Below are positions 1 through 64,000 of a DNA stretch of 64,000 nucleotides, piece after piece. The stretch is from Bugula neritina. Its lineage: Eukaryota > Animalia > Bryozoa. The position numbers and the translations under genes are program-made. How positions within the stretch are numbered: the first letter of the stretch is position 1; the number at the start of each line of letters is the position of its first letter. The DNA is taken from the NCBI GenBank assembly GCA_964035545.1, contig OZ037770.1, forward strand, positions 8,810,973-8,874,972. The letters run 5' to 3'. The notes below the pieces were generated by a model. It was not told the DNA's origin, made no database searches, and saw only the letters and a program-made list of their open reading frames with translations.

Positions 1-1284
1 ATTGGCAGTGATTGCAGATAGTTAATAGCTTTCACAAGATCCACTGTTTGGTTATTTGTTGCACCATCATTATAAAACATCAAACACCTCTTTATCACGG
101 CAAGTAACAAAATTGAAAGAGTTCGGTAATTTATTGTGTCTTTGCATAATTTAATTACTTTGATGTTTTTATTACTGTATAGTTAGTTAGTGTAAAGTTA
201 TTTGTAGCAGCTATTAGAGCAAAAATGTTAATTAAATTGTACTGGTTTCAGAGACTGCATCTTGTGTAATTTAGGAAAAATTCTAGGATCAGCACTGAGC
301 TTAGGGTGACTGAGTGCAGAGTTTGCATCGACATACCTGTTCAAGCTATAAATTCCAACCAGTGCACTCAGCGATCACCGATGCAGTGCTGCTTCTAGCA
401 ATACTCATAGCCTGAAGTGAGACTTTAGTTAGCTCTCCCTCTATAAATCAGCCATCTTTTTAAAGGCTAATCTAAATAATATCATGTAAAATGAAAAACT
501 CACAACTGCTAAGAAAATTGTTGTTCTGCGGCTTTAAACCACAAAGTTGAGTTTTATTTTCTCCATAAAAATATTAGTTTAATATAGATTGGCATAAATT
601 TTAAAAAATAAATATTGCATCTAGGACCTACATACTTGAGTTGTTTTATTGTGCTACCCAGGGATGTAGTGGTAAAAATATTCTTGGCCATACTCTCAGG
701 CCGGGGGTCCAGGGGGCAGCCTAGGCCCCCGGCGGGGTCCGGGGCAGCGCCCCGGCGCCGAAGCCCTCAGAGCACTTCTGATGCAAATTTATGCAATTTA
801 AAGCCATTGCGAATTATAATTCTTCTGATAAAAATCTGTGTTGAAATGTGCACCTCGCTATTATTTTCATACCGTACCAGCTACATGACGACTGGGCATT
901 GCTGCAAACTATATAAATATTCAGTCTTGTCCTATACCTGTTGACTGTAATGTAATGTAATGTAGTCTTACTCAACTGCAGTTAGGTTTATTCTGACACT
1001 TAGTCCAACCTGTACAGAAAAATTGCTGAATATCTCAAAAAGATGGAAGGATAGAGGCAGGTAACAAGTGCTCTCCAAATGCAACCTGATTACTTTAAAT
1101 AACTAATACAGTGCCGTGCACAGAAAAAGAATAATAGATCAGAACAGAGGAAGATTGCTAATCAGAAAATGTGTGTTGGTTAATTATAAAGAGCAATTTG
1201 AGTTGATAACTCATTGGCAAGCAGAAATTGGTTGAAAACCTATTTGGAGTTTATTAGAGTACTAGTCTAATTCATAAGGTGATA

Positions 1285-2606
1285 GGGGTAATGGGGGGGG
1301 GGGCACAACGGGCCGAATTTTGCATTTGTTGCTCCCATTCGTCTGTTTTTCAAATTACTAGTTCAATAATCTCTAGTCTTAATGCTGCATCTGTTGTCTA
1401 TTACAGGTACCAGTTTGTTGTTTCTATCTCTCTCACAACTTTCAGAATAATGAAATTTTCATGACGAAAAAATTGGCCCATTGTGCCCCGGTACCGGGTA
1501 CAATGGGCCGCTGGGTGGGACACAACAAATATATTGAAACTTTGCGTATTTTGTTACATCTGATCTTTATTTATTTAATATTATAAATAAATAAAGATAC
1601 TCTTTCAGGTCTACAGCAAAATTCATGTTTTAGCTGTACAGTTTGTACCACCACAGATAAAAAGGGGGGACAAAATCAAGCGCACATCACTCATTTCTAC
1701 GGTACCAGTTTCATTACTGTTTAGAACTAAAAATGTTTTTTCTATTTTCACTTCACAGGAACTTTCATCAGAAAAAACTTTAGTAACATGTACTATAAAA
1801 TTCCGAGTGGACTTTTTTCTATGAACTGTAGCTAAGGTGCATGCATGGCTGAGGTTTGTGACTGGAGTACGGAAGAGAGAGGGGGGAGCAAATGAGCAAA
1901 TCACAATTTATTTTAGTCAAATACATGTATATTCCCTCAATGGTGTAATATATAATGATTATCATGACTATCTACTAGTAGTAACAGCAGAGTGTTTTGT
2001 ATTATGTATAAAATGGCAAAGCTTTAACCTCACCAGATATATATATTAGGGGAGCTTCAACTTGTAGTTTTGTAGTCTTACCATGATGTCTTTGATATTT
2101 TACAAAAAGGTCAGAAATGGCTATATCTATAGATTTTAGTAACATTTCAACGAACTTTTTTGGCAAACAAACTAATAACAGTGATCAGGGTGCAATAATC
2201 AGGTGGCCCATTGTGCCCCGGTCAGCGTGGCCCATTGTGCCCCGTGTGGCCAAATTGAAAATAAATGTGCGTCAATGAAAATTTATTTCAGTGTTGGCTG
2301 TTATACTAGTTAAAAAATGTAGAGACAAGCAATGGCAACAATATTAGTAAAATCTAGGCTTCTTGCCTTTGAGTGTAAAAAGTTATAAAGCTTTAACGAC
2401 ATCCTAAAAAATTTACAAAAATTAGGTAAAAACAGTTTTTTACTCGCCTTTCCAACACGCATGTTCCGCAAGTGTTAAAACTACAAAGGCTGAATAATTA
2501 TGTCAATATCTTTTTATGAAAAAAAATCACAACTCTAGGTCAATAAGTTCTCGCACAATTTGGCCGGCTTTTTGTACCCCTATGATCGTTGTGCCCCCGT
2601 TACCCC
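1285..2606. mobile_element. Non-autonomous TA-TSD DNA transposon (pogo/Tc1-mariner-like) nested in hAT copy 1
   Basis: TIRs GGGGTAATGGG..GCACAACG / CGTTGTGCCCCCGTTACCCC flanked by TA (1283-84, 2607-08). Internal GGCCCATTGTGCCCCG repeats at ~1475, 2205 and 2229. Segment is absent from the homologous position of hAT copy 2. Confidence 0.85.
1623..1830 (-). pseudogene. Possible degenerate C-terminal fragment of a pogo-like transposase
   Basis: Translation KKSTRNFIVHVTKV...VEMSDVRLILSPLFICGGT resembles, by recall only, C-terminal tails of invertebrate pogo-like transposases. Lies inside the TA-TSD element. Confidence 0.4.
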
Positions 2607-4519
2607 TACCGCCACACCTCCTTACACACAATAAAGCACACCCAAGAAGAGTATGTTAACTTGGTTTTAAAATAAACCCCCCCCCCCCCTGAGCTTCCAC
2701 TAGATACATCAAGGAAATTTACTCCACAAGAACAAATTTGACAGGTTTAATATGTGTTAACCTACAAGATGATTAAATGTAAAGCCAGACGTTAGTACAA
2801 TCAAACATAAAAGGTTACTTATGGTGGTGTACAGTTTGCAAAACCTTATTGCATTGATAATTAACATGCAATAATGCTAGGTTTTTGACAAAAATGTGGA
2901 TATAGTACCTGTAGACCTCAGTGATAAATTTTCATTAGCCTCCCCTACACACCCGGTACTGTTTCTTGAAGACATTTTGATTTTATTTCTGGATTTCATG
3001 TTGGTTTTTTTCCAAATTCCATTGCTTATTGACAAAATGCAAGTTCACACAAGATAGATAAGGGCAACCTTCTATAGCTGTCAGTGCCTTGCTGAGGCCA
3101 CATTATTGGTATATTATAAGAATTCAGTCCAGCCAAATAAAACCTCACTTAATTGTGCTAGAATTAAAATTTAAAAACCATGTTTTAGATCTTCCTGTTC
3201 CTCAGAGCACCTGCTTTTTTGAGTTTTCAATATTTTTTTGCAAAGTTATCGACAAAAATCTACCCATCTTTGGCCAATTTTACCTGAAAAATTTATTTTT
3301 CAATCCCTGCCAAATATCTCAGCAGGAAAGCATGGTATTCGAATAGAACAAACACTGTCGGAAACCTGAGAAATTTATGCATGGTAAATTTTTTGTTCAG
3401 TCTTTTCAATAGCCTTCATAGATTTTCTACAAGTTAGTGATTTATACACTGAAAATGAAAGATTTTTTCCTTAGTAATCACCAATGCACAGCACTTCGCG
3501 CTTCAGTGAACACGTCGAGATAAGAAGATGCAATGTTGATAGCTGCATAGTAATCATAGTGTAATCTCAGGCTAAACAATCACAAGTAGGCAACACGCAT
3601 GCCACCCACATAGCATTAACATAACAAGAACTTAAGTTAGATTGTGAGCGAAATTTATGATATTCTCAGTGAGGATGCCCAAACTATCCTGTGCACTGAT
3701 CATCTTTCAAAAATATTTATGCCCATACGGGCGTATGGCCTAGAACAGTCTATTTTCTTCTAGGCCATACGGCGTATGGGACCGTATGGGTACCACTACA
3801 TCCCTGGTGCTACCAATGCGTCCATGCTTTACTGTTATATTCACATTTAGCTGCACACAATAATTATTTCTAACAATCTATACCTATACTTTGAGTAATA
3901 CGTACATATGATGAATATTTATCGGTGCAGACTTTATAATTAAAGAAATCTAATCATAACAATTCTTCAATCTCTTGCTCTACCGCCAGCAATGTCAAAA
4001 TAACTTAACACTAAGAGCATTTCAAGTGTGCAGCCTAACAACGTAGTCTATCATCTTTTCAATACAATTCTTAGACTATTTTTACAATTGATATGTCTTA
4101 TGATGATTTATGGCTTCCAGAAATAGGCAATAGCTTATGAAACATCATTATCCTGCAAGATGAAATTGTTTCATAAGCTGATGTCATGACATCGGATAAA
4201 ATATTGTTTTTATAAGTATATCTCTATCTCACATAAAGAAATATAATTTAGTATAAAGCACAAACTTAACATTTACTTAAGAGAGTAAAATTTATGTTTT
4301 ACATTTAGAATCACCTCGTCCCCACAGAACTGAATGCATCTGTTCAAGATGATTGTATGGTTTCATCCTATTGACATAGTCATCATGCACTGAATGAATA
4401 ATCCGTTCCCCTAATACAAGTATGGGGCTGTAGCTAACTAATCACACACTGTGGCAGTTGTACTATATATATGTCATTCAAAACAACGTAACAGGATATG
4501 CATTTATATCAGGTTTTAA

Positions 4520-5748
4520 GGTTGGATGCCTAAACAATTTTGTGTCATAATTAATTTTGTGGGAGTATGTACTAAAATTATTTGGGATTTCTGATCGTCT
4601 GGAAATGAAATGTTCATTCGGCTTCCACTTTACCACTACTATATAGGCCTACCTTATACTAATTATAGCTAATTTTTATTGCACGCTATTGTTAGCTGCT
4701 GCACTGCACAGCATAATCACCGGCTTTCCATGTACCGATCTCAGATCGATCTCGCTGAGATCGATCCATGGAAAGACGCTAAAGATCGATCTCAGTCGTT
4801 CTGAGCTGGTCGGTCTGTAGAGCTCGAACTCAGATCGATCTCAAGGCAATAAGGTCATGGAAAGACGAAAGTTCGATCTGAGAAATAGAAAAAGACTGTT
4901 CGCTAAAATGTCGCCGCTAATAAAAATGATAATTTATTGGTAATTACTAAGCAAATTACTTAATAATTACTATAGCCACATTTTCAGATGCCAAAACTTT
5001 GACTTTCAGTACTATGATTAAACAAACTCAATTATATAAAATTATAGACGGTAGAAGGTGGAAAAAGTAGGAGCATTTAAATTGAATTTAAATGGCTAGT
5101 AAAACTTACTTTCATTAGTTATTTGCTGCTTATTTTTAAGCCCAATAGTCCTGTAAGTTTATGAATAATCTGCACAACAGCTATTAATTTTATATAAGCT
5201 GTCAAACTAAAATATTAAAATGAATTATCTTAAGTTGGCTAAATTACTTTTTACTAAAAGCTTTACTGCGTAGAGTTTATAGCTGGCACTGAATTTTAGA
5301 CTATGGAAATTTTGTTTTTTCAAAAGCATTAGCTTGAATCACCCAGGTGGGTTAAAAAATATAATATTAAAGTACTCTTCACTTAAGAGGAGGCAACTCC
5401 GCTAGATCGATCTGACACTCTCATGGAAAAACGATCGATCTGATCAGCACATTTCTCAGATCGATCTCAGCGAGATCGATCTGAGATCGGTACATGGAAA
5501 GCCGGTGAATCACTCATCACAGTTCAAAGTTTAAAGTTTAAAGCCATACCAGTGATTGTGCTGTGAAGCGCAGCAGCTAACAATAGCATGCAATGAAAGT
5601 TAGCTAGAATTAGTATAAGTTTTATAGTATAGTGGTAAAATCGAAGCCGACTGAAAATTTTGTTTCCAGGCGATTAGAAATCCCAAACCATTTCAGTACA
5701 TACTCGCACAAAAATAATTATAAAACAAAATTGTTTAGGCATCAAACC
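4520..5748. mobile_element. Palindromic MITE with TTAA TSD (Kolobok-like), interrupted by element 4718-5507
   Basis: ~200-bp imperfect inverted arms (4520-4717 vs ~5550-5748) with GG...CC termini. TTAA at 4516-4519 and 5749-5752. Confidence 0.8.
4718..5507 (+). mobile_element. MITE with CAC termini and 3-bp TSD (AAT), copy 1
   Basis: ~48-bp perfect TIR CACCGGCTTTCCATGTACCGATCTCAGATCGATCTCGCTGAGATCGAT. AAT duplication (4715-17, 5508-10). Multiple AGATCGATCT palindromes. Second copy at 45556-47068. Confidence 0.88.
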
Positions 5749-8022
5749 TTAAAACAGTATGCAACTGAAAACTAACATAATTATATAAGAATACTTTAGT
5801 ACTGCGTAAGTGAAGTGTGTCAGGGATTCTTTAAGGATTGGAAAGAGTGTTTCAAGTTTACTGACAAATTATTGTAGTACTCTAAAAACCATAATAAAGA
5901 AATATAAGTTTAACGGTGATAAATTTAAAATACCTAATTATAAATTTAAAGTTGAGACAATGTTTACCATAAAAGTTTGAAAACCTTTATATCAGTTTGT
6001 ATTGATATGACATCAAATGCATTTTTAAACAAAATTTAATAATACTGAAATTGTGCTCAATCAAATAATATTAAGTAGGTATGCATGTCTCTCTTTTTGA
6101 AGGTCCAATTCAAGGGTATCAATTTTATTGAAAGAAACGTTTATTTATAGATGACAGATCAACCATAATACTGAGTTTCAATAAACCTGCTATCATGATA
6201 GCAGATCACACGTCTTTTCTTGCAGTCACACATTTTGATGCAATTTTAAAGACTTGTATGCCAAGTTTCTAAAGACATTAATTGCCAAAGTCAACAATGT
6301 CTTTGAACTTATAGGCCAATAGCAGCACACACCAAATACCAATTTTTTTAAATGCTTTCATATCACAGAGTGTATACCAAGCATCTTTTAAAGTTGTTCA
6401 AAGATGAGGTGTATAGTATAATCAGGTACCATGAATCAGGTAACTTCAAAAGGTGCACCACGACAACACTTAAAATAATAGTATATTTACCAAGTTGAAG
6501 CTGCATTTATACCTTCACAATTTACAGTCAGAAATTTAATTTGGCTGAGTTGAAATTCCTTGGAGTTGCCACTTGTCAAAGTTTTTGTACTGTGATAACT
6601 TAATCGGCTGAGTTCAGAATGCATGATACTCAAAAGGAGTAATAACTCTCTGTATAAATATTGTTATATGATTATGACTTTGTCGATTAGATGATGTATT
6701 TATATGATATTAATCATATTGCCTGCGATTTTTCCATTATCGCTTTTATACTGTCAACTTTACTAATTCACGACGTTTCCAAAAGCATCAAATAACAATT
6801 AGACGAGTCAGATTTCACTTTTAGAAAGTAAGCTTTCGCATCAATATGGTTTCATCAAGTTTCATGAGTTTGATTATAGAGGAGCACTCAAATGAGTGTT
6901 ATTAACTGAAACTTGGTAAACTGTTCAGGCATTTTTAGTAAATATTGTTAGAAGATATAATTTTTATACAAAGATTTTTATAATAAACATAATAACATTT
7001 TCTGATAGCTTACGGTACTATTTTTAAATGTTGAAGATAAACCGTGATTCATTAGGTTGTTTTTCTAAGTGCTAAAATAACATCTAATTATAAATCTCTA
7101 TAAATCTATAAACACGAGTTTGATTGGACGCTGTTATTACATAGGTCATCTAGGGCACAAAACCTGTATGCTATGTGAAATGACTGCAAATATTTTGCTG
7201 CTTCATTGAATTATCTTATAGAAGTAAATAGATTAGAGTTTAGGAAGCAGTTGCTGGAGTAAAGAAGTTTTTCTTCCTCTACTGATATCGTCATTTGCTT
7301 ATTTACATAATATACTGGTGACATAATGTGGGTTAATAATAGCATAATAACAGTTGCTATATGCCATTGGCTGTCAAACTTTCTTGTTTAAACTAACTAG
7401 AGACCAGATATATCTGCACTAACTTCATATATCTACACCTGCCGCTGTAAGAGTTGCGAGAACACAACAATCAGATATTACCCAAGACTGTATTAAAATA
7501 AACATCATTGTTTTTATTGCTTATCTGGGGTAGAATTCTATAGTCAATTTTTTTTTAAGAAGGAAACACTTTTTATCATAAATATCTTTCCAATGTTAAA
7601 AATACTGAGATGATAGAAACTATAACATGGCCACATTTTGCTGCTTTGAATACTACCACAGCATGCATGTAACTGCAAACAGCTAGAAACTCATGTAATA
7701 AAATGAGTTGAAAAGTTTTGCACTCACCTAAATACATAATTATTGAAAGCATGGTAAATGAGTCATTAGAAGGAAATTTTTAAGCCTCTTTCAACTCCCA
7801 ATACAAACAGGTAAGTTGTGGTGATTGCGACATATGGCTTTTGTATTTTTGCCAAAAACACACCCAGCAAAGTGTGCCAAACAGATAAAAATATAAGCCA
7901 ATAAGGAAATAATATTTTTCGATTCAACTCTGGTGTATATCACTCAAGAATTTGAGCCATTAATCAGTTATCTCACATAAAACTGTTAGGGTGAACAGTA
8001 AAGGGGTTTGGTAGAATTTTGG

Positions 8023-8029
8023 TATAAAA
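8023..8029 (+). promoter_or_regulatory. Putative TATA box of the secreted peptide gene
   Basis: TATAAAA just upstream of a short non-coding exon ending at a strong AG|GTAAGT donor (8082/8083). Acceptor TTGTTACAG ends at 8357, before ATG 8391. Confidence 0.55.
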
Positions 8030-8390
8030 TCAGCTGAAATCTCTCATATCTTCACTTGTACACAGCCTGTCTTTGAGTGAAGGTAAGTTTCTAAATGTTC
8101 AGATCTTTAAATTAATACTTCCAGTAAAATCGAAGTGCTTAAAAATAGGTTTAAAGACAAAAGATTACATGCTTCAATTAAATAAAAATTTCAACATTTC
8201 CTATAATGCACACTTTGTAAATTAACAGTTGTATTCTATTTTCTGCTTTAACATATTGAATAGAATTAATGTTGTATGCCTTAAAACTCATTATTAGAGT
8301 TTGGAGTTGTTATACTAAATATTGGTGCATTCAGCAAGCTTTTGCATATTGTTACAGAAATATCGCACAAGACAACTTGATTGAGCAGAG

Positions 8391-9094
8391 ATGAAGCCTG
8401 TGAATGTACTGTTGGTAGTGATGGTGATAGCCATGGCTCTATTGTCCACCTCACATGCTTCTGGTTACAACAGCTTCGGTCTGAGATCCCACAGAATAGT
8501 TAGTTATATAACTTTATTTTGTAGACATTAAAATGAAATAAAAATAAATATTAACAGTAGATCAAAGCCAAAGATAAGCATGCGGTTTAAACAAAAAATT
8601 ACATTATCTACTAAAAGAAGTACTGAATAGAATTATTTTTCGATTACAAAACAATGCTCATTTACATTATCGCAAATATAATTATATATTATGTGTTTTA
8701 CTATTAAATGAATAAAATACATGATTTGAAAATTAGATAAATATTGGAAAAGTACATTATAAGTTAGATAAATAAACAGGTAGCTTAAAATTCTTAGCTA
8801 TGGATAACTGCATTGACAAAATAAATAGGAATTTTTTTTATATCTGATCAAACTATTATTATAATCTTAAAAAGGCGATTTGATTGGATAATAAGATGAT
8901 ATGTTTATACCCAACCTATTATGTTACAGAGTTACTGCTGCAAGTATGGCAAGGTTCAAAGAAAGATTTGTCTCGGCCTCCATTGGGGAGGATATGCTCC
9001 AAGATGCCACTATACCTACAGCACTGTTTGCAAGAAGTACTGCTATCGTCCCATAGTGAGAAGACGACCCATCAGCCACAGACCACATTACTAA
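8391..9094 (+). CDS. Small secreted cationic cysteine-rich peptide (90 aa; candidate antimicrobial or adhesive peptide); coding exons 8391-8498, 8930-9094
   Basis: MKPVNVLLVVMVIAMALLSTSHA-SGYNSFGLRSHRI | SYCCKYGKVQRKICLGLHWGGYAPRCHYTYSTVCKKYCYRPIVRRRPISHRPHY*. Phase-0 GT..AG intron 8499-8929, signal-peptide-like N-terminus, AATAAA at 9336. Confidence 0.85.
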
Positions 9095-10241
9095 ATGCTT
9101 TATGCATTCTTTATTCAGATCTATGTGTGGCCACTATGTATTCCATACATTGCTTTCTCTAATTTTACATGATAAATTGATTCTGTTTTGTTTTAAGCAA
9201 TTGTTTCTATTTTGTTTTAATTTGTTAAATTTTAGTTATTGTTATACTGTGAACATTCTTTTTGGATTTTGTAATAATTGTTTTTTATTGAAAGTTTTTC
9301 TGTAGAAATTTAAACACTAGCTATAGATATTGCTTAATAAAGTATAAACACAATGATAACCAACCATAACTTTCAATTGCTATTTATTACGTTACTTATA
9401 AGACCTAATAAATTTAAATAATATGCAACAAACTATAGGTATATACACAAAAAATTATTGCACACCTATGCACACACATGCACATATACTGTAAACATGT
9501 GTATACATGTACATGTATAAATAAGCATATTGAATAATTTAATTTTTTTTGTCAATTGCAGCAGAAATAATTCAAAATTTTTTTAAAGTTGTCCAATATT
9601 TAGAAACGTCTACAATTATTTATAATATTACATAGACATAGTTTGCTGTAATTTAATGTAATTTATTTATAGAATTTTTAAACAAAAACAATAATTTGGC
9701 AGTTTATTTTCTTATGACTCGGGTTTGGATGCAACAAAGTATGAACAACACAATCTACAAAAAATAGCAAAACATGAGGTAAAAGCTTTCAATAGCGTTT
9801 ATTGTACTACAAATATGAATAATCAAGATGGTTTTCAAAACTCACAATAGAAAATATGAGGCTTTGTAAAAAGATTAAACTATATACAACAATTAAGAGT
9901 TTCTAACTTATAAGGGTAGTTATTAAAAGAAAACTTACAGTAATGATAAAGCATTTTGTGCAAACTATATAATTATATTTGATGGTTATTTTTAGAGTAA
10001 GTTTCAGTATTTTATCAGAGTCTGGGAAAGTTAGATAAAGGTTTTAACATAAGACTTAAGATATACAAATGTAGAAGTGAAGCTAAGATATACAAACGTA
10101 GAAATAAAGCTAATTTATACACATGTGCAAGTGAAGATAAGCTATACACATGTAGAAGTGGGGACAAGAATATATACACATCTGGAAGTAGATAGAGAAG
10201 CGTGGTTTAGCTATGCACATGTAAAGGAAACTTTATTCTTA

Positions 10242-15256
<5,015 letters not shown>

Positions 15257-16210
15257 GTTTTTCTCAGGTAAAAACTAAAACACTTTTAGTCTGTTCAACA
15301 CACATTTGTAAAGTGTATGTATAGTAAAGTGTTGTAGCTTGTTTTTCATAACAATGTATAATTTGGCTTTGCAAAAAAGGTTATAATAAAGCAGAGCTTT
15401 TTTAGATTGCTTGCTTGAAGTAGCTTGGTTGACTATTATACAGTCTATATTATATTTGCAAATTTTTGAGCTAAAATCGTTTTGAAAATGAATTGTATCA
15501 CTGACTCCATTTACATAATATTCATGAATCCCTATCTGTGTATGCTTACATTAGTAACATGGGTTGACAATGCTACTGTAAAAAAGATACTTTTAAAATT
15601 ATTTTAACACATGTACGCTGTGCTTCATGTCATTGAGGCGTATTATTTTACTGAATACAAATACTTATACACATCTAATGCATTTATAATGTATGTGAAT
15701 ACTTATTTTGCTAATAATATCTGAAAGCAAAGTGAAGACTTGCCATTGTGCTAAAAAGGTTGTAAGACAAATGCAATTAGTGACATATGTCTGTTTAATG
15801 ACCACGAGTACTTCAGAAGTTAAACAATTGGACTTTGATTAGAATACTGTAAAATTTTATTGAACTTTTAAAAATAGTTTACTAATGATAGTATATACAT
15901 CTATTAGTTAATGCACGTGAAATCAAAATTTGTTTTTATAATAGTATTTTTATAGAACATTATAATATTTTGTATTATAATGTACTACTGAGCTATCAAT
16001 TATATACAGTCATTATATAATATTTTACATGAAAAATGGTAAAAGTTGTGTTTCACAAATGATCTTACAATTAATTTATTGCATATACACATTATTACGA
16101 AATTCACTGTATATAGCAAACACCTATAATAAAACATTTTGTTATAATATTTCATTATTACTATCAGAAGTTGTGCATATAACATTTTAAAAGGCCTGTG
16201 TTCCCTGTTT

Positions 16211-19200
16211 TTATTTACTTGTTTTGCTATAGCGCTCAGCTTGAGTCAAGCTACTCAAATTGGAATTGACAATTCTCTGCAAAGCATGCACATAGGCTTT
16301 ATAGTTGACATCAAATCTGTGAAGCTTCCCTGAGGGAACTTCAGACACGCATTGTCTAGACTCAACGTCATCAGCAATTCCTCTTCGTCCTTTGTTGGTA
16401 GCCTCACTTTCACACCGCCGGCTATCTTTGAGGTTTGGTAGACTCCGCACACCACTATCCCGCCTTTGTGATCGGGACTTGTGTCTATAGGAAGAACTGG
16501 GTTTTCTTTCGTCGACCACCGGTGTGTCTATGCAGTGTTGGATAAACTTTTTAGCTTTTTCTACATCTGATTGGCGCTTTCTTTCTTCGTGTTTAGATAC
16601 TTTTCGTGAAGTCCTTTTGGCCTGATATTTCTGCTGAGTATCACTTTCATCGCTGCTATTATCAGATCCATTTGGAAGATAAGGTTCAACCAATTGAGGC
16701 AAGTCATGTAAAGTAAAGGATTCTATACCATCATGTGTTTTTACTTTCTTTCTTTGCTTCTGCTTCGTTGGACTTATTGTCGTGTTATAGTTTGCATTTT
16801 CCTCTTCTACAGCATCTAGTTTCTCAAACTTTTCCAAAGATCTTCTCAACCTATTTTCGTCAGGCTTCTTAATTTGTTTTAGTTTGGCTTTCGCTAGATG
16901 TTTTATTTTTGCTAATTTTGCATCACTGATTTGAGGAGCTGGTTGCACTTGTGCATCTTTCATAACAGAGCTTTCATTATCTAATTTAGTTTTGGATACA
17001 GGTAAAGGAAGCCTACTAGTGGTTTTCTCACCACTCTCAAAGTCGTGCTCTTTGACAAATAGCGATCTTTCTTTAAAACTATTGCCATACTTTTTTCGAA
17101 CAACACTGTTATTGCATTGGTCACATCTGTTTCTTTCATTCCCATGTCTACATGTGCTTTTGATCTCAAAACTTATTGGAACGTTAGATTCTACTCCAGC
17201 ATCCGAATCACCGGCACTAGACTCGTCTTCTCTTGTTTGTATACTAAACGACACTTTCTTAGTTAATGTTCTTTCACTGGGTTTTGGTGGTGAGGTAACT
17301 GTTTTACTAGAATATGGCACTAGAGAACGGGTTGAGGATTTTATCCTTTCTAGCAAGGGGTCCGAGGAGGCTGATTCTTGCTTTAGGGATTCAGTTTGAG
17401 TATTGGAAGTTGCTTTTTTATTGCAGGTGATGAGTTTGGTACTCAGTCTATCAGCTTCGTTAGTTTGGGTGTAACTGTCTAGCATGAGAACATCAGGAAT
17501 GTCTATTCTCTTGTCTTTTTCAGCAGCATGTTCTTTAGTCTGAGCAGCTGAAGTGGATTTACTCACTTTTTTTGGCCTTGCACTCAGTTCACGTTCCTGA
17601 TGAAGCTAAAAAATATTCCACAAACATGTACATTGCTGAAGCATAGCAGTTGTTGAAATATATCACTACTAGAAATATATTAGTTGAAAATCTCTTCAAA
17701 TTATAATAAATATTATAAGTTTAAATATTCAATCTTGACCAGGAAAGAGGATACAAAAGTGATATACAATTGTATGCATGTATAAGAGATAAAGGGAGCT
17801 GATAATTGCACTCACATTATAATATACAAAACGCAATTAAATGCCACCCAGACTCTATTTACTAGCACTTAACAATTTATATTGAGCACAAATGCAATTT
17901 ACTTTAATATTAGTATTTGAAAAGGTTATATAAAACACATTTGCAAATATTTATAAAAATGAGGTTGTTACTTAAAGCATCTCACAGTATTTAGCACTTC
18001 TTTAACATCAGGTTACCTGTTGGGGTTTTTCCAAGTCTGATGTAAGTTTGGGAGCTGTACTTTGTACTTCTTCATTGGGAGAGTTCCTTTTTTTGTCATA
18101 TTCTAATTGAAGCTTATGATTTTGTTGCCATGGTGAAGAAGCAACAGGCTGACTTTCCGCCACATTTGACTCCCTATAAATGTAATCAAAATAGTGATTA
18201 TATAATATGTACACTAGATTATACAATACTTATAAGAATTATCATGACTATATTATGCATTTTAAAAACAATAAAGCAGCATTGTGCTTATAGTCTAGAT
18301 TATACATCACAATTTGCAAATGAAGTGGTTTCGTTTATGCAATAATAAAAAATGTTGTTAATTAAATATGATTTTGATTACATATATTATTGTAACTGCA
18401 ATAAAATGCTTTTTTTTAAGGAAAAAGTTTGAGAGATTAATAAGCCATTTATGACAGCAATACAGTATTTTGGTCCTTAGTAAGAACCATTTATATATGA
18501 TGTTAGAAAGGGCATGCAGTTATAATGGTTCTTTCGGCACAATATAAAACAAGTTCTTGGTTCACTTAAAATAAACCCTTTTCATCAGAGGTTCTCACAG
18601 GGATGGCAACTATATATATACCTATGTGAGTGTTTATGATAGCTGCACAGCCCCATATTTTTCAGAGCCTTACAACACTAAGCATGGTGGTAGTGCAGCA
18701 AACTATGTGCACACCAACTTCATACTGTTGCTTAAACCTATTACATTTTTGATATAATGCAAACAGCTCGATGGACTTCCAATATGTGTGAACATTACCA
18801 CCATGCCGATGCAGATAGATTAGCCAGTACACAGAATAAAGCACATGCTTAAACAGTTGACCAATCAGAAGGAATATTCAAAAACGGAAAGTGATCTAAC
18901 TTACCAAATGCTATAAAACATGCTTCACCATAATATTTTGTTACAGAGAGCTAATTTATAAAATCTTTATGAGATATAGTAAGACATGAAAGTCGCTAAA
19001 TGTCCCTATAGCTCACTACTCAGTTCCTTTATTAATACGAACCCTATAATGTTGCATAAAGTATCAAGTAGCACAAAACTACTAATATACACTTTAAGAA
19101 TAGTTAAAATTGCATACTATATTCTTCAGTTTTATTTGCAGTAGTTATACAGCTTCTATATCTCTATAACTACATATTTCGTACTTATCTAATTATTATA

Positions 19201-19312
19201 ACATCCAACTAAACAGACTGGCGATATGTCAAAGCATAGAACTTTATTTGTGCAACATAGGACTTTTTGTCCAACATTTGGTTATTAAACTTGCTAATAA
19301 ATATCATCACTG

Positions 19313-19375
<63 letters not shown>

Positions 19376-22300
19376 CATATACATATATGACAATGCAACT
19401 TGTTTGCAAAACCATTAAATGCTTACAGTTTCAAATGGGTTGTTAATATGTGATTGAGATTTCAGCATTAATGCAGTGTTGAATTCATTCTCTATAAAAA
19501 TTAATTTTGAAATATTATTTTAAATCATCATTTTACTGATGAAATATGTTACTAGCCATTGTCAGATACACTAGCATCTATTTTCTAAAAGCAAAAATTT
19601 ATCTACGTACAATAGTAGGGATACAATAAGCATGCATGCTATATGGCACGAGAGAAGGCCATCAACCAATGAAAGTACTAAGAACATCTACCCAAGTGTG
19701 CTGCAGAATGATTGAAATACTATAAACTATTGCATAACATAAACAGTTGAGTTGAACAAGCTGTCAGGTATTAAGGTACAACACTAAAATCAATGATGCA
19801 TATAGTTCTACACTAACTCCCACTAGTGCCCAATAAATATCTAAAGAAAATTTACCTTTTTCTAATGTCCCAATAGCTGTAAAAAGATAGTGAGTTAAAA
19901 CACGTGAAGCTTCTACAGTGTGAATGAAATATTATAGAACAGAAATAGTGGTTAAAAGTTGTGGCTCCAATGGGTTTCACAAACAATTAAACTAAATAAA
20001 TATATTAAATATAACAATGGTTAGCAATTTGACTTTTATGACTATTTTAATTAAACTGAAATGTTGAGCTTGATAGCATTTTAAATGAAATGAGGATAAA
20101 AACAACCAGCTTATGAAAAATGTGATATAAACTGAGAATTCTTATGTTATTTGCTAATTTAAATAGCTCTGAATTTTATGATAAGTATTGAATAAAAATT
20201 TTCTTCAAAAATTAAGAAAATAACTCTTGACTTTAAGCTGAATTCCAAATTAATTTTAGTTATGATAGGTCAACAAAAGTGATGGTTTACTCAAGTATAA
20301 AAATATTTTGCTAATATATTATCTTTATATTAAATCACTTGAGCTTGTCCTGAACATAATTGGAAACATTTTATTGAACTAGTCTTATTGAACTAGTTCA
20401 TAATAATAATATATATATCAATAATTTTTCGCCCCTCAACTTTTTAAGGCTTTACTCAAGTAATAACAATACATATTATTACAATATTGATACCTTAATA
20501 ATTAATTATTTGACTTTTTCTGCTTTGTAAAATTTACAAGAATTCGAAGAATTCCTTCTAGACACCTCAATTAATTATGTAGCTAGCATATTATTATAAT
20601 ATACAATAGCTCACCATAAGTTATTGAAAACACAACTACACTAGGGAAAAAAGTAGTTATAAGCCTGCAGGTTGCTTATAGCTACTCTTTCAATAATACA
20701 ATAAAAACTATTAGCTACGGCTGCTGTATACAACATAGCCGGCATGCTGTATGCAGTTATATGGCATGCTATAGTGATATAGTCTGCTATATATAAGTTA
20801 TACTGTAGCTATACTGTGTATTAGTAGTTTCTTAATGCATACCCATTTTCTTTGCACCATTTTGAGAACGCCTCTTTGTTTACTTTGGAGTTACCTTCTT
20901 TAAACTTATTAGCACCAATATTGACCAAAGCCTGAAATTTCTTCTGCAAGTCGGAGGAGTTTAAAGGAGGATAACTTTCTTTTATATCTCCATTTCCTGT
21001 TTTAAATGTTCCATATTGATATATGCATGTTCATGCATTCTGCTCACTACTAAATATATTACATGCATGAAAACTGACTGGGCATCATGCAATGTAATTA
21101 AAGCAAAATATATTCAAGATAGCAGTATATTCAAGATACATGTATAGCAATATATTCAAGATACATGTAGCATAACCACAGTTGCTAGATATTACTCATA
21201 TGCTACAAACAATCCTATATCTTGTAAGCAAGCCAGTGTGCTAACCATTACACTGTAGGAGCTATTAAGAATCTGAATACCGCATATACATATATCTATA
21301 ATCTTGTAAACTTTTGTTTGCTGACTTATATATATTATATCTTGCATATCATAAACATCCTATCCTATCACCTATCCCTTGGTCGAAACAACCGTTGGGG
21401 CACCACTGTTGATCTTTGCAACCAGCTATCATAAACATAGCAACCGTAAACTCTACTTCTGTTTCATCAACGTTTACTAATATTTATCTAAATAAATGTA
21501 AAAGTGTTATTTTATTGACATATTTAAAGATATTTTACTTGTAAACCTTAACAAAAGGCAGAAATATTCTAGTTTGTGTGTTGAGTTTTTTATTCAGTAA
21601 GAATAGAAGTGATAAAACTTTTGATCTGTAATGTGCTGTTGGACTACTATTTAGCAAGAATACGAAATTGGTAAATGTTGAACCAGAGGAATGTATCAAA
21701 GGGGAGAAGAGGGGAAGTTACTTTGGTATCGAAAGTTTAACAGGCAGCATGTTGCATTATTTCAAGCCAGAAGTGATGCCATTGAAGAGGATACACAGTA
21801 GCATCATGCAATAATATTCTATAAACAATGTACTGTCAGGAGTGGACAACTTACTGCTGCCATCATTTGATTGAATTCTCTTCTTGAGCAGCTTAGTTTC
21901 TAGCCCATACTTGGAGATTGTTTCTGTATACATTCCTGTGTCATCATCACTCTCATACTCAGGATGTGATGTCACTTCCTTTACCGACTTCTTTTCAGGT
22001 TTGTCCCGACCTTTGTGCTTCTTTTTGCTTTCTACAGAGAAATGATTCTTACTGAAATGACCAAAATTATTTTGCTATAAAACCGCATTATGCAACCCTA
22101 TTGGTTGAATAATTACATATTTAATATAACATTTACTGTAGTGCCTATATGTTTGGTAGCTGATATACACATTAATTTTTATTAAAACATGTTTGCAATG
22201 TTGTAACACTTTTTATATAACTTTATATTAAACTTGTGACCAGTACCAGCATGTGTAGCCTTTCATTATCTTAATTATATACATTGAAGAAATAACTTGT

Positions 22301-25300
22301 TTAGATGTATATATATGAGATATAAACTAACTATTCTTCATAATAATAATAATATATATCATGTAATTTAAATATATATCTTTACCAGCTAGCAATTTGA
22401 TTATAAAAAGGTATACGAGAAACATTGTTGATTTATTACTACTCTGAAGATGAGTACAGTGGTACCCGAAATATCAGTAGAATTACTTTACCTAATAAAG
22501 TAATAAATCAACAATGTTTCTCGTATACCTATTTATAATATTATGTAATATAATACAATATTCTAGAATAGAAATGTAAGTAATAGAGTGCAAACAATTA
22601 TAATTGATGTTATTGTTGCACTACATTGTATATTGTAGAGTACTATATATACATATTAGCAATTGAATACTGTTAATATATTATAAACTCTTGGACAAGT
22701 TCAGCGTTAATCTATATTATTGTATTAACACTAGACTGGGTAAACTGGGTCAGTCTCAAGATCCTTAACAACTCACCAAGTTTTCACTGAATTAAGGCCT
22801 GTGATTAATGATATTAGCATGTTAGGCGGTTATTCAACAACGACTACAAATACTGTACGTCAAGATTAATAATCTCAACTTTGGCGTTAGCTAGTGATAC
22901 TATCAAGCAGAAATTTCTATTTGCCAGATTTATTTTAAATACAAGTTTTCCAGTAATATTAAAAATGTTTACTTATGCAAAGGAAATTAGCATAATACCA
23001 TTCATGATCACAACTAGAAGAAAAAAACACTATTCGTTGATTTTTATAATGCTTGGTAATTAATTATATGCTAGTATTAAATAAATGTTATAAGACATAG
23101 CTTAACCTTAATTATGAAGTTTGTAACTATAACTGCTAAAGAAATTTGTTTTAAAGAATTTTGCACAGAAACTCCAATTGTTGAAATTAGAGAATACAAT
23201 TTTTGATTGCTAAAGTTTTCAATGGCTTGGAACTTCAATAAACATATAGCACTAATTATTAGGAAATAAATTATTATGATCTTTTACATGTTATCACACC
23301 AGAGTATCATTTTCACATGTTACTCTTTCACTTACAAGTGTGTTTGCAAGGTTTAGCGTAGATCCACATGGTGTGTATTCTAGCAGACGAAAATTTGCAC
23401 CACAATTAGAAAAAGGTGTCCACTGTACGAAGCAGTAATCTAGTCAGTGACATTGAAAAACTACTATATAGCTAATAATATTTACATTTAGCTTTATTGC
23501 TCGCCTTGTTTCTATGGCTACATGTGAGGAATAAATTAACTGTTGATTTTTAAACCCCACTCGATTTTAAATGAATGCAAACTAGTGGAATACAACACCA
23601 ATTTAAAAAAACTAGCTTGTTAATTCACTACCAGCCAATTAGGTGATGAGGACAAAAAACCTTCACTCTTGGCATTAGTGTACAAAGGACACCTTTTTCG
23701 ATTTGTAGTGCAATTTTTTTTCAGTGAAAACACACGCAATATGGCCTTACGCTTAAGGAACTTACTGTTTGAGATTAGGTTATTGTGGGGAGTGGGACTA
23801 GGGATAGGCACTATATCCGGTACTTCAACTACACTGTACTTCCCGTTCACAGCACCAATAGTCTGAAGAAAAGCCTGCACAGTGTTTTCCTTGTTGACTG
23901 CATGTCTTTTAGTCTCTGTGTGGTTTACTACATTCTCCAGCAAGAGTGGGAGAACCTACAAGATATAAGTGATGTGTGAGATTATAAAGTGTTTATTATA
24001 GTAACATATGTAACAGATCTTAATTGAGTGTAAATTCATTAATTTAGCTCAATTTGCTGAAAATTTTTAACATAATTTTTATATATTATATTATTAGAAG
24101 CTTATTCAATATCTTTTTCTATACTTTAACCTGTTTTCTAGCACTTGACCCATAAACTTTTACAATTCTCAATATGTAAACGTTGCACTACAGTCAGCTT
24201 CTTCCCATGCTAGGTGCTATCCTAATGTATACCTTATCATCAGCGCATTCACTTTGCTATAGGTAAAATTACATAAGTATGGGTTACACAGTTTGAGCAT
24301 CATTTTATTACATTAGGCTAACAGCTCTGCATGCTGTAACTTCATAGAAAGAGAAAGAAAAAGGAAAGGAGGGGGCAATGTAAAGCAATTGCTTTAGCAT
24401 TGCCTTAATGAAAAACTAAATATATGCTAAATAATTCAGGTATATATTTGGGATATAGAGTGGTAATTGATATTTTTATATAAATAATCATTTTGATTGG
24501 CTACTGGCATTATTAAAACATGTTCTTATATGTAGACCTTACAATAGTTATACTTATAGCAAATTTAGCAAGTTATATATGCTAAAACCCAGCCCACTCC
24601 TAACACAGAAAAAATGCTACCTACGAGCAAAGATGAAGTCTTTGCTTTGATCATAATGTATGAAGATAAAAGCAAATCATTAGTTATTAGCCAAATTTAG
24701 TTTTTGAACATGTGTTTTTCAAAGGGAATAAATTTGCATTTCTATATAATTGTTTATATATTACTTAACATCAACAAAACAAAAATATTTATGAATATAG
24801 TATATACCAAAACTAATATAATCGTAAACATATATTGCTTATAGGCTATATACTTTATAGATTCTGACAAGCTACTACTAATTCTAAAAAGATATACCTA
24901 TAGCTTCTCTGTTTGTCACTGTAAAACTTTGAATTCACAATTGGAGTGATAAAATTACCTTACTGGATAAAATTTAAAGTTAACTATTAATTAATGCTAT
25001 ACTATCAATTATTACAATATAAACTTCAGAAAAAGCAGCTCTGGTTTTATAAATATTTCGTTTTCATATAAGTTAAAATTAGTTGATCATAAAAGTTTTA
25101 CTATAGTATATTATACTATGTGTCATATTGAATGTTTTGTTCTTCCTTACTACACTTTTAGTAAACTATATGCTGGCTATACACATAATATATCAACTCA
25201 TAATAGTTCTGGGTATCCTATAAGCTTTTATATAATAATACTGCACAAAAATGCCAGCACTAGTAAATATCATCAGCCCTGAAAAGTCGCAAGTTATTCC

Positions 25301-26411
25301 TACAGAACGTATTCATAAGAAAGCAGATTCCTGAATCGATAATACAGCTTCTATAAGTTCTAATTTTAAAAGGAAATTTACAGCAATTAACTTTTTCTTC
25401 ATTCAATATAATGAAATATTGCAACATGCTACAAAGTGTAGTGTTATTCTACTGCAGTGTTTTAAATCTAGTACAAGTTATAATATTATAAAGGTTTTAT
25501 AAATTTGGATCTTTTCAGTTGAAAATCTGTGGTTATGCTAAATAATCAAAATAGGTTGTCATGTGAAATTATGTAAGATTGTCACATGACAATTAGCAAG
25601 AATTAGAATTTTGCCCAAAGCATAAAATCAACTATGAAAATGGGAGTACCCTAGCTGAAATATATAATATAGAAAAAGTAAATATATGTACTTTTGCTTA
25701 CTTTTTAACAATCTTTTAGGATAGAAAAGTTTTTTACTTTTGCTTTTGAGCAATTATAACTGCATGTAATAAACCCAGACTCATATGCAATAAATGTTTA
25801 TATGTAGATTAATATATATTATACTTATGTTATAGGTTTAAAATTACTTTTGATTGACATGTGTGCTAGGTATATAACAGTATCAGGTAATTTTGAATGT
25901 GCCTAAACTGTTGTACATTTTTTATTGTTTGTCAAACTCATTAACAAAATCAAGTGTCAGCAACTAATAAATCATGATAACAGTTAAAAACTTCGAGTTT
26001 TGCTTCTGAAGATTGCTGCTAATTTTGAAAAATGATTCAGTCTACTAAAGAAAAACTTGCTGCATCTATTAAAAAAATTAGGCATATCCTAAAGAAAGCA
26101 TCTAAATCAAACGTATTACATATTTTACTATATCACAGGAGTCAATTACATATACATACCTTGTCACCAAGGGCAGATTCTGCAGAAGCTGATCTTTTCA
26201 CTGCAGATTTCACTTTTTTCTTCCGTAATGTACTTTTGTTTTTTGGGTGACTGACTGATGGTGATACGTTTTTAGTAGGAGGCTTTTTATTGGCTGCAGT
26301 TGTAGTTTTCTTTCTTCTTATTGGTTGAGTTGATTCGGAAGAACTGCTGGAACTGCTAGATGCAGTAGAAGAGGAAGTGGCACTGCCACGCCCACTGCTT
26401 GAGCGTACCAT
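16211..26411 (-). CDS. Uncharacterised Ser/Lys/Arg-rich, likely disordered protein (~774 aa); exons 26160-26411, 23766-23955, 21855-22031, 20843-20996, 18017-18173, 16211-17605
   Basis: Six GT-AG exons in consistent phase (2325 nt), ending in a 1395-nt terminal exon. Basic NLS-like runs (IRRKK, LRKKKVK). No recognised domain. Confidence 0.75.
21359..21426 (-). mobile_element. 68-bp 5'-truncated non-LTR retrotransposon 3' end (RTE-like)
   Basis: 12-bp TSD TATCATAAACAT (21347-58, 21427-38). Minus strand reads ..CAACAGTGGTGCCCCAACGG..GGGATAGGTGATAGGATAGG, with a short-repeat tail of the kind RTE-clade 3' ends have. Confidence 0.7.
22402..22537. repeat. Small hairpin/MITE-like inverted repeat
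   Basis: Perfect 32-bp arms AGGTATACGAGAAACATTGTTGATTTATTACT (22409-22440) and its reverse complement (22499-22530), with a 58-bp spacer. Confidence 0.85.
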
Positions 26412-29292
26412 GCTGTCTTATTCTTTTATCTTACAGCTCACATGTCCAATCTATAAAGAGTTTATTATAATATTGCATAAATCAGATAGAAAAGTCATTC
26501 GATGCTAAAAATAGTTAAAACTATCAGATGCCAAAATCAAACTCTAAATTATAGATTGCATGTTGGACATTTATTTATTAATTTATTGAAAAATTTTTGA
26601 ACTTATTTTGTAGTCACTAACTTTGTAATTCTATAGATTTTGAAGACATGTGTTAGATAAATTAGCATACATGACTCAAGACATCAGAAATGATCCTAGC
26701 TGTCTCAATAAAAGGCAAAAACGTACATTCAATAAAAAATGATTTTCTTTTAGTAATTCAAGCATATATACTGTTCTATGATCACAAAACTCAATTTTAT
26801 AAATTTTACAAAGTAAGACAAGTGTACATAGAAATGTAGATTTAGTTAGATTCATATCCTGTCACTTCAAGTGTATTAGGTATATTTTGCATAAATTTAC
26901 ATGTTATGCAAGAACAGAGTGTAAATTTGTTGCATAAATGACGTCGTGTTATACAGGAAAATTTGGCTACAGAAATAGTAAAAAACAACAGATTAATAAT
27001 TAGCACATAATTATGTCTTGAATTACTGCAATATGTACATGTATGTTGGTTAATTCTTTTGAATTATAGTTACTATAGTTTTAATGGAAATGATTGAGAA
27101 TAAATAATATTATATTTTTCAGCATTACATGAGCTATACTTTATTGACACTATATTTGCCTTATGCTTTGACAAAACCTAGTGCATGTTTTAAGTGTCAA
27201 TTCAAGAGGATAATTTGAATGCTTTCCTTGGCACAATGGAACGGGTAAGAAGAAGAAAGTTGTTTGGAGTTGGAAAGAGATAAGCTAGTTTAGCTCACGT
27301 TTCATTGGACAACACAAGGAATGAACTACCAAATTGCAAGTTGAAATGGTGCAGCAAAGAAATAACCCAGTATTATTATATATATAGCATCAATAATAAC
27401 AGCTAAAATTACTCTATAATACGTAAACTGGTATATGTATTTTGGTTAAAATTTTTAAGATAACTTAGATTGAGCCAAAAGCCTAGTTGACACAGTTGAG
27501 TTCCATTTTAGCAGTTATAGAGTATATAATTTTAAAGCAGTTTATTGACCCTAATAGTAGCCGTTGCCCTGTTCTATATAAGATAGGTTGCATAGACTTT
27601 GAATATCACCTGTTCTTAATGTTAAAAACAAATAATCAATATGGTATGTTAGACTTGGTCAGCTGATATTGAGCTACTAAGCATACTACATTATATACTC
27701 GTAATATTCACAGTGTGAACTTCTTAGCCTACTATTTATAGTTTTACTAGTGCTACGTATCAATATGGCTTCCTGTATATTTCAAGCTGAACTATAAATA
27801 CATACTAGAAATTAGGCAATAACATGCAGAATAAAGCTAGATTTTTAAGCTGGTTAGTCATGCATGGCTGTTTATAATAATAGCACCCTTTTTATTAATT
27901 TTTAAGGTATTGAAAAGCATGAGGAAAAGATTTAAATGAGTTTCACTAGTAAAGTGTCTGCAAAAATATTTAGACGGGAATTATGAAAGCAGTTACTAGA
28001 CCTTACTTCAGTTTGCATTTTGAGAAAAACGTGTACACAATATGAATTTTACTTTTGATATCATTAACAAATGTATAGGTTTTAATTTCACAGCATATGG
28101 GAATTTACAAAATGCTAGTCCAACAGAAGTAATCATATTTACCTTTTCGACATTGATTACTTATAGTTGAACATAGAAATTCAAAACTTGAAAACTCAAA
28201 GCTTAGATAAAGCACCTGCTTATGTGAGTCAGCTGTGAAGTGACAAGGAACTTAGAGTGGCTTCCTTTACAAACTAGAGTCCCACTGGGTACTAGCAATA
28301 CACCTTCCTCTATATATTACAAACTACAACCACACTGAGTATTGGGAACACGTACACTCAATGATTGCAGATTTTACATGCAAGTGCTTTCAATATGCAT
28401 TATAAAGGGATGCATCGATTTCTGATACAAAACAAAGAATAGATTTACAGACGTTGTTGTTACCTAATCATACTGATATAATGGGAATTCTCAAATCTTT
28501 TGTTGCAATCAATATTTATGCAAAGCTACATTTGCATTGAGTGAAATGTCAATATCTACATACCATACTGTAGAGTGACAGTAGAAACAGCTGTCACACT
28601 TATACATTGTTCATATGAATTTCAAGTTAATGTTGCATAAGTGCTTATAGATTTGTCCAGCTTGTCAAAATATTTAATTGATAACGAAACTTAAAAACTC
28701 ACTCATATTCAAAGTGCATAGAATAGCATTAAAATAATATATGTAAATAATTAAAACTAGGTGAGTAATATTGGATTTTATGTGTAGTAATATTATATGA
28801 TGTAATACACTATATGCTACTGAGTACAGACCAGTAAAATATAATATACAATACATAAAACTTACTCAGTTAGCTATAATAGTACCTCTGAGAACAAGGG
28901 AGTTGTTTAGCAGGCTAAGAAAATTTTTTGTCTATTGTGGCAAATAAGCAATTATGACTAGATGCTCTTCCTAACATTAACGATTGGAGCACTTAACCTT
29001 GTGTTTACTAATAATTCTAGTGCTCTAACCTCTAGACCCCAACTGCTCCAAGTACCATAATTAATAGTTCTGGTTATAGTTGAATAAATACAAAATAATA
29101 TTTATAATACCACATTAAACTATTAAACTACACCCAACCATATATGCACACATGTATCTAGATACAATATATATTATATATATTGTATAAATAAATTAGT
29201 GGCTAATTTATCTGACGAGTGCACATCGTTCTTGTGTACGAAACTACTATAGTAATAAATGCCATTATATTAATCAAATCTCATTTTACTTC

Positions 29293-29343
<51 letters not shown>

Positions 29344-31850
29344 AAAAAACTAAGTTTGTAACTATTATAGTGTTTACAGATTCGGTAGAAGAACACTACC
29401 CTACGAAATAGATATGATAGTTAGTCACTTTAACCTGAAAACTAATTTCAAGGTAAAAATATTTTTTTGTGATTAAGAAGACAACTCTAACAATATAGCG
29501 AAATAAAAACTTAATATTAAAATAATTCAGTGTGAAGTAAGGCCCCTTTTTGATGAATGGATTTATATATTGATATATTGTAGAAGATTGCTGGATTCCC
29601 ATATAAGCTACATCATATAGCTATCTCATGGCTATTATATCATAGCTAAAGTACAGCTATTATATCATAGCTAAGGTACAGCTATGATATGTTAGCTATA
29701 TCACCTAGTTATATCATAGCTATTATTAATATATAGCTACAATAGCTGTTCAGCAACACCATAGTATAAGTATTCAATCAAAAGGCATAATGCGGTATAC
29801 TTTTATTCAATGCATAAATGTGAATGTACCACTACGTTGCTTGAGAGGTTGATGCTTTCTATTCTTGTGTCGAATTTCTCTAAAGTTGATTAAAACATAA
29901 TTTGGTGCAACTCCCATCTTGCTTCCCCGGTGTCATTCCAGATAGACGCCCCGCAGTTCTCCAACCCCAAATATTTCAGAGGTTATTATAGTTGAAACGC
30001 TGCAGTTAGACACCACAAATATTGTTATCAAATATATGGGCAGTTGATATTTAAATATAATATTTGACTACTTTAAATGCTTGATTTATTATTCGCAACA
30101 AGAAATGTTATTAATCATAAAAAACTATTTATTTTAGGAGTTATTAGTTTAGAAATTTTTTGTCATTTAAGTAGCCTAACTAAATCATGAATACCAAGTA
30201 CTTGCTTATTAGCAATTAACAGCATTACATGTAAATGTAAAGAATGCAAAGTGTTTGCTTTCCTGTTTCCTTTCCTGTCTGCTTTCCTGATTAATAATTA
30301 TCAATAATTTCTTTTAATTCCTATTACTTTTAAATAAAATAGTTTAAATTGAAGCCGGCCAGTTGAAGGGCGTCTAAGTCGTCTTGAATTGTCTACCTGA
30401 AATTAAACAGTTTTCCAGCAGCAGTATTATTCTCTAAAACACATAAAAACCAATAAAAATAAAAAACATTCATTGTTGAAATATTGCATCAACTTGCTAT
30501 ATTATGTATAATACAGAACTTTCTTAATTAGTTACAATGACTTGATATGCTGTGCTTCATATCTAAAATTTTCTCCTTGCTAATTCAGCTTTTTGTATAT
30601 CTATAATGCTTTTGTTCTAGTTACCTTCTAGTATTTGCTGTGATGCATAGATGACTATATTTTTCTAGAAATTCATATATTATAAGCAAGGGAACATTTC
30701 ATTTTTGTCGAAATAATTTGCAGTAGTTGGCAGTGATTATTCATTCATTGATTCATTTTGAAATCAAAGGTTCAAGAACAATACACACTTATTCTATGAA
30801 GATTTCAAGAGTTATAAAGAACGTAGCAAAGTATTTACACCATATTATAGTGACATTCAAACCTACACTGGTGAGTCATATAAAGCACCTATTAACAAGA
30901 CACACCACATGGCACATCTTTTAGTGTGTCTTTAAATGTTGCATATGGGTACCAAGACAGGACTTTTATATATGTTAATAGTGTATAATGCATTATAATT
31001 GTCAACAGCTCTAACCACCCAGCAAAAACTAAGTTGAATATGGTGATCAGTTGCATACGAAGCATAACATTATGCTTCATATTGTTGTATTATAACACGA
31101 ATCCAACAATACATAATACATGATGAAGAAAAACAAACAGGAAAAACAACACTTGAAAAACTGATATTACTAATGAAGCAAGATTTAAAAATATTAAGTG
31201 TAGTTTAAAAATATCTTTAAAAAAATTTAATATTTTATGAAATCTGACTTCTGTAAAAAATGTCAATAGTTTCTAAATTAATTAACATAATAATGCGCAA
31301 GACTCTGTTATGCTAATTTTTATTCTATCCTGTCCTATTTACAGGTCACCAATTTATCTACTCCAAGAATTGTCATGGGACACCAACTTGTTGCTGGTAG
31401 AAAATCTGTATAACTTTCATAAAACAAGTTCTATAAATTGACTGCCAGTGAAAAGCTAGGTATTTAAAAGTGTAGATTCGATCTTCAGGAATGTTTATAT
31501 ATATGCATAGATATATACATATTTATATTATATATATTTCACTTGCAGCTATAACCAAAAAATACCATCTTTACCAAAGTAATAGCAGATGAAACTCATT
31601 ACCTGTTCAAAGTATAAAATGATTTTTCAAATATCACAATAATTGATATACAGTATTTGCTGCAATTTCATGTCTATGGCAAAATTCATTTGCAAAATGA
31701 TGGATATGTTTTTAAAAACACATGACTCGATGTATAGCACTAACAAGGTATGCGAAGTAAAAGAGTTGTGCCAAGTGTTATCACTTAACTGACACCCATT
31801 GGCTTCCTTCATACACATACTTGCCATGTGCAATCATTCCATCCTGAGCC

Positions 31851-34800
31851 ATGGCTTCTAAAGACAGCAGGTATTCTTGGCTTGTTCTCTTCATGTCTTT
31901 TTTATCCCACGTTTGCCATCTTGGATTTAGTTACGGGGTGGTTGGAAACCTGACCATAGCTCATCAGCAGGCATTTAACATCAGCTTGCAGCAGAGTAGT
32001 TTACTTGGCTCGGTGTTTGTGGCAACTTTCTATCTGCTTGGTAAGTTTACCTGCTCAAAAGGATTACATGTTTGTTTGGTCTACCTGCTCAGTAAGTTTA
32101 CCTGCTTGGTAACTATATACTTGCACTGTAGCTTCACCTGATTTGTAGATCTACCTGTTCTTTATGTCTCTCTGTTTGGCGTGTCCTAATCACAAGAATT
32201 GTAGTATAAGTATATCCTGCATGTGCAGTTATTGTACGAATGTCTATAATACCAAAAACTTTTTATTACATTGGACAAAGTCCTAACTGAATGTTCAATC
32301 TAATAGTGCTTAACTTGGGACTTTTTGTAAATTTAAGTATTATTTTACAGCTATATCATAGCATGATATAAGAACAAAGTATTAGTGTATTGTGTTTAAT
32401 GTTGCTGTGTTATATCCCTGCAACTGTAAATAATGAAACGTATTATTTTAGTAGGAGTGCCTATTTTTACATTAGCTATATTAAAATAATTGTCATATTT
32501 TAATGCAAATTGATTTACAATAAAGTATAGAATGAGCTTTATAGTAACAATAGAAAATAAACAATTAGCTATGATACTAACTATATTGCTGCAGTTATGG
32601 CATTGTTCAACTTGCGGGGTTAATAGTCCACCATCCCTGTGAGAACCCTTGGTAGAAGGGGTTGTTTAAAGCAGGCTAAGGACTTATTCATATGTGGCAC
32701 AGCAGCATTTATGTCAGAATGCTCTTCCTAGCATCATCACCGATGGCCTTTACTGGGAACCAAGCTACTGATCTCAGGTTTACTAAGCTGTTGATCTAAA
32801 ACAAGGTAATTTTGCTTACAATGTTGGTAAAAAATATTTGAGAATTTTATGTACGCTAGGCAATCAGGAAATGCATTCTATGCACTCAGAAATTTAACAG
32901 TGACTTGTTTTCAACATTTTATACTCAAACTGGGCTGTTTCCATACGTGATTACTGCATACAGCTTGATAAATTAGAAAATGTATGTATGATAAAAAGGT
33001 TTTGATAATATAAATGCTACCAGCAGAAAATGTTATAAAAAATAATAGTCCTTGAAGTTGATGTAAAAGTAGGAATAATCAACTAAAAGTTCCAATCCCT
33101 TGAAATAAAAAAGTTTTGTGGCTAGTATAAATAGGTGATAAAAAAAGAGCAGCTGTTGTCTGTGGTTTAGGGGTTAGAGCGGCTGCCTAGTAAGCAGGAG
33201 GTCATGGGTTCAAGCGGACAAGAGCCATTGGTGATGTTAGAAAGAGCATCCAGTCATAATTTATCCTGTGCCACATCTGAATAAGTCCTTAGCCTGATTT
33301 AACAAAAACTTCTTCCATCAGGGGGTTTGCTCACAGGGATAGCGACTGTAAACTTGTGCAAGTTTGTTTTATAGATAATAAAAACGAATTTCCCAAACAT
33401 AAACTTTGTATTTTGAAGATGAAAGAAATTGCATTACAAATTTTATAATGCAAATTTGAAATATAAAAAATTAAAAATGTGGCTGTCAATTACTCTACAA
33501 AATACATAAAAGCTTTTTAATCTATTTTCCTGTATCTGCAGCACCATGAATACAATTATGATTTAATTTATTCTTCCTTTTACTCTATAAGAATTTGAAC
33601 ATATTAAGCTTTGCCAAGTATGTTGAAGATTAAGTTAAGTCATTTTACCATAACTATGATGTTAATGGTTATAGATACCTACATCCTGAAAAACCTCTAG
33701 GGTAGCTTATGGTGTAGGGATTTGCATGCTGAGCAGAAGTATTTTATACACTGGAGTGAATGCAGGCGCAAAGATCACTTCATAAAAACCTGATTCTTTA
33801 TTTTTAAAATTGCCTAGGCACATATGTAATTAAATACGTAGACTAATTGTTTTAGTACCATATAATATTATCTAGAGCAATTTTCTAATAAAATATTATT
33901 GTTTATAATCATGCAGTGAGTAGGAAGCAATTATATTCTAGTGATAAAAGCGTTATAGTAAAACCAACCTCAGTGGTTTAAATTCCAGTAAAGCCATAGG
34001 TAAAGATAGGACGAGCATTTAGTTACAATTTTTCCATTCCCACTTTAGGACACAAATTAAATGTACTTAAAAACCTTTACATTAAAGGCTATCATGCACA
34101 GAGATAACAACTGTGAACTCACAAAATATTTTATTCAATCACCATGAGTTTTAAAGTTATTGCCTTGTATTGCAAAATCTTCCTCTAGGTCCAGTGTCCT
34201 CAATCATAGTGAAGAAGTTAGGTTGCCGACCTACAGAACTACTTGGAGGAAGTCTGTCAATTGCTAGTTTAGGATTATGTTCTCTTGCAACAAAGTTTTG
34301 GCATATCTTTATTCTCTTTAGTATGCTTACAGGTGAGGAATACATCTTCAAGTTGATTATATATTCGTCATTATAATTACTGCATACGATATGCCTATAC
34401 AATATGTGCATTGTGTTCTAACTGGAGTTAAAACTCTTCATTTCATCAACTGCAGCTATTTTGGATAAATTTTGCTATACAGTGATCTTCAAATGTATAA
34501 ACCTTACCCACTGTAAGTGTTTCTGAAACAGTACTGACTATAGCTGTTGATTTGACTTTTATTATCACATAGACTTGGTTCCTATACAGGGTTTGGCATG
34601 TCACTTTGCCTTTCCTCGAGCACTGAGGTGTTACCTCAACATTTTGACAAATACAGGAACTTAGCTTTTGCTACTGCAAGTTCTGGTGTGATGGTTGGAG
34701 TTATAATTTGGCCCATAGCGTCACAGTATTTTCTTAGTATATACAGCTACTCTAAAGCTATAGGGATTGTTGCTGCATTCCAAATTATTCATTTTCTGGC

Positions 34801-37800
34801 TGGGCTGACCTTCATTTCTGGAAATAGAGAAGATGTGACAAGAGAAAAACCAGGTGATTATTAATATAGACGCTTGTGTGTGTGTGCGTGCGTGCGTGCG
34901 TGTGTGTGCGTGCGTGCGTGTGTGTGTGTGCGTGTGTGTGTGTGCGTTTGTGTGTGTGTGTGTGTGCGTGCGTGTGTGCGCGCGTGTGTGTGTGTGTGCG
35001 TGTGCGTTTGTGTGTGTGTGTGCGTGTGTGTGTGTGTGTGTACGCGTGTGTGTGTGTGTGCGTGTGCGTGTGCCTGTGTGTGTGCGTGCGCGTGCGTGCA
35101 TGTGCCTGTGCGTGTGCGTGTGCGTGTGCGTGTGCGTGTGCGTGTGTGTGTGTGTGAGTGTACATATGCGCAAAGCTTAACTTGCTATTATAACTTGGCA
35201 ACACAATATATAATCATGACTAACATACTATGCAATGATGAAGGTGAAACCTCAGCCAAAGGAGCATTATCTGCTAACAATGATCAAGTTGCTGTCAGCA
35301 CAGTGTGCAAGGATGAAAGGCATTCTCCTTCCCAGGTAAACAAGTTAAATTAGGCAAAACATGGCTTCATGTTGTGTAAGCCAGCAATGATCACTGCTGA
35401 TAAACTTTGATTGACTTGTGATAGGAATATGCACTAGGAACTTTGAATTAACTATAGTAGGCTTCAGTTGCCTAACAATAGTGGCTGAATGATCAGTTTT
35501 TTAACAGTGCATTGATCAGCACTAGAGATAAACTAAATATATGAATGCACTGAGAAAAGCTAATATATGTTATAGTAATTAAAAAGGTGACTACACAGGT
35601 TGCATGAAGCATTATAACTATTAACGGGTAAATTTCTGTCAGCTACACCAACACAGCAAATAAATTTTCTGTCGATGAAAGCATATTACCCACAAATTAT
35701 GGAGGTGCTCGCAATATCGATTAATTTCATGATTTTAGTTGAACAACTTTATGCACATATATATTATAATATTAAAACGCTACATTTCTTATATTTCATA
35801 AATTGAAAACTAGAGTATAACATTTTTTCAAGTTTTATTTTTATAAATATTATAGTGCTTTGCAGAATTGCCTTATTTTCTTGCTGCATGCCCACAGTCA
35901 GTGTGTTTACATTTTATCAATGTCAGTATAACAGTATAACAGTATAATTTTTTTTACAAACTGTACAATGCCATAACAAAATAGTGTTACACTTCAATTA
36001 TATGTTAATTTGTATGGCTCATTGCATGCTTCTCACACTACGTATCAGCTATCTATAACAGTTTATTATTGTATATATTTTCAAAAATATTATGAACAGT
36101 ATAGTAGTACCATTTTTTGTCCATCTAATTTGTTCTTTTCAATAATGAATACATCAAATGCTTTTGATTTTGGAAGAATGACATGAAATGCTTGAATACA
36201 ATGCAAATATTGCTAGTAATACTCACAGTATTTTCAGGCAAAGTATATGATGATGTAAACATAGTTTTTTCTATTTGTATATGTATATGTTATATATTTA
36301 GGAATGTTCAGAGAAAACCAAAGTGACTGCTGAAGAAGAGTTATCTCCTCCACAGAGCCAATCACTTAGAAAATCTTTCACCACACTGCTCAAATCTTAT
36401 AATGTAAGTTTATGTTTACTAACTATTGACCTGGGTCAGTTTTGTGCGAAAATAACGCATAGGAAACAATTTGGTAATTTTGACAAGGTATTTTAATTAC
36501 GAACTAAAAAATATTGAAATTTTTATTTTTATTTTTATTCACTTTATTACTACAAAACTGGTGCAAGTGGTAACTGTAATGCACTAGTCTGTATTCTAGT
36601 TAATTACAATTGGCTGTAACCTAGTCAATTATCAAGCAGTTATTGCAGCTCTATAAAATGAGTACCTATATAATATAGTGAAGATCCATTCAATTAAGAA
36701 GCATTTTGTTTTGAAAACCTGGTAAATAATTGAACCTGATGACTATTCTAATATTTATTAAAAGTAATAATAAGTAAAAAAAGTCTACGTTGCTATTGCG
36801 GTTAATTATTATTACATGTGTCAAATTTGATTTAGAAATGTCAGAGCTAGAAGCACGAAGTGGCTTGTAAACAAATTGCTGGTCATATTATTCTGATTTT
36901 TACCTTTTGCCTAATAAACTAATTGCAATTAGAAATAGGAGCTGCTTGCCAACTTCAATTGTTCATTCTATCACAAGTTTAGTCACATAAAAAGCTTATG
37001 AAAAATTGCCAAATCTAAGCAAATTTTAATTAGACATTATAGTAGCTATTTACGATATGAATTTGTCCCATGCATACATTTAGCACCAATTAGCACTTGT
37101 GAAACAACTGGTAATGTGTTGAATACCGCTAACCGCTGCATGAACAGGACAGAGTGAAGATAGGAGAGGTGAGGAATGTGTTCCATATTATGATTTTGAT
37201 TTCTATCATTCTCCATACCTCTAAAGCCAGTCTTTATTTTAGGTGTGGTTCCTACTGATTCATGCTATGCTGAGAATGGGGGCAAGCACAATATTCGCAG
37301 TAATGATAAACAAGTACGTCATAGTAGCTGTGGGACTTACTTCAGAGGAAGCAGCATTTGGAATCACTCTCACAGGTCACAGTATAACATCTCTATTAGC
37401 TTTTGTTACAAATACTCCAGATTAATTGCTTACTCTATTAAAGTCAGAGGAGCCAAGCTGCTCTATACAAATGAAACTGCATTTCAGTTGCATATATACA
37501 ATGGAAAGCTTATATAATATACTTGCTAATGTATTATCAACTGTTTATAATAAAACCATTTTAACTTGGCAAATGCAATAATTGTTGATGCATATGGCTT
37601 ACTGCTCAAAGCAAATTATATAAATAATTCAATAATTTTAAACGCAACAGGTTAAACTCCTCGTGCATAGATTTAACTGAAAATAATTCGTTATTGAACA
37701 TGCTTTAGTTTGGCAAGCTGTGGTAGAAGAACATTCTGATTGTTGCATGTTTATATGGCCAAATGTAGTTATCGTGTGCAAACACTGACATGTACTGTAT

Positions 37801-38984
37801 GTTTTCTCATTGTATTAAAATATAAAAAGCATAGTTTTGCATATTTTTTAGTACGTAGAACTTGATTTGTGCAATAATTGTGAGAGCTGTTAAAAATATG
37901 CAACAAGTTGGAAGTTGTCTTCTTTCTAATCACACAGTAAAATCTTAAGATCTGCTCAACATGATAATACTAGCAGATAACTTGCTGTTTTCAGGGGTTG
38001 GATCGCTAATTGGGTGTGTCTTAGTGGCAGCTACAGGTACCATCAAGTATGATAGAGTGATATTACATGCCTGTGTAGTCACACTCAATGCTGTCATGAC
38101 TATCACTCTAGCTTATATAACCAGTAAGGTAAAATAATTATACATTGGAGCTTATTTTTACAAAAACAAGTTTAGGCAACTAAACTATGAGTATACAAGC
38201 CTTGTATTCTATTTCCATCAACAGTTAATTGAGATCTCTTTATAATTATGCATAAACTAATAGAGAAAGTGTTTTTAGCCGATGTACTACAGTATAGCAA
38301 CCCTATGGGGAGTTTGGCAAGGGGCTACTTTAGCCACCCTTCTTCCTGTGGTCCACATTGTCTCTGGTTTTCAACACCAGGCTATTCTGTTTGGAATGGT
38401 GTTGTTTAGTCAGGGACTGGGTAGCGTTTTGATGACTCAGGTATATGGTGAGTACAGTCATCAAGTAATGACTAATAATCTTGCAATGCTGGTTTTGGGA
38501 TAAAAAAAACTGCAAAATTTATGTTAATAAAATAATAGAATAAAGTAATATTTAGTACAGAAAAAGTATAACATGATGTTTCCATGGCTTAAAGTGTCAA
38601 AATTTGTAATAGGAATTGAAATGAACTTTGGGTACAGAAAAGATTTTTCTTTTTCATCTCAACTTGAAATTAATTTTACTGTAAGATTTTTGCCTTGAAA
38701 TCAAATATAATAAATTGCAAAAATTTGTAATTATGCTTGCTGCATCTAATAAATATAATGAATTTATCCCCATGTTTACAGGCTACCAATAATATGTGAA
38801 ACAAACTGTATTGAAGCAGTTTGAGGAAATGTTATGTTTGCAGTTTTCTCTTTTAGTTTACATTGGACAAGCTACTTCCTTTAGATACAGTCTTGTTGCT
38901 GCAGGTGTGGGAGGAATTTCAGTGAATTTTCTGCTCATACCACAAATATTCCGCAACAGGAAAATTCAAAACACTGTTGCTTAG
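31851..38984 (+). CDS. Monocarboxylate transporter-like MFS protein (SLC16 family); exons approx. 31851-32040, 34189-34332, 34590-34853, ~35244-35335, 36302-36403, 37243-37375, 37995-38128, 38279-38447, 38857-38984
   Basis: N-terminal [13 protein letters not shown] (SLC16 DGGWGW-like motif), [23 protein letters not shown], many hydrophobic TM segments and a central polar loop. GT-AG exons are in phase; the exon 4 acceptor is ambiguous. Confidence 0.88.
32617..32800 (-). mobile_element. tRNA-like SINE copy (degenerate)
   Basis: Reverse-complement match to 33147-33355 (CCCTGTGAGAACCC, GGACTTATTCATATGTGGCACAG). Confidence 0.7.
33147..33355 (+). mobile_element. tRNA-like SINE copy
   Basis: A-box/B-box-like head (GGTTTAGGGGTTAGAGC..GGGTTCAAGC). 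Body is shared with at least 5 dispersed copies in the window. Confidence 0.75.
34874..35160. repeat. Compound (GT)n/(GTGC)n microsatellite in MCT intron
   Basis: Direct inspection. Confidence 0.97.
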
Positions 38985-39311
38985 CAACAGTGTTTTGGCA
39001 CTTCCTGTTATGCTTAGCAACAGTCTGGGGACTTCATCCTTGCACGAGATTGCATTAGCAATTAGTAGCTGCTGGTATATTTTTATCAAAGCATATTATT
39101 TGTCATTCAAGTTCTTGTCATGTAAATATTTTTAGACATTGTGTTATTTTTAATTTTTAAAGTAATATTTGACAAACACAAAATAGACTCTGCATAACCG
39201 ATTTTCATAGTCTGCCATAATTAGTCATGCAGATTTATATGAGAATAAATAGGGTGCGAGGTGACTGATAGCTACTTGCAAATGCATCAGTTGTTAGCAG
39301 TAACACGAACA

Positions 39312-39460
39312 GAGTAGTACTAAGAGAGAAGTTCTAAGAGAGTATAAGTACTAACAAGGCGGTGCTAACAAGGCAGTACTAACAGGGTAGTACTAACAGA
39401 GCAGTACTAACAGAGAAATACTAACAAGGCAGTACTAACAGGGCAGTACTAACAGAGTAA
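39312..39460. repeat. Degenerate ~15-bp tandem repeat (AGTACTAACAG core)
   Basis: About 9 imperfect units downstream of the MCT stop codon. Confidence 0.85.
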
Positions 39461-40067
39461 CACTAGCTTCTGTAATCAATATATCTGAAATGCATGACTT
39501 GCAGTTAGTAGCCAATGAGCTACAACTAGCAAACTCTCTTGTAAAAAAGAATTAGTGTAACAATTTAGACAAATTAACCACTTTCATATCTTTGTTTCTG
39601 TAATAATATGTGTCTTCATAATGACAGTTCAATAAGTAATCATCAATATTGAAATCTTGATACATTCTCCATGGTGAAAACGTTTATCCTGTTGCTTATA
39701 GTAAATCTAATACAGTATTGCTTGTTTGAATAGCTTATTTATCAGAAATACAACTAGCAAAGTTATATGTTTTTAAATCTATACATATTTTCAATTAATA
39801 AAAAGTTTTGTATTGGCTGGTTTTATTCACATTCCAATTTATTTATATTTTTCTTGCAATAACCAAAAGCTTTAAATGCTGCATATAATAAATAAAGCAA
39901 TAAAATATTTTCTCTTATTTCTAAATGAAAAGTTGCTGTATGAAAAACCTCCAACCTGGCTTCATATGGTTGTTAAAAATTAAGTCATTTAACTTTACAT
40001 ATACAAAAACTACTGATAGCACAGCGTCATAAATGCTATGCTGCTACATACAGAATGAATAAATTAG

Positions 40068-45356
<5,289 letters not shown>

Positions 45357-45584
45357 GCTGCGTAATGCACAGCAAAAAATTTTGTTGGTTTTTTGAACTT
45401 TTCAAAGCAGCTGTGTACGTTTGCCAAGCTCGTACCGCAATGAACGTTAGCTAGTTATTGTCAGAAATTTATAATACCAGTATTGAATTTCACATCAGCA
45501 GAGTCTAGCAATTCATTCAATTGCATTCATTCATTTCATTCAATGCAGCCTCACTCACGGGTTTTCCATGGATCGATCTGAGAT

Positions 45585-46078
45585 TGTTATAGTATTCGAA
45601 CTATGCCAGGCATGCTTCTCCATTGTAATCTTTTACTGAATTCAGAGAAATAAAGTGCCATTTGTAATGGCTAAATAAAATATCAAAAACATGAACACTA
45701 ATTAAGCTGAAATATAACATGGCGTTGTAGACAGGATAATACTAACTTGTATATGGACTAAAAAGAACATAATATAAATACAGTATGGCAGTGGCAGAAA
45801 TTAATCCACCTAAAATTATGAACTTTTCAAATGCTTGCAGCACATGGAGTGCATAGAAGCAGCGCTTTGAGAGATATAGAACAGCAAGTGGGTTAAGTAA
45901 TAAAACTCCGGAGCAACAGGTGAATATTTTAATTTATGTTATGGGTGAAGAAGCAGAATCTATTCACAATCAATTAACCGTAAGAGACCAAACTGTGGAA
46001 GATGGCACGCCAGTGGCTACAGATACGATTTATGTCAGAACATTAGAAGCTTTTAATGAGTATTTTAATCCCCAAGAA
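45585..46078 (+). mobile_element. 5' fragment of a second Gypsy LTR retrotransposon: 135-bp LTR (45585-45719), tRNA-Ser-like PBS (45720-45737), truncated gag (45785-46078)
   Basis: TGTTATA...TATAACA LTR ends, followed by TGGCGTTGTAGACAGGAT. Translation MAVAEINPPKIMNFSNACSTWSA*KQRFERYRTASGLSNKTPEQQVNILIYVMGEEAESI is typical of Gypsy gag N-termini. Confidence 0.82.
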
Positions 46079-46347
46079 GAGTTGCCTCCTCTTAAGTGAA
46101 GAGTACTTTAATAGTATAATTTTTTCACCCACCTGAGTGATAAAAGCTACTGCTGTTGAAAAACAAAATTTAACGCCAGCTATAAACTCTGCGCAGTAAA
46201 GCTTTTAGTATGAAATAATTTGGCCAATTTTGGATAATTAATTTTAATATTTTAGCTTGACAGCTTATATAAAATTAATAGCTGTTGTGCAGCTTATTCA
46301 TAAACTTACGGGACTATTGGGCTTAAAATTACGCAGCAAACAACTAA

Positions 46348-46666
46348 GCCTAGGGCCACTGTGCATATTTTCGCAGGCAAAATGTTAAACCACAAGTAGT
46401 AAAGGTGTCCACTGAATGCGTTGAGAAAATATTCGCACTTGTCGTTCAGCATTCTGGACGCAAGTGCGAATCGCATCTGTCGTCATCACCTAATTGGCTG
46501 GTAGTTATTTAGAGAGCCCCCTTCTCTTAATTTAGTGCAGCATTCCAATAAATTGCGTTTTACTGAAAGGGGGGATGTAAACTTAATTTAACCGCTACAG
46601 TGGACACCTTTACTGCTTGTGGTTTAAATTTTCGCCTGCGAAAATACGAACCGTGTGGCCCTAGGC
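46348..46666. mobile_element. PIF/Harbinger-like MITE (TAA TSD)
   Basis: ~65-bp TIRs GCCTAGGGCCAC..AAAGGTGTCCACTG / CAGTGGACACCTTT..GTGGCCCTAGGC. TAA duplicated (46345-47, 46667-69). Absent from the homologous site in MITE copy 1. Confidence 0.85.
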
Positions 46667-48348
46667 TAATGAAAGTAAGTTTTACTAATAATTTAAATTC
46701 AATTTAAATGCTCCCACTTTTTCTATCTTCTACCATCTATAATTTTACATAATTGAGTTTTCTTAATCATTTTGATGAAAATCAAAGTTTTGCCACCTGA
46801 AAAGGTAGCTATCGTAATTATTATTTACTCTGTTTAGTAATTAACAATAAGTTATCATTTTTATTAGCAGACAACATTTTAGCGAGCAGTCATTTTTCTA
46901 CTTCTCGGATCGATCTTTCGTCTTTCCATGGTCTTATTGCCTTGAGATCGATCTGAGTTCAAGCTCTACAGACCGATCAGCTCAGAACGACTGAGAACAA
47001 TCTTTGACGTCTTTCCATAGATCGATCTTGCCGAGATGGATCTGAGATCGATTCATGAAAAGCGGGTGATTGTATTTTTTCTCACATGAGCTACGATTTG
47101 AATGCTTGTTAAGTGAAGCTTGTTAAAGGTTTTTTTTCCTCTATAGTTAGGCTTTGTATTTTTGTTAAGTGTACAGCCACTGAGAATATCCTCGGCTTGC
47201 TACTGACAAAAATTCATACAGACGAGTAGAAAATGCTGATTGACAAGTGCAAATAATTTTTGCCATGGTGTCCTAATTGGCTGGTAGCTAATTGGCAAAC
47301 CCATTTTCGTGCTTTATTAGTGCTTTATTTTTTTGAATTGCATTTTATTAATAGGAAGTGAGATTTAAAAATGATAATTTATTTTATCCTGCACATGTAG
47401 CCATAAAAACAAGGCGAGCAGTAAAGTTAACCGCAAATATTATTAGCTATATGAAAATTTGCAGCAGTTTAACTAGTTACGTGCGACTGGTAGCTTCAAA
47501 AAATGAAAAGTTCAGAAGAAACTGGTAGTATCAGATTTGCATGCTAGTTTAGCCTAAGCTTAAATTTGTCTTAATTTCTTTGTATATAAGTCTCTCTATA
47601 TCCAGGCATGCTTGCAACCAATTTAAGTTGAAGCACCAAGTTATAGGATCAGATTTGATATTACTTATCAGTTACCTCCATTAAAATTTGAAAAGTATGC
47701 TTATTAATTTTTAATTTGACATATTATGTTTAGTGCTTATAAGAGTGATTGAAAAATGTTATAACTAAAAGGTCATCTTATCCTACATTAATTATTTAAC
47801 AGCTACTGCACATATACATGAATATCTTTAATGTTTATAAAATGCTAAGCAACAATACATTATATATTACTATTATTACGGCTCCCTTACAAAGTACAAA
47901 AATCGATCAGCCTACACCGTTGTAAAAACTCAAATAAGATACAAAATAAGCAGATATATTTAGTTTAAGCAATCGATTTGCAGAGTGCAAACCAGAGAAA
48001 ACAACTGACAAATCGACAACTTCTTCTGCGTATTATATAAGCAGACAGCCATGATCATGATTTGCAAGATTCTAAGTGATAGACTTTATTATAAGCGCTG
48101 CTATGACGTACTATTTTTCAACAAGCTGTGACGTTAATATTATATAAATTTTAATTATCTGAATGAATCTAAATTACCAATGACATAGTTATCCTATGCA
48201 GTACCTATCTAAATTCATAGTAAATATTCACACAAATTAATTTAATAAGTTCTGATTAAACTAGCTTAATTCTTGATCATTATTTCCAACATATTAAAAC
48301 CTAAATCAACCACATTGAATATATTAAATAAAATGTCCCCTCCTCTCG

Positions 48349-49331
48349 TAGTAAAAAGGAGATAACTTTACTATACAGCATGCTCAGATAGTAAAAAAGA
48401 GATAACTTTACTATGCAGCATGCTCACATAGCAAAAAGGAGATAACTCTACTATACAGCATGCTTACATAATAAAAAGGGGATAACTCTACTATACAGCA
48501 TGCTCACAGAGTAAAAAGGAGATAACTTCACTATACAGCATGCTCACATAGTAAAAAGTAGATAACTCTACTATACAGCATGCTCACATAGTAGAAAGGA
48601 GATAACTCTACTATACGGTATGATCAATTAGTAAAAAGAAGATAACTCTACTATACAGTATGCTCACATAGCAAAAAAGAGATAACTCTACTATACAGTA
48701 TGCTCACATAGTAAAAAGGAGATAACTCTACTATACAGTATGCTCACATAGTAAAAAGGAGATAACTCTGCTATACAGTATGCTCACATAGCAAAAAAGA
48801 GATAACTCTACTATACAGTATGCTCACATAGTAAAAAGGAGATAACTCTGCTATACAGTATGCTCACATAGCAAAAAAGAGATAACTCTACTATACAGTA
48901 TGCTCACATAGTAAAAAGGAGATAACTCTGCTATACAGTATGCTCACATAGTAAAAAGGAGATAACTCTGCTATACAGCATGCTCACATAGTAGAAAGGA
49001 GATAACTCTACTATACGGTATGATCATTTAGTAAAAAGGAGATAACTCTACTATACAGTATGCTCACATAGTAAAAAGGAGATAACTCTACTATACAGTA
49101 TGCTCACATAGTAGAAAGGAGATAACTCTACTATACAGTATGCTCACATAGTAGAAAGGAGATAACTCTACTATACGGTATGATCATTTAGTAGAAAGGA
49201 GATAACTCTACTATACAGTATGCTCACATAGTAAAAAGGAGATAACTCTGCTATACAGCGAGCTCATTTAGTAAAAAGGAGATAACTCTACTATACAGTA
49301 TGCTCACATAGTAAAAAGGAGATAACTCTAC
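48349..49331. repeat. 40-bp tandem minisatellite (~24.5 units)
   Basis: Unit TAGTAAAAAGGAGATAACTCTACTATACAGTATGCTCACA repeated head-to-tail with few substitutions and no unique spacers. Confidence 0.97.
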
Positions 49332-50619
49332 GAAAGAGTAGGTACCAGACTACCAGTACTTGTTATTGGCAAATGACAAGCTAGCTAGCTGTTGCAAAGT
49401 TGATAGTATAGTCATATAACCAGGGATGTAGTGGTACCCATACGGTCCCATACGCCGTATGGCCTAGAAGAAAATAGGCTGTTCTTGGCCATACGGCCTT
49501 ATGGGCATATATTTTTTGAAAGTGTTACTGATTAGTGCACAGGATAGTTAGGGCATCCTCACTGAGAACATCATAAATTTCGCTCACAATCTAGTTTGAG
49601 TTCTTGTTATGTTAATGCTATGTGGGCGGCATGCGTGTTGCCTACTTGTGATTGTTTAGCCTGAGATTACACTATGAATAATAAGCAGCTATCAACATTC
49701 CATCTTCTCATCTCTACGTATTCACTGAAGCGCGAAGTGCTGCGCATTAGTGATTACTAAGGAAAAAATATTTCATTTTCAGTGTATAAATCACTAATTT
49801 GTAGAAAATCTATGAAGGCTATTGAAAAGATAAAAAAGTTTGCTATGCATAAATTTCTCAGGTTTTCGACAGTGTTTGTTTTATTCGAATACTATGCTTT
49901 CCTGCTGAGATATTTGGCAGGGATTGAAAAATAAACTTTTCAGGTAAAATTGGCCAAAATAGTAGATTTTTGTCTATAATTAACCTTGCAAAAAAATATT
50001 AAAAATTCGAAAAATCAGGTGCTCTGAGGAACAGGAAGATCTAAAACATAGTTTTTAAATTTTAATTCTAGCACAATTAAGTATGGTTTTATTTGGCGGG
50101 ACTGAATTCTTATAATATACCAATAATGTGGCCTCAGTAAGGCAGTGTCAGCTAGAAAGTTGCCATTATTTATCTTGTGTGGACTTGCATTTTGTCAATA
50201 AGCAATGAAATTTGGAAAAAAACCAACATGAAATCCAGAAATAAAATCAAAATGTCTTCAGGAAACAGTACCAGGTGTGTAGGAGAGGTTAATGAAAATT
50301 TATCACTGAGGTCTACAGGTACTATATCCACATTTTGGTTGCGTTATTCCATGTCAATTATCAATGCAATGAGGTTTTGCAAACTGTACACCACCATAAG
50401 TAACCTTTTATGTTTGATTGTACTATAGCGTCTGGCTTTACATTTAATCATCTTCTAGGCTAACACATATTGAACCTGTCAAGTTTGTTCTTTTGGGTAT
50501 ATTTCCTTGATGTGTCTAGTGGAAGCTCAGGGGTTTTACTTTAAAACCAAGTTAACATACTCTTCTTTGGTGTGCTTTATTGTGTGCAAGGAGGTGCGGT
50601 GGTATCTCCTTATGGATTA

Positions 50620-50926
50620 TGCTATGTATTGAACTAGCCTTGTCAATACACCACATGATGCATATTATGACATACCACATTTTATGTGCTCGGTTACTTT
50701 TTTATTCTAATGTCTATTTGTTTAAACTCATTATATACAGTTTTTGCCATATCAATATACAAGCCAGTTGTTATTCTGTCACTGTTTATCTACATGTATT
50801 TTTATGTCAGTTACTTGTTAGCTTCAATACAATACAGTTATACATTCTACTCTACAGCCAATCTTACTTATACGTGCTTAATCTTACTGTTTACTCTTGT
50901 TTAACATAAATAACAAGAACACAACA
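50620..50926 (+). repeat. 5' LTR
   Basis: Appears identical to 55044-55350. Confidence 0.95.
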
Positions 50927-50928
50927 AC

Positions 50929-50946
50929 TGGTGTCAGAAGTGGGAT
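50929..50946 (+). promoter_or_regulatory. Primer-binding site complementary to tRNA-Leu 3' end
   Basis: TGGTGTCAGAAGTGGGAT, 2 nt after the 5' LTR. Confidence 0.88.
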
Positions 50947-50969
50947 AAATACAACCATATCATTTTGAA

Positions 50970-53900
50970 ATGGAGGAAGTTATAAAACAACTTGTAACAA
51001 CAATGCAGCAACAACAGCAGCAGCAGATGGAGCAATTCGCTCAAATACTGGGACAATTTACTACAGCTGTAAAGCCTGGTGAACCTGCACAAAATAAATC
51101 TGTAACTGTGCCTAGATTCGACTCTTATGACAGAGACAAGGAATCATGGACTCAGTATTTACAGCGGCTCAATCAGCACTTTACCGTTTACAACGTAAGT
51201 GACAGTGAACAAAAACGAGCTTGCTTACTTTCATGGATTGGCTCAAAATGTTATGAATTGCTGACAAAACTGTATGGCTCGGAGGACATAACTACCATGT
51301 CGTTCGATAATCTAGCAGGTAAGCTTAGCACACATTTTATTGAAACAAAACATGTGCAAGCAGCTAGATATCAGTTTTATAACTGTAAAATGAAACCTAA
51401 CCAGTCATACTCAGATTGGGCAGCTGATTTACGGGGTTTAGCTCGTAACTGCAATTTTACCTGTAAAAAGGAAGACTGTGGTGAAAGTTATGTTGATGAT
51501 CAAATCCGTGACATAATTATTAAAGAAACTCCACATGCTGATGTACGTAGACAATGCTTATTGGATCCAGATCCTACACTGGAAAATGTGTTAAAGAAGG
51601 CAGCTACATACATTCAAACAGCAGAAACTGATAAAGTTTTGAAGGGTGAGACCTCTACACCTGTTACCACAAATCAAATGTCCTCAACATACAAACATCA
51701 AAACAAAGGTAGTCAGGGCAAGAGACCACAATTTCACAAGTCTGAAAACCAGACTGCTATGCTAACACAGCCTTCCAAGTTGAAATCGTGTCCACAATGC
51801 TACATTAGCCACGATCGTAAACAATGTCCTCACCGTAACAAACAATGTAAGCTGTGCAACAAAACAGGACATATTTCTAGCGTCTGCAAAACTTCATCAA
51901 AATCAAGTGGGAACAACTCTCACTTCGTAGAAGAATCTTCAAGTAGTGTTTACAATATATATGAACGCAAGGGGAAACAAATATGGATTAACACTACTGT
52001 GAACAACAAACAAACACAATTTCAGTGGGACACAGGCGCTACTTGTTCTATGGTAGGGAACAAAGGCTACGAAGCTCTAGGCTCTCCACCATATTAACAG
52101 ACAGACATGACCCTTCATTCATATGGAAATACCGCTATGCAGGTACGTGGTGAATGCTATGTAACAGTAACCATTGGTCAGACTACAAAAAACAATCTTC
52201 GATTATTAATAGTAGACTCAGATGAAGGTGTCAACTTACTAGGTGTAGACTAGAGTGACAGTTTTGGACTATCACAACAGGGTCTATCCGCTGTAGACAG
52301 TGACACTGAGGTTACTAACGCAGTACACAATGTTGATACCAAGGTCAAAGTTCTCACAACAAAATATCCCGATGTTTTCAAACCTGGAATAGGACATTGT
52401 AAAACATTCAAAGTACCAATTTACCTCAAATCAGAACAGAAACCTTGTTTTTCTAAACCTAGAGAAATCCCCTATTCTCAACATGAGGCCACTAGGGCTG
52501 AATTAAACAGGCTTGAAGCTGAAGGTGTCATACAACGTATTAACTTCAGTAACTGGGCCGCTCCTATAGTAGTGGTTACCAAACCGTCTGGCAAAGTTCG
52601 CATCTGTGGAGATTTCAAGCGACTCAATCAGTGCATCTCCATAGATCAGCATCCACTACCAAAACTGGATGATTTAATGAACAGGCTTAGAGGAGGTAAA
52701 TTCTTCACCAAACTTGACTTGGCTGATGCTTACCTACAACTTGAGCTAGAAGATGATGCCAAACAGCTGTGTGTGATAAACACTCCATTCGGATTATACC
52801 AATATAATAGAATGTGCTTTGGAATTGCCCCTGGTCCAGCTCAGTTTCAACGGTGTATGGATACCTTGACTCAAAAATTACCAGGAGTTGCTGCATACCT
52901 TGATGATTTAATCATTACTGGTAAAACGGAGGAAGAACACTGGACTAATCTGACAAACCTGCTTTCAACACTTCAAGAGCATGGTTTTCGAATACGATTA
53001 GACAAGTGTGAATTCTTCAAGCACTCTGTTGAGTATCTGGGTCACACCATCGACAAGGATGGCAAACGACCAACACCTGCTTTCATGGCAGCTCTCTCTC
53101 AATTACCTCGACCACAGGACTTGCACCAACTGCAAGCATTTCTAGGAAAGGTTAACTACTATGGGCGCTTTATCTCTAATCTTGCGGATAAAGCAGCTCC
53201 ACTGTACAAGCTCCTCAAGAATGATACCACATTCACATGGTCAAATGAATGTGAACAAGCCTTTACCCAGCTGAAGAATAGCATTATCAATGCTACTAGC
53301 CTGACACACTATGATGAGACAAAACCGCTAATTCTTGCAGCCGATGCGTCATCCTATGGATTAGGAGTTGTTCTCTCGCAGGATACTGATCAGGGAGAAG
53401 TTCCAGTGGCTTACGCTTCAAAAACATTGACTGACACTCAAAAGAACTACTCTCAGATTGAACGTGAAGCTCTCTCTATTATATATGGTGTGACCAAGTT
53501 CAGACAATTCCTATATGGACGACATTTTACGCTAGTCACAGACCATGAGCCTCTCACTACTATTTTTGCACCAGGCAAAAATATTCCAACTTTAACAGCA
53601 CAGCGTTTACAACGCTGGGCTCTCACTCTGATGGGTTTTCAGTTTACTATCAGGTACAGGAAGACCTCCCAACATGGGAATGCTGATTGTCTTTCGAGGT
53701 TACCATTTGGTCCTGATAGCAATTTTGACCGGATCGAGCAGCAGGACAACAAGGAGGTATCCCATGCAATACAAGAGCAAATATTTACATCACCTGTTGC
53801 TGGATACAATGAGGTCAGACAGGAAACTGTCAAAGATCAACACCTTCAACGTGTCATAACATGGATTCAGCAAGGTTGGCCAGTCACAAAACCAGATGAC

Positions 53901-55015
53901 AAAGAACTGGGCACTTTCTGGATTCACCGTGACTCCCTGCAACTTGAACAAGGTGTCTTGTTGTTGATACGCGAACAAACAAGCCGTGTAGTTATACCTC
54001 GTTCACTTCAATGCAGGATACTAGACACACTTCATTCTTCACACTGGGGTGTAGTCAAGGTAAAGCAACTAGCTCGCCGCTATGTGTGGTGGAGCACCAT
54101 CAACACGGATATTGAGCTAGCTATAAAATCTTGCGAAGTATGCCAGGAGTCAGCAGCTGCTCCAGACCAGAAGTTTCAAAGCTGGCCCAAGACAGACAAG
54201 CCATGGGAACGCATACATTTAGATTTTGCTGGACCTTTTAGAGGAAAAATGTGGCTTATCTGCATTGATGCTTGTTCAAAATTTCCATATATTGGACGCA
54301 TGGAAATAGGGCAGACAACTTCTCGCCAAACGGTACAAGTATTAAAGGATATCTTTGCTATAGAAGGTGTACCTGCTACTATAGTTACAGATAATGGCCC
54401 ACAGTTTTCCAGCCAGGAATTTACTAATTTCTGCAACAGTTTCCACATCAACCATGTCAATTGTCACCTCCATACCACCCACCTTCAAATGGTGAAGCTG
54501 AACGATTTGTCAGAACTTTTAAAAGCTCTGTGGACAAGAATTGTGAGGGAGGAGCATCTCTAGACGAGAGTATCAGACTTACATTAGCATCATACAGAAC
54601 CATTCCACATCCTGCTTTGGAATGGAAAACACCTGCAGAAGTCCTGCATGGCCGCCAGCCCAGAGGCTTACTATCCCTTCTCCAACCTACTAATCACAAA
54701 TACCCTAAACATGACAAGCCACAGACAACACAGTTCACTATTGACTCACTAGTGTACGCTCGTAACTACAGTACTGGTCCAAAGTGGATCCCAGGAACTA
54801 TCATATCAAAACAAGGAAATGCTATCTACATAGTACAAACAGACAGTGGCAACTGGAAGAGGCATGCTAATCAGCTTCAAATTCGCCTTCCATCTACAAA
54901 TATGAACAAATCAGTGGTACCCAACACACCCCAAGCTGATAATAATATTGTCCATCCTCATGAGAGGCGCTATCCAACCAGAGAGCGCAGACAGCCAGAT
55001 TGGTACAAGCCATAA
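50970..55015 (+). pseudogene. Disrupted gag-pol polyprotein (CCHC knuckles, protease DTGA, RT YLDD, RNase H, integrase HHCC/DDE)
   Basis: Single frame interrupted by TAA 52095-97 and TAG 52251-53 in the protease region and by a frameshift near 54459-60 in integrase. Motifs: CKLCNKTGHISSVC, WDTGAT, AAYLDDLII, DASSYGLG, HLDFAGP, TDNGPQF, SNGEAER. Confidence 0.93.
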
Positions 55016-55043
55016 CTCTTAAGTCTAAATTGTGAGGGAGGAG

Positions 55044-55350
55044 TGCTATGTATTGAACTAGCCTTGTCAATACACCACATGATGCATATTATGACATACC
55101 ACATTTTATGTGCTCGGTTACTTTTTTATTCTAATGTCTATTTGTTTAAACTCATTATATACAGTTTTTGCCATATCAATATACAAGCCAGTTGTTATTC
55201 TGTCACTGTTTATCTACATGTATTTTTATGTCAGTTACTTGTTAGCTTCAATACAATACAGTTATACATTCTACTCTACAGCCAATCTTACTTATACGTG
55301 CTTAATCTTACTGTTTACTCTTGTTTAACATAAATAACAAGAACACAACA
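55044..55350 (+). repeat. 3' LTR (preceded by polypurine tract GAGGGAGGAG 55034-55043)
   Basis: Direct repeat of 50620-50926. Confidence 0.95.
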
Positions 55351-57914
55351 GATTAGACTAGTATACTCTAATAAACTCCAACTAGGTTTTCAACCAATTT
55401 CTGCTTGCCAATGAGTTATCAATTCAAATTGCTCTTTATAAATAACCAACACACATTTTCTGATTTGCAATCTTCCTCTGTTCTGTTCTATATTTCTTTT
55501 TCTGTGCACGTCAGTGTATTAGATATTTGAAGTAATCAGGTTACATTTGGAGAGCACTTGTTACCTGTCTCTATCCTTCCATCTTTTTGAGATCTTCAGC
55601 AATTTTTCTGTACAGGTTGGACTTAGTGTCAGTTGAGTAAGACTACATTTAAAATTACAGTCAACAGGTATGGGACAATACTGAATATTTATATAGTTTG
55701 CAGCAATGCCCAGTCGTCATGTAGCTGGTATGGTATGAAAATAATAGTGAGGTGCACATTTCAACACAGATTTTTTTCAGAAGAATTAGAATTCACAATG
55801 GCTTTAAATTGCATAAATTTGCATCAGAAGCGCTCTGAGGGCTTCGGCGGCCGGGGCGCTACCCCGGACCCCGCCGGGGGCCTGGGCGGCCCCCTGGACC
55901 CCCGGCCTGAGAGTATGGCCTAGAATATTTATGCCACTACATCCCTGCATATAACTTAAATTGTTCTTCATGACTCTTTTTGCAACGATTATGCTCAGAA
56001 AATACATGGAATAAGGACGTAGTTTGTAGTTTAAAGCTTGTGCATAAAAATATCGTTAAATTAACAATGTTAAGTTGAAGCCTATCAAAGTTACGACATG
56101 CCGCAGTGGCCTACAGTATAATGTGCTTCCAATATACTTCACAGTTCAACTAGAAGTGCCACTTCAGGAGTCTCAAGTATCATTGATCAAATAGCCAACT
56201 GATACAAGGTAGCCAATTGGAATTATTATAAAGCAGTGTGAGTCATTAGCCAATATAAAACCAACTTGGCTGGTTTTCTTCTTCATGCTTTTCTATTTAA
56301 TTTATCTCAGCAGTTAGTTAAGCATAAACTTGCTAAAAACTATCTAATAATTGCTTAAGTTTATTATTGTAACTTCTACCCCAGTTTGTTGATAACAGGT
56401 TGCACTGCTGGAGTTTTACTGATGTTTATTGAAACCAACTGGTAACCAACGTGAAACTACAATAATACAATTTGATGATAGAGACATTGATGACAAGAAA
56501 AATAAAACATAAAACGTTACAAAATTGTTGCATAACAATGTTCAACATACTTCTATTACCCTTCCTGGGGAGAGTTAGAATCAAATATATAAGGTTGAAA
56601 TAGTGAAAGGTTAAATATCTACATGTATCATGTACAGAATCAAAAAATGACCAGTGAGAACTATAACACAGTCAGTGAAGATACGTATCAGACTGGCATG
56701 AAAGCATAAAACAACTCAGCTGCTATAATTTCTAGCTACAAGCTATAACAAGCTGACAGCTATTGTGGTAGCAAAAATCATTGCATTTGTAATAGTAAGT
56801 ACAAAGTTATTTGTGGTTTAAAAAAGCTGTGGCTAAGTGAGTAGCTAAGTGAGTAGCTAAATGAGTATATGAGTGAATGGTGATGAATTGTCCTGTGCTT
56901 GCACTGCAAGCAATGATTTGCAAGAGTTAAGACAATGTAGTAGTGTGTAATATAATAAGGAATGATCAAAACGCTACAATTATTATAGCTAGTTTGCATA
57001 TCTCTGAGTTTTTTTCTAGATATATACGGAATAAAATAATCGGGTACAAAAATTTAATTTTATCAGGTACTGAATTTGCTATTGAATATATGCTTTTAAT
57101 GCAATTTGAAGCTTAGTATTACTGTATTTTTAAGGGCTTTTTTAGCATTTAGAGAAAAATCTTTTATATAATGTAAAGGTTGCTTAACTCTAGATCATAA
57201 TATATAATATTTAACTAACTATAAATGTATGTTATAAAATAGTAAACAATTCTTTTATTTTTTGGTATATGCTAGCTAGTGAAGTTTACCCTCAAACTGT
57301 TGAAAGCACTTAAGAATGTTGCAAATCATCAAAAGTAGTAAAATATAGTCATTTATTTATTTTTCACTGCAGGCCAAATTAAGTGCAACTCACAAAAAGA
57401 TAAGTCATCCTGCATATAATACCACCAAGCTTTGCAAAATTCGAGAGTCTAAATGATAGACTTCAGCATAATTTTGATGTGATGTACTATTTTTTATAAC
57501 AGCAACCTGTGACTAATAATTATTGTCAAAATTAAACATGTGAAGATGATGTTTATCCATTATCTTTCTGCGTATAAACTTATGGTATATTTTTGAGTAA
57601 ATTTATTTAATATATGCCCTGATAGAAATGATTCAAATTTTTGCATGATATATTTATTTTTATAACACTTACGTATTAAACATTTAAACATAACTGCTGG
57701 CGAGCACCAACGATGCTCTAGATGCCACAGAGAGTGATAATTTCAATTCAGCAGATCATGGTGGCATGTTCTGGTTAGGGTTTGTTATGATCTATAATTT
57801 TGTCAAAGGCTAAAAGTAGTAATATTCATTATATTTTAGGCTTCAAACTTACTCCAAGGTTTCTTAGAAATGCACATAAATATCTATTACTAAACATTTA
57901 AAATTCAATATGAA

Positions 57915-58090
57915 ATATAAACTCAGGCAAGTATATAGTCGCCACTCCTGTGAGAAATCCTGATGGAAAACTTTTTCAAAGATGGCTAAAGAATTACTCA
58001 TATGTGGCACAGGAGCAATGACTGGGTTTTCCTTTTAGCATCATCTCTGGTTTATTAGGCTAATGCGTTAAGTCCTAGACTATAGCTGCT
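57915..58090 (-). mobile_element. tRNA-like SINE copy
   Basis: Reverse-complement match to the SINE family (CCTGTGAGAAATCC, CATATGTGGCACAGGAGCAA, CCTAGAC..GCTGCTC). Confidence 0.7.
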
Positions 58091-58199
58091 CAAAATCTAA
58101 TAACAAATTAACACAAGTAAAATTTAATACTATGTAATGTCACCGTTTATTTAAAAAAAATAGCAGTTTACAAAATAGTGAAGTATGAATGCAATTGTT

Positions 58200-61100
58200 T
58201 TAAATTTTAAGACTATCGACGATTCCTTCAATATATCCATCTATTATTGTTTTTAGTCTTCCTTTGTGTTTCAACAGCAAGCAACAAAACTTAACGTCTA
58301 ACTTGATTCGATCATGAAACTCAGTTGCAGGAAAACTTTCTGGCAAATTAGATTCTTTAACTTTTACACATATTTCTGCAGATATTTTCTTGTTTAAGAT
58401 AGAAAAATATGCCACCTGCAAAAACATACACACCAGACATATAGTTTATTTCAAACTTCACTCTTCTTAGCTTTTTGAGTTATTTTACAGCTTCTGTGAC
58501 AGATCTCATGTTTATAAAAAACTTTAGTGATAGAAAAATCAAAATTGCTTGAGATTCTTATAGTAAATATGTCCTCACTTCTTTCCAAAAGTCTGCGTCT
58601 TTAACTTCTGGCTGTTGCCACCATGTTCTATTGATTGCGTCATAAAGTAACTTCTCTCCCAAATTGTATTCTGGCGACAGCAGTTTAGTTCTGGCAGCTT
58701 CAGATATAGAGGCAGACTTGTAGGTACCAACAGTATATGTGTGGTAAAATATATCTTTGTATTCCCAACACAGCCTTCTTTTAAGGATAAGTAATGAGGC
58801 ATCATATTGATCATTGAGTATAGCTATGTCTATCCTAAACATATACGCAACAAGAAACTATGAAACTTATTATAACATAACTGCATTGGCTATGAGTGCA
58901 GTATTATAGTACAAATATATGGCACAAATTTTTGGTTTAGTATATATTCTAAAATTAAGGTAGAGCAGTAAATAAAAAGTGATAAGCCATGCATTGATAT
59001 GCTTAAAATAAACAATATATTATGTAATTAAATTAGTGGATGAAAAGTGTGATGAAAACTAAAACTTTGCCAACTATAAGAAGCCACACACCTACACACA
59101 CCTTCACACACCTTCACACACCTTCACACACCTACACACCTACACACACCTACACACCTACACGCACCTTCACACACCTTCACACACCTACACACACCTA
59201 CACGCACCTACACATCTACACACCTACACTTCTACACACCTACACGCACCTACACATCTACACACCTACACACACCTACACACACCTACACACCTACACA
59301 CACCTACACACACCTACACACCTACACGCACCTACACATCTACACACCTACACAAACCTTCACACACCTTCACACACCTACACAAAGCTTCACACACCTT
59401 CACACACCTTCACAAACCTTCACACACCTACACACCTACACAAACCTTCACACACCTACACACCTACACACACCTTCACACACCTTCACACACCTACACA
59501 CCTACACACACCTTCACACACCTACACACCTACACACACCTACACACCTACACGCACCTTCACACACCTACACACACCTACACACACCTACACACAACTT
59601 CACACCTACACACACCTACACACCTACACGCACCTACACATCTACACTTCTACACACCTACACACACTCGCACGTACAGAATTTACTTTTGACGAGTAAC
59701 TTATTTTTAAAAAGTAGTGCTATTATGCAGTTTGGTGAAAATGACTGCACTTTTTAGATGCTATTAAAGTCTCTATTTTGCAAATGGCATGCTTTGTACA
59801 TATACTGCTTTTTTATAAATGACTTACATAGTAGTCAATATATTAATTTGTGTTCATACATGAGTGTGTGTCTACGTGTGCAATTTACCTTTTGGAAAGA
59901 AAGTCATGAATGTATTCGTATATAGCCGAAATATTGCTGTGATTGTCATAGTTGAATCCTAGAAATTGTAGTTGTTTTAAGTGATATTTTCTGCTTCCGG
60001 GAATTGACTGACTATTTTTAAAAAACAGCTCTCTGTCTTCAATGACAGAATTTGCATCCTGCAAAAAGTTAACTTTCTATTATTTAACTTGCAGTCAAGT
60101 TTCTACAGTGCTATGAACTATAATTTCAAAGATTTGTTAACCATTAAAAATCAATAAAACTTTAAAAGACAGAAACAAAAATAGAAATAAAAAATGATGT
60201 TTTAATAGACTAGCTGGATGCATTTGAAACTAAATTAGGAATATGTATATATAGCCTCATGACACAAAAGAATAACCTCAAACTATTTAATTTTTTTTAA
60301 ATCTTTGAAAGTTGCTGAAGTAAATGTTGTTAAAGTAGTTTCCACTCTACTTGTACAGGTCTTCAATTAATAAGGTGCAAACTTTATTTAGGCAAAAATT
60401 TCATTAACAATACCAACTTTTTATATATTCGTCTGTAATTAAAAAAGTCATTGGTATACAATTCGAACAATTTTAAGTTAGCTCAGCATGTTTGATCACT
60501 ATAGATAAATTTGAATATAAATGACTCAGCTTATAATTTAGAAAACAGAGGTTACCAGGTGACGTTTGTAGAAAGAACAAGATATAATCCAAGAGACTGG
60601 TTCCCTCACAGATACAATTAGTTTGTATTCTTCTTTCATGTGTTTGTCCAACTCTTTTGGGTCGTAATGGTAATGATTCATCATGACATCTGCTTTCTCA
60701 TTGGTTGGTGGTCCAATCTTCAGATCTAAAGTTGTATAAATTAATATGAAAACTGCATTTATTAAAAATTATCTCATTAAATTTTGTACATTTGTAGCTA
60801 TATGTATATATAAATCATGACAAACAATATGTTTCTAATCTCTCCCAAAAATAAAGTCCTCGAGCAACAATGACACTTAAGTATAACGAAATTTGCAAAT
60901 ACTATCGATAGGGTGTGAACTTATTATATATGCTATATGTTTCTAGTATCATATTAAAGTCATTTATTAATTCTCTACTCCAATACCCACACAGGAATAA
61001 GCAGTAATAAGTGAGGATAGGCTAGGATTTAATAATTCTCTACAAAAAGCTAAGATTATTTCAGTGAAAAAAGGAGTGAAATATAAATAAAGCAGTATAC

Positions 61101-62901
61101 TGTTAAGCTTACCAGATAACTAACATAAGGGCTTGATATATTAACATAAATAAGTTACCAGTTGAAATTAGTTGACTTTGTTGTATGATAATGACTGAAC
61201 TGACATTACTTCACAGCAATAGAGGGTCTAGTACAAGGTGTCCAACCTTGTTAGAGTGAGGGCCATTAAAAGGGCCGATTCCGTGACGAGGGCCACATTG
61301 GAAGCTTTAGCTCACTCTGGCGGCCACAGCATCAGCATTGTTTAAACTTCTTTATTCCAAATTCTCATGAATCATTACACAATAAAGTCCTAATAATTAC
61401 AGCAGCTTGCATGTTTTGTAGCATATGTATAAATAAGACATTTAAAAGGTGGTTTTCTACTCTAGTTCATGCATACATGTGAAGAATAAGTTTAGTTTTA
61501 TGCCTTTTATGGCCACATAAATGTAAGCTAAAAGCCACATCGGCCCTGGGGCTGCCTGTTGGACAGCCATGGTCAAAGATATAAAGTTTGACTTGCAATC
61601 ATTGCTTGCCTGGATTGTTTGTGTTGGTATCTTCACACTTCATCTTTTTTAATAAACGATAACATTTTGTTGGTCTCAATATCTTTAGGTTGTTATTTAG
61701 AGCAACTCTCGAAAAGATTCCAAACAAAGTAGAAGATCCAGTTTTGGGAATCTTAACATAAAGAAACTTGGAAACTTTTTTTCCTGAATGACACATTGTT
61801 AGGTTTCTGTCAAGACCTGCAATATAATAGCTGCAGGTAGGCTGAAAATTGCAATATGTTTTTATTAAATATCTGACAGTTTCAATTGTATTCAAATAGG
61901 AGCATACTTTTTGTTGCGTATAGTACCTAAAGTTGTGTTTATACCTCTACTGAAAAAAGTACTGAGTTTAAGTTTAATAACATTTATCCAAGTACCTTTT
62001 TATAGCTTTACTGAAACTTGGTGAAATCAAGTTAATGTGGAAGCTTACTCTCTAATAGTGAAACATGACGTAGTGAATTAGTAAAGCTGACCACATAAAA
62101 GCGGTCGATGAGAAAGCAGCCGATATAATTTAAAGCATTCTACAAGTACGTTATCTAATCGCCAAAATCATGATTAAATACCGGTATTTACAAGAAGTTT
62201 TGTTCCTTTTGATTACTATTCTGTTATCGACAAGGTAAGTAAATGCAGTACAACAGTTTTGACCCATAACTTTTACAATGCAAAGCAACTCGGTGAAATT
62301 TTAACTCGGCCAAGTTTAATTTTTGCAACTCAAGTGTTGAGAAAAAATTGATTGGGATTTAGCAGAGTGTTACAATGTCAACTATAGAGCTAGTGTCTTC
62401 CTATAACTTTAGGTAAAAATGGCACAGGTAAAGATGGCACAGTTAATAATGGCACAGAATGCATTAATGGCACAAATGGAAAAGTAGGCAAAAACTGATG
62501 TTAATTTTTCCCAAATCCCAAACCCAAACTCTCTATCCAAAACACACACACACACACGCACACACGCGCACACACACGCACACACACGCACACACACGCA
62601 CACACACGCACACACACGCACACACACGCACACGCACGCACACACACGCACACACACGTGTGTGTGCGTGTGTGTGCGCGTGTGTGCGCGTGCGTGTGCG
62701 TGCGTGTGCGTGTGTGTGCGTGCGTGTGCGTGCGTGTGCGTGCGTGTGCGTGCGTGTGCGTGCGTGTGCGTGCGTGTGCGTGCGTGTGTGTGCGTGTGTG
62801 TGCGTGTGTGTGCGTGTGTGTGCGTGTGTGTGCGCGTGTGTGCGTGTGTGTGCGTGTGTGTGCGTGTGTGTGCGTGTGTGTGCGCGTGTGTGCGCGTGTG
62901 T

Positions 62902-62947
<46 letters not shown>

Positions 62948-63686
62948 TTGTATATATCAGCTCTAACGATTCTATTTACATGTAGTAGTCTATACATTCA
63001 ACAGGAGACGCAATAATTCTTAGTTGGAACTGCACTGATGGTTAATTTAAATTCTGCTAATGTGGCACTCAGATATGTTCATATTACATTATCAATTATA
63101 AATTACCATTGCAGTACTATAAATTGAGATACTTTAGCTATTAGTAGAATGCACTCTGCTACTACAATACTACTATATTATTATGTGATATTATATTATA
63201 TAATAATATTATATCATATTAAATTGTATAAGAACATGTTGTTACAGTATTACAACATAGCATTTTAAGATTTCATAGTTTTGGTATTAGGATAAAAAGT
63301 TTAATAAAATATAGAGTTGTTTTAAAGGCTACATCAGCATTCAGCATGAGTTGAAAAATTGTCAATCTCCTAGCTTTTTCATGCATTAGCAGTTTCCAAA
63401 ATTAAAATAAATAAAGATAGTTTTCAAAACAAGTAAAAAATGAAAAAATAATTAACTTTGAAGTAAATTAATATTCGTACTATTTAGCATTCTCCATCTA
63501 GATTTATCTGCCAAGTCTTTCAAATGATTCTTCAAAGACTCATTATGGTCTACTTCTAATGCCATCTTAGAGTTTTGAAGATAGTCTGTGTTTAAGTCCA
63601 AGTTGGAAACAGATTGCAAATTTTTCTGTTTGTCAGAGCTTGTAGAGGTTGAGGTAGAATGAAAGGGTATGGATATCAACAGATAA
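58200..63686 (-). CDS. Galactose-3-O-sulfotransferase-like paralogue B (5' exon beyond window); exons 63481-63686, 61610-61816, 60556-60725, 59889-60058, 58579-58834, 58200-58415
   Basis: [59 protein letters not shown]. Same exon phases as paralogue A; one GC-AG intron. Confidence 0.88.
59087..59668. repeat. Complex (CACACCTA/CACACCTT) minisatellite, intronic
   Basis: Direct inspection; explains spurious ORF 59040-59699. Confidence 0.95.
61234..61571. mobile_element. Degenerate hAT (Charlie-like) MITE
   Basis: Ends CAAGGTGTCCAAC / GTTGGACAGCCATG. Flanks GTCTAGTA / GTCAAAGA resemble an NTCTAGAN-type 8-bp TSD. Confidence 0.6.
62410..62944. repeat. 15-bp repeats (AGGTAAAAATGGCAC) followed by a head-to-head (CA)n/(TG)n inverted microsatellite
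   Basis: About 4 units at 62411-62474. CA-type tract 62541-62657 switches to TG-type 62658-62944. Confidence 0.9.
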
Positions 63687-63826
63687 CTGCAAAAACAAGA
63701 GAGCTATATATATATATAGATCTACAAAGTGGTTTGAAATTATTTTTTAAGCTCTAACTTCTAAAATTTAGAAACTTAGCAACCAACCCTATAACAAACA
63801 GCAGCCCAATTGATAGTTATCATATA

Positions 63827-64000
63827 GGGGAAACCTGGGTGATATGAACCACCCGGGTGATATGGACCATGCATGTTTTGCAGTATATTCAAGGTTACCA
63901 GAAAGTTGAAAAGTGTCTTATTCTCTAGAAATAGGAATATCTAACTTCCTGTCTACATATTTCAAACTTGTCTCTTTGTCTTAGAAAATAAAGACACATT
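63827..64000. mobile_element. Probable end of a TA-TSD DNA transposon running off the window
   Basis: TA|GGGGAAACCTGGGTGATATGAACCACCCGGGTGATATGGACCA: same TA-GGGG terminus and duplicated subterminal motif architecture as 1285-2606. Confidence 0.45.

What the first reader, a model, noticed from the sequence alone, without database searches (positions are those of the whole stretch)
8023..9341. Hidden gene for a secreted, +14 cationic, six-cysteine peptide (candidate novel antimicrobial or adhesive peptide family)
Seen: a complete compact gene absent from the ORF track, with a TATA box, non-coding exon, signal-peptide exon, mature-peptide exon and AATAAA. The predicted 67-aa mature peptide has 9 Arg + 5 Lys, no Asp/Glu, 9 Tyr and 5 His. 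Its cysteine array is CC-x9-C-x11-C-x7-C-x3-C, followed by an Arg/Pro/His tail (RPIVRRRPISHRPHY). I do not recognise this spacing as CS-alpha-beta defensin, big defensin, macin or knottin. Inference: the spacing suits a laddered beta-hairpin (C1-C6, C2-C5, C3-C4), as in tachyplesin/protegrin-type AMPs. The Tyr/Lys/Arg richness also fits a DOPA-type marine adhesive protein.
Basis: partly seen in the sequence, partly recalled or inferred. Interest (0 to 1): 0.85.

Follow-up and report, generated by a model that had tools for sequence, protein, structure and literature searches.

The report
Orphan cationic six-cysteine peptide gene
A small three-exon gene of the moss animal Bugula neritina encodes a secreted, very positively charged peptide with six cysteines that resembles no described family. 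It is conserved in a sibling species and looks like a defence peptide, but neither its expression nor its activity has been shown.

Summary

The gene is more than chance. The collinear locus of a second, roughly 20% diverged "B. neritina" assembly keeps several features:
- the TATA box, both GT/AG introns, the frame and all six Cys;
- no indel in 273 coding bases, against 19 in 1128 non-coding bases;
- substitutions of 9/6/24 by codon position;
- dN/dS of about 0.16.

That assembly already annotates the gene, with the same exon 2/3 junction, as hypothetical protein EB796_020006. So it is "hidden" only from ORF lists.

It is single-copy. It has no Pfam or PDB match, and no relative among 1.8 billion representative proteins or in JGI metagenomes.

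Two AlphaFold runs gave pLDDT of about 49 and contradicted each other, so the beta-hairpin ladder is untested. No RNA run was available, so transcription and splicing are inferred.

Best reading: a lineage-restricted, disulfide-stabilised cationic host-defence peptide (about 0.4). The rivals are an adhesive or cuticle protein and another kind of secreted ligand.

This scan earlier reported a roughly 18-gene array of cationic six-Cys peptides elsewhere in this genome. I found no sequence link between it and this gene.

The parts
8003..8029 (+). Conserved promoter-proximal block ending in the TATA box (TATAAAA at 8023-8029)
   Evidence: One search shows the sequence. In alignment A1 the block is almost invariant between the two assemblies. 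8023-8082 is 93% identical, against 78-81% for the flanks and introns.
8054..8082 (+). Non-coding exon 1. The start is inferred about 31 nt after the TATA box at an Inr-like TCACTT. The donor GT is at 8083.
   Evidence: the donor GTAAGTTT is identical in both assemblies. The transcription start has not been observed.
8083..8357 (+). Intron 1 (GT..AG)
   Evidence: It is 78% identical with 14 gap columns, so it evolves as non-coding DNA.
8358..8498 (+). Exon 2: 33 nt of 5'UTR plus 36 codons starting at the ATG at 8391
   Evidence: The orthologous exon has the same length and frame. The annotated B. neritina protein P0001 uses the same donor.
8391..8459 (+). Signal-peptide coding part, residues 1-23. 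It has a charged n-region (MKP), a 15-residue hydrophobic core and a small-residue c-region ending S-H-A, with the predicted cut before Ser24.
   Evidence: Read from the translation by the -3/-1 rule. No signal-peptide predictor was on hand.
8499..8929 (+). Intron 2 (GT..AG, phase 0)
   Evidence: It is 81% identical with 21 gap columns.
8930..9094 (+). Coding part of exon 3: 54 codons plus the TAA stop
   Evidence: It is 83% identical in protein to P0001:27-80 with no gaps.
8936..9043 (+). Six-cysteine core, CC-x9-C-x11-C-x7-C-x3-C
   Evidence: All six Cys and their spacing are invariant in the orthologue. dN/dS is 0.17.
9044..9091 (+). Arg/Pro/His-rich C-terminal tail of 16 residues with three R-P steps. 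Its last residues are the most variable part of the protein.
   Evidence: columns 49-52 differ between the two species.
9095..9341 (+). 3'UTR ending in the polyadenylation signal AATAAA (9336-9341)
   Evidence: AATAAA is also present at the aligned place in the orthologous locus. The poly(A) site has not been observed.

Best explanation
This is a genuine single-copy, three-exon, TATA-driven gene of Bugula neritina, on chromosome-scale scaffold C6 at about 8.819-8.820 Mb. It makes a 90-residue precursor. A 23-residue signal peptide sends it into the secretory pathway. The released peptide is 67 residues, or 55 if the conserved R-S-H-R site just before the first Cys is cut by a furin-type convertase. 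It is held together by up to three disulfides and carries about +14 charge with no acidic residue.

The most likely role is a lineage-restricted host-defence effector. The cationic, aromatic-rich disulfide core would bind and perturb anionic microbial surfaces. The short Arg/Pro tail would add binding or uptake, as in two-domain crustacean peptides. Targets could be fouling or pathogenic microbes, or the colony's own bacterial symbiont population.

Shown: gene structure, conservation, purifying selection, and absence of known relatives.
Inferred: transcription and splicing, signal cleavage, disulfide formation, and all function.
For: Gene reality:
- The orthologous, collinear locus in GCA_010799875.2 keeps the TATA box, both donors and acceptors, the ATG, the frame, the stop and AATAAA.
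- There are no indel events in 273 coding nt against 19 in 1128 non-coding nt. Poisson P(0) is 0.01.
- Substitutions by codon position are 9/6/24, p = 0.0008.
- dN/dS is 0.16.
- In a DNA run from another individual, both coding differences (8477, 8953) are synonymous, while 11 substitutions and 3 indels fall in introns and UTRs.
- AUGUSTUS with transcriptome hints independently called the same exon 2/3 junction (PMC7576161).

Secretion: the N-terminus has the classic n/h/c signal-peptide layout.

Defence-like character:
- pI is about 11.2, charge about +14, with six invariant Cys.
- It is a compact TATA gene.
- It is an orphan, taxon-restricted gene, as many invertebrate AMPs are.
- Pairing a Cys-rich domain with an Arg/Pro-rich stretch is an architecture known from penaeidins and arasins (PMC11678341).
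Against: - No RNA run was on hand, so no transcript or splice junction was seen.
- No activity data exist.
- The structure could not be predicted (the Atlas model has pLDDT 0.59), so the disulfide pattern and any amphipathic surface are unknown.
- dN/dS of 0.16 and single-copy status are not the diversifying, multi-copy pattern typical of many AMP families.
- A charge of +14 with 13% Tyr and 7% His is also what adhesive and cuticle proteins look like.
- The tail has no Pro-Arg-Pro motif and is only 25% Pro.
- Protein databases hold few bryozoans, so 'no relatives' is a weak statement within the phylum.
Confidence: 0.4

Rival explanations
1. It is a structural, adhesive or cuticle protein. In this reading a small basic Tyr/His/Cys-rich secreted protein is cross-linked, through DOPA or quinone, di-tyrosine, Cys-quinone or His-metal bonds. 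The site would be the larval or rhizoid cement, or the chitin-protein (lightly calcified) zooid wall.
For: - Composition: Tyr 13%, Lys+Arg 21%, His 7%, Cys 9%, no acidic residue.
- Mussel interfacial proteins are likewise small, basic and Tyr-rich. Mfp-3 is 5-7 kDa with 26 mol% cationic residues. Mfp-6 has 20 mol% Tyr and 11 mol% Cys (PMC5132118).
- Purifying selection and single-copy status suit a structural role as well as a defence role.
- Earlier notes of this scan list several arrays of small cationic Tyr-rich secreted proteins in this genome. This suggests a lineage habit of making such materials.
Against: - It lacks the Gly/Asn richness of Mfp-3 (Gly 25-29, Asn 10-18 mol%). Here Gly is 9% and Asn 1.5%.
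- It lacks the 23 mol% anionic residues of Mfp-6.
- Tyr content is well below the 20-30% of DOPA adhesives.
- Six Cys at a strictly conserved spacing point to a folded disulfide domain. Free thiols or a disordered glue are less likely.
- There are no repeats.
Confidence: 0.22
2. It is another kind of secreted bioactive peptide. Candidates are a signalling ligand or hormone-like factor, a channel-blocking or deterrent toxin against predators or competitors, a protease inhibitor, or a polyanion (nucleic-acid or glycan) binder.
For: - Small disulfide-rich secreted peptides serve all these roles in invertebrates (general knowledge).
- Strong purifying selection on the core (dN/dS 0.17) and single-copy status fit a ligand with a fixed partner.
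- Possible convertase sites, R-x-x-R before the core and a tribasic site in the tail, are conserved.
Against: - There is no similarity to any toxin, inhibitor or hormone family in Pfam or PDB.
- A charge of +14 with no acidic residue is unusual for receptor ligands and inhibitors.
Confidence: 0.2
3. It is not a functional protein-coding gene. The signals would be a chance arrangement, a non-coding transcript or a recently dead gene.
For: - No transcript evidence could be obtained.
- Coding identity (84-88%) is only a little above intron identity (78-81%).
- The only 'annotation' is a de novo prediction.
Against: - The frame, all splice sites and all Cys are kept across about 20% neutral divergence.
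- There are no coding indels (P = 0.01), third-position bias is significant (p = 0.0008) and dN/dS is 0.16.
- The core promoter and exon 1 form the best-conserved block of the locus.
Confidence: 0.08

Closest known systems
Penaeidins (shrimp) and arasins (crab): two-domain antimicrobial peptides
   Same: They are secreted and cationic. They combine a six-Cys (penaeidin) or four-Cys (arasin) disulfide domain with an Arg/Pro-rich extended stretch. They are taxon-restricted (PMC11678341).
   Different: - The domain order is reversed: here the Cys core comes first and the Arg/Pro tail last.
- The tail is only 16 residues, 25% Pro, without a Pro-Arg-Pro motif.
- The Cys spacing is different.
- There is no Pfam match.
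This is analogy only.
Plant thionins, such as crambin and purothionins (from my own knowledge, not tested by alignment)
   Same: They are small basic peptides beginning with an adjacent CC followed by four single Cys.
   Different: They are found only in plants and the loop lengths differ. From my own knowledge Pfam has a thionin model; the Pfam-A scan gave no match to any family at E up to 10. The fold here is unknown.
Defensin-type peptides (CS-alpha-beta, beta-defensin, big defensin, macin)
   Same: They are secreted, cationic host-defence peptides with three or four disulfides.
   Different: In beta and big defensins the CC pair is at the C-terminal end, whereas here it is N-terminal. The Pfam-A scan returned no family at all, and from my own knowledge Pfam holds models of these families. 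There is no PDB sequence match.
Mussel foot proteins Mfp-3 and Mfp-6
   Same: They are small, secreted, basic and Tyr-rich. Mfp-6 is also Cys-rich (PMC5132118).
   Different: This peptide is not Gly/Asn-rich, has no acidic residues, has lower Tyr and has a fixed six-Cys array. No homology could be tested, because no reference sequence was on hand.
Array of about 18 cationic six-Cys 'hairpin' peptide genes elsewhere in this genome
   Same: It is in the same species and describes the same kind of product: small, secreted, strongly cationic, Tyr-rich and six-Cys, in no known family.
   Different: Whole-genome searches with each coding exon, with the two-species profile and with the gene's DNA found no paralogue. 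This gene is a singleton on another scaffold. Any relationship lies below the detection limit or is convergent. I could not read that array's sequences.

Membership tests
Any curated cysteine-rich AMP or toxin family in Pfam (defensins, big defensin, macin, thionin, penaeidin, hepcidin, knottin or conotoxin types) | Significant match to the family profile | tested here: not met
   hmmscan of each coding exon against Pfam-A at E up to 10 gave 0 families. That these named families have Pfam models is from my own knowledge.
Any family with a solved structure | Sequence match to a PDB chain | tested here: not met
   phmmer of the exon 3 peptide against 177,635 PDB sequences at E up to 10 gave 0 matches.
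   - AlphaFold2 on the exon 3 peptide with a 2-row alignment gave pLDDT 49.2 and strands.
- AlphaFold2 on mature P0001 gave pLDDT 48.8 and helices.
- The Atlas model has pLDDT 0.59 with no TM of 0.5 or more.
- No fold search was run because the models are unreliable.
Penaeidin | N-terminal Pro-rich domain followed by a C-terminal six-Cys domain; restricted to penaeid shrimps (PMC11678341) | tested here: not met
   The order is reversed, the animal is a bryozoan, and there is no profile match.
DOPA-type interfacial adhesive proteins (Mfp-3, Mfp-5, Mfp-6) | Tyr/DOPA of about 20-30 mol% with Gly/Asn (Mfp-3) or acidic plus Cys (Mfp-6) bias; found in adhesive secretions | tested here: not met
   Tyr is 13%, Gly 9%, Asn 1.5% and acidic residues 0%, compared with Table 1 of PMC5132118. 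DOPA and localisation cannot be tested here.
Secreted protein (classical signal peptide) | n-region charge, hydrophobic core of at least 10 residues, small residues at -3 and -1 | tested here: met
   The translation shows Lys2, a 15-residue hydrophobic core and S-H-A before the predicted cut. This was read by rule and not by a predictor. It is conserved in the orthologous exon.
Protein-coding gene under selection | Frame, splice sites and Cys conserved; dN/dS below 1; third-position bias; no coding indels | tested here: met
Expressed, spliced mRNA | Reads across 8082^8358 and 8498^8930 | not testable with these tools
   The only run found (X1) consists of DNA-type contigs that run unspliced through intron/exon borders. 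No RNA run was served.
B. neritina cationic six-Cys array (scan note s1-475709) | Detectable sequence similarity to array members | tested here: not met
   Own-genome searches returned only the gene itself. The weaker hits share a single CKKYCY-like word and nothing else.

The most novel reading that the evidence does not exclude
The peptide founds a bryozoan-specific class of gene-encoded antimicrobial peptide with a new three-disulfide fold (N-terminal CC clasp plus Arg/Pro tail). The colony would use it to police surface microbes or its bryostatin-producing symbiont. Two marine-invertebrate AMP reviews listed (PMC12466427, PMC10608444) do not contain the word 'bryozoa'. If true, this would therefore be among the first host-defence peptides described for the phylum Bryozoa.
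Probability: 0.2. Interest if true: 0.7.

Novelty: new variant of a known kind. Interest (0 to 1): 0.42.

Why it matters
Bryozoans are a major fouling phylum, and B. neritina is the source of the bryostatins made by its bacterial symbiont. Almost nothing is known of their gene-encoded immune effectors. A conserved, orphan, extremely cationic disulfide peptide is a cheap candidate to test, since 55-67 residues can be synthesised. It could give a new antimicrobial scaffold, a handle on host control of the symbiont, or a new small wet-adhesive or cuticle component. The case also shows that such genes escape ORF-based tracks. The interest is moderate, because orphan cationic Cys-rich peptides are often found by genome mining and nothing functional has been shown here.

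Tried and rejected
1. Paralogues in the window (tblastn and blastn) and in the whole 216-Mb genome: none. The weak hits L002 and L027-L030 share only a CKKYCY-like word and lie in non-genic open frames.

2. A back-translated Cys-spacing DNA pattern on the whole genome. It was swamped by TG/TGC microsatellites, with 1447 hits against 332 for the control, and was uninformative.

3. An exhaustive phmmer of the natural full-length orthologue P0001. Two extra hits, P0002 and P0003, are long internally repetitive ORFs. Their scores come from summing many weak repeats, and their Cys do not align. I rejected them as relatives.

4. A JGI metagenome scan: 501 word matches, none confirmed.

5. The ESM Atlas: no feature hit, and structure neighbours all have TM below 0.5 and are heterogeneous.

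6. Structure prediction twice: low confidence and contradictory. I therefore ran no fold search, because matches would be meaningless.

7. RNA evidence: only a DNA-type run was available.

8. Literature: no paper on this protein and none on a bryozoan gene-encoded AMP.

9. Neighbouring ORFs: no Pfam domain that hints at function.

The exons were searched separately by reference. The deposited orthologue P0001 served as the full-length query. The two translated pieces were put side by side once, inside a script, only to count residues.

Full report
**What is there.**
The window is low in G+C (27-43%). It belongs to a 216,009,554-base genome in 321 sequences. That matches the Darwin Tree of Life assembly of the bryozoan Bugula neritina: 216.00 Mb, 320 scaffolds plus the mitochondrion (PMC11480708).

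- TATAAAA at 8023-8029.
- A donor AAG|GTAAGT at 8082/8083 and an acceptor ending at 8357.
- An ATG at 8391 with A at -3 and G at +4.
- A second donor at 8498/8499 and a second acceptor ending at 8929.
- A TAA stop at 9092-9094 and AATAAA at 9336-9341.

Exon 2 encodes 36 residues and exon 3 encodes 54, in phase 0.

The first 23 residues have the classical signal-peptide layout: Lys2, a 15-residue hydrophobic core, and S-H-A before the cut. The remaining 67 residues hold 9 Arg, 5 Lys, no Asp or Glu, 9 Tyr, 5 His and 6 Cys. Calculated mass is about 8.0 kDa, pI about 11.2 and charge about +14 at pH 7. The Cys spacing is CC-x9-C-x11-C-x7-C-x3-C, followed by a 16-residue Arg/Pro/His tail.

The only adjustment is that 8023 is the TATA box. 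Exon 1 probably starts near 8054, which is an inference. The two coding pieces are ORFs of 46 and 57 aa. That is why an ORF track with a 60-aa cut misses the gene.

**Is it a gene?**
A search with the exon 3 peptide found one protein: hypothetical protein EB796_020006 of B. neritina (P0001, 80 aa, 85% identity). It comes from the 2020 draft genome. There, genes were predicted by AUGUSTUS with transcriptome hints (PMC7576161).

It starts at the internal Met11, but the upstream in-frame ATG and the full signal peptide are conserved in that locus too.

The two loci are collinear over about 15 kb. They are only about 78-80% identical in non-coding DNA. The two "B. neritina" assemblies therefore most likely represent different cryptic species of the complex described in PMC11480708.

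This divergence makes the comparison informative:
- 8023-8082 (TATA plus exon 1) is 93% identical.
- The introns are 78-81% identical with 14 and 21 gap columns.
- The two coding parts are 88% and 84% identical with no gap.
- Indel events number 0 in 273 coding nt against 19 in 1128 non-coding nt, with Poisson P(0) = 0.01.
- Substitutions fall 9/6/24 on codon positions 1/2/3, p = 0.0008.
- Nei-Gojobori dN/dS, counted exon by exon and summed, is 0.16. It is 0.17 for the Cys core.
- All four splice sites, all six Cys and AATAAA are kept.

The one public run that holds the stretch (X1) is DNA-like. Its contigs run unspliced through exon/intron borders and cover the whole 5 kb evenly. In X1 the only two coding differences (8477 C>T, 8953 G>A) are synonymous by my reading of the frame. 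Eleven substitutions and three indels lie in introns and UTRs.

I conclude that the gene is real with about 0.9 confidence. Transcription and splicing remain inferred, because no RNA run was served.

**What is it related to?**
No relative was found outside the orthologue:
- Each coding exon gave no Pfam family at E up to 10.
- There was no PDB chain by sequence.
- An exhaustive phmmer of P0001 against 1.84 billion representatives gave only itself and two long repeat-built ORFs. Pairwise alignment shows these to be artefacts.
- JGI metagenomes gave nothing.
- The ESM Atlas gave no feature neighbour and only structure neighbours with TM below 0.5.

Within its own genome the gene is single-copy:
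- Searches used both exons, the two-species profile and the DNA itself.
- The weak hits share a single CKKYCY-like word and nothing else.

One caveat applies. Few bryozoan proteomes are in these libraries, so the age of the gene within Bryozoa is unknown.

**Structure.**
- AlphaFold2 on the exon 3 peptide with the two-row alignment gave pLDDT 49 and three strands.
- On the mature orthologue it gave pLDDT 49 and two helices.
- I ran no fold search on such models.

**How it probably works.**
The steps below are inferred from the sequence:
- The signal peptide is removed after co-translational entry to the ER.
- A conserved R-S-H-R just before the first Cys is a possible furin-type site. Cutting there would leave 55 residues.
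- Up to three disulfides form in the core.

A +14, acid-free, aromatic-rich disulfide peptide with a short Arg/Pro tail is most simply read as a host-defence effector that binds anionic microbial envelopes. The pairing of a Cys-rich domain with an Arg/Pro stretch is known from penaeidins and arasins (PMC11678341). Here the order is reversed, and there is no homology.

Three points count against a typical AMP:
- The gene is single-copy.
- It is under purifying, not diversifying, selection.
- Its composition also recalls small basic Tyr-rich adhesive or cuticle proteins.

Compared with Mfp-3 and Mfp-6, however, it lacks Gly/Asn richness and acidic residues. It also has less Tyr and a rigidly conserved Cys array (PMC5132118).

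My odds are:
- defence peptide, 0.40;
- adhesive or cuticle protein, 0.22;
- other secreted bioactive peptide, 0.20;
- not a functional gene, 0.08;
- the remainder unassigned.

**Context from this scan.**
Earlier notes report other families in this genome:
- an array of about 18 cationic six-Cys peptide genes (s1-475709);
- arrays of Tyr/Lys/Arg-rich micropeptides (s1-472163);
- small cationic TSR proteins (s1-442863).

I could not read those sequences. My whole-genome searches show no detectable similarity between this gene and anything else. It is therefore an independent singleton or a relative diverged beyond recognition. B. neritina evidently carries many small cationic secreted genes that ORF tracks miss.

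**Novelty and score.**
The kind of molecule is well known: a secreted, cationic, disulfide-stabilised peptide. This Cys array and sequence belong to no described family, and no bryozoan gene-encoded AMP turned up in the literature searches. The orthologue is already deposited, uncharacterised. I rate it a new variant of a known kind, with interest 0.42. The gene model is solid and the function is open.

The exons were used by reference, and the deposited orthologue was the full-length query.

Noticed in passing
window 18-19786 against L004 6076-20691: The two public 'Bugula neritina' assemblies are collinear here but only about 78-80% identical in non-coding DNA. They are the Plymouth chromosome-level assembly and the 2020 draft GCA_010799875.2. 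That is far more than within-species variation, since run X1 differs by about 1-2%. They probably represent different cryptic species of the B. neritina complex (Types S, D, N).
   Followed up: partly
L004 9971-10078 (B. neritina draft locus): The deposited protein EB796_020006 starts at an internal Met, residue 11 of the full precursor. A conserved in-frame ATG 30 nt upstream gives the complete signal peptide. The database entry therefore appears N-terminally truncated.
   Followed up: yes
window 11457-12363: There is a (CA)n/(TG)n microsatellite of about 900 bp. It produces six long spurious ORFs in both strands.
   Followed up: no
window 50970-55015: This looks like a Ty3/gypsy-type LTR retrotransposon. 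A 663-aa ORF carries RT, RNase H and integrase domains (E 1e-35 to 1e-10). It is preceded by a 375-aa ORF with a weak gag-like (PNMA) match. I observed it only and did nothing further.
   Followed up: partly
window 10242-10598 (-): This ORF has five tandem copies of a seven-residue unit (DSDTMQY-like). It lies just downstream of the peptide gene on the opposite strand. 10414-10641 is 89% identical to the sibling-species locus, so it may be an exon of the neighbouring gene.
   Followed up: no
window 16110-19324 (-), including ORF 16211-17566: A large Ser/Lys-rich exon of 451 aa has no Pfam domain. It is 87% identical to the sibling locus and corresponds to a called 781-aa gene in L004. It is the nearest clearly coding neighbour, and its function is unknown.
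   Followed up: partly
window 6500-6900 and 11343-11500: Contig depth in run X1 jumps from about 100 to between 10^4 and 10^5 at these places. They are therefore high-copy repeats in this genome.
   Followed up: no
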